This document shows, piece by piece, positions 1 to 5,206 of a DNA stretch of 5,206 nt. How positions within the stretch are numbered: the first letter of the stretch is position 1; each line of letters starts with the position of its first letter. Where the stretch lies: the IMG/VR virus record IMGVR_UViG_2740892423_000010, positions 1 to 5,206 of that record; one strand, 5' to 3'. This DNA comes from a virus. Lineage: Duplodnaviria; Heunggongvirae; Uroviricota; Caudoviricetes. The notes under the pieces are model-generated. The model had not been told where the DNA came from and made no database searches. It worked only from the letters and a program-made list of their open reading frames with translations. Both the position numbers and the translations under genes were made by a program.

Positions 1-87
1 CTCACTGAAGCTGAGAGCTTCTTCGCCTTCGGCAAGGCCTTCGAAGTATTCTTCGTAAGCCTTTTCCATGATTGTGTCGAAATCCAT
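1..87 (-). CDS. Partial small acidic hypothetical protein (start at 87, runs off left edge of window); translation begins MDFDTIMEKAYEEYFEGLAEGEEALSFSE
   Basis: Open frame on minus strand from ATG at 87..85 through position 1 with no stop. The ATG lies 1 nt after the upstream gene's TGA (TGATATG), suggesting coupled translation. Position matches a ydfB-like gene after ydfA in Qin-type prophages, but identity is not confirmed. Confidence 0.4.
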   Translation of the reverse strand, partial: MDFDTIMEKAYEEYFEGLAEGEEALSFSE

Positions 88-88
88 A

Positions 89-244
89 TCACTCGCCTGA
101 ATTTCTTTCCAGCCAGCGACGAGCGCCAGTTTCGGTTTTAAACGTTTTGCTTTTGGTATACGTCATCGCGGTGAATGTGCCGTCCTGGTTGGGAAACACG
201 CCGTATACCAGAGATTCGTTGTTGCCAAGATCGATAGTATCCAT
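89..244 (-). CDS. ydfA: Small phage protein, YdfA-like (51 aa: MDTIDLGNNESLVYGVFPNQDGTFTAMTYTKSKTFKTETGARRWLERNSGE)
   Basis: Minus-strand ORF ending with TGA at 91..89. I prefer the internal ATG at 244 because it is preceded by a GAGG Shine-Dalgarno about 5 nt upstream and gives a 51-aa product that matches my recollection of E. coli Qin-prophage YdfA. The ORF track's longer version starts at 322 (77 aa). Confidence 0.55.
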   Translation of the reverse strand: MDTIDLGNNESLVYGVFPNQDGTFTAMTYTKSKTFKTETGARRWLERNSGE

Positions 245-420
245 GTTGACCTCATTTCCCCTTAACGCCGGGGGAGCGGAACAAAAACCTGCTGCATAGT
301 TAAAGTTGAACCCTGCCGTCATGTTCTTACGCCTCGGGCTGGCTACTTATCCCCTGACCACTGCCTGGTAACTCGAGGTATTGCCCTGCGTTCTGTGGGG
401 CGGGGTGGGTTGGTGGAAAT

Positions 421-464
421 AATCTACAATTAAAAACTGTTTTGTGTCAACAGTTTTTAATTGT
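421..464 (-). promoter_or_regulatory. Operator-overlapping promoter for the ydfA-like operon: palindrome ACAATTAAAAACTGT-N9-ACAGTTTTTAATTGT (426..464) with minus-strand -35 TTGACA (450..445) and -10 TAGATT (426..421)
   Basis: Perfect 15-bp inverted repeat with 9-bp spacer read directly from sequence. On the minus strand the spacer contains a consensus TTGACA, followed 18 nt later by TAGATT. Near-identical to the palindrome at 1462..1500. Confidence 0.55.
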
Positions 465-473
465 TGGGCTGGG

Positions 474-501
474 TAAAAAAAACTCCCTCGAATGAGGGAG
501 T
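474..501 (-). terminator. Rho-independent terminator ending the repressor-antitoxin-toxin operon
   Basis: On the minus strand: GC-rich hairpin ACTCCCTC-ATTC-GAGGGAGT (501..482) followed by a run of 8 T (plus-strand A-run 475..482), placed 17 nt after the toxin stop at 518. Confidence 0.6.
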
Positions 502-517
502 ATGAAAATTGTTCAGT

Positions 518-805
518 TCAGATAGGGAAGGGAAATTGTCGGCGGGCATGCACAATATTTGCAATTTCAATGCTTGAAGCTGCTACTCGGTACAAAACGA
601 TATAATTAGGGTGAACCACAATTTCCCGCAAACCGGATACTCGATCACTTGGCGGATATAGATATGGATGCTCGGAGAGGGCTAAAACAGACGTTTCAAT
701 ACGTATTTTTAGTCTGCGTGCTGCAGGAATATTTTCCTTAGCAATATAGGCTACGATCTGACGCAAATCATCGCGAGCAGATGGTAGCCATAAAATGGGT
801 AACAT
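518..805 (-). CDS. parE: ParE/RelE-family type II toxin (95 aa)
   Basis: Translation has the ParE-like pattern (N-terminal DL..I..YI helix region, C-terminal YRV...I.I..I.HARR). Its ATG overlaps the upstream antitoxin stop by 1 nt (TAATG on minus strand), typical of toxin-antitoxin coupling. Confidence 0.88.
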   Translation of the reverse strand: MLPILWLPSARDDLRQIVAYIAKENIPAARRLKIRIETSVLALSEHPYLYPPSDRVSGLREIVVHPNYIVLYRVAASSIEIANIVHARRQFPFPI

Positions 806-996
806 TACTCGCTCCTGTTAGTTACAGCAATTTGAGCAATAAGATTTTCTATTTCAGCCATTACCTCGTCATGTGGAATTGAGGGACGAGGGTCTGCAAG
901 GCTTGACGCCACTTTAGCGCGCAACCATTCGTTGTAACTGTTTTCTTGTTCGGTAGTTTCGAATTCTGAAACTATCGGAGAAAGGGCTGTACTCAT
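805..996 (-). CDS. paaA: Small antitoxin, PaaA-like (ParE-associated antitoxin), 63 aa
   Basis: 63-aa ORF directly upstream of and overlapping the toxin start. Strong RBS (GAGGAG, about 7 nt spacing). N-terminal half (ALSP.VSEFET.EQENSYNEWLRAKVA.SLADPRP.IPHDEV) matches my recollection of PaaA2 from E. coli O157:H7; family assignment is not search-verified. Confidence 0.8.
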   Translation of the reverse strand: MSTALSPIVSEFETTEQENSYNEWLRAKVASSLADPRPSIPHDEVMAEIENLIAQIAVTNRSE

Positions 997-1023
997 GGCA
1001 TAACTCCTCTTCTTGTACAGTGG

Positions 1024-1425
1024 TCATGCCCGGCGGCTTTTTTGTGCCGCCAACCACCGGGCAATGGTTTCTTCCATTGATTTTTTCTTGTCTTTGATTT
1101 CTTGAAGCATTTTTTCTTGGTCTTCCTCTGGAAACGCACTAAAAGCCTGGAGCAGTTCGCGTTGGCGAGGGCCAATTTTCATCGTGTCAGGGGTGAAAAT
1201 TTGCTCCCCCTCTTCAGGAGGCAATAAAAACCAATGCAATGGATGCCCTGTAACCTCAACCAGTTTATCCAAACTTGAGGCTTTAGGTGTAGCCTTACCG
1301 CTGACCCATTGTTGAACAGTTTGTTGTGTCACACCAATTCTACGGGCCAGCTCAGCCTGGCTCCATCCAGTTTCCTGAAGAAGCTTGCTGATTCTGTACA
1401 TAGATACTTCTAGAGCGTTCATCAT
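1024..1425 (-). CDS. paaR: HTH XRE-family phage repressor, DicA/PaaR-type (CI analogue), 133 aa
   Basis: Helix-turn-helix motif (WSQAELARRIGVTQQTVQQWVSG) plus a C-terminal segment (ELLQAFSAFPEEDQEKMLQEI) resembling DicA-type repressors. Divergent from a Cro-like gene and co-oriented with the antitoxin/toxin. No SD before the ATG at 1425, but a TAAAAT -10 sits 6 nt upstream, suggesting a leaderless mRNA. Alternative in-frame start at 1401 (MYRISK...). Confidence 0.85.
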   Translation of the reverse strand: MMNALEVSMYRISKLLQETGWSQAELARRIGVTQQTVQQWVSGKATPKASSLDKLVEVTGHPLHWFLLPPEEGEQIFTPDTMKIGPRQRELLQAFSAFPEEDQEKMLQEIKDKKKSMEETIARWLAAQKSRRA

Positions 1426-1534
1426 TATTCAATTTTACAGGTAAATACTGTTAAAAGCATCACAATAAAAAACTGTTGATCGCGTACAGTTTTTTATTGT
1501 AGGCTTTGCCTGTAGTTTTTTAGAGGAGGGCAAA
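1426..1534. promoter_or_regulatory. Divergent immunity control region: operator palindrome ACAATAAAAAACTGT-N9-ACAGTTTTTTATTGT (1462..1500), candidate plus-strand promoter for the Cro-like gene (-35 TTGATC 1476..1481, -10 TAGGCT 1500..1505), candidate minus-strand repressor promoter (-10 TAAAAT = plus 1432..1437)
   Basis: Perfect 15-bp inverted repeat with 9-bp spacer read from sequence. Promoter hexamers are by-eye matches to sigma70 consensus. The plus-strand promoter and operator have the same geometry as the 421..464 unit. Strong RBS AGAGGAGGG (1522..1530) before the ATG at 1535. Possible degenerate half-site TGTAGTTTTTTAG at 1511..1523. Confidence 0.6.
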
Positions 1535-1807
1535 ATGCTAGATAGCACTCGCGAAAAAATTAGGCAGAAATACACTCAAGCTGAAATAGGTCGTTATATG
1601 GGGGTCGCTCAACAGACTGTTTGGCAATGGTTTAGCTTTGGTGTTCCCCCAAAGCAGGTAATTCCGTTATGTCAGCTAATGAAGTGGGAAGTTACCCCGC
1701 ATGAAATTCGCCCTGATATTTATCCTAACCCAACCGACGGGCTGCCTTGTGGAAATAAGTGTATGGCGAATGAATCTCTGGCGGTGAACAATGAAAATCA
1801 CCCCTGA
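1535..1807 (+). CDS. ydaS: Cro-like HTH regulator, YdaS family (90 aa)
   Basis: Strong RBS. HTH motif (AEIGRYMGVAQQTVWQW) followed by a VTPHEIRPDIYPNPTDG segment that I recognise as characteristic of YdaS-type Cro analogues. Divergent from the repressor gene. Confidence 0.85.
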   Translation: MLDSTREKIRQKYTQAEIGRYMGVAQQTVWQWFSFGVPPKQVIPLCQLMKWEVTPHEIRPDIYPNPTDGLPCGNKCMANESLAVNNENHP

Positions 1808-2342
1808 ACAGGTTCGTGAGGCTCTGGATGCCTGGGTATGCCGACCAGGAATGACACAGGAGCAGGCGACGATATTAATCACGGAAGCATTCTGGGCTCT
1901 GAAAAAACGCCCGAACATTGATGTTCAACGCGTCACGTTTGATGATGGCGCGGTTGATCAACGGGCGCTGGGCGTTAACCGGGTGAAGATATTCGAACGC
2001 TGGAAAGCTATCGACACCAGGGATAAGCGTGAAAAATTCACGGCGCTGATTCCGGCAATTATGGAGGCTATCCGGATCAGCGATTTCAGGTTGTATTGTG
2101 AAATTACTGACGGAAAAAGCATTACGTACATGATCGCCGGGTTAAACAAAGAATATGGCGATGTGGTGGAGTCCGGGCTGCTTTTTGCGGATCCAGCTGT
2201 TGTGGAACGTGAGACTGACGAGCTTATAGAAAAAGCTATTGCTTTCAAGCACGCGTATCGTCAGCAATACCAATATTACTTTGCAGATAAACAAATATCT
2301 GTCTGGGGTTCGTATGAGTATCGATGCACTACGATGGGCTAA
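1791..2342 (+). CDS. ydaT: YdaT-like protein (CII-analogue candidate), 183 aa
   Basis: ATG at 1791 overlaps the ydaS-like 3' end by 17 nt (coupled translation). Position immediately after a YdaS-type Cro matches the ydaS-ydaT pair of Rac/CP-933-type prophages. Family assignment rests on position and recalled similarity, not a search. Confidence 0.7.
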   Translation: MKITPEQVREALDAWVCRPGMTQEQATILITEAFWALKKRPNIDVQRVTFDDGAVDQRALGVNRVKIFERWKAIDTRDKREKFTALIPAIMEAIRISDFRLYCEITDGKSITYMIAGLNKEYGDVVESGLLFADPAVVERETDELIEKAIAFKHAYRQQYQYYFADKQISVWGSYEYRCTTMG

Positions 2343-3354
2343 AAAGGTGAAAACCGGCAGTTCATCCAGTAAGTCAGTATTGACCTGGCTTGCTGATATG
2401 TGCGGTGCCGATTTGTGTGCATACCCGTCTGTATCTGCCCTGGCAGAAGTAACGGAACTGAACAAAAAGACTGTGCAGGACAGCTTACGACACCTGATGG
2501 AGATTGGGTTAATTGTTGATACCGGTGAGAGAAAAGGCAGAACAAAGCAAATTGTGGTGTACCGACTTATCGGTGTAGAAGAAAGTGTTGCCGAGCCTGA
2601 ATACACCCAAAAACGGGAGTCTTTAAAGGTGGGTAAAATTGGTGCTGTTAATAAAAACAGTACCGAAAACGGTTATGTTTCAGCACAAAACAGACCCAAA
2701 AACGGAACTCTTAACTGCATGGAAAATAACCAAAGACACCCAAATTTTCCATTAAAGACACCCAAAAACGGATCACGGAACCCAAAGGAACCCAAAGATC
2801 TAAACCCCACACATAACGCACGCGAGAGTGCTCCGACCAGTGAGCAGGAAGTTTTGTCGTTACAGGCAGTGCCACCCGTATTCCTGGATGGCCTGAGCGA
2901 ACCCATCGGAAAATTTCCGATGACCGATAGCTGGCATCCGTCACGGGATTTTCGACGACGGGCTGCGTTGTGGGGGATGGCTTTGTCGGAGCCGGAATTT
3001 ACACCTGCTGAACTTGCCGCATTCCGGGATTACTGGAGCGATGAGGGCAAAGTGTTCACGCAGGTTCAGTGGGAGCAGAAATTCGCCCGTCACGTAAATC
3101 ACGTCAGGGCGCAGGTTAAACCAGTCAGCAAGGGGGTAAACCATGCAGCAGCACCAGGTGGCACCGCATCACGGGCAGTTCAGGAAATTCGGGCAGCACG
3201 TGAGCAGTGGGAACGTGAAAACGGATTTATCAGCGACGGAAACGGCGTGGAAGCTGTGGGAACTCATGGGGGAGGTTTATTCGAACCGCTGGACCCAGAA
3301 GAACGGGGCCGCACCTTCGAAGCTCTGGATTGCACAGATTGGCGCGATGACTGA
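2314..3354 (+). CDS. Replication initiator (lambda O functional analogue): N-terminal winged-helix domain plus C-terminal DnaT-like domain, 346 aa from ATG 2314
   Basis: N-terminus (LRWAKKV...SVSALAEVTELNKKTVQDSLRHLMEIGLI) resembles replication-initiator wHTH domains. C-terminal segment GKFPMTDSWHPSRDFRRRAALWGMALSEPEFTPAELAAFRDYWSDEGKVFTQVQWEQKFAR closely resembles the C-terminal region of E. coli primosomal protein DnaT as I recall it. The ORF track starts at a TTG (2239); I prefer ATG 2314, which has a GGGG SD-like element 5 nt upstream. Confidence 0.8.
   Translation: MSIDALRWAKKVKTGSSSSKSVLTWLADMCGADLCAYPSVSALAEVTELNKKTVQDSLRHLMEIGLIVDTGERKGRTKQIVVYRLIGVEESVAEPEYTQKRESLKVGKIGAVNKNSTENGYVSAQNRPKNGTLNCMENNQRHPNFPLKTPKNGSRNPKEPKDLNPTHNARESAPTSEQEVLSLQAVPPVFLDGLSEPIGKFPMTDSWHPSRDFRRRAALWGMALSEPEFTPAELAAFRDYWSDEGKVFTQVQWEQKFARHVNHVRAQVKPVSKGVNHAAAPGGTASRAVQEIRAAREQWERENGFISDGNGVEAVGTHGGGLFEPLDPEERGRTFEALDCTDWRDD
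2603..2799. repeat. Iteron-like direct repeats (consensus about GACACCCAAAAACGG) inside the initiator gene linker; candidate origin of replication
   Basis: Direct repeats read from sequence: ACACCCAAAAACGG 2603..2616, AGACCCAAAAACGG 2692..2705, GACACCCAAA 2735..2744, GACACCCAAAAACGG 2757..2771, GGAACCCAAAG 2778..2788 and 2788..2798, with a degenerate copy ACCGAAAACGG at 2662..2672. Several start-to-start spacings are about 22 bp or multiples. They encode a low-complexity PKNG-rich linker between the two protein domains. Confidence 0.5.
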
Positions 3355-3808
3355 GCAGCAAATCCGTCAGGTCTGCCGCCAGTGCATGGACCGCTGCCGG
3401 ACGGGTGAAACATGGCCTCCGGACCTGGCTGAGTTTGTGGCGCTGATTTCGGAGAGTGGGGCAAATCCATTTGGTCTGACGGTGGATGCTGTGATGGAGG
3501 AGTACCGCCGCTGGCGCAATGAGTCTTGGCGATACGACGGAAGTGATAAGTACCCGTGGTCTCAGCCTGTGCTGTATCACATTTGCCTCGAGATGCGTTC
3601 AAAGGGGATTGAGCGCCAGATGACCGAAGGGGAATTAAAACGGCTTGCAGAACGGCAACTGACGAAATGGGCAAAGCATGTTGGTAACGGACTGAGTGTT
3701 CCACCCGTCCGTAGGCAACTGGCAGCACCCATACGTCCTGCGGGACCAACGCCAATTGAGTTGCTGAAACAGGAATATGAACGCAGGAAAGCGGCTGGTT
3801 TTGTTTGA
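3143..3808 (+). CDS. Lambda P-like replication protein (helicase loader), 221 aa
   Basis: Strong SD (AGGGGG 3131..3136, 6 nt before ATG 3143). Translation ([14 protein letters not shown] ... [15 protein letters not shown] ... [10 protein letters not shown]) parallels lambda P as I recall it (PFLPSPGQFVAWCRE ... YPWKSNAHYWLVTNL ... ELRRKAADEL). Overlaps the 3' end of the initiator gene by 212 nt in a different frame. Confidence 0.8.
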
Positions 3809-3842
3809 GTTGAGAAGTAATTTTTACCGGGAGGAAATTTTA

Positions 3843-4613
3843 ATGGAAACCGTTTTTGATGCACTGAAAGCAATGGGAAAAGCCACGTCGGTGGAACTGG
3901 CCGCGCGACTTGATATCAGTCGTGAAGAAGTGCTGAACGAGCTGTGGGAACTCAAAAGAAATGGCGTCGTTGATAAAACAGGTCATACCTGGTTTCTGGC
4001 TGGTGAAGGTGAATCCGGGGTAACCGAAGAGCAGCCAGTACAATCTGAAGCACCGGATGTGCTAACCGGGGTGGGCGAACAAAAAGTTACCGCTGACATG
4101 ATGATTGAGTTTATCGGTCAGGAGGGGGCTAAAACGTGTGAGGAACTGGCGAGTAAGTTCGGTGTCAGCACTCGCAAGGTTGCTTCCACGCTGGCGGTAG
4201 TAACCGCAACGGGGAGGCTGGCACGCGTTAATCAGAACGGTAAATTTCGTTACTGCATACCGGGCGATAATTTACCAGCAGAACCGAAAGCCGCATTGGT
4301 AGCGGAAACTGATGGTAAATCCTTTCCTCAGCCAGCGGGGGTTGCGTTACCAGTACAGGAGGTTGCAACACAGGAAGATATTAAAACAGAAACTGTGGCG
4401 GACATTGTGCAGTCGTTGCCATCGTTCACTGAAACGCGAGCCAATGGCCTGATTTTACCATCTCTGCATATGGCAAACCGCGAACTTCGCCGGGCGAAAA
4501 GTCATGTCCAGAAGTGGGAGCGAGTCTGCGCCGCGCTGCGGGAGCTGAACAAGCACCGGGATATTGTCCGACAGATTGTCGATTCCTCCAGTCGTATTGT
4601 GTCGGAAAAGTGA
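3843..4613 (+). CDS. Hypothetical phage protein with two tandem winged-helix-like modules and a basic C-terminal helix, 257 aa
   Basis: Strong RBS (GGGAGG 3830..3835, 7 nt before ATG 3843); the ORF track's upstream ATG at 3777 has no usable SD and overlaps the P-like stop. Two internally similar wHTH-like segments ([30 protein letters not shown] and [30 protein letters not shown]). Function unknown. Confidence 0.7.
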
Positions 4614-4629
4614 TTCCAGGGGAGGGCTT

Positions 4630-5052
4630 ATGGCAAAAGTATCTACACAGGAAGAGCGGGAAAAAATTAAAGGGCAGGTTGTTGAACTCGTACGCCAGAG
4701 TGGGCGTGAGACGTTACGACAACTGGAAGCGAAAACAGGTGCGACAAGATATCTGATGAGCGTTCTCGCCAGAGAGCTGGTTGCCAGTGGCGATGTATAC
4801 AACTCTGGTTACGGGTTATTTCCGTCTGAACAGGCGCGTAAGGACTGGCAAAACGCCCGCAAAAAACTCTCAAGGGCAAAGGTGAAGAAAACGGCTGTGG
4901 TTGATCCGGACCTTATCAGGTCATTACCTGACGGAGAAATACGCCGCTACGACAGGCGTCAAAACATAATTTGCCGTGAGTGCCGGAAAAGCGAAGTTAT
5001 GCAGCGTGTACTGGCGTTTTATCGGGGAAACTTTCAGGAGGTGATGCTGTGA
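4630..5052 (+). CDS. Hypothetical phage protein with one winged-helix-like module, 141 aa
   Basis: Strong RBS (AGGGGAGGG 4618..4626) before ATG 4630; the ORF track's TTG at 4564 overlaps the previous gene. Segment ETLRQLEAKTGATRYLMSVLARELVASGDV resembles the wHTH modules of the upstream gene. Basic, Lys/Arg-rich C-terminal half. Confidence 0.65.
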   Translation: MAKVSTQEEREKIKGQVVELVRQSGRETLRQLEAKTGATRYLMSVLARELVASGDVYNSGYGLFPSEQARKDWQNARKKLSRAKVKKTAVVDPDLIRSLPDGEIRRYDRRQNIICRECRKSEVMQRVLAFYRGNFQEVML

Positions 5053-5206
5053 GCGAATCAAAATGTCAGGTTAATAGCAATCAGATAGAACCATGTGCGG
5101 TACTGGCAAAAGCCCTTGAGCATGATGCTGAATACACGACGCGAAAAGGTCTGCTGATATACAAAATCTGGAATGAGAGTTTAACTCGCGGCCCTGATTT
5201 GGTGAT
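5049..5206 (+). CDS. Partial hypothetical CDS (candidate GTG start at 5049, runs off right edge); VSESKCQVNSNQIEPCAVLAKALEHDAEYTTRKGLLIYKIWNESLTRGPDLV...
   Basis: Open frame to the window end. GTG overlaps the upstream stop (GTGA) and is preceded by AGGAGG (5036..5041). No family recognised. Confidence 0.3.
   Translation, partial: MSESKCQVNSNQIEPCAVLAKALEHDAEYTTRKGLLIYKIWNESLTRGPDLV

Follow-up and report, generated by a model that had tools for sequence, protein, structure and literature searches.

Two very small open reading frames lie at the left end of the window, the 5206-nt stretch of viral DNA analyzed here, and the second of them runs off its edge. To which operon do these frames belong, what switches that operon on and off, and what does it encode beyond the edge? 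A first-pass annotation of the same DNA placed them in a repressor-controlled operon of the kind found in Qin-type prophages. We find that positions 1..464 (minus strand) are very probably the promoter-proximal end of the early-left (PL-type) operon of a lambdoid E. coli prophage of the Qin/Rac/CP-933P family. The arrangement as such, a dicB-type early-left operon that opens with ydfA and ydfB and is governed by a switch of the PaaR/DicA family, has already been described.

Sequence beyond the left edge was read from near-identical contigs. The exact mosaic of the window could be reached only through an exact-sequence look-up of its 183-aa YdaT-like protein, which led to eight contigs. The best match, L013, is 99.94% identical over 5206 nt (3 mismatches), and L020 is 99.92% identical over the same length (4 mismatches). 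Coverage of the window by complete E. coli genomes reaches 72% at most, and phage records account for no more than 27% of positions 1..1600. Positions 1..1500 are matched in 4254 of 5426 complete E. coli genomes; the closest of these over that part, H1, is 98.8% identical. In other loci, mosaic breakpoints fall at window positions ~113 and ~255. Judged from its sequence, the window is a mosaic and part of a lambdoid prophage. About 7 kb further right, two sister contigs (L013 and L015) have a gene of the RIP family, presumably that for Shiga toxin A.

Table 1. Features located in the window, with coordinates in window positions (operators and promoter as predicted from sequence)
Feature	Position	Strand	Description
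ydfB, 5' part	1..87	-	29 of 42 codons, ATG 87..85; runs past the left edge
ydfA, 51 aa + TGA stop	89..244	-	DUF1391 family (Pfam, PHROG, K-12 identity); ATG 244..242, 51 codons (244..92), TGA 91..89
GAGG Shine-Dalgarno of ydfA	250..253	-	5 nt before ATG, read from sequence
Operon 5' leader, ~170 nt	245..414	-	~255..411 is a separately conserved module
PL-type promoter	421..450	-	TTGACA 450..445, 18-nt spacer, TAGATT 426..421
OL-type operator	426..464	.	perfect 16+16 nt inverted repeat 426..441/449..464, 7-nt centre
Intrinsic terminator	482..501	-	8-bp stem, 5 G-C pairs, T7 tail; conserved in relatives
ParE-family toxin, 95 aa	518..805	-	Pfam ParE_toxin E=6.6e-16; PDB 5CW7_B E=1.2e-37
PaaA2-family antitoxin, 63 aa	805..996	-	Pfam PaaA2 E=1.1e-21; PDB 3ZBE E=4.4e-22
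Prophage repressor, 133 aa	1024..1425	-	HTH_3 N-terminal and PaaR/DicA-type C-terminal domain (Pfam)
OR-type operator	1462..1500	.	15+15 nt inverted repeat, same half-site, 9-nt centre
Cro-like regulator, YdaS family, 90 aa	1535..1807	+	Pfam YdaS_toxin E=8e-10; divergent from repressor

The two small genes

The first frame had been called YdfA-like from its appearance, and database comparison confirms this. Its product matches Pfam PF07151 (DUF1391) with 98.3 bits against a cutoff of 27.3 (E=1.9e-28), and residues 2-49 align with profile positions 1-48, the full length of the profile, as expected of a family member. It also matches PHROG 751. The protein is identical to K-12 YdfA at 50 of 51 residues (98%) and 88% identical to YdaF, the K-12 paralogue in Rac. 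PGAP annotates the same 156-nt coding sequence in relatives. The ydfA Shine-Dalgarno motif is kept wherever ydfA follows the leader, Qin of K-12 included, and is changed in L010 and in phages Evi and 640R1, which have a different gene after the leader, as well as in Rac.

A single base (T, position 88) separates the ydfA stop codon from the next ATG. The junction reads GAG TGA T ATG, exactly the TGATATG that the first-pass annotation had noted, and K-12 has the same TGAtATG between ydfA and ydfB. The frame that begins here was described as an acidic one continuing past position 1. It is indeed open at position 1, 10 of its 29 residues are D or E and one is K, and all 29 are identical to the N-terminus of K-12 YdfB, which identifies it as ydfB. 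The comparison with YdfA and YdfB proposed for the two frames has yielded homologues for both, 98% and 100% identical (the latter over 29 codons). In L013 the ydfB gene is complete (8169..8297, 42 aa), with 13 codons and the stop beyond the window edge. The YdfB protein of L013 matches PHROG 2061 (E=1.3e-27), and neither Pfam nor NCBIfam has a model for YdfB.

The homologue search showed YdfA to belong to a narrow family, at least 78% identical and found only in Escherichia, Shigella and Salmonella. An alignment of 25 variants, with identities as low as 78%, has 12 invariant and 20 nearly invariant columns. YdfA and YdfB are real conserved genes rather than chance frames, and their translation is probably coupled.

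Structure and family searches say little about function. The AF2 model of YdfA consists of a beta-hairpin and a helix (pLDDT 75.6, pTM 0.39). A Foldseek search of the PDB with this model gave nothing below E=2, and phmmer of YdfA against the PDB gave no significant match and no solved homologue. With YdfA, YdfB, YdfC and the extra L013 ORFs mentioned below, NCBIfam and PHROG returned only families of 'unknown function'. Growth is unaffected when the K-12 operon is induced without dicF and dicB, so ydfABC is not toxic at that expression level. We tentatively suggest, with low confidence, that YdfA and YdfB may be non-toxic, protein-binding accessory factors of early phage development, in the manner of the small proteins from the PL operon of lambda, rather than inhibitors of division.

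Promoter, paired operators and repressor

Both frames had been placed downstream of an operator-promoter at 421..464, and the palindrome and the TTGACA/18/TAGATT promoter are present there. The promoter matches the consensus at 10 of 12 positions and is the only sigma-70-like site found in 1..1600. The 39-bp OL-type palindrome overlaps both its -35 and -10 hexamers. The OR-type repeat lies between the repressor and cro-like genes, 997 nt away from the OL-type repeat, and its arms differ from those of the latter at one position. The shared half-site, ACAATWAAAAACTGT, occurs five times in the window against 0.47 expected (0 of 200 shuffles reach five).

The palindrome was found in all 19 fetched loci that carry the 133-aa repressor, at both positions in 18 of them and as one exact copy in L008. 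None of the six loci with a different repressor has it (Qin, Rac, HK022 and phages Evi, Tritos and 640R1). This is the pattern expected for OR/OL-type operators that belong to a single immunity specificity. The divergent pair of repressor and cro-like genes, with an operator in common with a distant leftward promoter, also corresponds to the lambdoid immunity layout. From co-occurrence and position, the repressor is predicted to bind the palindrome, the sequence of which is unlike the operators of DicA and PaaR2. Transcription of the repressor, antitoxin and toxin genes ends at the intrinsic terminator, a short distance before the PL-type promoter, which is thereby shielded from the repressor operon.

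The repressor itself is a relative within the PaaR/DicA family. Its C-terminal 98 aa are 42% identical to PaaR2. The N-terminal helix-turn-helix gives no alignment with that of PaaR2, which fits the different operator of the window. We considered whether the protein is DicA and rejected this, because identity is 28% over 111 aa and the score on the NCBIfam DicA model (NF007257) is 52.6 bits, below the cutoff of 101. Among the 17 Pfam hits examined there is no match to Peptidase_S24 in the repressor, and no sign in this respect of a self-cleaving protein. Induction via RecA-mediated cleavage is thus not expected; an S24 domain is also missing from DicA and PaaR2, neither of which is SOS-inducible (PMC5069750, PMC8630535).

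Between the repressor and the terminator lie the antitoxin, a close paralogue of PaaA2 of O157:H7, and the toxin, a close paralogue of ParE2 of CP-933P. The window contains the three-component paaR-paaA-parE module together with its PL-type promoter; repression within this module is predicted.

[quoted passage not shown] The window resembles Qin in its DNA (95.7% identical over 1..282), in the downstream order seen in the same-mosaic contigs, and in having one operator in the divergent repressor/cro region and another in the operon promoter. In Qin these operators are TGTTAGTCATAACTAACA, between dicC and dicA, and TGTTAGTCATGGCTAA, in the dicB-operon promoter. The homology to Qin, however, extends no further than 45 nt upstream of ydfA. 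The promoter, operator and leader of the window are unrelated to those of Qin, and a toxin-antitoxin pair and a terminator stand between repressor and promoter. The window lacks the Qin operator TGTTAGTCATnnCTAACA and has another palindrome, which does not agree with repression by DicA or DicC. The system would work like that of Qin but is no member of the DicA regulon. Compared with Qin, the two-operator logic is retained, while the repressor is not DicA and the promoter and operator are of a different immunity type.

The switch itself matches the layout in the cryptic prophage CP-933P of E. coli O157:H7 (promoters PRM, PR and PL933P), in which PaaR2 acts like lambda CI and YdaS like Cro (Jurenas et al., PMC8630535). 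There, the promoter PL933P lies just past the toxin-antitoxin genes and is repressed ~100-fold by PaaR2 or YdaS, and YdaS binds the operators of PaaR2 and represses PL (PMC8630535). The PL-type promoter of the window is the positional equivalent of PL933P, which is experimentally active (PMC8630535). The two prophages have their genes in an identical order, with a repressor (without S24, as PaaR2), a PaaA2-type antitoxin, a ParE-type toxin, PL with operators, the same leader and a DUF1391 gene, as well as divergent ydaS-ydaT on the other side. For instance, L030 is a CP-933P-type locus with a ParE 100% identical to ParE2, and its PL promoter feeds the same leader and a DUF1391 gene. They differ in that CP-933P has several GTTTAGTAA repeats and the window a single long palindrome with the half-site arms given above. 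The -35 and -10 hexamers of CP-933P are also unlike those of the window, and ydfB is replaced by another ORF in CP-933P-type loci.

Rac of K-12 (racR, leader, ydaG, ydaF, kilS, kilR) resembles the window in its leader, in the DUF1391 paralogue YdaF and in a division inhibitor downstream. It differs in having RacR and other operators, in the presence of ydaG between the leader and the DUF1391 gene, in the absence of ydfB, and in kilR taking the place of dicB. More generally, the layout recalls PL/OL of lambda, a leftward promoter controlled by repressor and Cro that leads to small accessory genes, a division inhibitor, recombination genes, xis and int. It departs from the N-nutL arrangement of lambda in that no N-like gene was found between the promoter and int in L013.

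We observed directly the gene identities, the anatomy of promoter and operators, the terminator, the joint occurrence of repressor and operator, and the order of the genes that follow in near-identical contigs. By analogy to DicA/dicB of Qin and PaaR2/YdaS/PL933P of CP-933P, binding, repression and transcript extent may be envisaged as follows. In the lysogen, the 133-aa repressor would bind the palindrome at 426..464 and its twin at 1462..1500, as in Qin and CP-933P, and the operon would be off; occupancy of a palindrome that spans the -35 to -10 region would block initiation. After the switch, the Cro-like YdaS protein would probably bind both operators. On derepression, a transcript would start near 414, cross the leader of ~170 nt and reach the stacked ydfA and ydfB genes. 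It may then extend through ydfC, the stretch with DicF or its allele, dicB, ydfD, the RecE-like exonuclease, xis and int.

Beyond the left edge in near-identical contigs: dicB and two forms of DicF

In all eight same-mosaic contigs the minus strand continues with ydfB, ydfC, a DicF locus, dicB, ydfD, an exonuclease gene, xis and int. [quoted passage not shown] The dicB product scores 129 bits on the NCBIfam model CellDivInhibDicB (cutoff 100). DicB blocks formation of the FtsZ ring. Further along lie ydfD (DUF1482), the RecE/YdfE-type exonuclease, xis and int, and then chromosomal potC. The expectation that host-directed effectors would be encoded just to the left was borne out in these contigs, all of which have dicB, ydfD and the DicF locus. 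For the window itself, a dicB-type continuation is supported as read from near-identical contigs, with mosaic breakpoints nearby. Over the 19 loci with the repressor of the window, dicB was found in 15 and kilR in 4; it is in the four kilR loci that another sequence has taken the place of ydfB, with the breakpoint at window position ~113.

The search for DicF to the left, suggested in the first-pass annotation, had a mixed outcome. Canonical DicF is present in two of the eight same-mosaic contigs (L015 and L017). The other six, among them L013 and L020, the two best matches of the window, carry an allele that scores 34.1 against an Rfam gathering score of 48. In this allele the terminator stem is kept, the 5' part is replaced and 10 nt shorter, and the loop is different. 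The genome H1 has canonical DicF (76.7 bits) together with dicB. Counting matches of 95% identity or more, about 328 records of complete genomes contain the allele, which corresponds to ~6% of the complete genomes of E. coli. Among the matches listed, nothing is annotated at the site of the allele, and a literature search with strings from its sequence gave no relevant match. In a simple duplex calculation with the ftsZ translation-initiation region, the allele reached -27.2 kcal/mol, worse than shuffled controls, and canonical DicF -38.5 kcal/mol.

The conserved leader and other readings of the locus

Between the promoter and ydfA, the leader is shared far more widely than the switch that precedes it. 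The module at ~255..411 is common to Rac, CP-933P and temperate phages, and is present in 3736 of 5426 complete E. coli genomes. It stands behind at least eight repressor types and ahead of three different first genes. From ~+8 to the Shine-Dalgarno it is 93% identical to the racR-ydaG leader of K-12 Rac; identity across loci is 86-98%, and 78% in the most divergent locus found. The homology begins ~10 nt past the -10 element, within ~10 nt of the predicted +1.

We looked for an RNA element that might account for this conservation. In gathering mode, Rfam found no family in the whole window; in E-value mode over 1..560, it gave only chance matches to the palindrome (mir-7552 and psRNA14, far below threshold). 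A structured RNA is not supported, because the minimum free energy is less stable than that of shuffles (z=+2.1). For 16 leader variants, RNAalifold returned -0.06 as the covariation term and a single compensatory pair, a comparison in which variation is too low to exclude structure.

Antitermination was also considered. The put RNA of HK022 is a two-stem element of ~70 nt immediately after PL, and a similar one follows PR. A put-like antiterminator was rejected for the leader: the local score against HK022 putL is 17 (shuffles 14.5 +/- 2.1), L013 has no second copy on the PR side, and the leader has neither covariation-supported stems nor unusual stability. A Rho-utilisation site is not supported either, since the leader is C-rich only in its first 30 nt (16 C, 5 G) and G-rich in the rest.

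Recent recombinational spread is the null hypothesis for the conservation of the leader. A more speculative idea, which taken as a whole we consider rather unlikely, has two forms. The leader may function in cis, as an RNA element or through a short upstream ORF, to control translation of the first gene or read-through of the DicF terminator to dicB, xis and int in lambdoid phages without N. In a second reading, the DicF allele of the closest contigs would be a re-targeted sRNA that no longer pairs with ftsZ.

Part of the leader could also be coding. The first-pass annotation set the right limit of the operon at 322, and a product begun there would be a 77-aa, N-terminally extended YdfA, for which 245..322 would be translated. 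The frame runs without interruption from 322 to 89, and ATG 322 has a GAGG 9 nt before it and is conserved in 18 of 18 leader variants. In some relatives a 3-nt indel and a -1/+3/+1 set of indels keep the frame open, and some gene callers give products of 76-83 aa. The 51-aa form alone, however, covers all 48 DUF1391 positions, and YdfA of Qin in K-12 is without the upstream extension sequence. The equivalent of ATG 322 opens an 18-codon ORF in Rac that stops before ydaG, and one of 6 codons in L027. L005-type leaders conserve the nucleotides with the middle in another frame, a pattern typical of non-coding sequence. Every locus in which ydfA follows the leader retains GAGG-N5-ATG at 244, and PGAP annotates 51 aa. 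Because its frame is not conserved across leader variants, we rejected the 77-aa ORF as a conserved product and regard this reading as very improbable; position 322 is the in-frame upstream ATG of a mechanical ORF and no supported gene start. Another reading concerns the genes themselves, which might be non-functional remnants in decaying prophages in which only DicF and DicB matter. NCBIfam and PHROG assign them no function, K-12 shows no phenotype when the operon is expressed without dicF and dicB, the YdfA family has the narrow host range described above, and some prophages replace ydfB or both genes. Against this, both genes are intact, with Shine-Dalgarno and start conserved, in thousands of genomes (the 4254 that match window positions 1..1500) and in free temperate phages such as Tritos and vB_EcoM-606R7, and YdfA keeps the invariant and nearly invariant columns of its alignment. 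We find it improbable that the genes are remnants.

Transcription might also come from elsewhere. The two genes are co-oriented with the repressor operon, and they could be expressed mainly by read-through from the repressor-PaaA2-ParE genes, on in the lysogen, with the palindrome irrelevant or acting as an RNA hairpin or terminator. A terminator scan does flag the palindrome at 426..464 as a hairpin, and the toxin-antitoxin operon of CP-933P is transcribed in both switch states (PMC8630535). Yet a G+C-rich terminator with a T7 tail precedes the promoter. The palindrome is rich in A+T (3 G-C pairs in 16), no T-run follows it, and a near-copy stands between the divergent repressor and cro genes, a place in which a terminator would not be expected. 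The palindrome also tracks repressor type across loci, and PL933P, the counterpart by position of the PL-type promoter, is an active repressible promoter (PMC8630535). We consider expression by read-through highly improbable and retain the PL-type promoter, predicted to be repressible, as the probable source of the ydfA-ydfB transcript.

The result mostly agrees with standard annotation, as PGAP calls ydfA and ydfB in thousands of E. coli genomes, and both the dicBF operon and the PaaR2/PL933P switch have been published. Two features are possibly worth bench work, the conserved leader and the unannotated DicF allele. The practical value of the analysis lies in the context that it provides: it ties the window to a lambdoid prophage, the early-left operon of which probably delivers DicB and a DicF-type sRNA. 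These effectors are linked to cell division and phage exclusion and, in EHEC, to the regulation of virulence.

The operon leader and the control region before it

By sequence comparison, the 5' leader of the minus-strand ydfA-ydfB operon (window 255-411) is a conserved module in its own right. It is 93% identical to the racR-ydaG leader of the K-12 prophage Rac, is found in 3736 of 5426 E. coli genomes and also occurs in the phages Evi, Tritos and 640R1. At least eight different repressor/operator sets precede it, and the homology starts ~10 nt past the -10 element. For this leader we found no RNA family, no covariation, no similarity to put and no uORF whose reading frame is conserved.

The prophage repressor and the PL-type promoter are separated by a toxin-antitoxin pair (see table). 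Two relative loci (L028 and L030) carry similar RelB/ParE pairs in the same slot, with other repressor types in front. From its sequence, the repressor (1024-1425, minus strand) looks like a domain-swapped relative of PaaR. Identity to PaaR2 of the O157:H7 prophage CP-933P is 42% across the C-terminal 98 aa, which include the tail ELLQxFSAFPE...ARWxAAQKxRRA common to both proteins. The N-terminal HTHs of the two proteins do not align, which matches an operator sequence wholly different from that of CP-933P. Because a TAAAAT hexamer, located by eye in window 1426-1445 (minus strand), ends 6 nt 5' of the repressor ATG at 1425, and no Shine-Dalgarno sequence was seen by eye in the same interval, the repressor mRNA may be leaderless. 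Leaderless mRNAs have been reported for lambda cI and PaaR2 (PMC8630535).

Features of the window and of closely related contigs
Feature	Location	Strand	Remarks
Operon 5' leader	window 255-411	minus	sequence comparison
PaaA2/ParE-type toxin-antitoxin pair	window 518-996	minus	PDB 3ZBE, E=4e-22; 5CW7, E=1e-37
YdaT-like (CII-analogue) protein	window 1791-2342	plus	183 aa
DicF allele	L013 7159-7209	minus	in a contig with 99.94% identity, ~1 kb to the left of the window
74-aa ORF	L013 7532-7756	opposite to operon	TTG start, AGGAGG ribosome-binding site
59-aa ORF	L013 7728-7907	operon strand
RIP-family gene	L013 20258-20552; L015 20252-20552		319 aa; Pfam PF00161, precomputed

A DicF allele in closely related contigs

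The DicF allele found in the closest contig, L013, recurs in six others (L008, L014, L016, L018, L019 and L020) and in ~328 complete E. coli genome records; among the genome matches listed, its site is without any annotation. Compared with canonical DicF, it retains the terminator stem but has a replaced 5' region, shortened by 10 nt, and a different loop. Its flanks are ~95% identical to K-12, and its Rfam score of 34.1 is below the gathering score of 48. The duplex predicted with the ftsZ initiation region is weaker than that of canonical DicF (-27.2 versus -38.5 kcal/mol) and not better than those of shuffled sequences. Between ydfC and the DicF leader (L013 7532-7907), the near-identical contigs contain two additional ORFs, both missing from Qin, whose only matches are to PHROG families without a known function.

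Four relatives (L003, L006, L007 and L012, at ~12260-13610) have the same repressor and operator as the window. They encode a YdfA variant of 50 aa and carry canonical DicF and an Ash/Rha-type gene; ydfB is replaced by a 124-aa ORF, and dicB by kilR. The mosaic breakpoint of these loci lies at window ~113, within the 3' end of ydfA. Prophages of this type also carry isrK- and C4-type RNAs (Rfam matches in L003).

The right side of the prophage

The YdaT-like protein is longer in the window than in relatives (141 or 173 aa). Its C-terminal end, which overlaps the start of a DnaT-domain replication gene, is particular to the window's mosaic; homology to L001 and L005 ends at 2273. In L013 and L015, the same prophage contains a RIP-family gene ~7 kb beyond the right end of the window, preceded by a DNA methyltransferase gene, with tRNA genes in between in L013. 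This gene presumably encodes Shiga toxin subunit A, and its presence in the same prophage suggests that the window may come from an Stx-converting prophage, integrated beside potC.

Follow-up and report, generated by a model that had tools for sequence, protein, structure and literature searches.

Within the 5,206-nt stretch of viral DNA analysed here (the window), positions 421-464 carry an inverted repeat resembling the one between a repressor gene and a divergent cro-like gene, and overlap a promoter that points away from the repressor. This arrangement raises the question of whether one repressor controls both the Cro-side operon and a separate leftward operon, as the initial annotation had proposed by analogy with DicA and the dicB operon of the Qin prophage. 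The analyses described below suggest that 421-464 very probably serves a lambdoid prophage as the early-left promoter/operator (PL/OL) of its immunity region, with binding of the repressor predicted from the sequence and from analogous switches.

Anatomy of the left and right operator regions

As listed in Table 1, the block at 421-464 contains a perfect inverted repeat composed of ACAATTAAAAACTGT (426-440) and ACAGTTTTTAATTGT (450-464) separated by 9 nt, which an inverted-repeat search of the window extended to 16+16 nt with a 7-nt gap. The repeat at 1462-1500 was also perfect (ACAATAAAAAACTGT-N9-ACAGTTTTTTATTGT), and apart from the 9-nt spacer the two differed at a single arm position, the sixth (T431/A459 versus A1467/T1495), in agreement with the near-identical operator copy, altered at one symmetric position per arm, that had been described previously. 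A search with the half-site pattern allowing up to three mismatches gave five matches in the window against 0.47 expected, a number that none of 200 shuffled sequences reached. Likewise, ACA-N9-TGT was found at five sites against 1.3 expected, arranged in two groups starting at 1437/1462/1486 and at 426/450. The fifth half-site match (1437-1451, ACAGGTAAATACTGT) represents a third right-hand site that was absent from the initial annotation. One position in 15 distinguishes the OL sites from OR1/OR2, and OL1 and OL2 lie 24 bp apart from start to start with the -35 hexamer between them. The idea of an operator at 426-464 thus held as far as the perfect repeat and its match to OR are concerned, but the 39-bp palindrome, read at the sequence level, is a pair of adjacent 15-bp operators, OL2 and OL1, and not a single 39-bp site, with a third site present at OR.

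A consensus scan identified the minus-strand TTGACA (450-445) and TAGATT (426-421), separated by 18 nt (the optimum plus one) and matching the consensus at 10 of 12 positions, as the sole sigma-70-like promoter within 1-1900. This confirmed the near-consensus promoter proposed earlier, with hexamers stronger than those at the right-hand repeat. The promoter, PL, is directed away from the repressor gene, having OL1 inside the -35/-10 spacer and OL2 abutting the -35. On the right-hand side, PR (plus-strand TTGATC at 1476-1481, 18 nt, and TAGGCT at 1500-1505) has the geometry of PL with weaker hexamers. A terminator that had been placed at 474-501 was recovered by a terminator scan as a minus-strand intrinsic terminator with a stem at 501-482 followed by T7 at 481-475.

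A putative PRM-like promoter was also noted, of which the poor -35, ATGCTT (1460-1455), abuts OR2 as in the lambda PRM arrangement, and which is conserved in the Salmonella, Serratia and Klebsiella relatives introduced below. Because its TAAAAT -10 lies only 6 nt from the repressor ATG, the repressor mRNA is predicted to be leaderless, as has been reported for paaR2 and lambda cI (PMC8630535). A hairpin with a trailing TTTTT, resembling a terminator, lies within the short leader of cro (1496-1516, plus strand) and overlaps the PR -10 and OR1; its stem positions are variable among the E. coli variants, and it is probably a chance match.

Judged from its sequence features, the surroundings of the block consist of a lambdoid immunity region and an adjacent replication region; in the former, the regulator, the PaaA2 antitoxin and the ParE toxin are encoded in this order in one operon. 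A 13-nt repeat (AAAGACACCCAAA and variants) occurs five times at 2599-2796, inside a DnaT-domain replication-organiser gene (2314-3354); the copies resemble origin iterons placed inside an O-like gene, which is the lambda arrangement.

Table 1. Predicted features of the immunity region, in window coordinates
Feature	Position	Strand	Remarks
ydfB-like gene, cut by window edge	1..87	-	Read from sequence; 42-aa gene in L004-L009
ydfA (DUF1391, 51 aa), first PL-operon gene	89..244	-	Pfam E 1.9e-28
PL leader (5' UTR) to ydfA start	245..414	-	Core 318-414 conserved in heteroimmune phages
PL -10, TAGATT	421..426	-	Initial T doubles as final base of OL1; no change across 8 E. coli variants; also in Salmonella L058
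OL1, 15-bp ACAATTAAAAACTGT, ACA-N9-TGT	426..440	.	Same-position homologous site in L058 and L063
PL -35, TTGACA	445..450	-	Between operators; TGTCAA kept in 3/3 OL spacer variants of viral contigs
OL2, 15-bp ACAGTTTTTAATTGT	450..464	.	Directly upstream of -35
Intrinsic terminator of repressor-antitoxin-toxin transcript	475..501	-	Stem kept in variants, with loop change
ParE-family toxin	518..805	-	Pfam ParE_toxin E 6.6e-16; 67% identical to ParE2 of CP-933P type
PaaA2-family antitoxin	805..996	-	Pfam PaaA2 E 1.1e-21; 71% identical to PaaA2 (CP-933P)
Immunity repressor, 133 aa, HTH_3	1024..1425	-	Pfam; N-terminal XRE/434-type HTH joined by a linker to a helical C-terminal domain that PaaR2 also has
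Putative PRM -10, TAAAAT	1432..1437	-	6 nt before repressor ATG; CTGTAAAAT conserved in relatives
OR3, weaker operator ACAGGTAAATACTGT	1437..1451	.	Overlaps PRM
OR2	1462..1476	.	ACA-N9-TGT
PR, OR1 in spacer	1476..1505	+	Read from sequence
OR1	1486..1500	.	ACA-N9-TGT, within PR spacer
Cro-like YdaS-family regulator, 90 aa	1535..1807	+	Pfam YdaS; recognition helix resembles repressor's
YdaT (CII-like)	1791..2342	+	Pfam; followed by DnaT-like, lambda-P-like, DUF1627 and DUF977 proteins

Conservation and co-variation of the operators

The layout was compared with three relatives, oriented alike, from Salmonella (L058, repressor 82% identical), Serratia (L062, 76%) and Klebsiella (L063, 70%). The repressor-cro intergenic regions of the relatives contain three ACA-N9-TGT sites with start-to-start distances of 24 and 25 bp, and downstream of the repressor operon exactly two more sites, 24 or 23 bp apart, were found in the window, L058 and L063, so that the layout of three plus two sites at a spacing of 23-25 bp recurs in the latter two. 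In all three of these loci the left-hand region reads operator-TGT/TGACA.../ACA-operator-TGT/AG..., the -35 and the -10 each borrowing their first T from an operator end. In Serratia the sites were degenerate, and the OL pair was not found with the strict pattern. The two OL sites of L058 and L063 were not mirror copies of each other, and since the paired sites in the relatives are not inverted copies, the conserved unit is considered to be the 15-bp site. A scan for relatives of the repressor across species-representative genomes yielded four useful enterobacterial loci; the other 44 were generic HTH proteins, nearly all from metagenome-assembled genomes of Clostridia and other Firmicutes. 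The immunity stretch 330-1540 itself was found in 543 of 5426 complete genomes, and a full-text literature search with the four operator 15-mers gave no relevant paper.

Eight E. coli variants, in which the stretch 405-505 is 84-100% identical, were then aligned. Only 2 of 44 columns were variable in 421-464, versus 14 of 23 in the directly adjoining flanks (Fisher p = 7e-7) and 59 of 199 elsewhere in intergenic DNA (p = 2e-4 versus 421-464). Scanning IMG/VR with the 39-bp pattern retrieved 41 stretches, among which 29 carried two exact copies, 27 pairs being 1034-1037 bp and two pairs 683 bp apart. In the copy with T/A arms TGTCAA, corresponding to the -35 TTGACA, was always present, and the copy with A/T arms always had TTGAT followed by a freely varying tail, the arms staying constant across 12 OR spacer variants. 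The two shorter distances arose because the toxin-antitoxin genes are mostly deleted there while OL/PL, the repressor and the terminator are retained. In these two contigs (L087, 6170-6915; L096, 955-1700), most of paaA2-parE is missing and the start of the antitoxin gene is fused to the end of the toxin gene; the deletion spares the repressor, terminator, OL/PL and OR and brings OL and OR closer together, from about 1035 to 683 bp. Ten further IMG/VR contigs had altered OL copies, in which the spacing was 25 bp, one arm was changed or ACAAGT occurred, and the OL symmetry was also broken in L071 and L072. Perfect symmetry is therefore unnecessary, but ACA and TGT never change.

These comparisons bear directly on whether each 39-bp palindrome could instead be one composite operator, read by a symmetric tetramer or by a long-armed single dimer. 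Such a reading would account for OL and OR both being perfect palindromes in the window and for the T/A (OL) versus A/T (OR) difference being symmetric in both arms in 29 of 29 exact pairs from the viral contigs; moreover, PaaR2, which has the same C-terminal domain, is an octamer in solution (PMC8630535). However, the Salmonella and Klebsiella sites are not inverted copies, one of their spacings being 23 bp; the ten divergent viral contigs show 25-bp spacing, a one-sided A-type arm or single-arm substitutions, and L071/L072 are asymmetric; OR3 stands as a lone third site; and arm centres 24 bp apart are too distant for one HTH dimer, 434 sites being 14 bp (PMC2504314). A composite operator is thus improbable, although the perfect OL and OR palindromes with their symmetric substitution go beyond what a model of two independent sites requires.

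The same palindrome might be taken for an RNA hairpin that terminates or attenuates read-through from the toxin-antitoxin genes, or for a cruciform, and the terminator scan indeed listed the minus strand of 464-426 as a 16-pair stem followed by AGATTATTTC. The stem, however, has just three G-C pairs with a poor T-run, a proper terminator is located 18 bp upstream, and the same repeat stands between the divergent repressor and cro genes, overlapping promoters. The relatives keep the sites and lose the hairpin potential, and upon this loss of complementarity the hairpin or terminator reading was rejected; we consider it scarcely credible. That 421-464 is a remnant copy with no regulatory role, its promoter being dead or constitutive, would fit the fact that many such prophages are cryptic, but the strong purifying selection on 421-464 relative to its flanks, the retention of OL/PL where the toxin-antitoxin genes are deleted, and the -35 and -10 intact in every variant, together with an intact repressor, make a remnant very improbable. 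A pair of 15-bp operators embedded in a probably functional PL is therefore the favoured reading.

If the operators belong to the immunity module, they should change together with the repressor. Homology of the window to the heteroimmune prophages L002 (STEC005) and Qin of K-12 was limited to 1-282 and 1780 onward, and L002 was found to encode a DicA-like repressor without toxin-antitoxin genes. The mosaic boundaries are sharp at 283 and 1779, the right one falling in the 3'-terminal part of the cro-like gene, shortly ahead of the ydaT start. In phage Tritos and others, homology spans the leader and ends at about 427, the OL1 edge, and this stop at the edge of OL1 in heteroimmune phages indicates that the operator segment is immunity-specific. 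At the same place, L002 has a different inverted repeat with a central TTGACC, in which TGAGAAAACTCAA is common to its PL and its own OR, and Qin has TGTTAGTCATGGCTAA-type repeats at dicBp as well as at dicCp. In a 7x7 comparison of immunity types, each OR had its best 15-mer match in the PL region of its own type, although two rows were tied and the A/T-driven background was high (10-13 of 15 positions off the diagonal versus 13-15 on it). Operator specificity thus changes with the repressor across heteroimmune prophages. Taken together, the sequence comparisons and the analogous systems support the proposal that one repressor controls both the Cro-side operon and the leftward operon, its binding being predicted.

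The repressor and the leftward operon

Among proteins of solved structure, the nearest relative of the repressor was the 434 repressor (E 2e-5), and their alignment matched the three DNA-reading glutamines of the Gln-Gln-x-x-x-Gln recognition helix (TQQTVQQ versus TQQSIEQ). The Gln-Gln of a 434-type helix reads the ACA triplet in the 434 complex. An AlphaFold model of the repressor (mean pLDDT 77) comprised a five-helix HTH domain (residues 4-67) connected by a disordered linker to a C-terminal domain of two helices (86-132), and its fold matches were generic XRE/434-type domains. In BLASTP against PaaR2 (123 aa), only residues 37-133 were aligned (42% identity over 98 aa, E 2e-20), with the last ~50 residues visibly more similar and the N-terminal DNA-binding part unaligned. 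The repressor thus appears from its sequence to be a domain hybrid having a 434-like DNA-binding head on a PaaR2-like tail. Since the heads of the two repressors are unrelated, the PaaA2-ParE cassette must travel with at least two DNA-binding specificities. An identification of the repressor as PaaR2 itself was rejected once the true PaaR2 had been recovered via the published primers, only the C-terminal part being alignable; an E. coli homologue (P0077, 64% identical), at first suspected to be PaaR2, was also rejected.

Among the E. coli variants the repressor is intact, with at most three substitutions. A Pfam search of the repressor gave no match to an S24-like RecA-cleavable domain, and in view of this lack induction by RecA cleavage is unlikely; more likely routes are an antirepressor or the kind of bistable switching described for DicA and PaaR2. 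The Cro-like protein has a helix, AQQTVWQW, close to that of the repressor, and the two proteins are 42% identical over 57 aa.

The extent of the leftward operon was examined in an E. coli assembly (L004) that shares 99.94% identity with the window, where ydfA, ydfB, ydfC, a 59-aa ORF, dicB, a DUF1482 gene (ydfD), a gene for an 823-aa YdfE-type exonuclease, xis and int follow one another on the same strand. The description as a separate operon of small proteins was apt for YdfA and the YdfB-like product but too narrow, this being the whole early-left operon, which reaches the integrase. Genes like dicB and dicF had been suspected to the left of the window, and both dicB and a diverged DicF-like element were found in L004. 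The latter, located between ydfC and dicB (7159-7209, minus strand), reached 34 bits against the Rfam gathering score of 48 and shares 78% identity with K-12 dicF. The same assembly carries, at 20258-20552, a 319-aa RIP-family (Shiga-toxin-A-like) gene after a Q-type antiterminator and a methylase; the source of the window is probably a Stx-converting prophage inserted next to potC/potD.

The leader core at 318-414 (minus strand, ACCAACCCACCCCGCCCCACAGAACGCAGGGCAATACCTCGAG...GAACATGACGGCAG) is 82-97% conserved across heteroimmune phages and prophages, in which the upstream operators and the downstream sequence diverge; it is present in the CP-933P type, Salmonella, phage Tritos, ten other E. 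coli phages and an Actinobacillus phage, and its 5' end is C-rich and G-poor. The predicted fold of the PL leader was no better than that of shuffled sequences (z = +1.7), RNAalifold gave no covariation support, and neither ORF conservation nor an Rfam family was found for 318-414. At the Rfam gathering thresholds, the window and L001 gave only sok, outside the region, and a permissive Rfam scan of 200-520 returned chance-level palindrome matches only, such as one to a microRNA family. Possible roles of this element include a Rho or antitermination signal and a recombination linker. An in-frame ATG at 322 has led some gene callers (L008, L009, phage Tritos) to a 77-aa extended YdfA (89-322, minus strand); the extension shows no conservation across relatives, the DUF1391 match covers the 51-aa form only, and the longer form is probably an annotation artefact.

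Proposed switch and its relation to known immunity systems

The closest precedent is the cryptic prophage CP-933P of E. coli O157:H7, in which paaR2-paaA2-parE2 together with ydaS-ydaT constitute the immunity region (Jurenas et al. 2021, PMC8630535). There, PaaR2 and YdaS footprint the intergenic operators, and PL933P, a promoter beyond parE2 with similar operators, is repressed approximately 100-fold by either protein (PMC8630535). We located this locus (L066) via the primers published in PMC8630535 and found that the cloned PL933P fragment ends exactly at the start of the shared leader (ACCAACCCACCCCGCCCC / ACCAACCCACCCCGCCCCACAGAACGC), which in the window occurs just after the -10. Because the same leader directly follows both promoters, the PL of the window and PL933P are regarded as positional homologues. 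In both systems PL comes after the terminator of a repressor-PaaA2-ParE operon, its operators resemble those of OR and the conserved leader directly follows; repressor, antitoxin and toxin follow in this order on one side, opposite ydaS-ydaT, the C-terminal domains of the repressors are homologous, and the downstream operon includes ydfC and dicB. In contrast, the DNA-binding domain of PaaR2, which begins MQKKEIRRLRLKEW, is unrelated in sequence, the operator consensus is GTTTAGTAA there and ACA-N9-TGT in the window (the CP-933P OR sequence also differing), three OL operators are reported there versus two in the window, and the PL and PR hexamers, identical in CP-933P, differ in the window. 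The unrelated DNA-binding heads fit the different operator sequences of the two repressors. The YdaT site of CP-933P, TTGATT-N6-AATCAA, had no meaningful match in the window.

The parallel with Qin drawn by the initial annotation also applies in outline, since dicBp, the promoter upstream of ydfA-ydfB-ydfC-dicF-dicB-ydfD (PMC10448788, PMC3441716), is controlled by a short repressor with no RecA-cleavage domain and has two operator-like repeats flanking its TTGACC -35. Deletion of dicA derepresses this promoter 22-fold (PMC10448788). DicA is 28% identical to the window repressor over 111 aa (E 2e-12), which places them in the same broad family and not as orthologues. The Qin operators are of the TGTTAGTCATGGCTAA type, and TGTTAGTCATAACTAA-like Qin repeats are absent from the window; furthermore, Qin has no toxin-antitoxin genes in the repressor-promoter interval, lacks the conserved 100-nt element in its leader, and spaces its repeats by 35 bp versus 24 in the window.

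With lambda, the window shares tandem operators about 24 bp apart that overlap PL and PR, a third, weaker OR3 overlapping PRM, a leaderless repressor mRNA (predicted in the window), a terminator preceding OL, and an early-left operon that ends in xis-int. The differences are that lambda operators are 17 bp versus 15 bp and its OL sites three versus two, that an N gene or recognisable nut site is absent from the window system and an S24 peptidase domain from its repressor, and that the OL-OR distance is 2.3 kb in lambda versus 1.0 kb. The likeness to phage 434, the closest solved HTH relative, lies in the conserved Gln-Gln-x-x-x-Gln helix, in the invariant outer ACA/TGT triplets and in a Cro-like protein with the recognition helix of the repressor. 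The 434 operators, however, are 14-bp sites (PMC2504314) of the form ACAA-N6-TTGT, as in entries 1RPE and 3CRO, versus the 15-bp ACA-N9-TGT of the window, where A/G occupies the fourth and T the fifth position, and the C-terminal domain of the 434 repressor is unrelated to that of the window repressor.

By analogy with these systems, the following mechanism may be proposed. Dimers of the repressor would occupy OL1 and OL2, occluding the -35 and the spacer and so excluding RNA polymerase; lying about 2.3 helical turns apart, adjacent dimers probably cooperate via the PaaR2-like C-terminal oligomerisation tail. The operon silenced in this manner would comprise ydfA-ydfB-ydfC, the DicF-like element, dicB, ydfD, the exonuclease gene, xis and int, with PL transcription predicted to start near 414. 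The terminator at 475-501 would stop PRM transcripts encoding the repressor, PaaA2 and ParE short of PL. Like PaaR2 and YdaS, the repressor and the Cro-like protein probably share their sites, which is plausible because the recognition helix of the latter is near-identical to that of the former. Repressor bound at OL may also loop to the three OR operators 1036 bp away, a possibility suggested by the octameric state of PaaR2. A more elaborate scheme, in which the hybrid repressor, with an octamerising tail of the PaaR2 type, bridges OL and OR in a 1-kb loop around its own gene and PaaA2-ParE, a symmetric tetramer reads the palindromes, and the leader at 318-414 is a new cis-acting element (e.g., a Rho/antitermination signal) gating dicB/DicF after derepression, is rather unlikely as a whole.

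The PL/OL switch itself is of a well-known kind and adds no concept beyond the paradigm of lambda, Qin and CP-933P. Its novelty is limited to the specificity class, namely, ACA-N9-TGT operators of 15 bp, a repressor joining a 434-like head to a PaaR2-like tail, and two OL sites. Nevertheless, this type of prophage is common in E. coli, and some of its carriers have a Shiga-toxin-like RIP gene downstream. The operator grammar, ACA-N9-TGT with three OR and two OL sites, allows the prediction of immunity groups and tells which promoters fire on induction, and hence when the DicB/DicF division inhibitors and the excision functions are expressed. It also illustrates the modularity of these regions, the PaaA2-ParE cassette and the PaaR2 tail being combined here with another DNA-binding head.

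Follow-up and report, generated by a model that had tools for sequence, protein, structure and literature searches.

The characterized bistable switch of this family is paaR2-paaA2-parE2/ydaS-ydaT of the E. coli O157:H7 prophage CP-933P (PMC8630535), for which structures of YdaT (PMC9986795) and of PaaA2-ParE2 (PDB 5cw7 and 3zbe) are available. In these homologues PaaR2, YdaS and YdaT are the analogues of CI, Cro and CII, a leftward-type promoter termed PL933P has been described, and both bistability and plasmid stabilization were documented (PMC8630535, PMC9986795, PMC4803016). Transcription of the whole operon is reported to start at a promoter preceding paaR; this promoter is partially repressed by the PaaA-ParE complex and full repression needs PaaR (PMC4803016, PMC8630535). 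The transcription start of paaR2 was mapped to its ATG, making the message leaderless, and PaaR2 is reported to be devoid of an S24 autocleavage domain (PMC8630535). What ParE2-type toxins act on in the cell has yet to be established (PMC8630535), and no cross-neutralization is reported between PaaA1 and ParE2 (PMC4803016). A homologue on CP-933M is cited in PMC8630535, and the name PaaA1 is used in PMC4803016. A toxin-antitoxin (TA) pair under a lysogeny repressor has been described in O157:H7, where it was proposed to stabilize the immunity region so that it is not lost or replaced. The CP-933M homologue was reportedly named paaR1-paaA1-parE1 by Hallez et al. in 2010.

We analysed a 5,206-nucleotide stretch of viral DNA (IMG/VR record IMGVR_UViG_2740892423_000010, positions 1 to 5,206), referred to as the window. 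In all likelihood it comes from a lambdoid, Rac/CP-933-like E. coli prophage with immunity of the CP-933M/Sp4 type, and holds the immunity (lysogeny-switch) region of that prophage. The genes, their families and order are collected in Table 1, together with the repeated sites and the terminator found in this analysis. A preliminary description of the same DNA had placed an HTH repressor gene upstream of, and co-oriented with, genes for a 63-aa antitoxin and an overlapping toxin, with a terminator after the toxin and YdaS- and YdaT-like genes diverging from the repressor; the open reading frames, the sequence and the profile matches all agree. Its identification of the locus with the paaR-paaA-parE/ydaS-ydaT switch of O157:H7 prophages, an already known system, also holds in gene order, sizes and families, and the module is carried by Sp4; the paralogue is nevertheless of the CP-933M type, heteroimmune to CP-933P, where bistability was shown. 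The span given there (518-1807) lacked the terminator and, at 421-464, the OL/PL-like element, as well as the greater part of ydaT. The repressor-PaaA-ParE arrangement is thus real but ordinary, known from O157:H7 prophages and present in about one in ten complete E. coli genomes.

Table 1. Features of the immunity region, in coordinates of the window.
Feature	Position	Strand	Basis
PL-like sigma-70 promoter, leftward	421..450	-	consensus scan; predicted
OL-like operator, 39-bp palindrome, two 15-bp sites	426..464	.	motif and palindrome search; predicted
Intrinsic terminator, end of repressor-antitoxin-toxin operon, analogue of lambda t_imm	482..501	-	hairpin and T-run
ParE-family toxin, ParE1-type allele, 95 aa	518..805	-	ORF list, Pfam, PDB match
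PaaA-type antitoxin, 63 aa	805..996	-	Pfam, NCBIfam, PDB match
PaaR1-type immunity repressor, 133 aa	1024..1425	-	Pfam HTH_3, Sakai match
PRM-like -10 hexamer TAAAAT	1432..1437	-	sequence reading; inferred
OR-like operator region, three 15-bp sites	1437..1500	.	motif and palindrome search; predicted
PR-like promoter for ydaS-ydaT	1476..1505	+	sequence reading; inferred
YdaS-type Cro analogue, 90 aa	1535..1807	+	Pfam, PHROG
YdaT-type CII analogue, 183 aa	1791..2342	+	Pfam, PHROG

All three minus-strand proteins score above the curated cut-offs of their families (ParE_toxin, PaaA2 and HTH_3), at levels far from those of chance. The repressor, an HTH protein of the DicA type, matches Pfam HTH_3 at 50.8 bits (1.7e-13, cut-off 23); the match to the NCBIfam DicA model itself fell under its cut-off. 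The protein consists of an N-terminal 434-like HTH and a C-terminal region resembling the DicA-type C-terminus. With Sakai ECs_1069, annotated as 'phage repressor protein', it shares 97.7% identity, and its last 98 aa share 42% with PaaR2 (E=2e-20). The closest solved relatives in a PDB sequence search were 434 repressor chains; the search returned only such 434-type HTH domains and no PaaR-like structure. Pfam sees only HTH families in the 133-aa protein, and the S24 peptidase (autocleavage) domain is absent; therefore, RecA-driven induction is not expected. The earlier terms 'Lambda-type' and 'CI-like' are apt as functional analogy but not as family assignment: the repressor is a CI analogue in position and role, outside the lambda CI/LexA-type autocleaving family.

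On the divergent side, YdaS matches Pfam YdaS_toxin (38.8 bits, 8e-10, cut-off 30) and phrog_35 (3.4e-22). Its residues 1-71 are those of Sp4 YdaS, and it shares 42% identity over 57 aa with the HTH of the repressor, both carrying the recognition-helix motif QQTVxQW. YdaT matches Pfam YdaT_toxin (26.4 bits, 9.8e-06, cut-off 21) and phrog_163, 'CII-like transcriptional activator' (1e-41). Its sequence is 97% identical to STEC005 YdaT, compared to 23-25% overall for the YdaT proteins of Sp4 and CP-933P (37% over the N-terminal 95 aa for CP-933P), and by these identities it is of another subtype than either. The CP-933P YdaT operator, TTGATT-N6-AATCAA, was not found in the window, where the sole match, at 3856, has two mismatches and is at chance level; the inverted-repeat search of the ydaS/ydaT junction (1640-1900) also returned nothing, and no PRE/YdaT site is assignable. 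Because neither element was found, the window gives no support to the CII-like part of the circuit. Genes for DnaT-like and lambda-P-like replication proteins follow ydaS-ydaT (Pfam), and PHROG assigns a replication initiator and a P-like helicase loader besides the CII-like activator. No Rfam family matched the window at gathering thresholds. Among the PADLOC models, the toxin, antitoxin, YdaS and YdaT had no match, and the repressor had generic HTH matches only.

The antitoxin is a PaaA. It matches Pfam PF21217 PaaA2 at 76.9 bits (1.1e-21, cut-off 27), NCBIfam NF050103 at 94.1 bits (cut-off 50) and the PaaA2 structure 3zbe (E=4.4e-22), and is 88.9% identical to Sakai ECs_1068. Its profile matches are to PaaA2 and a short RelB-family antitoxin model and to none else; no DNA-binding domain was found in it with Pfam and NCBIfam, and no ParD or RHH domain. 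Antitoxin and toxin genes share base 805, which belongs both to the antitoxin stop TAA (807-805) and to the toxin ATG (805-803). The operon ends 16 nt past the toxin stop at the hairpin ACTCCCTCATTCGAGGGAGT, followed by T7, at 501..482 on the minus strand; the stem has 8 bp, five of them G-C pairs, and the loop 4 nt. Two terminator-like sites lie on the operon strand, both 3' of the toxin stop: this G+C-rich hairpin and the A+T-rich OL palindrome. Such a distribution is consistent with co-transcription of the three genes.

With their position behind the repressor gene, the TA genes would be made together with it. One alternative is that PaaA-ParE is an independent, self-regulated type II pair, transcribed from a separate promoter inside or behind the repressor gene, and with expression untied to the immunity switch. 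Such a cassette does work without PaaR elsewhere: in other Proteobacteria, 77 of the 80 loci encoding ParE relatives have an adjoining PaaA-like antitoxin gene and no PaaR-like gene. Here, paaA is preceded by a 27-nt gap and a strong Shine-Dalgarno of its own (AGAGGAG, 1010-1004), and partial repression of the paaR promoter by the PaaA-ParE complex is reported (PMC4803016). Against this stand the scan of the minus strand between the repressor gene and paaA, which returned no promoter-like or terminator-like site, the antitoxin without a detectable DNA-binding domain, and the O157:H7 homologues, which reportedly are co-transcribed from upstream of paaR and require PaaR for full repression (PMC4803016, PMC8630535). 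The linkage of repressor and TA pair in some 510-520 genomes also argues against independence, and we judge this alternative improbable.

That linkage was read from 5426 complete E. coli genomes. The repressor/OR segment is present in 510 of them and the whole module, TA pair included, in 520, so in these genomes the repressor appears essentially never to occur without the TA pair. This fits the addiction hypothesis. One genome matches the immunity segment at 99.7%. The window is a mosaic, and for this reason a megablast search with its full length found no one place in the complete E. coli genomes that covers 80% or more. In the phage collection a ParE relative is encoded by one record only, phage Evi, and is of the CP-933P type and unannotated there.

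We read three putative promoters around the repressor operon. The consensus promoter scan passed a single site, the PL-like promoter, with a -35 TTGACA (450-445), an 18-nt spacer and a -10 TAGATT (426-421), 10 of the 12 hexamer positions matching consensus; PR and PRM scored below the threshold and were read by eye. The PL-like promoter points away from the TA operon, toward the DUF1391/dicB-side genes, and its function is suggested by analogy with PL933P (PMC8630535). The PR-like promoter, with -35 TTGATC (1476-1481), an 18-nt spacer and -10 TAGGCT (1500-1505), lies upstream of a Shine-Dalgarno GAGGAGGG at 1523-1530 before ydaS, and the geometries of the PR-like and PL-like promoters are mirror images. 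In the PRM-like promoter, the -10 hexamer TAAAAT is followed by 6 nt and then by the repressor ATG at 1425, without a Shine-Dalgarno. The same spacing (GATAAT, 6 nt, ATG) occurs upstream of paaR2 in CP-933P, and by this likeness the repressor mRNA is probably leaderless.

The operators of phage 434 read ACAA-N6-TTGT. The 15-bp motif ACAR-N7-YTGT has five matches in the window, all at OR or OL, compared to 0.43 expected, a number reached by none of 200 shuffles. Two of these sites, ACAATTAAAAACTGT (426-440) and ACAGTTTTTAATTGT (450-464), form the OL-like palindrome, whose arms are 100% complementary and which is 76-80% identical to the OR palindrome. The remaining three are 24-25 bp apart in OR: ACAGGTAAATACTGT (1437-1451) inside PRM, ACAATAAAAAACTGT (1462-1476) centred at about -44 of PRM and touching the -35 of PR, and ACAGTTTTTTATTGT (1486-1500) in the spacer of PR and touching its -10. 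The two 39-bp palindromes are separated by 1036 bp and bracket the operon. All five sites are also present in Sakai Sp4, the three OR sites unchanged. The divergent promoter region and the PL-like promoter beyond the TA genes would, by these repeats, have predicted operators in common. A very improbable alternative is that the 39-bp palindromes act in RNA, as hairpins or terminators, or else mark module boundaries as hot-spots of recombination. The palindrome at 426-464 does score as a terminator-like site of 16 pairs on the minus strand, and it is close to the mosaic boundary on the left side of the immunity module; yet the stems of the palindromes are A+T-rich, with three G-C pairs only and no proper T-run after them, and at OR the same element sits between the start codons of divergent genes, a place in which a terminator would serve no purpose. 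Moreover, the third, single OR site (1437-1451) ends likewise in ACAG...CTGT, PR and PL show the same geometry of overlap between the sites and the -35 and -10 hexamers, and both regulators have a 434-like QQ recognition helix. These points favor binding sites for the repressor and YdaS.

The toxin was expected to give a significant ParE-family match, and it did so, at 59.1 bits to Pfam PF05016 ParE_toxin (6.6e-16, cut-off 23) and with E=1.2e-37 to the solved O157:H7 ParE2 chain (5cw7). It is 65% identical to ParE2 of CP-933P and 86.3% identical to Sakai ECs_1067, and E. coli SC407 has an annotated toxin gene (WP_000936798.1) with 100% DNA identity to that of the window. That the toxin would be a ribosome-dependent mRNA interferase of the RelE type, and not a ParE-type toxin directed at DNA or topoisomerase, is hardly credible: the fold is common to ParE and RelE, the RefSeq name is 'RelE/ParE family toxin' and NCBIfam RelE_StbE scores 26.1 bits, slightly below its cut-off of 27.9, but the top profile is ParE_toxin and the 65% identity is to ParE2, which reportedly co-localizes with the nucleoid and induces the SOS response (PMC8630535).

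Taken as a whole, the locus lends itself to a mechanism in which co-transcription, repression, bistability, toxicity and addiction would carry over from the work on homologues. The leftward operon would be read in the order PaaR1-type repressor, PaaA antitoxin, ParE toxin as far as the intrinsic terminator, and the divergent rightward operon would supply YdaS as Cro analogue and YdaT as CII analogue, then the replication genes. The repressor and YdaS, with near-identical recognition helices, may compete for the three ACAR-N7-YTGT operators over PRM/PR and also for the two at the PL-like promoter beyond the terminator; such competition would yield a two-state switch. PaaA would neutralize ParE through direct binding. 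Upon loss or replacement of the immunity module the supply of antitoxin would stop and the more stable toxin would be freed, acting as an addiction device that stabilizes the immunity region. The biological role of the TA pair is in this respect a proposal, and the earlier claim that the locus couples immunity state to toxin expression was an overstatement: both switch states of CP-933P show transcription of the TA genes, and in neither could ParE2 activity be detected (PMC8630535). The window is a clean, intact case of a TA pair under a prophage lysogeny repressor. For the CP-933M-type paralogue it offers a predicted operator layout that can be read as 434-like, three sites being at OR and two at OL; the detailed regulatory work on this family was done on CP-933P.

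The nearest of the described systems is CP-933M/Sp4 (Sakai ECs_1069-1067). The five genes and their order are the same, and the first four genes are equal in length (133, 63 and 95 aa, and the 90-aa YdaS), with 83-98% protein identity; the terminator and the flanking DUF1391 gene are also common to both. From about 1748 rightward, the window has the other ydaT subtype and other replication genes. A divergent patch occupies the core of the toxin gene (about 542-761): over the gene, DNA identity to Sp4 is 78.8% and dS is 1.36, compared to 95-97% DNA identity for the adjoining genes and a dS of 0.05-0.12 for antitoxin and repressor. The antitoxin has seven amino-acid changes from nine base changes. 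The dN/dS of the toxin against Sp4 is 0.06, which points to strong purifying selection acting on the toxin. One speculative reading, to which we give a low probability, is that the toxin core is an anciently diverged allele recombined into an Sp4-like operon, perhaps a third PaaA/ParE specificity class insulated from ParE1 (Sp4) and ParE2 (CP-933P). If this were true, prophages that share an immunity family and a host cell could each have an addiction module of their own, and the toxin swap would have been followed by adaptive retuning of the antitoxin (seven of the nine base differences change an amino acid).

CP-933P (Sp12) has the same architecture, with a repressor-antitoxin-toxin operon, divergent ydaS-ydaT, and OR and OL operators, which in the window are predicted ones. 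As in the window, its -10 lies six nt before the repressor ATG and its repressor has no peptidase domain. Identity to the window is 63.5% for the antitoxin, besides the 65% for the toxin and the 42% for the C-terminal 98 aa of the repressor given above. The immunity specificity differs: the repressor HTH cannot be aligned with that of the window and the YdaS proteins have no detectable similarity. The operators of CP-933P are repeats of the consensus GTTTAGTAA, unrelated to ACAR-N7-YTGT (PMC8630535). A comparison locus (L004) considered as CP-933P type was rejected on its repressor, which starts MTTLE instead of MQKKE; another locus (L005) is the true CP-933P type.

The layout is also that of lambda and 434, where the repressor operon is likewise bracketed by OL/PL and OR/PR, with the sites in the window being predicted ones. 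In those phages OR has three sites overlapping PRM and PR, as predicted for the window (about 24-25 bp apart), accessory genes follow the repressor gene, and a terminator precedes PL. Lambda has rexA-rexB where the window has the TA pair, and the counterparts of lambda Cro and CII are analogues from the YdaS and YdaT families. The classical ParD-ParE systems of the RK2 type share with the window a ParE toxin, a small upstream antitoxin and overlapping genes. In those systems the antitoxin is a ribbon-helix-helix protein that autoregulates, whereas in the window PaaA has no RHH domain and transcriptional control would fall to the product of a separate repressor gene (PMC8630535).

The arrangement of the locus is best explained, and very probably correctly so, by a switch in which the repressor and YdaS (the Cro analogue) would hold two alternative states and the repressor operon would also encode an addictive PaaA–ParE pair. 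A mechanical list of open reading frames (ORFs) returned exactly the gene coordinates of the preliminary description (see table). The overlap of the toxin start with the antitoxin stop was seen again, base 805 being common to both (TAATG on the minus strand), as was the terminator following the toxin, a G+C-rich 8-bp hairpin and then seven T on the minus strand (501..482), 16 nt past the toxin stop. On that strand only one more terminator-like site was found, namely the A+T-rich palindrome of the OL region (464..426), further downstream. Independent transcription of the toxin–antitoxin (TA) module is improbable: no terminator-like site was found on the operon (minus) strand inside the repressor–antitoxin–toxin operon, and for the O157:H7 homologues a promoter upstream of paaR is described as driving co-transcription of the whole operon (review, PMC4803016).

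Genes and promoter-like elements of the immunity region (genes from the mechanical ORF list)
Feature	Position	Strand	Details
PL-like promoter	450..421	-	TTGACA-18-TAGATT; one 15-bp site touches -35, the other occupies the spacer as far as -10
ParE-family toxin	518..805	-	95 aa
PaaA-type antitoxin	805..996	-	63 aa
Repressor	1024..1425	-	133 aa
PRM-like -10	1437-1432	-	TAAAAT, 6 nt ahead of repressor ATG
PR-like promoter	1476-1505	+	TTGATC-18-TAGGCT
YdaS	1535..1807	+	90 aa
YdaT	1791..2342	+	183 aa

The operon is flanked by two 39-bp palindromes (426-464 and 1462-1500, 1036 bp apart), whose arms are all 15-bp sites bounded by ACAR...YTGT; one more such site, unpaired, is found at 1437-1451. A search of the 5.2 kb for ACAR-N7-YTGT gave these five sites and no others (0.43 expected; five reached in 0/200 shuffles), and the same five recur in prophage Sp4, nearly unchanged in the alignment. 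That the palindromes are hairpins and not operators is very unlikely; one of them does read as terminator-like, and sites 1462-1476 and 1486-1500 stand to the PR-like promoter in exactly the geometry seen at the PL-like promoter. There is no Shine-Dalgarno sequence ahead of the repressor ATG. The spacing of the PRM-like hexamer equals that in CP-933P (GATAAT, 6 nt, ATG), where mapping placed the transcription start of paaR2 at the ATG. The PRM-like promoter contains site 1437-1451, and the centre of site 1462-1476 is ~44 bp upstream of the presumed start; the three predicted OR sites have the layout of lambda OR3/OR2/OR1.

The helix-turn-helix (HTH) domains of the repressor and YdaS are 42% identical and share the recognition-helix motif QQTVxQW, which resembles the QQSI helix of 434 repressor in an alignment with solved relatives; the best of these for the repressor are 434 repressor HTH domains. 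The 434 operators read ACAA-N6-TTGT. The sites in the window are similar but one base longer, and the ACA/TGT ends of the predicted 15-bp sites fit those operators. This predicted operator and promoter map of CP-933M-type immunity is an addition of the present analysis.

The family searches that the preliminary description had proposed agreed with its assignments, save that the relation of the repressor to DicA (NCBIfam) scored below the cut-off. In NCBIfam the antitoxin scores as a RelB-family TA antitoxin (94 bits; cut-off 50). In Pfam, where every match given here passes its curated cut-off, the toxin is ParE_toxin (6.6e-16), the antitoxin PaaA2 (1.1e-21) and the repressor HTH_3 (1.7e-13) with other HTH families; no peptidase domain was found in it. 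The rightward genes are YdaS_toxin (8e-10) and YdaT_toxin (9.8e-06), the ydaT product also matching a CII-like transcriptional activator in PHROGs (1e-41). The toxin aligns with the solved O157:H7 ParE2 chain (5cw7, E=1.2e-37) and the antitoxin with the PaaA2 chain (3zbe, E=4.4e-22). A RelE-like rather than ParE-like activity of the toxin is very unlikely on these matches.

By pairwise BLAST, 1-282 and 1780-5206 are ~96% identical to a prophage of strain STEC005 that lacks a TA pair and whose repressor is of DicA type and whose Cro-like gene is a different one; 113-2273 matches an ompW-integrated prophage of strain SC407 at 98% identity, and 1-1836 matches Sp4 at 91%. This three-segment pattern marks the immunity module (about 283-1779) as a cassette swapped among lambdoid prophages, as is usual, with boundaries at about 282/283 and about 1748-1780. 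The right boundary lies inside the last 20 codons of ydaS, which is therefore chimeric. YdaT belongs to a 183-aa subtype, 97% identical to that of STEC005 and 23-25% to the 141-aa YdaT of Sp4 and CP-933P. Since the window lacks the published YdaT operator and a search of the ydaS/ydaT junction gave no inverted repeat, the CII-like limb cannot be mapped in the window. Downstream of ydaT, PHROGs identifies a replication initiator gene and one for a P-like helicase loader. The DUF977 protein has its match in a PHROG family called Ren-like exclusion protein. The DnaT-like/O-like initiator gene contains three exact copies of ACCCAAAAACGG (2605-2616, 2694-2705, 2760-2771) with related GGAACCCAAAG motifs nearby; the copies are probably origin iterons. 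The lambda origin likewise sits inside gene O. The mechanical longest ORFs 2239-3354, 3143-3808, 3777-4613, 4564-5052 and 89-322 overlap heavily and begin upstream of the RefSeq starts of the 96%-identical STEC005 genes (1041, 462, 771, 423 and 156 nt); the true starts probably lie within these ORFs, near 2314, 3347, 3843 and 4630.

A survey of 5426 complete E. coli genomes found segment 330-1810 (1481 bp) at >=80% coverage in 520; in the closest of them (99.7%) the annotation reads RelE/ParE toxin, RelB-family antitoxin, HTH protein, transcriptional regulator and YdaT. The repressor and OR segment taken by itself occurs in 510, so that the repressor goes with the TA pair in essentially every case. 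Escherichia phage Evi was the sole member of the phage collection to encode a toxin relative, of CP-933P type. In its record (LR597642.1) this ParE2-type ORF (24917-25192; L006 3001-3276), 67% identical to the toxin of the window, is unannotated, while the PaaR2-like regulator and antitoxin-sized ORF upstream are both annotated. The closest toxins in species-representative genomes, from Beta- and Gammaproteobacteria, reach at most 63% identity. In 77 of 80 such loci (L007-L086) the ParE relative adjoins a PaaA-like antitoxin (about 60-65 aa, without a DNA-binding domain), and none of the 80 has a convincing PaaR homologue, which fits the published idea of a two-gene cassette inserted into the immunity region.

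The feature is real, and the first reading of it was correct in pointing to the paaR-paaA-parE / ydaS-ydaT switch of O157:H7; its suspicion that the system was known is borne out, the arrangement being already described and common in E. coli. O157:H7 Sakai holds two places that match the TA segment, the better being Sp4 (=CP-933M), with the same genes and gene lengths. Its repressor is 97.7%, antitoxin 88.9%, toxin 86.3% and YdaS 83% identical to those of the window, residues 1-71 of YdaS being unchanged. The toxin gene has 78.8% DNA identity to that of Sp4, compared with 95-97% for the neighbouring antitoxin and repressor segments, and its differences cluster at operon positions 236-455 (about 542-761 of the window). 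For the toxin dS is 1.36 (saturated) and dN/dS 0.06; for the antitoxin dS is 0.05, and 7 of 9 differences change an amino acid. The toxin core thus looks like a recombination patch bearing an old allele. PaaA1 does not neutralise ParE2, nor the reverse pair (PMC4803016). The specificity of the divergent toxin allele is a testable question and, with the operator map, a testable addition to the known system.

CP-933P is much more distant. Against the locus of O157:H7 SS17, whose repressor starts MQKKE as published, the toxin is 65% and the antitoxin 63.5% identical, the repressor aligns over its C-terminal 98 aa only (42%), YdaT is 37% identical across its N-terminal 95 aa, and YdaS has no significant similarity. 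The CP-933P immunity region comprises the three-gene operon paaR2-paaA2-parE2, with PaaR2, YdaS and YdaT as analogues of CI, Cro and CII, a leaderless paaR2 and a PL933P promoter; its expression is bistable, the locus is addictive, and CP-933M carries a homologue of the operon (PMC8630535). The preliminary description held that immunity state is coupled to toxin expression. That view calls for moderation: both switch states of CP-933P show transcription of the TA genes, toxin activity was detected in neither, and the role proposed for the pair is to stabilise the immunity region. Closer identity to Sp4 than to CP-933P, together with the literature, identifies the window, as judged from sequence comparison, as the CP-933M-type paralogue.

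What the first reader, a model, noticed from the sequence alone, without database searches (positions are those of the whole stretch)
1462..1500. Perfect 15-9-15 palindromic operator in the divergent repressor/Cro region
ACAATAAAAAACTGT-N9-ACAGTTTTTTATTGT is a perfect inverted repeat between the divergent repressor and Cro-like genes. A -35-like TTGATC begins at the last base of the left arm and a -10-like TAGGCT begins at the last base of the right arm, so a dimer bound here would occlude the Cro-like promoter. A weaker related half-site (TGTAGTTTTTTAG, 1511..1523) lies just downstream.
Basis: seen in the sequence. Interest (0 to 1): 0.6.

Follow-up and report, generated by a model that had tools for sequence, protein, structure and literature searches.

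The report
Prophage repressor operators, 434-like, mirrored pair
The perfect 39-base palindrome is real, but it is best read as two adjacent 15-base repressor-binding sites lying over the early rightward promoter of a common E. coli lambda-like prophage, which makes it an ordinary though not yet described member of a well-known kind of genetic switch.

Summary
The 15-9-15 inverted repeat at 1462-1500 is exact and far beyond chance. It lies in the immunity region of a lambdoid prophage of the Sakai Sp4 type (reported as CP-933M in EDL933). On one side is the operon of a short HTH repressor with a PaaA/ParE toxin-antitoxin pair. On the other side are YdaS (Cro-like) and YdaT (CII-like).

The unit that is recognised is not the 39-bp palindrome but each 15-bp arm, which has the form ACA-N9-TGT. 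This motif occurs exactly five times in the window:
- 1462-1476 and 1486-1500, the two arms
- 426-440 and 450-464, an OL-like pair over a strong leftward promoter

In 19 distinct close variants the arms never vary, while 6 of the 9 spacer bases do. Relatives with repressors 36-82% identical keep the same 15-bp sites and the same promoter overlap. Some of them carry the two sites as direct rather than mirrored copies.

The repressor's recognition helix (QQTVQQW) aligns with that of the phage 434 repressor (QQSIEQL), and YdaS carries QQTVWQW.

The "weaker half-site" at 1511-1523 is not conserved.

Verdict: a real operator and promoter complex, a new member of a known kind, of modest interest.

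The parts
1486..1500 (.). OR1-like operator ACAGTTTTTTATTGT (right arm). It lies in the spacer of the rightward promoter, and its last T is the first base of the -10.
   Evidence: 0 of 15 positions vary in 19 unique close variants. The position relative to the -10 is kept in relatives with repressors 36-82% identical.
1462..1476 (.). OR2-like operator ACAATAAAAAACTGT (left arm). Its last T is the first base of the PR -35. Its centre is about 44 bp upstream of the repressor start codon.
   Evidence: 0 of 15 positions vary.
1437..1451 (.). OR3-like operator ACAGGTAAATACTGT, lying between the -10 and -35 of the repressor promoter.
   Evidence: It is one of only five ACA-N9-TGT sites in the window. 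1 of 15 positions varies, and that one is central. An equivalent site is present in all relatives examined.
1476..1505 (+). Predicted PR-like promoter for ydaS-ydaT: -35 TTGATC (1476-1481), 18-nt spacer, -10 TAGGCT (1500-1505). The start is expected near 1511-1513.
   Evidence: Sequence. TTGA and TA...T are conserved while spacer bases 1481-1485 vary freely. The consensus scan did not call it because it matches only 7 of 12 positions.
1425..1437 (-). Predicted PRM-like promoter -10 TAAAAT (1437..1432), then 6 nt, then the ATG at 1425. This implies a leaderless repressor mRNA. The -35 is poor (ATGCTT, 1460..1455).
   Evidence: The TAAAAT-6 nt-ATG geometry, with no Shine-Dalgarno sequence, is conserved in all relatives. 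CP-933P has the same geometry, GATAAT-TACCAC-ATG, and there 5' RACE showed that paaR2 is leaderless (PMC8630535).
1024..1425 (-). Repressor, 133 aa. The N-terminal domain is a five-helix HTH with recognition helix QQTVQQW. After a disordered linker comes a C-terminal helical domain shared with PaaR2. There is no S24 peptidase domain.
1535..1807 (+). YdaS-family Cro-like protein, 90 aa, recognition helix QQTVWQW.
   Evidence: Pfam YdaS family hit. 42% identical to the repressor across the HTH.
426..464 (.). OL-like pair: ACAATTAAAAACTGT (426-440) and ACAGTTTTTAATTGT (450-464), 24 bp centre to centre.
   Evidence: Equivalent pairs are found in relatives.
421..450 (-). Predicted PL-like promoter TTGACA-18-TAGATT, reading leftward toward the DUF1391 gene (89-322). 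It is in the same register with its operators as PR.
   Evidence: 10 of 12 matches.
482..501 (-). Intrinsic terminator of the repressor-paaA-parE operon. It separates that operon from the OL/PL region.

Best explanation
The palindrome is the OR2 plus OR1 part of a three-site right operator in a lambdoid prophage immunity region of the Sp4 (reported CP-933M) type.

The binding unit is a 15-bp site, ACA(A/G)(T/G)-W5-(A/C)(C/T)TGT. Each site is read by one dimer of the 133-aa repressor through a 434-like helix whose first two glutamines would contact ACA.

Two dimers bound 24 bp apart at 1462-1476 and 1486-1500 bracket the -35 and fill the spacer of the ydaS-ydaT promoter, and so shut it off. The dimer on 1462-1476 sits next to the weak -35 of the leaderless repressor promoter and could activate it, as lambda CI does from OR2. 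The third site, 1437-1451, lies inside that promoter and would give negative autoregulation or repression by YdaS.

A matching pair at 426-464 controls a leftward promoter. It could be bridged to OR by the PaaR2-like oligomerisation domain.

YdaS has nearly the same recognition helix and most likely competes for the same sites.

Shown here: the anatomy, the conservation, and the co-occurrence with the repressor. Inferred: binding, stoichiometry, order of occupancy, activation and looping.
For: 1. ACA-N9-TGT occurs five times in 5206 nt against 1.3 expected. All five lie in the two regulatory gaps, 24-25 bp apart. A stricter pattern finds only these five in 40.8 kb of the prophage and its flank.
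2. Among 19 unique close variants, 0 of 30 arm positions and 1 of 15 OR3 positions vary. By contrast 6 of 9 spacer positions and 11 of 34 downstream positions vary.
3. Relatives with repressors 82, 69, 65-67, 49 and 36% identical keep three 15-bp sites. In each, the -35 starts on the last T of OR2, the -10 on the last T of OR1, and TAAAAT-6 nt-ATG lies beside OR3.
4. In the QQSVQKW clade, in L122 and in the OL of L042, the paired sites are direct rather than mirrored. The 15-mer is therefore the unit.
5. The repressor HTH aligns best with the phage 434 repressor. Q34, Q35 and Q39 fall on 434 residues Q28, Q29 and Q33. The model has a five-helix N-terminal domain with pLDDT around 90, and 434 is among the structural matches at 32-35% identity.
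6. Half-site positions 1-3 are A, C, A in 40, 39 and 40 of 40 half-sites.
7. YdaS is 42% identical to the repressor over the HTH and carries QQTVWQW.
8. The exact palindrome is found in 40 IMG/VR contigs. These are exactly the 40 contigs that encode a repressor at least 92% identical to this one.
9. In the heteroimmune CP-933P switch, PaaR2 and YdaS were shown by EMSA, footprinting and reporters to bind repeated sites over PR, PRM and PL. Its repressor mRNA is leaderless and PaaR2 forms octamers (PMC8630535). The window repressor shares its C-terminal region, 42% identity over 98 aligned residues.
Against: No binding or transcription data exist for this immunity type. The PR hexamers are weak (7 of 12) and the promoter scan did not call them. 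The sites are 15 bp long, not 14 bp as in 434, so a 434-like docking geometry is only an analogy. At OR the mirrored arrangement is kept in three lineages (15, 13 and 12 of 15 positions). A model of independent dimers does not by itself explain that. Only two OL sites were found, not three. The apparent link between the helix change Q39K and half-sites such as ACAC(T/C) or ACAAC rests on few lineages, some with degenerate second half-sites.
Confidence: 0.78

Rival explanations
1. The 39-bp palindrome is one composite site read as a whole by a preassembled two-fold-symmetric tetramer or larger oligomer. In this reading the mirror symmetry, including the non-contacted A-tracts, is itself required, for example for symmetric DNA bending around the -35.
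For: The arms are perfectly complementary at both OR and OL in the window, and the OL arms differ from the OR arms by a paired change. Mirrored identity exceeds direct identity at OR in the window (15 against 8), in L044 (13 against 8) and slightly in L051 (12 against 11). PaaR2 forms octamers and the C-terminal region is shared.
Against: OR3 is a solitary site. In L042 the OL pair is direct (12 against 9). The QQSVQKW clade and L122 keep the same promoter overlap with direct repeats. Sakai Sp4 has an imperfect OL with a 10-nt spacer.
Confidence: 0.12
2. A single repressor dimer binds the two 15-nt arms as its two half-sites.
For: The inverted repeat is perfect and sits over the promoter.
Against: The arm centres are 24 bp apart, more than two helical turns. 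HTH dimers of this fold use sites of about 14-18 bp (434 uses 14 bp). Each arm has its own internal ACA...TGT symmetry. A lone 15-mer exists at 1437-1451. Relatives carry direct repeats.
Confidence: 0.04
3. The palindrome works as a nucleic-acid hairpin: an RNA stem-loop or terminator on read-through or PRE-type transcripts, or a DNA cruciform.
For: As RNA it folds at about -19 kcal/mol, with z-scores of -3.9 to -7.5. The OL copy is flagged as terminator-like on the minus strand.
Against: Any perfect palindrome folds this way. The stems are A/T-rich, with 3 G-C pairs, and lack a proper U-tract. The palindrome lies upstream of both predicted starts, so the PR and PRM transcripts do not contain it. 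Complementarity decays to 12-13 of 15 or is lost in relatives while the ACA/TGT ends and the promoter register persist.
Confidence: 0.03
4. The sites are operators, but their perfect mirror identity is a neutral by-product. Quasi-palindrome template switching during replication would repeatedly copy one arm onto the other, without selection for symmetry.
For: The OL arms carry a paired A-to-T change relative to the OR arms. Single-arm intermediates exist in Sakai Sp4, L025 and L038. Template-switch correction of quasi-palindromes is an established E. coli mutational pathway (general knowledge, not tested here).
Against: This explains only the perfection, not the function. The arms are invariant in all 40 close IMG/VR relatives even though the neighbouring spacer varies, which points to purifying selection.
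Confidence: 0.3

Closest known systems
PaaR2 / YdaS / YdaT switch of cryptic prophage CP-933P (Sp12) of E. coli O157:H7 (Jurenas et al. 2021, PMC8630535)
   Same: The gene order is the same: repressor-paaA-parE on one side, ydaS-ydaT on the other, followed by replication genes. Both have a short repressor without a cleavage domain, and the C-terminal regions are related (42% identity over 98 aligned residues). Both have the -10, 6 nt, ATG geometry of a leaderless repressor mRNA, an 18-nt PR spacer, and operator clusters at PR/PRM and at a PL.
   Different: The N-terminal DNA-binding domains are unrelated, and so are the YdaS proteins. The operators differ: 18-bp GTTTAGTAA-type repeats in CP-933P against 15-bp ACA-N9-TGT here. 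The window matches the 'homologue on CP-933M' that the paper mentions but does not study. Its repressor is 98% identical to the one encoded at the equivalent locus of O157:H7 strain SS17. Sakai Sp4 has the same gene order and an identical OR palindrome.
Phage 434 OR/OL operators with the 434 repressor and Cro
   Same: The ACA ends are invariant, position 4 is A or G, the centre is A/T-rich, and there are three sites in OR. Repressor and Cro share a QQ-initiated recognition helix. For 434: 14-bp sites, the outer 5+5 bases contacted, the inner bases read indirectly (PMC1636474).
   Different: The sites are 15 bp, not 14 bp. Only two OL sites were found. The repressor has a PaaR2-type helical C-terminal domain instead of a RecA-cleavable S24 domain. 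The two proteins are only about 30-35% identical over the HTH.
Phage lambda OR1-OR2-OR3 / PR / PRM
   Same: Three operators lie between divergent promoters, a second cluster sits at PL, the cI mRNA is leaderless, and PRM has a weak -35 next to OR2. Lambda's 24-bp and 23-bp centre spacings are quoted from memory.
   Different: Operator sequence and length are unrelated (17 bp in lambda). The repressor architecture differs. Here each operator ends exactly on the first T of a promoter hexamer.
RacR / YdaS / YdaT of the E. coli K-12 Rac prophage (PMC11879457, PMC9638921)
   Same: A YdaS-family Cro analogue and a YdaT-family CII analogue lie next to a divergent repressor gene.
   Different: RacR is a different repressor with different sites. 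YdaT binds within the racR-ydaS intergenic region in Rac. No CP-933P-type YdaT box was found near the palindrome.
Gifsy-1 / Gifsy-2 repressors (Salmonella)
   Same: About 33% identical over residues 11-111. They are likewise short repressors without a cleavage domain. Control of these repressors by antirepressors is recalled from the literature.
   Different: Their operators were not compared here. No antirepressor was identified in the window.

Membership tests
Lambdoid immunity operator (OR/OL of a CI/Cro-type switch) | Lies between divergently transcribed repressor and cro-like genes | tested here: met
   HTH repressor at 1024-1425 (-) and YdaS at 1535-1807 (+). The context is a prophage: int, xis, exo, dicB on one side and replication, Q, lysis and terminase genes on the other.
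Lambdoid immunity operator (OR/OL of a CI/Cro-type switch) | Several related sites about two helical turns apart, overlapping both divergent promoters | tested here: met
   Three ACA-N9-TGT sites with centres at 1444, 1469 and 1493. They overlap the predicted PR and PRM.
Lambdoid immunity operator (OR/OL of a CI/Cro-type switch) | A second cluster at a leftward early promoter | tested here: met
   426-464 with TTGACA-18-TAGATT on the minus strand.
Lambdoid immunity operator (OR/OL of a CI/Cro-type switch) | Operator sequence travels with repressor specificity | tested here: met
   The exact palindrome is in 40 IMG/VR contigs, the same 40 that encode a repressor at least 92% identical. Clades with a changed helix have changed half-sites.
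Lambdoid immunity operator (OR/OL of a CI/Cro-type switch) | Bound by repressor and by Cro, with mutually exclusive promoter states | not testable with these tools
   Needs EMSA, footprinting and reporter assays.
CP-933P PaaR2/YdaS operators | Repressor DNA-binding domain homologous to the PaaR2 N-terminal domain (PDB 7NKV, 8C3K) | tested here: not met
   BLASTP aligns only window residues 37-133 with PaaR2. The recognition helices do not align. PaaR2 N-terminal structures are not among the PDB sequence hits for the window protein.
CP-933P PaaR2/YdaS operators | 18-bp repeats with half-site GTTTAGTAA | tested here: not met
   The CP-933P intergenic sequence compared with the window sequence.
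CP-933P PaaR2/YdaS operators | Three-gene repressor-PaaA-ParE operon opposite ydaS-ydaT | tested here: met
Phage 434-type operator | 14-bp site, ACAA-N6-TTGT | tested here: not met
   All sites are 15 bp (ACA-N9-TGT). No site with N8 spacing falls in the regulatory regions.
Phage 434-type operator | Recognition helix Q-Q-x-x-x-Q paired with invariant ACA | tested here: met
   Alignment to 434 repressor residues 28-33. Half-site counts.
Phage 434-type operator | Repressor with a RecA-stimulated autocleavage (S24) domain | tested here: not met
   No Peptidase_S24 hit. The C-terminus is two helices.
LexA (SOS) box | CTGT-N8-ACAG | tested here: not met
   The inner ends of the arms give CTGT-N9-ACAG at OR and OL, and N10 in Sakai OL. 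The intervening bases are hypervariable.
Intrinsic terminator | G+C-rich stem followed by a U-tract, conserved pairing | tested here: not met
   The stems have 3 G-C pairs and no U-tract at OR. Pairing is lost in relatives.

The most novel reading that the evidence does not exclude
The exact mirror identity of the two operators is functional, including bases that by analogy with 434 are not contacted. In this reading a PaaR2-like preassembled oligomer reads a two-fold-symmetric 39-bp unit whose oppositely oriented A-tracts bend the DNA symmetrically around the PR -35. The odd-length (15-bp) 434-like site would then define a distinct dimer geometry.

Alternatively, quasi-palindrome template switching keeps the arms identical. 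That would make these roughly 500 E. coli copies a natural record of that mutational process acting on a regulatory element.
Probability: 0.15. Interest if true: 0.5.

Novelty: new member of a known kind. Interest (0 to 1): 0.3.

Why it matters
This immunity region is present in 509 of 5426 complete E. coli genomes, including prophage Sp4 of O157:H7 Sakai, and nothing is annotated over the intergenic region.

Defining its operators gives several things. It gives the immunity specificity of one of the many lambdoid prophages of enterohaemorrhagic E. coli. It predicts which prophages cross-repress one another. It explains how the embedded PaaA/ParE toxin-antitoxin operon is transcribed.

It also offers a clean comparison with the experimentally studied CP-933P switch. 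The two share an oligomerisation scaffold and promoter skeleton but differ in DNA-binding domain and operators.

It does not change the general picture of how such switches work.

Tried and rejected
- **No sequenced phage carries this region.** A DNA search of 50,697 phage records found no match. Protein-level hits were all below 60% identity.
- **Phage phi467 CI.** It is 53% identical over the HTH, but it has a different helix (SAQSVQYW), an S24-type C-terminal domain and no ACA-N9-TGT sites, so it does not share this specificity.
- **Genome scan.** The scan of genome contigs returned a single relative, from Arsenophonus.
- **LexA box.** The spacing is off by one and the centre is variable.
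- **FNR or CRP site.** Only a TTGAT half-site is present in the spacer, and it is better explained as the -35.
- **YdaT box (TTGATT-N6-AATCAA).** None lies near the palindrome, and the matches elsewhere are at the chance level.
- **Terminator-like hairpin at 1496-1516.** Its stem bases vary in close relatives.
It varies, including in the length of the T-run.
- **14-bp operator variants in strain SS17.** Sakai Sp4 has 15 bp at the same places, so these are probably homopolymer length errors.
- **Literature.** A search for the arm sequences found only an unrelated primer match. Hallez et al. 2010 is not held. Table S1 of PMC8630535 is held without its content.
- **Structure prediction.** A single-sequence model was used instead.

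Full report
**Observation.** The window has ACAATAAAAAACTGT at 1462-1476 and its exact reverse complement ACAGTTTTTTATTGT at 1486-1500, separated by TGATCGCGT. In 300 Markov simulations of the window, the longest perfect inverted repeat with a spacer of 30 nt or less never exceeded 13 nt.

**Context.** The flanking genes are as follows:
- 1024-1425 (-): a 133-aa HTH_3 protein.
- 805-996 (-) and 518-805 (-): a PaaA2-family antitoxin and a ParE toxin.
- 1535-1807 (+): a YdaS-family protein.
- 1791-2342 (+): a YdaT-family protein.
- Downstream: replication genes carrying a DnaT domain and a lambda P domain.

In a 99.4%-identical E. coli chromosome, this block lies in a lambdoid prophage beside ompW. 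The genes int, xis, exo and dicB are to its left. Replication, Q, lysis and terminase genes are to its right.

The closest studied system is the paaR2-paaA2-parE2 / ydaS-ydaT switch of CP-933P (PMC8630535). In that system PaaR2 and YdaS were shown by EMSA, footprinting, 5' RACE and reporters to act like CI and Cro on repeated sites over PR, PRM and PL. PaaR2 mRNA is leaderless, and PaaR2 forms octamers.

The window is not that locus. True PaaR2 (Sakai Sp12, MQKKE...) aligns with the window repressor only over window residues 37-133, at 42% identity, and its YdaS is unrelated. Its operators are 18-bp GTTTAGTAA-type repeats.

The window repressor is 98% identical to the repressor at the equivalent locus of O157:H7 strain SS17. 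Sakai prophage Sp4 has the same gene order and carries the identical 15-9-15 palindrome. This corresponds to the "homologue on CP-933M" that the paper mentions without studying. I found no paper describing its operators.

**What the unit is.** Each arm is itself a pseudo-palindrome of the form ACA-N9-TGT. That motif occurs exactly five times in the window, against 1.3 expected. All five lie in two regulatory gaps: 1437-1451, 1462-1476 and 1486-1500, with centres 25 and 24 bp apart, and 426-440 and 450-464, 24 bp apart. A stricter version of the pattern finds only these five in 40.8 kb of the prophage and its flank.

The pair at 426-464 is another perfect palindrome, with one symmetric change in each arm. 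Read on the minus strand it carries TTGACA-18-TAGATT in the same register as the OR hexamers. It follows the terminator of the repressor operon at 501-482. It is therefore an OL/PL analogue.

**Conservation.** I compared 19 unique close intergenic variants, drawn from the window and 39 close IMG/VR relatives (repressors 98-100% identical). The numbers of variable positions were:
- both arms: 0 of 30
- 1437-1451: 1 of 15, a central position
- the spacer: 6 of 9
- 1501-1534: 11 of 34

In the spacer, T1477, A1479 and T1480 are invariant, and G1478 differs in only one variant. The -10 varies as TAGNNT.

The exact palindrome occurs in 40 IMG/VR contigs. These are exactly the 40 contigs that encode a repressor at least 92% identical to this one.

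**More distant relatives.** Relatives with repressors 82%, 69%, 65-67%, 49% and 36% identical keep the architecture:
- a 15-bp site whose last T starts the -35 (TTGAYN),
- a 15-bp site whose last T starts the -10,
- a third site abutting the -10 of a TAAAAT-6 nt-ATG element upstream of the repressor gene.

That element has the same geometry as GATAAT-TACCAC-ATG in CP-933P, where leaderless transcription was demonstrated.

In the QQSVQKW clade, in L122 and in the OL of L042, the paired sites are direct rather than mirrored. In L044 the arms are only 13 of 15 complementary. The 15-mer, not the 39-mer, is therefore the conserved unit. A site of 14-18 bp fits one HTH dimer, whereas arm centres 24 bp apart do not.

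**Reading head.** The best PDB sequence match of the repressor is the phage 434 repressor. Q34, Q35 and Q39 align with 434 residues Q28, Q29 and Q33. From the 434 literature, as I recall it, those residues contact ACA and position 4.

A single-sequence AlphaFold model gives a confident five-helix N-terminal domain, a disordered linker and a long C-terminal helix. The fold search returns generic Xre, SinR, P22 c2 and 434 domains, with 434 having the highest identity among them.

Over 20 unique operators from loci with the QQTVQQW helix, half-site positions 1-3 are A, C, A in 40, 39 and 40 of 40 cases. Position 4 is A or G, position 5 is T or G, and the centre is A/T-rich. Clades with Q39K have half-sites such as ACAC(T/C), ACACC and ACAAC instead. 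This is suggestive covariation only.

YdaS is 42% identical to the repressor across the HTH and carries QQTVWQW. This parallels the 434 repressor/Cro pair and predicts competition for the same sites.

In phage 434 the sites are 14 bp, there are three per operator region, the outer 5+5 bases are contacted and the inner bases are read indirectly (PMC1636474). Here the sites are 15 bp, OL has two sites, and the repressor lacks an S24 domain. The window operator resembles 434 in how it works but does not belong to that family.

**Mechanism proposed.** Binding, stoichiometry and order of occupancy are all inferred.
- Two repressor dimers at OR2 (1462-1476) and OR1 (1486-1500) bracket the -35 and fill the spacer of PR, and so silence ydaS-ydaT.
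- The OR2 dimer is centred about 44 bp upstream of the leaderless start at 1425, next to a poor -35 (ATGCTT). It could activate PRM. In CP-933P, low PaaR2 levels activated PRM933P.
- OR3 (1437-1451) covers -12 to -26 of PRM and would shut it off at high repressor levels or when YdaS is bound.
- OL (426-464) controls PL. The PaaR2-like C-terminal domain could bridge OL and OR, whose pair centres are 1036 bp apart.

**What remains unexplained.** At OR the mirrored orientation of OR2 and OR1 is kept in three lineages with different half-site flavours:

| Lineage | Outer half-sites | Inner half-sites |
|---|---|---|
| Window | ACAAT | ACAGT |
| L044 | ACAAG | ACAGT |
| L051 | A(C/A)AAG | ACAAT |

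In the window the identity extends to the central A-tract. There are two candidate explanations: selection for a two-fold-symmetric tetramer-DNA complex, or neutral homogenisation by quasi-palindrome template switching. Single-arm intermediates at OL in Sakai Sp4, L025 and L038 are compatible with either.

**Rivals rejected.**
- A hairpin or terminator role. Any palindrome folds, there is no U-tract, the palindrome lies upstream of both predicted transcription starts, and pairing is lost in relatives.
- A LexA box. The inner ends give CTGT-N9-ACAG with a hypervariable centre.
- A CP-933P-type YdaT box. None is found nearby.

**Verdict.** This is a real, strongly constrained operator and promoter complex.

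It is a previously undescribed immunity specificity within a known kind of lambdoid switch. The region is present in 509 of 5426 complete E. coli genomes.

Noticed in passing
window 1700-1810: There is a mosaic junction near the 3' end of ydaS. Many E. coli matches to 1000-1850 stop at about window position 1740. The last ~20 residues of YdaS differ from the O157:H7 SS17 copy, while residues 1-71 are identical. YdaT here is 183 aa, against 141 aa in Sakai Sp4 and SS17.
   Followed up: partly
window 1784-1801: GTGAAC-AATGAA-AATCAC spans the ydaT start codon and matches 13 of 18 positions of the Rac YdaT box ATGATT-CATGAA-AATCAA, whose spacer ATG is also the ydaT start (PMC11879457). This may be a YdaT site, or it may only reflect the conserved MKI coding sequence.
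   Followed up: no
window 518-996: The PaaA/ParE pair is only 85.4% identical in DNA to the copies found in O157:H7 genomes, although the adjacent repressor protein is 98% identical. Versions at least 95% identical occur in only about 63 genomes. The toxin-antitoxin cassette and the repressor appear to have partly separate histories.
   Followed up: partly
window 2719-2752 and 2904-2922: Two perfect 9-nt inverted repeats lie inside the O-like replication gene: ATGGAAAAT-N16-ATTTTCCAT and CATCGGAAA-A-TTTCCGATG. They may be origin elements, since the lambda origin lies within gene O.
   Followed up: no
window 2239-3354 and 3143-3808: The mechanically listed ORFs for the DnaT-domain protein and the lambda P-like protein overlap by about 210 nt. 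The true starts are probably internal. The replication module differs from that of the otherwise near-identical prophage L001, which has a DnaC-like ATPase.
   Followed up: no
L116-L123 (IMG/VR): Relatives with helix QQSVQRW have no intergenic region upstream of the repressor gene. Instead the gene directly follows another gene whose product ends in a PaaR-like C-terminus (...FSAFPDNEQQEIIKELRNKKEAMEDLVARWLARQGRRA). These are two tandem PaaR-type repressor genes.
   Followed up: no
L052 2745-2785 and 1710-1750 (O157:H7 SS17): In this assembly OR1 and the left OL site are 14 bp, with one A/T fewer in the run. Sakai Sp4 has 15 bp at both places. This is probably a homopolymer sequencing error, but if real it would be a 434-length operator.
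   Followed up: partly
window 1496-1516: The scan flags a terminator-like hairpin overlapping the PR -10 and the predicted start. Its stem bases vary among close relatives.
   Followed up: yes

Follow-up and report, generated by a model that had tools for sequence, protein, structure and literature searches.

A lambdoid prophage of E. coli encodes a replication initiator with predicted winged-helix and DnaT-like domains whose gene overlaps that of its P-like helicase loader

We analysed a stretch of 5,206 nucleotides from a Caudoviricetes record of IMG/VR (IMGVR_UViG_2740892423_000010, positions 1 to 5,206), hereafter the window, and found that one of its genes encodes the protein that initiates replication in a lambdoid prophage of E. 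coli. As judged from sequence and structure models, its product really does join a winged-helix domain, called origin-binding in the original prediction, to a copy of the DnaT ssDNA-binding domain; this fusion layout is correct but not new. Some value beyond public annotation comes from the iterons of this phage form, from an initiator tail that tracks the type of helicase loader, and from the neighbouring gene, which encodes a P-like helicase loader and whose predicted start is at 3143, contrary to the annotated 3347. For the whole model we favour, with a probability of about 0.7, a lambda O-like initiator that carries a DnaT-like ssDNA-filament module and whose loader specificity is set by its tail. 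The initiator gene is divided as follows:

2314..3354, + strand: replication initiator CDS, 346 aa, comprising winged helix, linker, DnaT-like domain and tail (ORF list, PGAP, PHROG)
2314..2580, + strand: N-terminal winged-helix domain (aa 1-89), presumed to bind iterons (AF2, Foldseek, HTH_36, conservation)
2902..3114, + strand: DnaT-CTD-like three-helix ssDNA-binding domain (aa 197-267) (Pfam, NCBIfam, PDB, AF2, Foldseek)
3115..3354, + strand: C-terminal tail of the initiator (aa 268-346) (AF2, conserved among homologues)

The initiator ORF (2314-3354, +) begins with ATG and has boundaries identical to those of a PGAP CDS in E. coli ETEC1738. PGAP names its product "DnaT-like ssDNA-binding domain-containing protein" and that of the next gene "replication protein P", and PHROG 1032 'replication initiation protein' matches the initiator with E=1e-89. 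The early region runs in the order cI-like, Cro/YdaS-like, YdaT/CII-like, initiator and P-like. The winged helix plus DnaT-like layout is annotated in hundreds of E. coli genomes, and Brézellec et al. 2017 published it in a related pair of genes; the fusion itself therefore adds nothing beyond genome annotation (PGAP, Pfam, PHROG) and that paper.

The similarity to the DnaT domain is far beyond chance. Profile searches matched Pfam PF17948 'DnaT DNA-binding domain' to aa 201-267 (profile positions 1-63 of 69, E=1.2e-17, 63.8 bits against a gathering threshold of 25) and NCBIfam NF002770 'primosomal protein DnaT' to aa 194-278 (profile positions 82-166 of 179, E=7.6e-27), and a phmmer search of the PDB returned the DnaT chains 6aep, 9zbt, 4ou6, 4ou7 and 2ru8 at E=9e-20 to 2e-16, with 40 of 76 residues identical to E. 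coli DnaT 82-157. In the AF2 model aa 200-267 have a pLDDT of 78-89 and fold into a three-helix bundle that Foldseek superposed on 4ou6 (DnaT84-153) with a TM of 0.90-0.93, an rmsd of 0.8 Å and 56% identity, so the DnaT likeness first read by eye holds in both profile and structure comparisons. The motif quoted at that time is present at aa 199-259 (GKFPMTDSWHPSRDFRRRAALWGMALSEPEFTPAELAAFRDYWSDEGKVFTQVQWEQKFAR), nt 2908-3090, just upstream of 3143; the stretch was rightly assigned to DnaT, but it is not the C-terminus of the protein, as 79 residues (aa 268-346) follow it.

All six ssDNA-contact residues of DnaT, the mutation of which abolishes ssDNA binding (Liu 2014, PMC4132743), are kept: Y240, W241, K246, F248, K256 and R259 of the initiator correspond to Y127, W128, K133, F135, K143 and R146 of DnaT, and in 20 homologues only K246 varies (19 K, 1 R). 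According to Ducos 2026 (PMC13377028), a filament of the DnaT CTD assembles on ssDNA where the helicase is loaded, and 10 of the 14 filament-interface positions are identical in the window protein. Because the other four differ from DnaT (A236/S123, D239/A126, D243/A130 and T249/H136, window residue first), polymerisation may be weaker or different.

The AF2 model of the whole initiator has a mean pLDDT of 54.8 and is confident for the two folded domains only. The first of these, aa 1-89, was modelled as four helices followed by a beta hairpin (pLDDT 70-87), and its Foldseek matches were wHTH regulators and RepA_N plasmid initiators. HTH_36 (PF13730) matched the N-terminus weakly (20.8 bits, below the Pfam cut-off of 25), homologues at 54-58% identity carry precomputed PF13730 hits, and the PHROG 'replication initiation O-like' families 391, 678 and 345 matched the initiator with E=1e-11 to 3e-7. 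When aa 1-99 alone were searched by sequence against the PDB, a weak wHTH match was the sole result; Pfam Phage_rep_O (PF04492) did not match the initiator at E<=0.1, and the NCBIfam search returned no family for the N-terminal domain. The mean pairwise identity of this domain is 83% in seven lineages. Both halves of the claimed fusion are thereby supported (AF2, Foldseek, Pfam PF17948, NCBIfam and PDB matches).

The linker between the two domains is disordered, and the DNA encoding it is AT-rich and holds a repeat array:

2599..2800, no strand assigned: candidate origin, an AT-rich iteron array in linker-coding DNA (repeat families D1 and D2, GC)
2605..2616, + strand: iteron core copy 1, ACCCAAAAACGG (exact match)
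2694..2705, + strand: iteron core copy 2, ACCCAAAAACGG (exact match)
2760..2771, + strand: iteron core copy 3, ACCCAAAAACGG (exact match)
2732-2744 and 2784-2796: degenerate iteron copies

The GC content over 2600-2775 is 0.36-0.40. In three related loci (L003, L005 and L007), the iteron A(C/T)CCC(A/G)AAAACGG is restricted to the homologous gene, and the iterons are conserved in Klebsiella, Enterobacter and Salmonella relatives and confined to linker-coding DNA in four genera. The iterons and the AT-rich linker DNA fit an initiator of lambda O type with a predicted origin inside its own gene. Lambda O and P likewise show an N-terminal wHTH, an origin of iterons and AT-rich DNA in the linker-coding part and a loader gene immediately downstream. 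The form of the window iteron, CCC-AAAAAC-GG(G), resembles the lambda iteron, CCCTCAAAACGAGGG. The two initiators differ in their C-terminal domains, that of lambda O being Phg_2220_C (PF09524), for which Pfam gave no match in the window initiator, and that of the window being DnaT-like. They differ also in the overlap with P, which is 4 nt in lambda and 212 nt here:

3127..3133, + strand: Shine-Dalgarno AAGGGGG of the P-like gene (sequence)
3143..3808, + strand: P-like helicase loader CDS, 221 aa (PF06992, PHROG 109, conservation)
3143..3354, + strand: dual-coding overlap of 212 nt, read in frame 0 as the initiator tail and in frame +1 as the first 70 codons of the P-like gene

The P-like loader claimed to lie next door was confirmed by a match of PF06992 to aa 56-188 of the next gene product (E=1.8e-16, 60.8 bits against a cut-off of 26) and of PHROG 109 to aa 19-220. 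Residue 71 of the protein aligns to residue 82 of lambda P, from where the two are collinear. Public annotation starts the gene at 3347 and yields 153 aa. We rejected this PGAP start: the ATG and Shine-Dalgarno sequence at 3143 are conserved, an SD-like motif preceding the equivalent ATG in L003, L005, L007, L009 and L010, and the internal Met is missing in two lineages. Amino-acid conservation in the P frame and the third-position substitution pattern speak against an ORF open upstream of 3347 by chance, which was likewise rejected. So was the view of the initiator tail as meaningless read-through, its frame being open in 7/7 lineages with a conserved stop position. The AF2 model places a helix at aa 287-302 of the tail, followed by a disordered G/D/E-rich end. 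Among synonymous recodings of P, only 0.5-6.5% keep the initiator frame open, and both frames of the overlap are under selection in the seven lineages. The overlap was found in 75 of 76 close IMG/VR loci and in most of 181 more distant P-linked loci, and because of this conserved dual-coding arrangement the loader gene is systematically mis-started (153, 144, 105 or 181 aa rather than about 221). PHROG 15931 (482 positions) is matched by the initiator and by the P-like protein alike, in profile ranges that overlap; no support was found for an O-P fusion by frameshifting, P lying in the +1 frame with its own SD and ATG.

Related loci were sought with a 12-sequence alignment of the domain and four single-protein scans. 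Among 190 further IMG/VR loci, a P-like gene follows the DnaT-domain initiator in all 181 with a long tail, and a DnaC-like loader or none accompanies the 9 of 9 with a short tail; in clusters at 50% identity, P-like pairing was seen in 10/10 long-tail and 0/12 short-tail cases. Where the initiator terminates in the IPPGFRG peptide of DnaT, the loader is DnaC-like or lacking. By these comparisons, it is the initiator tail rather than the DnaT-like domain that tracks the type of helicase loader, and the DnaT C-terminal peptide tracks DnaC-type loading; the association of tail and loader could reflect simple linkage of neighbouring or overlapping DNA instead of physical interaction. In the literature, the phrases 'DnaT-like' and 'PPGFRG' were found in no searchable paper.

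It is a tentative idea, which we hold to be possible rather than likely, that the DnaT-derived elements at the C-terminus of phage initiators exist in two versions, each specific for its own type of loader. The version in the window would consist of the three-helix ssDNA domain and a tail of ~75 aa dual-coded with the P N-terminus, hard-wired to P-type loaders; the other would end in ...EPDxxIPPGFRG, which is precisely how host DnaT ends, whether or not the three-helix domain is there too, and would go with a DnaC-type or no phage loader. If the versions reflect function and not linkage, the IPPGFRG peptide would be the element by which DnaT and such initiators recruit DnaB-DnaC, and the host dnaT-dnaC operon would be an initiator-loader cassette domesticated from a phage. 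The tail-loader pattern offers a concrete peptide for a question that Ducos 2026 (PMC13377028) describes as unanswered, namely how DnaB-DnaC is recruited by the PriA-PriB-DnaT preprimosome.

The window initiator is not an orthologue of DnaT, because the N-terminal domain, the acidic linker and the C-terminal IPPGFRG peptide of DnaT are all absent. Its NF002770 score is 94.1 bits against an equivalog cut-off of 201 bits, and no part of aa 1-193 aligned to DnaT 1-81 (NF002770 profile, phmmer); these residues form the wHTH and disordered linker instead of the oligomerisation domain and acidic PriB-binding linker of DnaT (residues 1-83). The extreme C-terminal DnaT peptide, ...SEPDxxIPPGFRG, is absent from the end of the window protein. 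The window domain has the three-helix fold of E. coli DnaT (PDB 4OU6/4OU7, 2RU8, 6AEQ, 9ZBT/9ZBU), but its fusion partner is a wHTH and the gene that follows is P-like, where DnaT has dnaC. Of DnaT, the ssDNA-binding domain (residues 84-153) alone is present, so the proposal of a 'PriA/DnaT-type primosome element' claims more than the data carry, also as regards a part for PriA.

In the model that we favour, winged-helix dimers would bind the iterons within the initiator's own gene to form an O-some-like complex, and the flanking AT-rich DNA would open. The DnaT-like domains, concentrated by the flexible linkers, would then polymerise on the exposed single strand, just as the preprimosome's DnaT CTD polymerises on lagging-strand ssDNA, and the filament would keep the bubble from closing and designate the place of helicase loading. 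Recruitment by the initiator tail of the P-like protein bound to host DnaB would lead to loading of DnaB. The DnaT-like domain would be a generic ssDNA-filament module, with loader specificity residing in the tail, which the overlap would lock physically to the loader gene. For the window protein, we infer the binding of iterons, ssDNA and P as well as the formation of filaments.

The DnaT-like domain might instead act mainly as a protein-protein module, for self-oligomerisation of the initiator or docking of P-DnaB, with ssDNA binding incidental. Fragments of the DnaT CTD do self-associate, and the domain is said always to travel with a P-like gene; however, its basic and aromatic DNA-contact residues, invariant in 20 homologues, would be needless in a purely protein-binding role, and the domain occurs also with DnaC-like loaders and with no loader and is therefore not P-specific, which makes this explanation unlikely. 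Another partner to be considered is PriA, on whose HD2/CTD one DnaT CTD docks through a conserved hydrophobic interface in preprimosome structures. With a phage domain 53-57% identical to the DnaT CTD, this docking surface might be kept, and the initiator might bring host PriA to the phage origin, or titrate it away, and thereby couple replication of the phage to the restart primosome. It would have to do so without the DnaT N-terminal domain and the PriB-binding acidic linker, both absent (the NCBIfam match covers profile positions 82-166 only), and since the module is accompanied by its own P-like loader in 181 of 190 loci, a second loading route is not needed; we consider such hijacking quite improbable.

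The same identity to E. coli DnaT (53-57% over 70 aa) might suggest that one prophage recently captured host dnaT, giving an accidental chimera without adapted function. This was rejected on cluster counts, tree and conservation signature, and we give it next to no credence: of 135 domain-bearing clusters in a search of 1.84 billion representatives, 63 were of the long fusion type and only 20 DnaT-sized, and in a neighbour-joining tree the window domain grouped with the fusion proteins, outside the host DnaT clade. Klebsiella, Enterobacter, Salmonella and Yokenella moreover share the architecture, which bears a signature of purifying selection (0.28/0.22/0.55 at codon positions 1/2/3).

Among the closest known systems is the pair DopC/DopE, described from Cellvibrionales and Oceanospirillales (Brézellec et al. 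2017, Genome Biol Evol, PMC5509034). Its domain layout is the same: an HTH_36-type N-terminus and a DnaT C-terminal motif (PDB 2ru8), encoded directly upstream of a lambda-P-like gene (PF06992). DopCE are chromosomal and domesticated, without iterons or prophage context, and are thought no longer to act as an initiator, whereas the window gene belongs to the early region of a prophage (cI, Cro and CII-like flanks) and has iterons. Brézellec 2017 (PMC5509034) suggests that DnaT_C was substituted after domestication; the prophage setting and iterons of the window gene indicate that this domain was already in the phage ancestor. The presence of iterons in the phage form of HTH_36, DnaT_C and P assigns the DnaT-like domain to working phage initiators. 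A paper on the Stx-phage 'Eru' replicon (PMC8044961) makes no mention of DnaT, primosomal proteins, iterons or YdaU.

A further relative, 'YdaU, primosomal protein I' of Rac-SA53, places a mosaic boundary within the initiator:

2794, no strand assigned: mosaic junction (about aa 161), with the N-domain and iterons to the left and the DnaT-like module and P-like gene to the right

The Rac-SA53 match starts at query position 2794, and the BLASTP identity rises from nil to 87% at aa 161. Rac-SA53 YdaU thus shares the C-terminal module and the overlapping P-like gene, but its N-terminal domain is DUF1376 and the iteron A(C/T)CCC(A/G)AAAACGG is absent; the iterons co-vary with the type of N-terminal domain. 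The C-terminal module and P gene are joined to at least 3 N-terminal domain types, and DUF1376 in turn is found with the DnaT module and P in Rac-SA53, or, in the YdaU of K-12 Rac, without a DnaT domain and followed by the DnaC-like YdaV.

The DnaT-like motif that the original prediction had aligned by eye in the initiator (2314-3354) was borne out at residues 199-259 by four independent searches. A profile search matched residues 201-267 to PF17948, the DnaT DNA-binding domain (E=1.2e-17), and phmmer against the PDB retrieved E. coli and Salmonella DnaT chains (E about 1e-19, 40 of 76 residues identical). The NCBIfam DnaT equivalog aligned its positions 82-166 of 179 with residues 194-278 (E=7.6e-27), at 94 bits, far under the 201-bit orthologue cut-off. 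The AlphaFold2 model, built from an input alignment of 20 sequences, was confident in two folded parts only, a winged helix (residues 1-89, pLDDT 70-87) and a three-helix domain (residues 200-267, pLDDT 78-89); it leaves residues 90-195 disordered and places a helix (287-302) and a disordered acidic end beyond the DnaT-like domain. Foldseek superposed residues 200-267 on DnaT84-153 (4ou6) with an rmsd of 0.8 Å, a TM of 0.90-0.93 and 56% identity, and returned wHTH regulators and RepA_N plasmid initiators as neighbours of residues 1-89. The initiator is thus confirmed as a fusion of a winged helix and a DnaT-like domain. The "C-terminal 70 residues" of the prediction do resemble DnaT, but they do not form the C-terminus, since 79 residues follow the domain.

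Binding of ssDNA by DnaT is severely impaired by each of the substitutions Y127A, W128A, F135A, K133A, K143A and R146A (Liu et al. 2014, PMC4132743). All six counterparts (Y240, W241, F248, K246, K256 and R259) are present in the initiator and, with a single K-to-R exception, invariant across 20 homologues from five genera. Of 14 residues listed for contacts between protomers in the DnaT filament, 10 are identical in the initiator and 12-13 in most homologues. Divergence by codon position among seven lineages was 0.28/0.22/0.55, indicating ordinary purifying selection. Judged from its residues, the domain appears functional in ssDNA binding.

AT content within the gene peaks in the DNA that encodes the linker (2599-2800, GC 0.36-0.40), where an iteron is repeated:

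2605, 2694 and 2760: ACCCAAAAACGG, three exact copies, plus degenerate copies

The consensus is A(C/T)CCC(A/G)AAAACGG(G), frequently with short dyad arms (e.g. GATCCC-AAAAAC-GGGATC). Klebsiella, Enterobacter and Salmonella homologues carry it two to five times at the equivalent position, and no copy was found elsewhere in those 9-kb loci. Because the iterons lie there, the otherwise variable protein linker contains conserved "PKNG/PENG" repeats. From residue 161, the C-terminal half is 87% identical to the initiator of Rac-SA53, a Rac-type prophage with a DUF1376 N-terminus in which a search found no window-type iterons; the iteron array is followed directly by the recombination junction, at nt ~2794. 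N-domain and iterons therefore make up one exchangeable unit, as they do in lambda O/ori-lambda. The initiator carries a candidate origin within its own gene, which we infer to be active.

A lambda-O-like initiator, which would use its wHTH, DnaT-like domain and tail in turn, is the reading with the best support. The wHTH would bind the in-gene iterons, DnaT-like domains on ~100-residue flexible linkers would polymerise on the exposed strand of the AT-rich origin, and the tail would recruit P-DnaB. The polymerisation step has a precedent in the mature preprimosome, where filaments of the DnaT CTD on lagging-strand ssDNA mark the site of helicase loading, an arrangement termed DnaA-like (Ducos et al., PMC13377028). 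Directly observed for the initiator are its domains, conserved contact residues, iterons, overlap and co-occurrence statistics.

The original prediction also implied a PriA-type primosome element, by which the DnaT-like domain would tie the phage initiator to host PriA. Although the DnaT CTD docks on PriA, the initiator lacks the parts of DnaT that bind PriB and nothing in this analysis speaks for such a hijack, which we consider very unlikely. Apart from PriA, the predicted interpretation is supported, both fused domains having been found. DopC (HTH_36 + DnaT_C), encoded upstream of the P-like DopE, has been described as half of a domesticated lambdoid pair (Brézellec et al. 2017, PMC5509034), and the phage proteins are already labelled in PGAP, Pfam and PHROG ("replication initiation protein", "primosomal protein"), so the finding is right but already known. 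The DopC/DopE pair lacks iterons, unlike the window initiator.

In the lambda-O-like reading the tail would recruit the lambda-P-type loader, and the two are encoded by shared DNA. An out-of-frame overlap of 212-224 nt joins the initiator tail to the first ~70 codons of the P-like gene in the window (3143-3354) and in six related loci (L003, L005, L007, L009, L010 and L011).

Divergence at codon positions 1/2/3 in and around the overlap
Distal overlap, P frame: 0.18 / 0.17 / 0.48
Non-overlapping part of P, P frame: 0.25 / 0.18 / 0.57
Distal overlap, initiator frame: 0.48 / 0.16 / 0.18
Proximal overlap, initiator frame: 0.31 / 0.30 / 0.48
Proximal overlap, P frame: 0.31 / 0.47 / 0.33

Within the distal overlap, substitutions in the P frame follow the pattern of normal coding sequence and those in the initiator frame the inverse; within the proximal overlap it is the initiator frame, not the P frame, that has the coding pattern. 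Selection thus acts on each frame in its own half. When recoding was limited to changes synonymous in P, a stop-free initiator frame arose in only 0.5-6.5% of cases; the frame is open in 7/7 lineages, with the same end point. The overlap is present in 75 of 76 evaluable loci from the 80 closest in IMG/VR, and in most of 181 more distant loci. Divergence, open frame and prevalence together indicate that both genes really use this DNA, and the overlap makes the initiator C-terminal module and the loader an inseparable cassette.

In the PGAP annotation, "replication protein P" begins at 3347 (153 aa); among relatives, other callers give P-like products whose lengths vary from 105 to 223 aa. The P frame is open from 3140, and ATG 3143 is preceded by AAGGGGG. 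Pfam P and PHROG 109 align from residues 56 and 19, respectively, of the 3143-started protein, whose residue 71 aligns with lambda P residue 82, making the 221-aa product collinear with the 233-aa lambda P. In seven lineages an equivalent ATG and SD-like motif lie 212-224 nt upstream of the initiator stop and strong conservation of the P-frame sequence extends 5' of the PGAP start; in two, the Met used by PGAP is Leu. The evidence favours 3143 as the true start, and the public annotation thus truncates the loader as a consequence of the conserved overlap. PHROG 15931 (482 positions, function unknown) matched initiator residues 161-345 at positions 163-347 and P-like residues 4-221 at positions 281-482, so that both overlap frames map onto overlapping profile positions; gene calls that were mixed or fused probably went into building this family.

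When residues 194-280 were run with HMMER against the full set of 1.84 billion representatives, the domain was found in only 135 clusters, 63 of them long proteins that have it in their C-terminal half and 20 DnaT-sized. N-terminal Pfam partners in 70 long and mid-length clusters were HTH_36 (11), DUF1376 (6), DnaD_N (3), RP-C (2) and Phage_rep_O (1), besides T5orf172/MUG113 or HNH inserts. Five E. coli proteins (P0021, P0022, P0035, P0040 and P0109; C-terminal module 85-89% identical to that of the window protein) carry T5orf172 and MUG113 (GIY-YIG-like) ahead of DUF1376, suggesting a nuclease or homing-type insertion into the initiator gene. In a rough neighbour-joining domain tree (80 columns, without bootstrap support), the DnaT-sized proteins group in what is essentially a single clade nested within the fusions.

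Tails and loaders were surveyed in 190 evaluable IMG/VR loci from four further clades. About 70-79 residues and an overlapping P-like gene follow the domain in 181 loci, 20-29 residues and a non-overlapping DnaC-like gene in four, and a short tail with no loader in five. All short tails end (S/P)EPDxxIP(P/Q/T)GFRG, the extreme C-terminus of host DnaT, whose gene shares an operon with dnaC; the peptide is absent from the window initiator. ORFs ending EPDxxIPPGFRG-stop occur in 120 viral loci, 114 without the three-helix domain. Among 105 evaluable, a DnaC-like gene comes next in 42, a P-like gene in none, and no loader in 63, where LygF is directly next in 56. Lambdoid initiators with this ending include L012:3023-3988 (phage mEp460_ev081) and those of loci L215, L216, L230-L237 and L316-L435. 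By 50% full-length clusters, the P-like gene accompanies 10/10 long-tail versus 0/12 IPPGFRG clusters. K-12 Rac YdaU (DUF1376, no DnaT domain, DnaC-like YdaV next) fits this pattern. Neighbouring or overlapping DNA is co-inherited, so the association may reflect linkage as much as function; only tentatively do we suggest that DnaT-derived C-terminal elements of phage initiators exist in two loader-specific versions. The peptide is a possible lead to DnaB-DnaC recruitment by DnaT. We found no papers on iterons of this initiator type, on the conserved 212-nt dual-coding overlap and resulting P mis-annotation, or on a tail-loader correlation with the DnaT C-terminal peptide; unsearchable literature may hold some.

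Segment 2314-3808 occurs at >=80% coverage in 907 of 5,426 complete E. coli genomes (megablast), where PGAP annotates a "DnaT-like ssDNA-binding domain-containing protein" followed by "replication protein P", and the initiator is 98% identical to a database cluster of 1,917 sequences carrying PF17948. In a lambdoid E. coli prophage, the window corresponds to the early region:

518-805, minus: putative ParE/RelE-like toxin ORF, between putative OL site and repressor gene
805-996, minus: putative small antitoxin-like ORF, likewise between them
1024-1425, minus: cI-like HTH repressor
1535-1807: Cro/YdaS-like gene
1791-2342: YdaT/CII-like gene
2314-3354, plus: initiator
to 3808, plus: P-like gene
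3' of the P-like gene: DUF1627 gene, then DUF977/LygF gene

The toxin and antitoxin identities (518-996) are read from translations; a hairpin and T-run (476-502) lie immediately 3' of the toxin ORF. The 15-mer ACAGTTTTT(A/T)ATTGT has five matches in the window against 0.5 expected: two perfect inverted pairs (426-440/450-464; 1462-1476/1486-1500) and a degenerate copy (1437-1451), in stretches 426-464 and 1437-1500. These pairs are probably OL-/OR-type operators for the cI-like repressor, bracketing the toxin-antitoxin and repressor genes. As listed, the DUF1627 ORF (3777-4613) begins within the 3' end of the P-like gene; its alignment with PHROG 630, however, does not start until residue 23, which makes ATG 3843 the probable true start.

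Follow-up and report, generated by a model that had tools for sequence, protein, structure and literature searches.

A probable replication origin inside the initiator gene of a Rac/CP-933P-like Escherichia coli prophage

What is a cluster of short DNA repeats doing inside the coding sequence of a phage replication initiator? The question is raised by a 5,206-nt stretch of DNA (the window) from a Rac/CP-933P-like lambdoid E. coli prophage, whose initiator gene shares an early operon with a repressor gene and with Cro-like and cII-like genes. The features of the region are as follows.

2314..3354, + strand: replication initiator gene, 346 aa (Pfam, PDB, RefSeq), with a predicted winged-helix N-domain, a repeat-encoded linker and a DnaT-like C-domain
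2314..2598, + strand: coding region of the N-terminal winged helix (aa 1-95), the presumed iteron-binding domain
2601..2622, + strand: iteron 1 (ATACACCCAAAAACGGGAGTCT), 27.1 bits with the relatives-only matrix, exact 14-mer
2623..2656, + strand: A/T-rich spacer between iterons 1 and 2, absent from close relatives, a possible easily melted stretch
2657..2678, + strand: iteron 2, degenerate (ACAGTACCGAAAACGGTTATGT), 23.6 bits, repeat family D3
2690..2711, + strand: iteron 3 (ACAGACCCAAAAACGGAACTCT), 28.3 bits, one mismatch to the 14-mer
2734..2755, + strand: variant ('type B') copy AGACACCCAAATTTTCC, repeat family D2, 22 bp ahead of the last iteron
2756..2777, + strand: iteron 4 (AGACACCCAAAAACGGATCACG), 20.0 bits, exact 14-mer
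2777..2807, + strand: tail, GGAACCCAAA in tandem and then GATCTAAACCCC (Tandem Repeats Finder; position-matched comparison with 30 loci)
2914..3114, + strand: coding region of the DnaT-like C-terminal domain (aa 201-267), 87% identical to Rac-SA53 YdaU from aa 161 onward
3143..3808, + strand: lambda-P-family helicase-loader gene, 221-aa ORF (Pfam Phage_lambda_P E=1.8e-16)

Using a weight matrix trained on relatives with the window excluded, we located four full copies of an 18-22 bp repeat, at 2601, 2657, 2690 and 2756, which scored 20-28 bits (2601-2622, 2657-2678, 2690-2711 and 2756-2777); the next best site on either strand of the 5.2 kb window reached 8 bits. The 14-mer ACACCCAAAAACGG is exact at 2603 and 2758 and has one mismatch at 2692, with a degenerate copy at 2659 (GTACCGAAAACGG) and a half or variant copy at 2736 (ACACCCAAATTTTCC). 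The original prediction of at least four copies holds if the degenerate copy is counted, as only three copies of the 14-mer fall within one mismatch. Start-to-start spacings of 56, 33, 44 and 22 bp deviate by no more than 1 bp from multiples of 11, which bears out the proposed spacing of 22 bp or its multiples. In the initiator gene, 28 pairs of 12-mers differ at one position or none, compared with a mean of 1.7 in dinucleotide shuffles of the gene (maximum 14; n=300) and of 3.7 in synonymous-codon permutations that preserve the protein (maximum 13; n=300), and positions 2590-2810 alone account for 26 pairs (shuffle mean 0.5, maximum 12; n=1,000), confirming that the array is real, far above chance and above the requirement of the protein sequence. 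Tandem Repeats Finder detected only the 10-mer pair of the tail, because the iterons are interspersed rather than placed head to tail, and an Rfam scan of the whole window gave no family match.

Within the array, the position of the A/T-rich spacer is taken in relatives by iterons 18-26 bp apart. At the type B position, loci L084, L093 and L094 carry a changed-centre variant (CCCAATTTTGG), and loci L083, L087 and L089-L092 carry another (CCCGTTTTTTCC or ACCGTTTTTCCC). Dyad symmetry of the repeat unit is clear in relatives (GATCCCAAAAACGGGATC, GTCCCAAATTTGGGAC, GTGTCACCCTGACAC) and only partial and weak in the copies of the window (ACCC...GGGA/GGAA/GGAT).

The array occupies the linker between the winged-helix domain (to aa 95) and the DnaT-like domain (from aa 201), exactly the coding linker in which it had been predicted. 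AlphaFold models the N-domain as a winged helix (aa 1-88; pLDDT 89), with the residues beyond 95 disordered. The protein itself scores 20.8 bits with HTH_36 (PF13730), under the 25-bit cut-off; PF13730 is precomputed on homologues at 31-80% identity, and the N-domains of phages phiV10, Bcep176, Her and AP22 exceed the cut-off, so that model and homologues together point to a winged-helix member of the HTH_36 family. The C-domain, which RefSeq labels a 'DnaT-like ssDNA-binding domain-containing protein', matches DnaT PF17948 over aa 201-267 with 63.8 bits (cut-off 25) and the PDB DnaT chains 6aep, 4ou6 and 2ru8 over aa 197-271 (E from 9e-20 to about 1e-16), and is by sequence of the DnaT C-terminal ssDNA-binding type. 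The P-like ORF opens 212 nt inside the initiator gene (the RefSeq start is 3347); named 'replication protein P' in RefSeq, it aligns to Phage_lambda_P PF06992 from residue 56 of the 221-aa ORF with 60.8 bits (cut-off 26).

To follow the array across relatives, about 30 homologous loci with N-domain identities from 80% down to 32% were fetched by the N-domain alone; their hosts include enteric bacteria, Acinetobacter, Vibrio, Burkholderia, Desulfovibrio-like and other proteobacteria, and the real phages phiV10, Bcep176, Vibrio phage Her and Acinetobacter AP22 are among them. A scan of viral contigs with the single N-domain returned near-identical E. coli copies only, and the diversity came from an alignment-based scan of genome contigs; a search for homologous proteins returned short or partial ones only (at most 175 aa), and C-terminal architectures were taken from the loci instead. 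In 27 of the 31 loci, L083, L084, L085 and L087 included, repeats are densest in a 200-bp stretch (out of about 3 kb) that begins 220-320 bp past the gene start; of the other four loci, two are truncated and two are distant. Judged by these comparisons, the layout of an array inside the initiator gene recurs across related phages of many bacteria. The sequence of the unit follows the N-domain: all loci with N-domain identities of 39% or higher have CCAAAAACGG-type units, and the nine loci at 32-37% lack them and carry GTGTCACCCTGACAC, GGTAGTCTCACCATGAGAC, GCGCCCCCGAA and others instead. This split is tracked by the start of the recognition helix (xKT[V/I]) and largely by the long wing DTGERKGRTKQ, with L104 as an exception.

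A natural module exchange bears on the same point. DNA homology to Rac-SA53 ydaU begins at 2794, the right edge of the array, and this mosaic junction coincides with the tail. Rac-SA53 YdaU has the same C-domain (87% identical), P-like gene and other downstream genes, but differs in its DUF1376 N-domain, and no cluster of these repeats was found in it; the N-domain and the array have been swapped as a unit. Together, the covariation with the recognition helix and the swap relative to Rac YdaU indicate that the N-domain probably specifies the repeat sequence, the two acting as a specificity module. Rac has been reported to have an active origin, oriJ (PMC3945230). Since Rac YdaU has a different N-domain and lacks the array, oriJ cannot be this array.

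The 3' end of the array differs in character from the iterons. In the window, 2.1 tandem copies of a 10-mer (GGAACCCAAA) span 2777-2797 and form a degenerate version (a GGAACCCAAAG pair) of a tandem element, GAAYCTAYCAAT, which in most loci examined lies 3' of the variable repeats in 2-4 copies with a period of about 12. The GAAYCTAYCAAT motif is about 95-fold enriched at the tail position. It is absent, within one mismatch, from the window; a canonical tail matrix found no tail in the array of the window and none in ori-lambda, where the best match in L119 (9.8 bits) lies upstream of gene O, so that lambda is without such a tail and that of the window is degenerate. The tail, which is read in more than one frame, is conserved as DNA in Alpha-, Beta- and Gammaproteobacteria and in Desulfovibrio-like hosts, whose adjoining iterons have diverged beyond recognition; it accompanies the iterons in non-coding arrays too, and in several relatives it is followed by A/T runs. 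An informal comparison by eye with consensus sequences gave no fit to a DnaA box, an IHF site or an oriC 13-mer. Tentatively, and with some doubt, the tail might be the common core of this whole class of phage origins, independent of initiator specificity, serving as a DNA-opening or helicase-loading site that a conserved N-domain surface or a conserved host factor recognises. If so, it would be a portable sequence signature for locating origins in thousands of prophages, and the origins would follow a two-part grammar of variable address and constant core.

Taken together, the existence of the array, its constraint at the DNA level, its conserved position, its covariation with the N-domain and the exchange of the two gene halves as modules are established. 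A lambda-style origin inside an O-like gene is supported by sequence comparison: the computable predictions on the linker position, the P-like gene, the conservation at the DNA level, the covariation with the N-domain, the module swap and the PKNG-rich peptide all came out as expected. We therefore consider it likely that 2601-2807 is the replication origin of the prophage, or at least its initiator-binding core, lying inside the initiator's own gene.

By analogy with lambda O and ori-lambda, we infer that N-domain binding, unwinding and helicase loading take place at the array. Transcription of the early-right operon (YdaS/Cro-like, YdaT/cII-like, initiator and P-like genes) would supply the initiator, whose winged-helix N-domain would bind the four or five phased repeats, each with the core CCCAAAAACGG and an A5 tract and set at multiples of about 11 bp, and wrap them into a nucleoprotein complex. 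Adjacent DNA would then open, either in the A/T-rich interior of the array or at the short tandem tail, and the DnaT-like C-domain, which is co-inherited with the P-like gene, would recruit the complex of P-like loader and host DnaB. Within the gene, stability is lowest in the interior of the array (2623-2656 and 2706-2755), the intergenic promoter regions of the window being less stable still, and the eight least stable 30-bp stretches of the window include 2633-2662. The literature searched contained no experimental binding or origin activity for this initiator family. Many E. coli copies reside in cryptic or decaying prophages, and this copy may thus no longer fire.

The repeats could also be initiator-binding sites that serve regulation only, whether autoregulation, copy control, titration and handcuffing or the exclusion of related phages, with opening and helicase loading elsewhere. 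Such a role would fit the lack of a strong AT-rich unwinding block next to the array of the window; on the right flank of the array there is no clear block of the lambda kind (40 bp). Two reports describe interference of ectopic ori copies with lambda replication (PMC4488673, PMC3349717). Furthermore, L154 has one intragenic array and a second, intergenic one far from the gene, and arrays may therefore have roles besides initiation. We nevertheless regard a purely regulatory function as improbable: the 5.2 kb window has no other repeat cluster or matrix match, the annotated iterons inside gene O of lambda, the one well-studied analogue, are its origin, and in relatives the conserved tail together with the A/T runs or palindromes downstream of the array resembles the remainder of an origin.

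A different protein of the region (the YdaT/cII-like activator, the PaaR2 repressor or the Cro-like YdaS) or a host factor might bind the repeats instead, for example to control the P-like gene through an internal promoter. Such sites have a precedent in lambda, whose cII protein works at direct repeats within genes, and the PaaR2-type operators of the window, ACAAT[T/A]AAAAACTGT palindromes, also hold an A5-6 tract. These operator palindromes nevertheless differ from the iterons in sequence (about 0.8 bits with the iteron matrix), and a scan of 2200-3500 found no promoter- or terminator-like site, which makes an internal promoter unlikely. The array sequence changes with the N-domain, and in AP22, Bcep176 and Vibrio phage Her the arrays travel with that domain among annotated neighbours that include no YdaT-, PaaR2- or YdaS-named gene. 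Recognition by another protein is accordingly a very unlikely explanation.

Still less credible is an array that is chiefly an evolutionary or genetic switch, either a conserved recombination 'linker' for N- and C-modules or a slippage tract toggling between a full-length and an N-domain-only protein. A switch would fit the mosaic junction at the right edge of the array, the at least four kinds of C-terminal region that come after the same tail, and the frequent frameshifted or split genes, as in E. coli 2013C-3277, where deletion of one 10-bp unit of the tail splits the gene. Most finished genomes, however, retain one intact ORF, split copies with mutations in the CGG cores seem to be decaying, and a switch leaves unexplained both the tracking of the unit by the recognition helix and the arrays in non-coding DNA.

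Finally, the repeats might be the by-product of a low-complexity PKNG-type linker under selection at the protein level, for which speak the motif xPKNG, in frame twice (RPKNG at aa 127-131 and TPKNG at aa 149-153), and the 53% of adjacent spacings across the family that are multiples of 3, against 33% by chance; this reading is already largely refuted by the frame analysis and has hardly any probability left. In the window, the 8-mer ACACCCAA occurs in codon phases 1, 2 and 0, one DNA unit being read as YTQKRE, RPKNGT and RHPNFP, and copies in at least two phases are present in 26 of the 28 loci; copies in different phases mean a DNA repeat, not a peptide repeat. The synonymous permutations described above, which keep the protein, remove most of the repeat signal, and the tail motif reads ESTN in some lineages and NLP in others. 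Moreover, the array is kept despite a break of the reading frame inside it (L084, L085/L086, L087 and L106) and where it is apparently non-coding, in nine IMG/VR contigs. The PKNG-rich peptide is simply the translation of the repeats, as had been proposed, and the pattern named beforehand as evidence against an origin, a linker conserved without its repeats, came out the opposite way: homologues keep the repeats as DNA, and the peptide is frame-shifted or even interrupted.

The module is common: 907 of the 5,426 complete E. coli genomes, O157:H7 included, carry the N-domain and its array at an identity of at least 95%, and relatives extend to real phages of Escherichia, Acinetobacter, Vibrio, Burkholderia, Edwardsiella and Moraxella. 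This replication module has no origin in public annotation, and iterons or an origin for such modules are not mentioned in the papers searched on Stx-phage replication regions and Eru typing; a literature search for the repeat sequences returned unrelated primers only. LC567818 matches the window through its PPompW prophage part. The location of the origin provides a testable handle on prophage replication after induction, which is relevant to prophage-encoded virulence and toxin-antitoxin loci such as the adjoining paaR2-paaA2-parE2. The biology of an origin inside an initiator gene is classical, and the main claim is therefore confirmatory rather than surprising; new for replication specialists are the conserved tail and the detached non-coding arrays.

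Among known systems the closest parallel is lambda, in which four 18-19 bp iterons (ATCCCTCAAAACGAGGGA three times and ATCCCTCAAATTGGGGGA once, as annotated) lie inside gene O, followed by gene P. Here too, the repeats fall within the initiator gene, after its N-terminal DNA-binding part and ahead of its C-terminal part, and a lambda-P-family gene is immediately downstream. In lambdoid hybrids, the N-half of O and the repeats are swapped as a specificity module; in both systems, the C-half stays with P. Both have iterons about 20-24 bp apart on a CCC / A-tract / GGG dyad plan, only partial in the copies of the window, and one changed-centre copy per array (AAATT in lambda, AAATTTT in the window). 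In contrast to lambda, the C-domain is DnaT-like and not Phg_2220_C, the iteron arms of the window family lie 3 bp nearer to each other, the matrix of that family gives lambda iterons no more than 6.7 bits, and to the right of the array the short tandem tail, absent in lambda, stands in place of the 40-bp AT-rich block. The initiator could not be placed in the lambda O family, to judge from its sequence: Phage_rep_O PF04492 gave no match at E<=0.01 (123 bits for lambda O itself), BLASTP against lambda O found nothing, and hhalign returned a probability of 4%, the aligned stretch being the HTH-wing region. Lambda O has been described as HTH_36-like plus Phg_2220_C, with a similarity of its N-terminus to HTH_36 at the HHpred level (PMC5509034), a remote relation that neither BLASTP nor hhalign reproduced.

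Iteron plasmids (RepA/RepE/pi/TrfA) have direct iterons of about 17-22 bp; in contrast to them, the window has coding repeats, a P-like loader and a single winged helix rather than WH1-WH2, and a Rep of the RepA/RepE/pi kind was rejected on the grounds of that one winged helix (aa 1-88), the disordered linker and the DnaT-like domain. In Bacillus phage SPP1, with initiator G38P, oriL is inside gene 38 and oriR is intergenic, and P4 has ori and crr. The likeness lies in initiator-binding repeats (predicted here) within the initiator gene and in a second, non-coding copy in some family members (L154); the proteins and repeats are unrelated, and the window has no second array.

The architecture of the window, HTH_36 and a DnaT C-terminal motif with a lambda-P-family gene directly after them, is identical to that of DopC and DopE of Cellvibrionales and Oceanospirillales, of which DopC is domesticated, chromosomal and vertically inherited (Brezellec et al. 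2017, PMC5509034). The authors detected no iteron-like sequences at DopC loci (PMC5509034), in keeping with repeats that serve nothing but a phage origin. Despite the matching architecture, the window initiator was rejected as a DopC, since it resides in a prophage early operon (repressor, Cro-like, cII-like) with a full iteron array. It looks like the phage-type ancestor form of DopC, and the module as a whole supplies a phage-type counterpart to DopC/DopE, the domesticated pair for helicase loading.

The original prediction placed an iteron-like array at 2603-2799, inside the initiator gene, as a candidate phage origin, and the array itself was confirmed. The 14-mer ACACCCAAAAACGG occurs exactly at 2603 and 2758 and with one mismatch at 2692, and repeat finding added one degenerate copy (2659), one variant copy (2736) and a pair of tandem 10-bp units (2777-2797). 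Copy spacings are 56, 33, 44 and 22 bp. A weight matrix trained only on the copies of relatives, with those of the window left out, recovered four sites of 20-28 bits at 2601, 2657, 2690 and 2756 (also with a rebuilt matrix) and no further site above 8 bits on either strand of the 5.2-kb window. The initiator gene contains 28 near-identical 12-mer pairs, compared with means of 1.7 for dinucleotide shuffles and 3.7 for synonymous-codon permutations that keep the protein (shuffle maximum, 14). Within the initiator gene, DNA stability is lowest in the array interior (~2 s.d. under the mean), but other parts of the window are even less stable; no AT-rich 40-bp block was found to the right of the array, and the window copies show only weak dyad symmetry.

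The window corresponds to the early region of an E. coli prophage, lambdoid and Rac/CP-933P-like, with the following genes:

518-805, minus strand: ParE toxin
805-996, minus strand: PaaA2 antitoxin
1024-1425, minus strand: HTH repressor/regulator
1535-1807, plus strand: YdaS/Cro-like gene
1791-2342, plus strand: YdaT/cII-like gene
2314-3354, plus strand: initiator, 346 aa (RefSeq: 'DnaT-like ssDNA-binding domain-containing protein')
3143 or 3347 to 3808, plus strand: lambda-P-family gene
downstream of the lambda-P-family gene, plus strand: DUF1627 gene, then DUF977/LygF gene

Of 5426 complete E. coli genomes, 907, O157:H7 among them, contain segment 2314-2830 at ≥95% identity. The cI position of the immunity region is filled by the three minus-strand genes (518-1425), a paaR2-paaA2-parE2 arrangement known from CP-933P (PMC8630535). 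Two perfect palindromes of related sequence flank this block at 426-464 and 1462-1500 (ACAATTAAAAACTGTT / AACAGTTTTTAATTGT and ACAATAAAAAACTGT / ACAGTTTTTTATTGT) and are the probable left and right operators for the PaaR2-like repressor. An ATG at 3143, 212 nt within the initiator gene and in another frame, opens the lambda-P-like reading frame; RefSeq starts the gene at 3347, 39 nt (13 codons) downstream of residue 56, where the Pfam P-domain alignment begins. Since enteric relatives whose gene is complete (L089-L092) have overlapping open frames of equal length, the two genes may share a long out-of-frame overlap.

The 8-mer common to the window copies is found in codon phases 1, 2 and 0, so that the same DNA is translated as YTQKRE, RPKNGT/TPKNGS and RHPNFP; what repeats is the DNA, not the peptide. 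Homologues were collected with the N-domain alone (aa 1-95) to keep the linker from biasing the matches. Close relatives in Klebsiella and other enterics (74-80% identity) retain five to seven CCCAAAAACGGGA copies, and a small N-domain alignment against species-representative genomes gave 26 loci of 77% down to 32% identity, from sources including Enterobacterales, Plesiomonas, Serratia, Acinetobacter, Cupriavidus, Reinekea, Sulfuricella, Desulfovibrionaceae, Roseibium and Methylococcaceae. In 26 of 28 loci the repeat copies are spread over two or more codon phases, and in L084, L087, L106 and L085/L086 (the last two from two independent metagenomes) the frame is broken within the array while the repeats are intact. 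A reverse search of IMG/VR with two exact tail-motif units returned 59 contigs, 47 of which carry an N-domain homologue ≤750 nt upstream (E 1e-35 to 9e-10). In nine (L129, L139, L145, L147, L149, L154, L171, L174 and L179), iterons in both orientations and the tail lie in AT-rich DNA that appears to be non-coding and has no initiator gene adjoining it. One of these arrays, at about 1510-1640 of contig L154, adjoins a divergent TIR-like ORF, and the same contig has a normal initiator gene with an intragenic array of the same type ~12 kb away; such a detached array might act as a second origin, as a titration site or as a decoy. Frame use, broken frames and non-coding arrays thus reverse the pattern named as damaging to the original prediction, repeats lost where the linker is kept: the DNA is conserved and the peptide is not.

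For 27 of 31 loci, an unbiased scan (~3.2 kb, up to 5.4 kb, per locus) placed the repeat-densest 200 bp 220-320 bp past the gene start; the other four are two truncated and two distant loci. The same layout is seen in real phages, namely phiV10 p43 (HTH_36 + DnaT, followed by a P-like gene), Bcep176 gp11, Vibrio phage Her_0038 and Acinetobacter AP22 ORF76 (followed by a putative replicative DNA helicase gene). The enteric-type matrix, which has almost no matches outside arrays, detects between one and six copies per locus wherever N-domain identity is ≥39%, as well as copies in Vibrio phage Her (37%), and none in nine loci at 32-37%; these nine have other units (for example, GTGTCACCCTGACAC, GGTAGTCTCACCATGAGAC, GCGCCCCCGAA, ACCAGTCGGGAAAAC and GGGAAAAGCATACC) in the equivalent position, with spacings that are again 17-18 and 22-24 bp. 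In the protein alignment, the recognition helix begins with xKT(V/I) wherever the locus has CCAAAAACGG units, and all these loci except L104 also have the long wing DTGERKGRTKQ; loci without these units differ at both. This covariation matches what would be expected of binding sites for the cognate N-domain, although it falls short of proof of binding.

Two to four tandem short units, canonically GAAYCTAYCAAT with a period of ~12, come after the variable iterons in most of the examined loci (window 2773-2807; ~+360 to +480 from the gene start in L089-L114; also in L121-L179). With ≤1 mismatch, 44 copies lie at +330 to +560 and 14 in all other sequence on both strands, a roughly 95-fold enrichment. 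The unit occurs in all three codon phases, encoding ESTN or NLP depending on the lineage, and in several lineages an A/T run or a C-run/G-run palindrome follows. Degenerate tails occur in the window (GGAACCCAAAG pair plus GATCTAAAC), phiV10 (AACCAGTCATAT) and Bcep176 (GGAACAGTAG). Because its unit does not change with the iterons or the C-domain, the tail may be a constant core of these candidate origins.

The gene is built of two modules, the N-domain with its repeats and the C-domain with the loader. From residue 161 onward, Rac-SA53 YdaU is 87% identical to the initiator; at the DNA level its match to the window starts at 2794 and continues through the P-like gene and the genes downstream. 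YdaU has a DUF1376 domain as its N-terminal 160 residues, no iteron cluster was found in it, and the homology junction coincides with the right edge of the array. Across the family, at least four kinds of C-terminal region follow the same array type (DnaT-like, Phg_2220_C and two without a Pfam match).

Some E. coli copies of the module are decaying. In strain 2013C-3277 (L120) two iteron CGG cores are mutated and one 10-bp tail unit is deleted (L120 1163-1172, corresponding to window 2777-2786), which splits the initiator gene, annotated there as an HTH protein and a DnaT-like pseudogene. Many public proteins of the family stop within or just past the array, which is a frameshift hotspot.

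In Klebsiella/Kluyvera-type arrays (L083, L087, L091; GATCCCAAAAACGGGATCC), several iterons, as well as the tail, are overlapped by GATC (Dam) sites, and only two are left in the window array (2771 and 2797). Some related phages (L084, Her, AP22) encode a Dam methylase nearby, and methylation may influence initiator binding.

Covariation, DNA-level conservation, modularity and conserved position together support a lambda-style origin inside the initiator gene, and from these comparisons we regard the original interpretation of the repeats as very probably correct; the literature searched contained no experimental work on this initiator family. An origin within the initiator gene is already a classical plan; the conserved tail and the detached, non-coding arrays are what goes beyond it.

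The two-module exchange also follows classical lambdoid logic. The annotated lambda iterons, ATCCCTCAAAACGAGGGA (three variants) and ATCCCTCAAATTGGGGGA, lie 20-24 bp apart within O, and the window family has GATCCCAAAAACGGGATC or GTCCCAAAAACGGGAC units with one changed-centre variant (CCCAAATTTGGG, CCCAATTTTGG or CCCGTTTTTTCC) near the right end. Both place an A-tract between CCC and GGG arms, but the arms are 3 bp closer in the window family, and lambda sites do not score against its matrix. BLASTP found no similarity between the initiator and lambda O, and hhalign a weak one; by HHpred, lambda O is reported to have an HTH_36-like N terminus and a Phg_2220_C C terminus (Brezellec et al. 2017; PMC5509034). 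The window initiator is a member of the HTH_36 initiator family, not of Pfam Phage_rep_O, and its array would work in the manner of ori-lambda. DopC, a domesticated chromosomal HTH_36 + DnaT_C protein encoded beside the P-like DopE, has no reported iteron-like sequences (PMC5509034); the window gene shares its architecture but retains the repeats, and therefore looks like the phage-type form.

Follow-up and report, generated by a model that had tools for sequence, protein, structure and literature searches.

Loaders of the lambda P family bind and remodel the host DnaB and are recruited by their cognate initiator; classical lambda genetics showed that the O-P relation is specific and that the C-terminal part of O goes with the cognate P. 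In lambda itself the two genes overlap by only 4 nt (ATGA), the iterons lie inside O (NC_001416 annotation) and the O frame stays open for 34 codons past its UGA. A read-through product, O' (Yates et al., 1977, as cited in PMC3640518), is described as a minor species of unclear role that needs stop-codon read-through. Lambda P has a disordered N-terminal lasso (domain I, residues 1-29), compact domains II (from about residue 30) and III, and a C-terminal lasso, and the authors of the structure speculate that the N-terminal lassos of P engage O (PMC12661323). Out-of-frame overlaps of another kind are known from the overprinted genes of phages and viruses, for example phiX174 A/B/K/E and lambda Rz/Rz1 (PMC8227390, PMC6195259).

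Here we analyse a window of 5,206 nt (positions 1 to 5,206 of the Caudoviricetes record IMGVR_UViG_2740892423_000010), which carries a lambdoid (DicA/Rac-type) prophage replication module. The module resembles lambda in its order, a cro-like gene, a gene in the cII/YdaT position, an initiator with internal iteron-like repeats and a loader; in its loader, a member of the Pfam family Phage_lambda_P whose predicted structure and domain layout match lambda P; and in that the C-terminal part of the initiator travels with the cognate P. There are also key differences: (i), the overlap of initiator and loader is 212 nt long; (ii), the initiator core consists of a putative helix-turn-helix (HTH) and a DnaT-like domain and does not have the lambda O fold; (iii), the initiator ends in a conserved helix and an acidic tail, whereas lambda O ends in ..LDLTNTDWIYGVDL. 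As in lambda O', the initiator polypeptide continues in its own frame into the region that encodes the N-terminus of P; unlike O', there is no stop to read through here, so the extension would be a constitutive and conserved form of the initiator. With overprinted genes the locus shares a same-strand, out-of-frame overlap, an asymmetric constraint and an ordered segment written over a disordered, fast-evolving one, but neither gene is embedded in the other: the overlap is terminal and reciprocal, each gene being constrained in one half, and the two are ancient, homology-supported replication genes and presumed interaction partners. The literature that we searched holds no earlier description of a long overlap of the O/P type, which is not proof of its absence.

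Results

The initiator gene spans 2314..3354 on the plus strand, from the ATG at 2314 to the TGA at 3352-3354, and encodes 346 aa, the same extent that PGAP gives in relatives. The lambda-P-like helicase loader gene, in its long form, spans 3143..3808 on the same strand (stop TGA 3806-3808) and encodes 221 aa. Between them lies the overlap, 212 nt at 3143..3354 (+), in which the last 70 initiator codons and the first 70 loader codons are read in two frames, the P frame being the initiator frame +1. The P frame opens after a TAA at 3137-3139 and has its first ATG at 3143-3145; GGGGG at 3132-3136 is the Shine-Dalgarno sequence (SD) of this ATG, with a spacer of 6 nt. Read at the sequence level, the downstream gene has its own SD and ATG inside the upstream gene, and the coordinates in the preliminary description (initiator open to the TGA, P-like SD and ATG at 3143, 212 nt shared) are all confirmed. 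Two further ATGs lie in the P frame. One, Met42 (3266..3268, +), would give 180 aa; it is nearly invariant, is the start that PGAP chooses in other genera (180-181 aa) and could be a secondary start. The other, Met69, lies within ATGACTGA at 3347..3354 (+), overlaps the initiator stop and would give 153 aa. The preliminary description had rightly noted the ATG at 3266 and had overlooked that at 3347, the PGAP start in E. coli. The initiator stop itself is composed of the T of a Thr/Ser codon and the GA of a Glu/Asp codon of P.

Both frames are free of stops across the overlap in 30 of 30 diverged loci from about 15 genera, in which the overlap measures 149-224 nt. They are also intact in 78 of 78 IMG/VR viral contigs, with an overlap of exactly 212 nt; these contigs are only 96-99% identical E. 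coli variants, good for integrity and weak for selection tests. The third frame of the overlap consists of stop codons at 5.5% (2-6 stops per diverged locus), and the non-coding frames of the initiator and P genes at 4.4-6.6%. An initiator stop soon after 3140, or an indel that restores a short intergenic gap, had been named beforehand as what would speak against the overlap, and no relative has either. An SD (GGAGG, GGGGG or GAGG) followed by ATG stands at the equivalent of 3143 in all 23 diverged loci examined, and no other start codon upstream in the P frame is conserved among the diverged loci. This start is set in a disordered initiator linker (3115..3165, +; AF2 pLDDT below 50) that hosts the P ribosome-binding site and is hypervariable, with a per-column variability of 0.5-0.7 from which the three invariant columns of the ATG are excepted; the initiator residue over the P ATG is only H, N, Y or D (NAT codons) and is followed by a codon beginning with G. 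In an orphan P gene that has no initiator (L033), the initiator frame has decayed and contains stops.

Selection was estimated frame by frame in 23 sequences with our own re-implementation of an OLGenie-style dN/dS; the Z values are approximate because all pairs of related sequences were used. Over the whole overlap dN/dS is 0.57 (Z=-2.8) for the initiator and 0.29 (Z=-4.9) for P. As controls, the DnaT domain gave 0.23 in its real frame and 1.05 in a fake +1 frame, and the P-only region 0.106 and 1.26 in its real and fake frames. The two halves of the overlap differ: in the first, the initiator is at 0.42 (Z=-3.2) versus a marginal 0.67 (Z=-1.7) for the P frame, and in the second, P is at 0.12 (Z=-3.7) and the initiator at 0.96. 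The pattern of codon-position variability switches from that of the initiator to that of P at 3226-3232, 12 codons upstream of Met42. Within E. coli, polymorphism shows trends in the same direction, with counts that are small and individually not significant.

How often a frame would stay open by chance was computed exactly by dynamic programming. With the P protein fixed and synonymous codons drawn at random, an open initiator frame over the last 40 overlap codons has a probability of about 0.15 per lineage, which multiplies to 1.5e-15 across 18 clades and, were only 6 of them independent, to 1e-5. For the P frame, given the initiator protein, the chance of remaining open over the first ~30 overlap codons is 0.5-1.0. 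Since P-frame selection is marginal and chance openness high in that part, the case for a start at 3143 rests on the conservation of SD and ATG and on the position of the periodicity switch. Where a P-synonymous site is also the first base of an initiator Asp/Glu codon, its variability is 4-fold lower than at the other P-synonymous sites (0.12 vs 0.51, MWU p=4e-4), and constraint on the initiator in the second half is seen only as frame openness and at five such acidic sites. The comparison of codon positions and synonymous sites across homologues, which had been proposed in advance as a check, finds constraint in both frames.

The loader matches PF06992 (Phage_lambda_P) with 60.8 bits against a cutoff of 26 (E=1.8e-16) over aa 56-188, a match that begins upstream of Met69. 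A profile of its subfamily matches lambda P (8v9t_V, E=7e-7), with homology detectable only from aa ~61, likewise upstream of Met69. This profile-to-PDB search was repeated without locus L008 because the first profile held this lambda-like member; an alignment to lambda P over the loader's whole N-terminus, obtained with the first profile, was lost without L008 and was discarded. Its homologues, 212-223 aa long and 50-73% identical to it, align over 92-100% of the query. In the AF2 model of P, aa 1-26 are disordered (pLDDT below 50) and helices begin with aa 25-46; the best Foldseek matches of the model are lambda-P chains, of which the complete one, 9oa1_Z, aligns over 219 columns, and by AF2 and Foldseek the four-part architecture of lambda P is found in the 221-aa form only. 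A putative role of the P-like protein in DnaB loading and initiator recruitment is supported by the position of its gene directly 3' of the initiator.

From N to C the initiator comprises a putative HTH, a middle part whose coding sequence contains iteron-like repeats, the DnaT-like domain, a linker and, at its end, a conserved helix followed by an acidic tail. The HTH is a weak HTH_36 match (20.8 bits, cutoff 25). Within the gene, at 2599..2796, a repeat search found five direct repeats AAAGACACCCAAA that resemble iterons, of which three continue with AACGG; they are a candidate origin, placed like ori-lambda inside O. The DnaT-like ssDNA-binding domain (aa 201-267; 2914..3114, +) is confidently assigned to PF17948 (63.8 bits, cutoff 25, E=1.2e-17; AF2 pLDDT above 90), so that Pfam bears out both gene identities given in the preliminary description, that of an initiator containing a DnaT-like domain and that of a gene like lambda P. 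In this the protein resembles E. coli DnaT and the prophage 'replisome organizer' proteins, as its database names also say. E. coli DnaT is a 179-aa primosomal protein that lacks HTH, iterons and a P-linked tail; here, by contrast, the DnaT domain is only one of several interchangeable cores with the same tail. Because the Pfam domain ends at aa 267, the overlap starts 9 codons past it, in the linker, and thus close to the domain end and not exactly at it as had been proposed. Downstream of the linker lies a conserved helix of 18 residues (aa 285-302; 3166..3219, +), with the invariant motif T.SRAVQ.I..A...W, which AF2 predicts as a helix with a confidence of only about 61; in the P frame the same nucleotides encode part of the disordered leader of P (aa 1-26/29). 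Periodicity switch, dN/dS and pLDDT together mark the segment 3229..3351 (+) as a predicted disordered acidic C-terminal tail of the initiator and, in the other frame, as the first helices of the compact domain of P.

The tail and P form a unit that is common to DnaT-, Phage_rep_O-, lambda-O-C-terminal- and DUF1376-type initiator cores and to unclassified ones, at least five architectures in all. A search with the 70-aa tail among 1.84 billion representatives found no independent occurrence of the tail: the genuine matches, about 20, are all C-terminal in initiators of ~320-360 aa, and low-complexity matches in giant proteins were set aside as not genuine. The type of tail co-varies with the type of the N-terminal half of P. 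Lambda and the loci L008, L036 and L038 combine a ..NTDWI.GV.. tail with a lambda-type N-terminal half, even where the C-terminal half of P is of the window type, and L039 and L040 hold a third pair of tail and P N-terminal half. E. coli relatives whose tail and P are of another kind show a mosaic breakpoint at ~3109. The initiator end LDCTDWRDD had also been likened to the lambda O end, a resemblance that we reject as evidence: its D-W/R pattern arises because P has conserved WIAQIG codons there, W and R alternating with the third base of an Ile codon.

Discussion

The overlap is very probably a genuine, selectively maintained dual-coding segment, a judgement based on comparative sequence data. 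That both products are real was one of the readings offered in the preliminary description, and it is upheld by the conservation of both frames and of SD and ATG across many enterobacterial genera and by purifying selection in both. On this reading a single transcript would be read by ribosomes in two frames: those starting at the ATG at 2314 would make the 346-aa initiator and end at the TGA at 3352-3354, while others would start independently at the SD and ATG (3132-3136 and 3143) and make the 221-aa loader, a protein of lambda-P architecture in which a disordered, 'lasso'-like N-terminal leader precedes compact domains. Between 3143 and about 3228, selection would act mainly on the linker and helix of the initiator, P contributing a disordered leader under little constraint. 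In the remainder, from about 3229 to 3354, it would act mainly on P, on the first helices of its domain-II equivalent, and in the disordered acidic tail of the initiator only the open frame and the acidic residues would be protected.

Other readings have to be weighed against dual coding. The loader might start later, at the ATG at 3347 (153 aa, with an 8-nt ATGACTGA overlap and termination-reinitiation) or at 3266 (180 aa), the upstream P frame then being an untranslated by-product. PGAP indeed calls a loader of 153 aa in E. coli and one of 180-181 aa in Citrobacter, Klebsiella, Brenneria and Pectobacterium. Coupled genes classically show an arrangement such as ATGACTGA, Met42 hardly varies, and over the first ~30 overlap codons the P frame is often open by chance and under marginal selection. 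A coupled pair of the ATGA type is nevertheless not what the homologues show: ATG 3347 is present in the window and its close relatives, and Met69 is not conserved, being Leu in many homologues. A start there would delete conserved, structured N-terminal sequence of P, including the region upstream of Met69 where both the lambda P homology and the Pfam match begin. Nor does Met42 mark the beginning of constraint, as P-type codon periodicity is established by 3226-3232 and, also upstream, Trp39 is invariant and Trp36 conserved; the orphan P genes L030 and L033 likewise begin upstream of this W-x-x-W motif. Both methionines stand within or after confidently predicted helices, Met42 within the helix at 25-46, and starts at either would truncate P helices in the AF2 model. 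With an SD and ATG universal at the 3143-equivalent and no other conserved upstream start codon, we regard a later sole start, as the preliminary description had allowed, as improbable, and structure and homology favour the 221-aa P. A shorter isoform from Met42 may also be made, because this residue hardly varies and a weak GGGA precedes it.

The opposite reading, also raised at the outset, places the error in the initiator: its tail beyond about 3140 would be an artefact of a lost stop, an indel or a sequencing error, and the real end would come soon after the DnaT-like domain. The E. coli initiator L008 has the same DnaT domain and ends only ~100 nt past it, and the second half of the tail lacks global amino-acid constraint, but L008 carries a different, non-homologous tail and P module and not a truncated version. 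The tail and its end point recur, free of indels relative to the window, in the 30 diverged loci and the 78 viral contigs, the helix motif is invariant and under purifying selection, and the tail motif is kept on unrelated cores; by these comparative data the artefact reading is refuted, and we give it a negligible probability. A programmed +1 frameshift, with the constraint hand-over about 3230 as the shift site of an initiator-P fusion, would suit the +1 relation of two open frames and the passage of constraint from initiator to P at one point, and one database protein, P0178, is such a fusion. The contig of P0178, aligned with a 95%-identical relative, has 13 gap columns, most of them single bases lost from homopolymer runs; it is riddled with such deletions, and the fusion is therefore a sequencing artefact. 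The hand-over region is moreover indel-rich and variable in sequence and length, with no conserved slippery or stall motif, and a frameshift would leave unexplained the universal SD and ATG at 3143 as well as the selected openness and stop position of the downstream initiator frame, which makes it very unlikely. We consider it just as hard to credit that 3143-3354 is conserved as a nucleic-acid element (an RNA structure, a protein-binding site on the DNA or a promoter): within E. coli relatives it does vary visibly less than its flanks, but the clean 3-nt periodicity that switches frame is produced only by coding constraint. Scans of the overlap found no Rfam match and no promoter- or terminator-like site, and folding of the RNA around the P start is no better than that of shuffled sequences (z=+1.19).

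If the dual-coding reading holds, what might the arrangement do? By analogy with lambda O and P, we infer that the C-terminal helix and tail of the initiator may serve as a docking element for the N-terminal half of the cognate loader; the co-variation of tail and P N-terminal half could also reflect mere physical linkage and not binding. With the docking element written inside the loader gene, the initiator-loader pair would be passed on as a single cassette, able to combine with many origin-binding cores. We hypothesize, tentatively and as a possibility rather than a probability, that the overlap acts as a 'specificity cassette', in which the DNA for the N-terminal region of the loader, possibly for the very segments that make contact, encodes a loader-docking element in its other frame, and in which recombination therefore cannot part the loader from its docking site. 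Were this true, any origin-binding core would become a working initiator as soon as it recombined in frame immediately 5' of the P ribosome-binding site, the occurrence of five or more initiator architectures with one tail and P unit would be explained, and the O-P interface would be pinpointed.

Of 5,426 complete E. coli genomes, 1,249 (about 23%) carry the tail and P element, which occurs in O157, O26, O111 and O145 prophages among others, and RefSeq annotation shortens its loader to 153 or 180 aa, losing the N-terminal lasso and part of domain II. To our knowledge, dsDNA phages seldom have two ancient, homology-supported genes that share a long, conserved dual-coding region on the same strand, and the overlap appears to be a clean natural example of reciprocal constraint partitioning, ordered over disordered in both directions. 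How a lambda-type initiator recruits the P-DnaB complex is structurally unresolved (PMC12661323); the 18-residue initiator helix and acidic tail, together with the N-terminal half of P, offer a short and specific candidate interface. The locus further suggests a way for lambdoid phages to exchange their origin specificity by mosaic recombination while the compatibility of initiator and loader is kept.

Immunity and replication region

The window comes from a lambdoid prophage of the DicA/Rac type, of which it is the immunity and replication region. Its + strand carries a Cro-like gene (1535-1807), a YdaT-family gene (1791-2342), the replication initiator (ATG 2314 to TGA 3354, 346 aa), a lambda-P-like helicase-loader gene (P; PF06992, E=1.8e-16) and DUF1627 and DUF977 genes. 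Among 5,426 complete E. coli genomes, 1,249 contain close relatives (87-97% identity), and phage records, both Stx2a/PPompW and Rac-type, contain them too. The initiator combines a weak N-terminal HTH_36 match with a DnaT domain (PF17948, aa 201-267, E=1.2e-17). Its Asn/Pro/Lys-rich low-complexity middle is encoded by a stretch holding five iteron-like direct repeats (AAAGACACCCAAA, three extended by AACGG) at 2599-2796, a candidate replication origin whose position resembles that of ori-lambda within O. The YdaT-family gene and the initiator overlap out of frame by 29 nt (2314-2342), as in the PGAP annotation of relatives (locus L004: 392-943 and 915-1955). Beside the repressor gene (1024-1425), two minus-strand ORFs, 805-996 (63 aa) and 518-805 (95 aa), abut with base 805 common to both; judging from sequence, we take this pair (518-996) to resemble an antitoxin and a ParE/RelE-type toxin.

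A conserved dual-coding segment

The initiator and P genes overlap out of frame by 212 nt (3143-3354), as the preliminary description had stated: the initiator frame is open to the TGA at 3352-3354 and the P frame, shifted by +1, runs from the ATG at 3143, which does have a strong Shine-Dalgarno (SD) sequence (GGGGG, 3132-3136, 6-nt spacer). The +1 frame opens at the TAA at 3137-3139 and ends at 3808, giving a P protein of 221 aa. We compared 32 loci (one genome per species), seven annotated E. coli/phage loci and 80 viral contigs. Wherever this P subtype adjoins an initiator, the distance from a P-frame ATG to the downstream initiator stop is 149-224 nt, with just 0-36 nt between the opening of the P frame and that ATG. 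The overlap occurs in Escherichia, Citrobacter, Enterobacter, Klebsiella, Pluralibacter, Phytobacter, Kluyvera, Salmonella, Scandinavium, Pectobacterium, Buttiauxella, Erwinia, Samsonia and Limnobaculum, and the exact 212-nt arrangement is intact in 78/78 usable viral contigs. Stop codons are absent from both frames of the overlap in 30/30 loci, against 5.5% in its third frame and 4.4-6.6% in the non-coding frames of the two genes. The start signals are conserved: GGAGG, GGGGG or GAGG stands 6-10 nt 5' of the P ATG in all 23 diverged loci examined, and the three columns of the ATG are invariant within a linker at whose other columns 50-70% of sequence pairs differ. The initiator residue over the ATG is only ever His, Asn, Tyr or Asp (NAT codons), followed by a G-initial codon. 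In Leclercia adecarboxylata NCTC13032 (L032, 2438-3147) the P-like gene is split, with 83 codons in one frame followed by 147 aa in a second, and the initiator stops earlier; this is probably a prophage copy in decay.

Selection was measured by re-implementing the OLGenie logic, which sorts the sites and differences of each frame into nonsynonymous and synonymous and takes dN/dS of one frame with the other held nonsynonymous (codon bootstrap; codon alignment of 23 DnaT-type sequences, which are related). The controls separate real from fake frames: 0.23 (Z=-5.4) for the initiator against 1.05 (Z=0.4) for a fake +1 frame in the DnaT domain, and 0.106 (Z=-6.6) for P against 1.26 for a fake continued initiator frame in the P-only region. 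Over the whole overlap, dN/dS is 0.57 (Z=-2.8) for the initiator and 0.29 (Z=-4.9) for P. The first half gives 0.42 (Z=-3.2) and 0.67 (Z=-1.7), respectively, and the second half 0.96 and 0.12 (Z=-3.7). Within E. coli, polymorphism among 60 unique haplotypes shows the same tendency, on small counts. The comparison of codon positions across homologues shows this hand-over column by column: up to ~3225 the third initiator position is the most variable, and from 3226-3232 on it is the third P position, P positions 1 and 2 being nearly invariant. Open frames, conserved SD and ATG, and purifying selection in each frame relative to the fake-frame controls support the suggestion that both products are real, and on this comparative evidence the overlap is a real, conserved dual-coding segment. 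Constraint on the P leader, its disordered N-terminus, is weakly indicated.

Alternative readings of the overlap

Start calls for the P family disagree between pipelines and genera (140, 153, 180-181 and 212-223 aa; RefSeq-annotated relatives, loci L004-L007 and proteins P0023-P0036). In PGAP annotation P starts at the 3347-equivalent in E. coli (153 aa) and at the 3266-equivalent in other genera (180-181 aa); one phage submission has 140 aa, and the 221-aa form appears in many gene calls from NCBI and metagenomes. A later start had been proposed at the next in-frame ATG, 3266 (Met42); that ATG is present, but a further one at 3347 (Met69), which together with the initiator stop forms ATGACTGA, had been overlooked. 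Production of P solely from either site is disfavoured: the periodicity switch lies 12 codons 5' of ATG 3266, so the P start must precede it, and the only conserved start there is ATG 3143. Trp36 and Trp39 are conserved, SD and ATG are universal, and Met69 is unconserved. The predicted structure also argues against later starts. In an AF2 model built on a 40-sequence alignment, P aa 1-26 have pLDDT below 50 and confident helices span 25-46, 48-54, 60-67 and onward, placing Met42 within the first helix and Met69 past the third. Comparison across relatives speaks for the longest form, and an additional Met42-initiated isoform is possible.

The proposal that the initiator tail, its C-terminal end inside the overlap, is an artefact of a missing stop or frameshift is ruled out by its conservation across relatives. 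A +1 frameshift producing an initiator-P fusion is very improbable: there is no conserved shift site, and the sole fusion protein in databases (P0178) comes from a metagenome contig (L042, JGI Ga0490067_22167) full of homopolymer deletions, whose 13 gap columns against a 95%-identical Klebsiella locus, mostly single-base, account for the false fusion. Conservation of 3143-3354 as a nucleic-acid element is not supported either, and it would not produce a 3-nt periodicity that switches frame.

The initiator tail

With each lineage's P protein fixed and synonymous codons random, the chance that the initiator frame stays open over the last 40 overlap codons is 0.04-0.31 (geometric mean 0.15), with a product of 1.5e-15 over 18 clades, or ~1e-5 if six are independent. 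P-synonymous third positions vary much less where they supply an initiator Asp/Glu codon with its first base than elsewhere (0.12 vs 0.51; Mann-Whitney p=4e-4), for example in P Lys53, AAG in all sequences, and the initiator stop consists of a conserved T, third position of a P Thr/Ser codon, plus GA. In L033, where P has no initiator upstream, the P sequence survives but several stops interrupt the equivalent frame. For these reasons the tail appears not to be entirely a passenger: its translation, acidity and approximate length are maintained, and it can otherwise vary freely. Global constraint on the last ~40 residues is only faintly suggested.

Such orphan P-like genes occur in Erwinia spp. 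(L030, 2492-3118; L033, 2471-3040), separated from neighbour genes by a long AT-rich spacer, with shorter leaders of 26 and 9 aa, respectively, before the conserved W-x-x-W. Judging from sequence, the neighbours are presumably chromosomal (a tRNA-thiolation-like protein, a PTS-like transporter), and these loaders may be domesticated or remnant.

Structure and modularity

The initiator model shows a confident DnaT domain, a disordered linker containing the P SD and ATG, a helix (aa 285-302, 18 residues) with the invariant motif T.SRAVQ.I..A...W, and a disordered end. In each direction of the overlap, the predictions place an ordered segment over a disordered one. Foldseek matches the P model significantly only to lambda P chains in the PDB, among them the complete 9oa1_Z, which aligns over 219 columns. 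With lambda-like members left out, a profile of the subfamily still finds lambda P, beginning at window-P aa ~61 (E=7e-7). In lambda P, residues 1-29 (domain I) are a disordered N-terminal lasso and the compact domain II begins at ~30 (PMC12661323); the model of the 221-aa P reproduces this layout of disordered leader and compact helices.

Helix, tail and P form a unit joined to several kinds of initiator core: HTH with DnaT (window), other N-termini with DnaT (L013, L020), DUF1376 (L027) or DUF1376 with DnaT (P0188), a Phage_rep_O N-terminus (L024, P0208), HTH/DnaD_N with a lambda-O-type C-terminal domain (L025, L035) and unclassified cores (L026, L029, L031). L008 has a window-type DnaT domain, a different tail (..LDWNNTDWIEGVWDE..), a lambda-type 258-aa P and a 29-nt overlap, with a breakpoint from window-type modules at ~3109. 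Lambda's tail ends in LDLTNTDWIYGVDL and O and P overlap by 4 nt. L036 and L038 pair a lambda-O-type domain and a tail ending NNTDWI.GVFDE.SF with a mosaic P (2195-2887 and 2219-2926), lambda-type in its N-half (..FPAS..ENGITTMEQVNAG..) and window-type in its C-half, implying a recombination joint between loader domains II and III. L039 and L040 carry a third tail and a third type of P N-half. In these combinations, tail type tracks the type of P N-half, and neither the initiator core nor the DnaB-binding half of P. The tail may be a docking element for the N-half of its cognate loader, although linkage alone could explain the co-variation.

Precedents and implications

The lambda O-P module and overprinted phage genes are both known, and the overlap is a new variation on each; the ORFs are not new, the long P being already in databases as 'replication protein'. 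Literature searches found no publication describing or analysing the initiator/P overlap. Its nearest precedent is lambda O', which PMC3640518 (citing Yates et al. 1977) describes as arising by read-through of O and ending within the P N-terminal coding region. Beyond its UGA the lambda O frame (L041, 1083-1190; phage lambda 39582-39690) continues for 34 codons without a stop, within the 5' part of P, consistent with that old report as cited there. The O-P contact was left open by the 2025 lambda P-DnaB structures, whose authors speculate that the P N-terminal lassos engage O (PMC12661323). In the window's lineage, the putative docking element would be embedded in the loader gene, so that tail and loader would be inherited together. 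For annotation the overlap matters in practice, and it provides a testable hypothesis on initiator-loader recognition.

Follow-up and report, generated by a model that had tools for sequence, protein, structure and literature searches.

Introduction

A described relative of one of the genes studied here is ren of bacteriophage lambda. Heteroimmune lambda phages lacking ren are reported to grow poorly on Rex+ lysogens, suppressors of the ren-minus defect map to O and P, and two-hybrid assays show interactions of both Rex proteins, RexA and RexB, with Ren as well as with O (10.1101/2021.04.19.439022). The same report attributes to Weigel and Seitz the observation that ren accompanies initiator-helicase-loader modules. 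Lambda ren starts at position 40280, overlaps the end of P (40283), and is translated together with O and P. A second described relative is ydaW (b1361) of the Rac prophage of E. coli K-12, which appears in a list of E. coli proteins predicted to be transcription factors, with no function given (PMC9308461). When overexpressed, it acted as a "blocker" of RcaT, the toxin of retron-Sen2 (10.1101/2020.06.22.160242). DUF977, a domain family relevant to this locus, has been called a winged-helix DNA-binding domain on the basis of HHpred/COMPASS comparisons, and some of its members are fused to Fic domains (PMC2686095). The literature we found on DUF1627, DUF977, and LygF consists of incidental mentions only.

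Here, we analyze two adjacent genes, A and B, in a stretch of 5,206 nucleotides (the window). Both belong to very common, already catalogued early-gene families of E. coli lambdoid prophages and are ordinary in this setting. Most E. coli genomes carry members of these families.

Results

Genomic Context of Genes A and B

In a Rac-like lambdoid prophage, genes A and B come directly after the replication genes (Table 1). The position downstream of replication genes, recognized in an earlier sequence-only reading of this DNA, was confirmed by the two genes that precede A, which code for a YdaU-like protein with a DnaT domain and a lambda-P-like protein. Iteron-like repeats are located at 2599-2796, within the YdaU-like gene, whose stop codon is overlapped by the ATG of the P-like gene (ATGA); for the latter, we adopted the start annotated in RefSeq for the STEC383 homologue. 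At the other end of the pair, the GTG codon of the next gene (5049) overlaps the B stop codon (GTGA), and a GGAGG sequence is present at 5036-5040. No convincing promoter-like sites or plus-strand terminator-like sites were found between positions 3300 and 5206, and no Rfam family reached its gathering score within the window. Since internal promoters and terminators were not detected, intergenic gaps are short or overlapping, and Shine-Dalgarno sites are good, A and B are probably expressed in one early operon. The window is devoid of rexAB; the immunity slot is occupied by a ParE/PaaA2 toxin-antitoxin pair.

ORF A extends from the ATG at 3843 to the TGA at 4611-4613 and ORF B from the ATG at 4630 to the TGA at 5050-5052, with 16 nt separating the A stop from the B start. 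The two genes reported earlier, with products of 257 and 141 residues, are real, but the products are 256 and 140 residues long (the value of 257 includes the stop codon). The ORF list offered longer versions starting at 3777 (A) and 4564 (B); neither is supported, because all family members start with METV... and MAKV..., respectively. Each gene has a good Shine-Dalgarno site, as had been claimed, and each is under purifying selection: among IMG/VR copies, pairwise dN/dS has a median of 0.34 in A (0.19-0.41 in the individual modules) and of 0.10 in B. No positive selection was seen in either gene, pairwise dN/dS being well below 1 in every module.

Table 1. Features of the locus, in window coordinates.
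Feature	Position	Strand	Basis
YdaU-like replication initiator, DnaT DNA-binding domain	2314..3354	+	Pfam DnaT 1.2e-17; phrog_1032 replication initiation protein
Lambda-P-like helicase loader	3347..3808	+	Pfam Phage_lambda_P 1.8e-16; phrog_109
Shine-Dalgarno GGGAGG of gene A	3829..3834	+	8 nt upstream of ATG; read off sequence
Gene A, full-length YdaW-family protein (DUF1627, phrog_630), 256 aa	3843..4613	+	Pfam, PHROG, identity, dN/dS
A, winged helix 1 (WH1), residues 1-55	3843..4007	+	AF2 block pLDDT 95-98, alignment, charges
A, linker 1, variable, acidic, predicted disordered, residues 56-83	4008..4091	+	pLDDT, alignment
A, winged helix 2 (WH2), residues 84-140	4092..4262	+	AF2 block pLDDT 94-96, hhalign, charges
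A, linker 2, Pro/Glu-rich, predicted disordered, residues 141-183	4263..4391	+	pLDDT ~45
A, C-terminal helical domain, conserved, basic, residues 184-256	4392..4610	+	AF2, IMG/VR identities
Shine-Dalgarno GGAGG of gene B	4621..4625	+	4 nt upstream of ATG; read off sequence
Gene B, DUF977/LygF protein, Ren family (phrog_142), 140 aa, pI 10	4630..5052	+	Pfam, PHROG, hhalign, dN/dS
B, winged helix, residues 7-64	4648..4821	+	AF2 block pLDDT 86-94, Foldseek
B, basic segment, residues 65-111	4822..4962	+	Alignment, charge, pLDDT; largely insertion vs lambda Ren
B, Ren C-terminal motif, residues 112-131, N-I-I-C-R-E-C-R-K-S-E-V-M-Q-R-V-L-A-F-Y	4963..5022	+	BLASTP, alignment
Next gene after B, phrog_4030 (3.8e-17), continuing beyond window end	5049..5206	+	Sequence, PHROG

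Identity and Domain Layout of A

The earlier reading could assign no function to either protein, but both matched known families. A scored 321.3 bits against Pfam DUF1627 (PF07789; cutoff 28.1, E 1.2e-96) and matched phrog_630 over residues 1-252 (E 6.5e-136). The Pfam match aligned A residues 91-245 with model positions 1-155 of 155; WH1 thus lies outside the curated family definition. Across its full length, A shares 74% identity with the ydaW product of Rac-SA53, an inducible phage, and it is 63% identical to K-12 YdaW (154 aa, residues 1-154). A is the full-length form of K-12 YdaW. The K-12 protein belongs to the same family and is encoded in the same slot directly after replication genes, but it is truncated: of its 186 residues, only the first ~154 are similar to A, and it contains only the two winged helices, while linker 2 and the C-terminal domain are absent. 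Many other database entries of the family are also fragments or fusions.

AlphaFold2 (AF2) modeled helix-helix-helix-hairpin units at A residues 1-55 and 84-138 (block pLDDT 94-98). The first, WH1, is acidic (net charge −3), with a net charge of −1.7 at the recognition-helix position; it is the most conserved winged helix in sequence, L34 and W50 being invariant in the alignment of relatives. WH2 is basic (net charge +3), with both helix 3 and the wing positive; by hhalign, it is the A module closest to the winged helix of Ren and B. The charge pattern is kept in 42 relatives of A (20-84% identity), with means of −2.1 for WH1, +3.7 for WH2, and +4.6 for the C-terminal domain. These 42 full-length relatives align across all three conserved blocks, and the same architecture is retained at 20-50% identity across several Enterobacterales genera. 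Linker 1 aligns poorly among relatives, and its pLDDT falls below 50 at residues 61-76; for linker 2, the family net charge averages −4.5.

The most conserved part of A is the C-terminal domain (IPSFT...P...ANRELRRAK..., 16 further letters not shown), which is not a winged helix and was absent from the earlier description of A as a protein of two modules. It is predicted to form helices at residues 208-237 and 239-255 (pLDDT 90-95). Its sequence is 75-97% identical among IMG/VR copies, compared with 42-95% for WH1 and WH2, and it is kept in variants that have one winged helix. The winged-helix modules recombine independently and, among E. coli-type copies, vary far more than the C-terminal domain. 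A comparison of this domain with B or Ren by hhalign revealed no similarity (probability ≤0.3%).

Relationship of B to Lambda Ren

B matched Pfam DUF977 (PF06163) over its whole length with 111.3 bits (cutoff 22.1, E 4.7e-32), and it is 67-97% identical to LygF-annotated proteins of phage records. No substantial difference distinguishes B from the DUF977/"LygF" proteins of the Salmonella Enteritidis Sdf region and of many E. coli and Shigella prophages; B lacks a Fic fusion. The LygF family name carries no functional information. Both B (E 5.8e-47) and lambda Ren (E 1.6e-41) matched phrog_142 from end to end. A comparison of the Ren and B profiles by hhalign gave a probability of 96.3% (E 1.9e-9), while shuffled controls gave E values of 0.02 or worse, and BLASTP found 11 of 20 positions identical in the C-terminal motif (E 2e-6). 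B is a DUF977/LygF protein and a longer relative of lambda Ren. Clear homology to a well-characterized family would have countered the sequence-only reading; Ren qualifies only by half, having a genetic phenotype and interaction partners rather than an established biochemical mechanism.

Lambda Ren (96 aa) and B share an N-terminal winged helix followed by the motif N-x-I/V-x-x-E-C-R-x-S-x-x-M-x-R-V-L-A-x-Y. Both proteins are basic, with a pI of about 10, and both are encoded by early-operon genes downstream of replication genes. Residues N112 and C118 of B are invariant in 19 sequences of B and Ren relatives, and E117, R119, and I114 are conserved in at least 90% of them. The two proteins differ in several respects. 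They are ~24% identical in the alignment, and B has an N-terminal extension and a basic insertion of ~45 residues. The CxxC arrangement (C115/C118) is found only in the B branch, whereas Ren has a single Cys at this place. Ren reaches no Pfam family. The lambda gene arrangement is not found for B, which does not overlap the P-like gene and is separated from it by gene A.

B had been described as a third winged-helix module with a basic tail. The winged helix holds; the basic part is in the middle of the protein (residues 65-115, net charge +7) and is followed by the Ren motif. AF2 predicted a helix at residues 67-82, low confidence thereafter (pLDDT 40-51 past residue 86), and modeled the C-terminal motif with low confidence as well.

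Kinship and Fold Comparisons of the Three Winged Helices

AF2 predicted three winged helices with confidence, two in A and one in B, and Foldseek matches of both proteins were to winged-helix proteins only (MarR, GntR, MntR, and Zalpha in the case of B), in agreement with the folds proposed from sequence alone. The proposed relatedness of the modules held at the profile level, where hhalign aligned WH1 with WH2 in register over 48 columns (probability 93.8%, E 1.7e-7); in this register, a manual count gave ~19% identity, and BLASTP found no match between the two. WH2 and the winged helix of B could be aligned by BLASTP (12/32 identities, E 0.002). The hhalign probabilities were 70% for this pair, 77% for WH2 and Ren, and 37% for WH1 and the B winged helix; none of 30 column-shuffled controls did better than E 0.01. 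The modules scored comparably against generic HTH Pfam families. A recent internal duplication or triplication was rejected, given the blank BLASTP comparison and kinship at the profile level only. The three modules probably share common winged-helix superfamily descent, with a recent triplication not demonstrable from these comparisons.

MarR/ArsR/GntR/TrmB-type thresholds of Pfam were not reached: WH2 matched HTH_PafC (26 vs. 32) and HTH_11 (24.6 vs. 25) below threshold, and the TrmB score was 22.6 vs. 25.6. FeoC, at 22.0 bits vs. a cutoff of 21, was the sole HTH-family match over threshold, and a marginal one; NCBIfam matches were far below cutoff. A PDB-profile search for solved structures of A or B relatives returned generic winged helices only.

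The top Foldseek and PDB-profile matches of A were tandem winged-helix proteins (ScpB, the C-terminus of SelB, ESCRT-II subunits, and the Zalpha-Zbeta proteins ADAR1, ZBP1, and PKZ), which, like A, have two compact three-helix-plus-hairpin winged helices per chain. The matches were weak (Foldseek E >1e-3; ~17 bits per Zalpha/Zbeta domain). Unlike in these proteins, the A modules are unpacked and joined by a disordered linker of ~28 residues, and the C-terminal domain of A has no counterpart among them. Matches to ADAR1, ZBP1, PKZ, and ORF112 raised the possibility of Zalpha-type binding of Z-DNA or Z-RNA, which was rejected because the contact residues, which we take to be N173 and Y177 of helix 3 and W195 of the wing in ADAR1, are missing. 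At the N173/Y177 positions, WH2 has A113 and A117 (HMMER alignment to Zalpha and Zbeta), while manual alignment places M43 and A47 of B and L31 and W35 of WH1 there, the WH1 family consensus at the Y177-equivalent position being Arg.

Distribution and Separability of A and B

Of 5426 complete E. coli genomes, 4604 contain DNA that resembles some or all of the A-B pair. Both families are also found in isolated phages, induced as well as infective ones, and in Shiga-toxin-converting phages. Gene A occupies the slot after replication genes in the window, K-12 Rac, Rac-SA53, Shigella phage 75/02, and PPompW, and it directly follows P-like, DnaC-like, or DnaT-like genes in Escherichia, Citrobacter, Enterobacter, Salmonella, and Buttiauxella. 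In 10 of 10 more distant Enterobacterales loci, A homologues also came right after replication genes, with the upstream gene identifiable in six (a DnaC/IstB-like gene at four loci, a DnaT-like gene at one, and Phg_2220_C at one; no clear Pfam match was obtained at the remaining four). At loci lacking A, B directly follows the last replication gene after a gap of ~40 nt, just as lambda ren sits after P. B also follows modules other than the initiator/helicase-loader type.

The sequence-only reading had treated the two genes as a unit built from three modules, but they occur independently of each other. Twelve phage records contained both genes, 12 contained A only, and 12 contained B only. About 30 of 80 IMG/VR loci with B were without A, and among 18 species-level loci with A, an adjoining B was seen only in E. 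albertii. A and B are separable, independent cassettes; an obligate two-gene system was rejected, as each gene occurs without the other.

Discussion

The analysis ties DUF977/LygF to lambda Ren, encoded by one of the few genes still unexplained in the best-studied of phages, and defines the domain logic of full-length YdaW as an acidic winged helix followed by a basic one and by a conserved C-terminal domain. Identities, folds, layout, selection, synteny, and separability come from the comparisons above; any activity of A and B is what we infer from them. The earlier guess that this position is an accessory or anti-exclusion slot was a reasonable one. Our preferred reading, held tentatively and at somewhat short of an even chance, is that A and B serve, independently of each other, as accessory genes in the rightward early (replication) operon of a lambdoid prophage of the Rac-like kind, with B being Ren-like and A an adaptor. 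By analogy with Ren, B would let replication by the phage's own initiator and helicase loader proceed in a cell with Rex-type exclusion; it would most likely bind exclusion proteins and/or the initiator, rather than act as a classical operator-binding repressor. A, as an intact YdaW, may be a modular adaptor of the beads-on-a-string type, with WH1, WH2, and the C-terminal domain strung on two disordered acidic linkers. The acidic WH1 is probably protein-binding and the basic WH2 probably nucleic-acid-binding, while the basic C-terminal domain, the constant core of the family, probably serves oligomerization or target binding. The conserved slot of A after replication genes of any type suggests that A works together with the replication complex of the phage or shields it, though this position may instead reflect operon order in mosaic lambdoid genomes. 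Several observations count against a Ren-like role of B: the low identity to Ren, the basic insert, the intervening gene A and 16-nt gap, the lack of rexAB in the window, the occurrence of B after modules of other types, and the low model confidence of the C-terminal motif.

Basic surfaces on winged helices would fit plain transcription factors just as well. A and B might be ordinary sequence-specific winged-helix regulators that tune delayed-early phage genes or host genes, with no direct part in replication or defense evasion, a reading that we consider unlikely but deserving of real weight. The nearest structural and sequence neighbors of all three modules include MarR, ArsR, GntR, TrmB, and DtxR-type regulators, and WH2 and B as a whole are basic; the listing of K-12 YdaW as a predicted transcription factor (PMC9308461) and the description of DUF977 as DNA-binding (PMC2686095) point the same way. 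Against this, HTH-family matches in Pfam and NCBIfam were below cutoff, save the marginal FeoC, and the recognition-helix position of WH1 is acidic family-wide. Foldseek also matched A to ScpB and ESCRT-II, whose winged helices bind protein rather than DNA. The parts that define the two families, the C-terminal domain of A and the C-terminal motif of B, are not DNA-reading heads, and the known partners of lambda Ren are proteins (10.1101/2021.04.19.439022).

Rather improbable, in our estimate, is the proposal that both are dedicated anti-defense proteins acting by direct binding and independently of replication, A against an abortive-infection toxin, of the retron type or another, and B against Rex-like exclusion. 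It draws on the recovery of ydaW, along with other prophage genes, as a blocker of RcaT toxicity in a TIC/TAC screen (10.1101/2020.06.22.160242), and on the ability of Ren to counteract Rex exclusion and bind RexA and RexB (10.1101/2021.04.19.439022). The filing of phrog_142 ("Ren-like exclusion protein") by PHROGs under "moron, auxiliary metabolic gene and host takeover", the far greater variability and independent recombination of the A winged helices in E. coli-type copies, and the shuffling of A and B as independent cassettes are also in its favor. However, the retron result comes from a single overexpression screen with a truncated protein, in which lowered toxin expression or some other indirect effect could account for the outcome, and the text of that report, as far as it was available, does not name ydaW among the 11 re-validated hits (10.1101/2020.06.22.160242). 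The dN/dS values of 0.10-0.34, with no module near 1, also speak against the proposal, and the ren suppressors in O and P point to replication (10.1101/2021.04.19.439022). PADLOC returned only weak matches of the A winged helices to CARF/Csa3-type winged-helix domains, and none for B or Ren; A and B were rejected as known defense proteins on this ground, while for an anti-defense role the result is weak contrary evidence, since PADLOC models describe defense rather than anti-defense proteins.

A broader and more speculative idea, to which we assign a low probability, is that the post-replication slot of Rac-like and Stx-type lambdoid prophages is an "anti-abortive-infection" locus. In such a locus, full-length YdaW-type proteins would carry interchangeable winged-helix heads on an unvarying C-terminal domain and use them to capture or mimic nucleic-acid-linked defense components (for example, retron msDNA-RT-toxin complexes), while Ren-type proteins would disarm Rex-like membrane exclusion. 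If this were true, the A and B genes would decide in which E. coli lysogens temperate phages, including Stx phages, replicate.

That A and B are decaying or non-functional prophage remnants, as the truncated K-12 Rac ydaW and the many fragments and fusions in databases might suggest, is highly improbable, given their intact ORFs with Shine-Dalgarno sites, dN/dS values, presence in induced and infective phages, and, for A, an architecture conserved across several Enterobacterales genera.

Genes A and B in the probable early operon

The 5.2-kb window corresponds to the region for immunity and replication in a Rac-like lambdoid prophage from Escherichia, and its matches among phage records (megablast) are Rac-type, PPompW, and Stx-converting phages. 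The sequence-only reading had placed two adjacent genes with strong ribosome binding sites downstream of the replication genes, and our analysis agreed. Gene A (256 aa, GGGAGG 8 nt before the start) lies directly 3′ of the lambda-P-like gene and is followed by gene B (140 aa, GGAGG 4 nt before the start). Upstream starts at 3777 (A) and 4564 (B) in the ORF table were rejected, because all relatives begin at METV... and MAKV.... In de-replicated IMG/VR copies, median pairwise dN/dS was 0.34 for A (0.19–0.41 for its modules) and 0.10 for B. Thus, both are functional coding genes under purifying selection; that they are decaying remnants is ruled out by selection and conservation.

Features of the window and of proteins A and B
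Feature	Position	Strand	Remarks
DUF1391 gene	89–322	minus	77 aa; Pfam 6.3e-28; position like ydaF in K-12 Rac; function unknown
Palindrome ACAATTAAAAACTGTT-7 nt-AACAGTTTTTAATTGT	426–464		just past parE
ParE toxin gene	518–805	minus	leftward from divergent control region
PaaA2-type antitoxin gene	805–996	minus	leftward from divergent control region
HTH_3 repressor-like gene	1024–1425	minus	leftward from divergent control region
Palindrome ACAATAAAAAACTGT-9 nt-ACAGTTTTTTATTGT	1462–1500		repressor/cro-like intergenic region
YdaS/Cro-like gene	1535–1807	plus	rightward
YdaT-like gene	1791–2342	plus	rightward
YdaU-like initiator gene	2314–3354	plus	rightward; with DnaT domain
Iteron-like copies of AAAGACACCCAAA	2599–2796		five copies, three extending to ...AAAACGG
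Lambda-P-like loader gene	3347–3808	plus	rightward
Gene A	3843–4613	plus	
Gene B	4630–5052	plus	
Small gene 3′ of B	5049–5206	plus	GTG start; GGAGG 8 nt before start
A, winged helices WH1 and WH2	residues 1–55 and 84–138		AlphaFold2, block pLDDT 94–98
A, predicted disordered	residues ~56–83 and 141–183		AlphaFold2
A, C-terminal pair of long helices	residues 208–255		AlphaFold2, confident
B, winged helix	residues 7–64		model, block pLDDT 86–94
B, helix	residues 67–82		model
B, low-confidence stretch	residues 86–115		model
B, C-terminal helix			poorly modelled

The YdaS-like and YdaT-like genes share 17 nt (1791–1807), the ends of the YdaU-like and P-like genes overlap (ATGACTGA, 3347–3354), and gene B overlaps the next gene by GTGA (5049–5052). 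This run of overlapping starts and stops suggests that translation is coupled along the early operon. No promoter-like and no plus-strand terminator-like site was found in 3300–5206, so A and B most likely share the early transcript of the replication genes. The only match of the gene after B was phrog_4030 (function unknown), with no Pfam family; a phrog_4030 gene lies downstream of B in only a subset of related loci.

Protein B and lambda Ren

The sequence-only reading could assign no function to either protein. Profile searches placed A in DUF1627 (321 bits versus a cutoff of 28.1) and B in DUF977 (111 bits versus 22.1); these family identities are secure. DUF977 has been described as a winged-helix domain, in some cases fused to Fic (PMC2686095). 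B is annotated as LygF in many phage records and matches phrog_142, "Ren-like exclusion protein", as does lambda Ren (from J02459; 1.6e-41). Lambda Ren reaches no Pfam family, and the DUF977–Ren link therefore rests on PHROGs and the present comparisons. The two proteins share the C-terminal motif N-x-I-x-x-E-C-R-x-S-x-x-M-x-R-V-L-A-x-Y (11/20 identical, E 2e-6), and the Ren and B family profiles match with 96.3% probability. Compared with Ren, B is extended at its N-terminus and has a basic insertion of ~45 residues.

One preprint (bioRxiv 10.1101/2021.04.19.439022, supplement) states that lambda O, P, and ren have terminal overlaps and are co-translated, that ren goes with initiator–helicase-loader modules (citing Weigel and Seitz 2006), and that ren-minus heteroimmune lambda grows poorly on Rex+ lysogens, with suppressors of the defect in O and P (citing Toothman and Herskowitz 1980). 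The same source reports a RexB–Ren interaction in yeast two-hybrid and, in BACTH, interactions of RexA and RexB with O and Ren. Neither P-lethality nor replicative killing requires Ren (PMC3640518), and plaques can form without Ren after correction of polarity (PMC10695390).

Downstream of an A relative in a Scandinavium sp. MAG (L105), a 145-aa ORF (4585–5022) combines a winged-helix-like N-terminus with a C-terminal ...AEQCRRNWRGYHIHKIFG that, judged by eye, is like the Ren motif. The B/Ren HMMs, run to E 0.05, did not detect this ORF, which may be a highly diverged Ren-like gene.

Protein A and the YdaW family

Protein A, which also matches phrog_630, shares 63% identity with E. coli K-12 YdaW across residues 1–154, beyond which YdaW diverges and ends at 186 aa; identity with ydaW of the inducible phage Rac-SA53 is 74% over the full length. 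Literature mentions of DUF1627 itself were limited to its use as a marker of synteny near Pas sRNAs. The family is small (184 50%-identity cluster representatives among 1.84 billion, E ≤1e-3), and its 18 loci in species-representative genomes are nearly all from named Enterobacterales. Its architecture and charge pattern are kept, with family mean net charges of −2.1 in WH1 (−1.7 at the helix-3 position), +3.7 in WH2, and +4.6 in the C-terminal helical domain (C-domain, residues 184–256). Among E. coli-type copies, WH1 and WH2 vary independently of each other (42–95% identity), and the C-domain is the least variable part (75–97%). Natural variants of 117–169 aa consist of one winged helix and the C-domain, and some ORFs join a replication-protein N-terminus to the C-domain (P0383, P0388, P0418, P0367, P0362, and P0377 for both kinds); such forms may be deletion products or true alternative architectures. 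Since the C-domain is least variable and is retained with one winged helix, it is, as judged from these alignments, the constant core of the family.

Kinship of the three modules

The predicted winged-helix folds were recovered by modeling, two in A (AlphaFold2, alignment of 42 sequences with relatives at 20–84% identity, mean pLDDT 79.9) and one in B (alignment of B and Ren relatives). Foldseek against PDB and BFVD returned winged-helix proteins only, tandem (ScpB, SelB, ESCRT-II, UFL1/DDRGK1) and single (MarR, ArsR, GntR, Zalpha, FeoC), with no PDB match better than E 1e-3; sequence searches of PDB gave nothing specific for either protein. A Zalpha lead was rejected: the summed E of 3.3e-8 for ADAR1 comprised two matches of ~17 bits each, and the Z-DNA contact residues did not agree.

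The proposed relatedness of the three modules stood at the profile level. BLASTP matched WH2 to the B winged helix (12/32 identities, E 0.002) and was blind to WH1–WH2, while hhalign aligned WH1 and WH2 in register over 48 columns (93.8% probability, E 1.7e-7), WH2 with Ren (77%, E 2e-5), WH2 with the B module (70%, E 3.9e-5), and WH1 with the B module (37%, E 3.6e-4). None of the column-shuffled controls (30 per pair) was better than E 0.01, so the similarity is real. The modules' resemblance to generic HTH families in Pfam is about as strong, however, which points to a shared winged-helix ancestry rather than a demonstrably recent triplication.

Distribution and position

Of 5426 complete E. 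coli genomes, 4604 contain DNA similar to part of 3843–5052, and 1513 contain at least 80% of this segment. A and B belong to catalogued, near-ubiquitous prophage gene families that are already known, and the finding is real but ordinary. The best complete E. coli genome covers 71% of the window at 96% identity, and none holds at least 80% of it in one place; 3843–5052 alone is 99.9% identical to the Stx2e prophage of STEC383; by these matches, the window is a mosaic of exchangeable modules.

A and B are no obligate pair. Phage records included 12 with both, 12 with A only (e.g., PPompW phages), and 12 with B only (e.g., HannyBb); about 30 of 80 IMG/VR loci with B had no A upstream, and B adjoined the A relative in 1 of the 18 species-representative genomes (E. 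albertii). What is conserved is position. In the examined records of phages and prophages, A directly follows the last replication gene, P-like or DnaC-like, and B does so in loci without A. Of 10 more distant loci, four had a DnaC/IstB-like, one a DnaT-like, and one a Phg_2220_C gene immediately upstream of A; in the other four, the upstream gene had no clear Pfam match.

Possible functions

We rank highest the reading that the early replication operon encodes A and B as accessory proteins, with a mechanism that we infer as follows. By analogy with Ren, B would make protein contacts that shield replication dependent on the initiator and loader from a Rex-type exclusion system. A would serve as a modular adaptor with two winged helices, one binding protein and the other nucleic acid, and with the constant C-domain; it would act with or protect the replication complex. 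There are two main rivals. A and B could be plain transcription factors; YdaW is listed as a predicted one (PMC9308461). Alternatively, they could be anti-defence proteins acting independently of replication. In an overexpression screen (bioRxiv 10.1101/2020.06.22.160242), K-12 ydaW came up as one of the prophage "blockers" of RcaT, the toxin of retron-Sen2; for YdaW, this is the sole functional datum found in the literature. PADLOC returned nothing specific for A or B, nor did Rfam for the window. Interest in the two genes is modest and comes mostly from Ren and YdaW, which are still unexplained and now easy to test.

Immunity side and candidate DNA elements

Downstream of the repressor-like gene, where lambda has rexA–rexB, the window has the PaaA2-type antitoxin and ParE toxin genes. 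This layout (518–1425, minus strand) resembles a three-gene PaaR-PaaA-ParE-type toxin-antitoxin module at a prophage immunity position. The leftward operon is flanked by two related perfect palindromes (76–80% alike), which look like operators of one repressor; the parE-side palindrome could also be a terminator. The iteron-like copies are inside the YdaU/DnaT-like initiator gene, in its linker region, and, as in lambda O, probably mark the phage replication origin.
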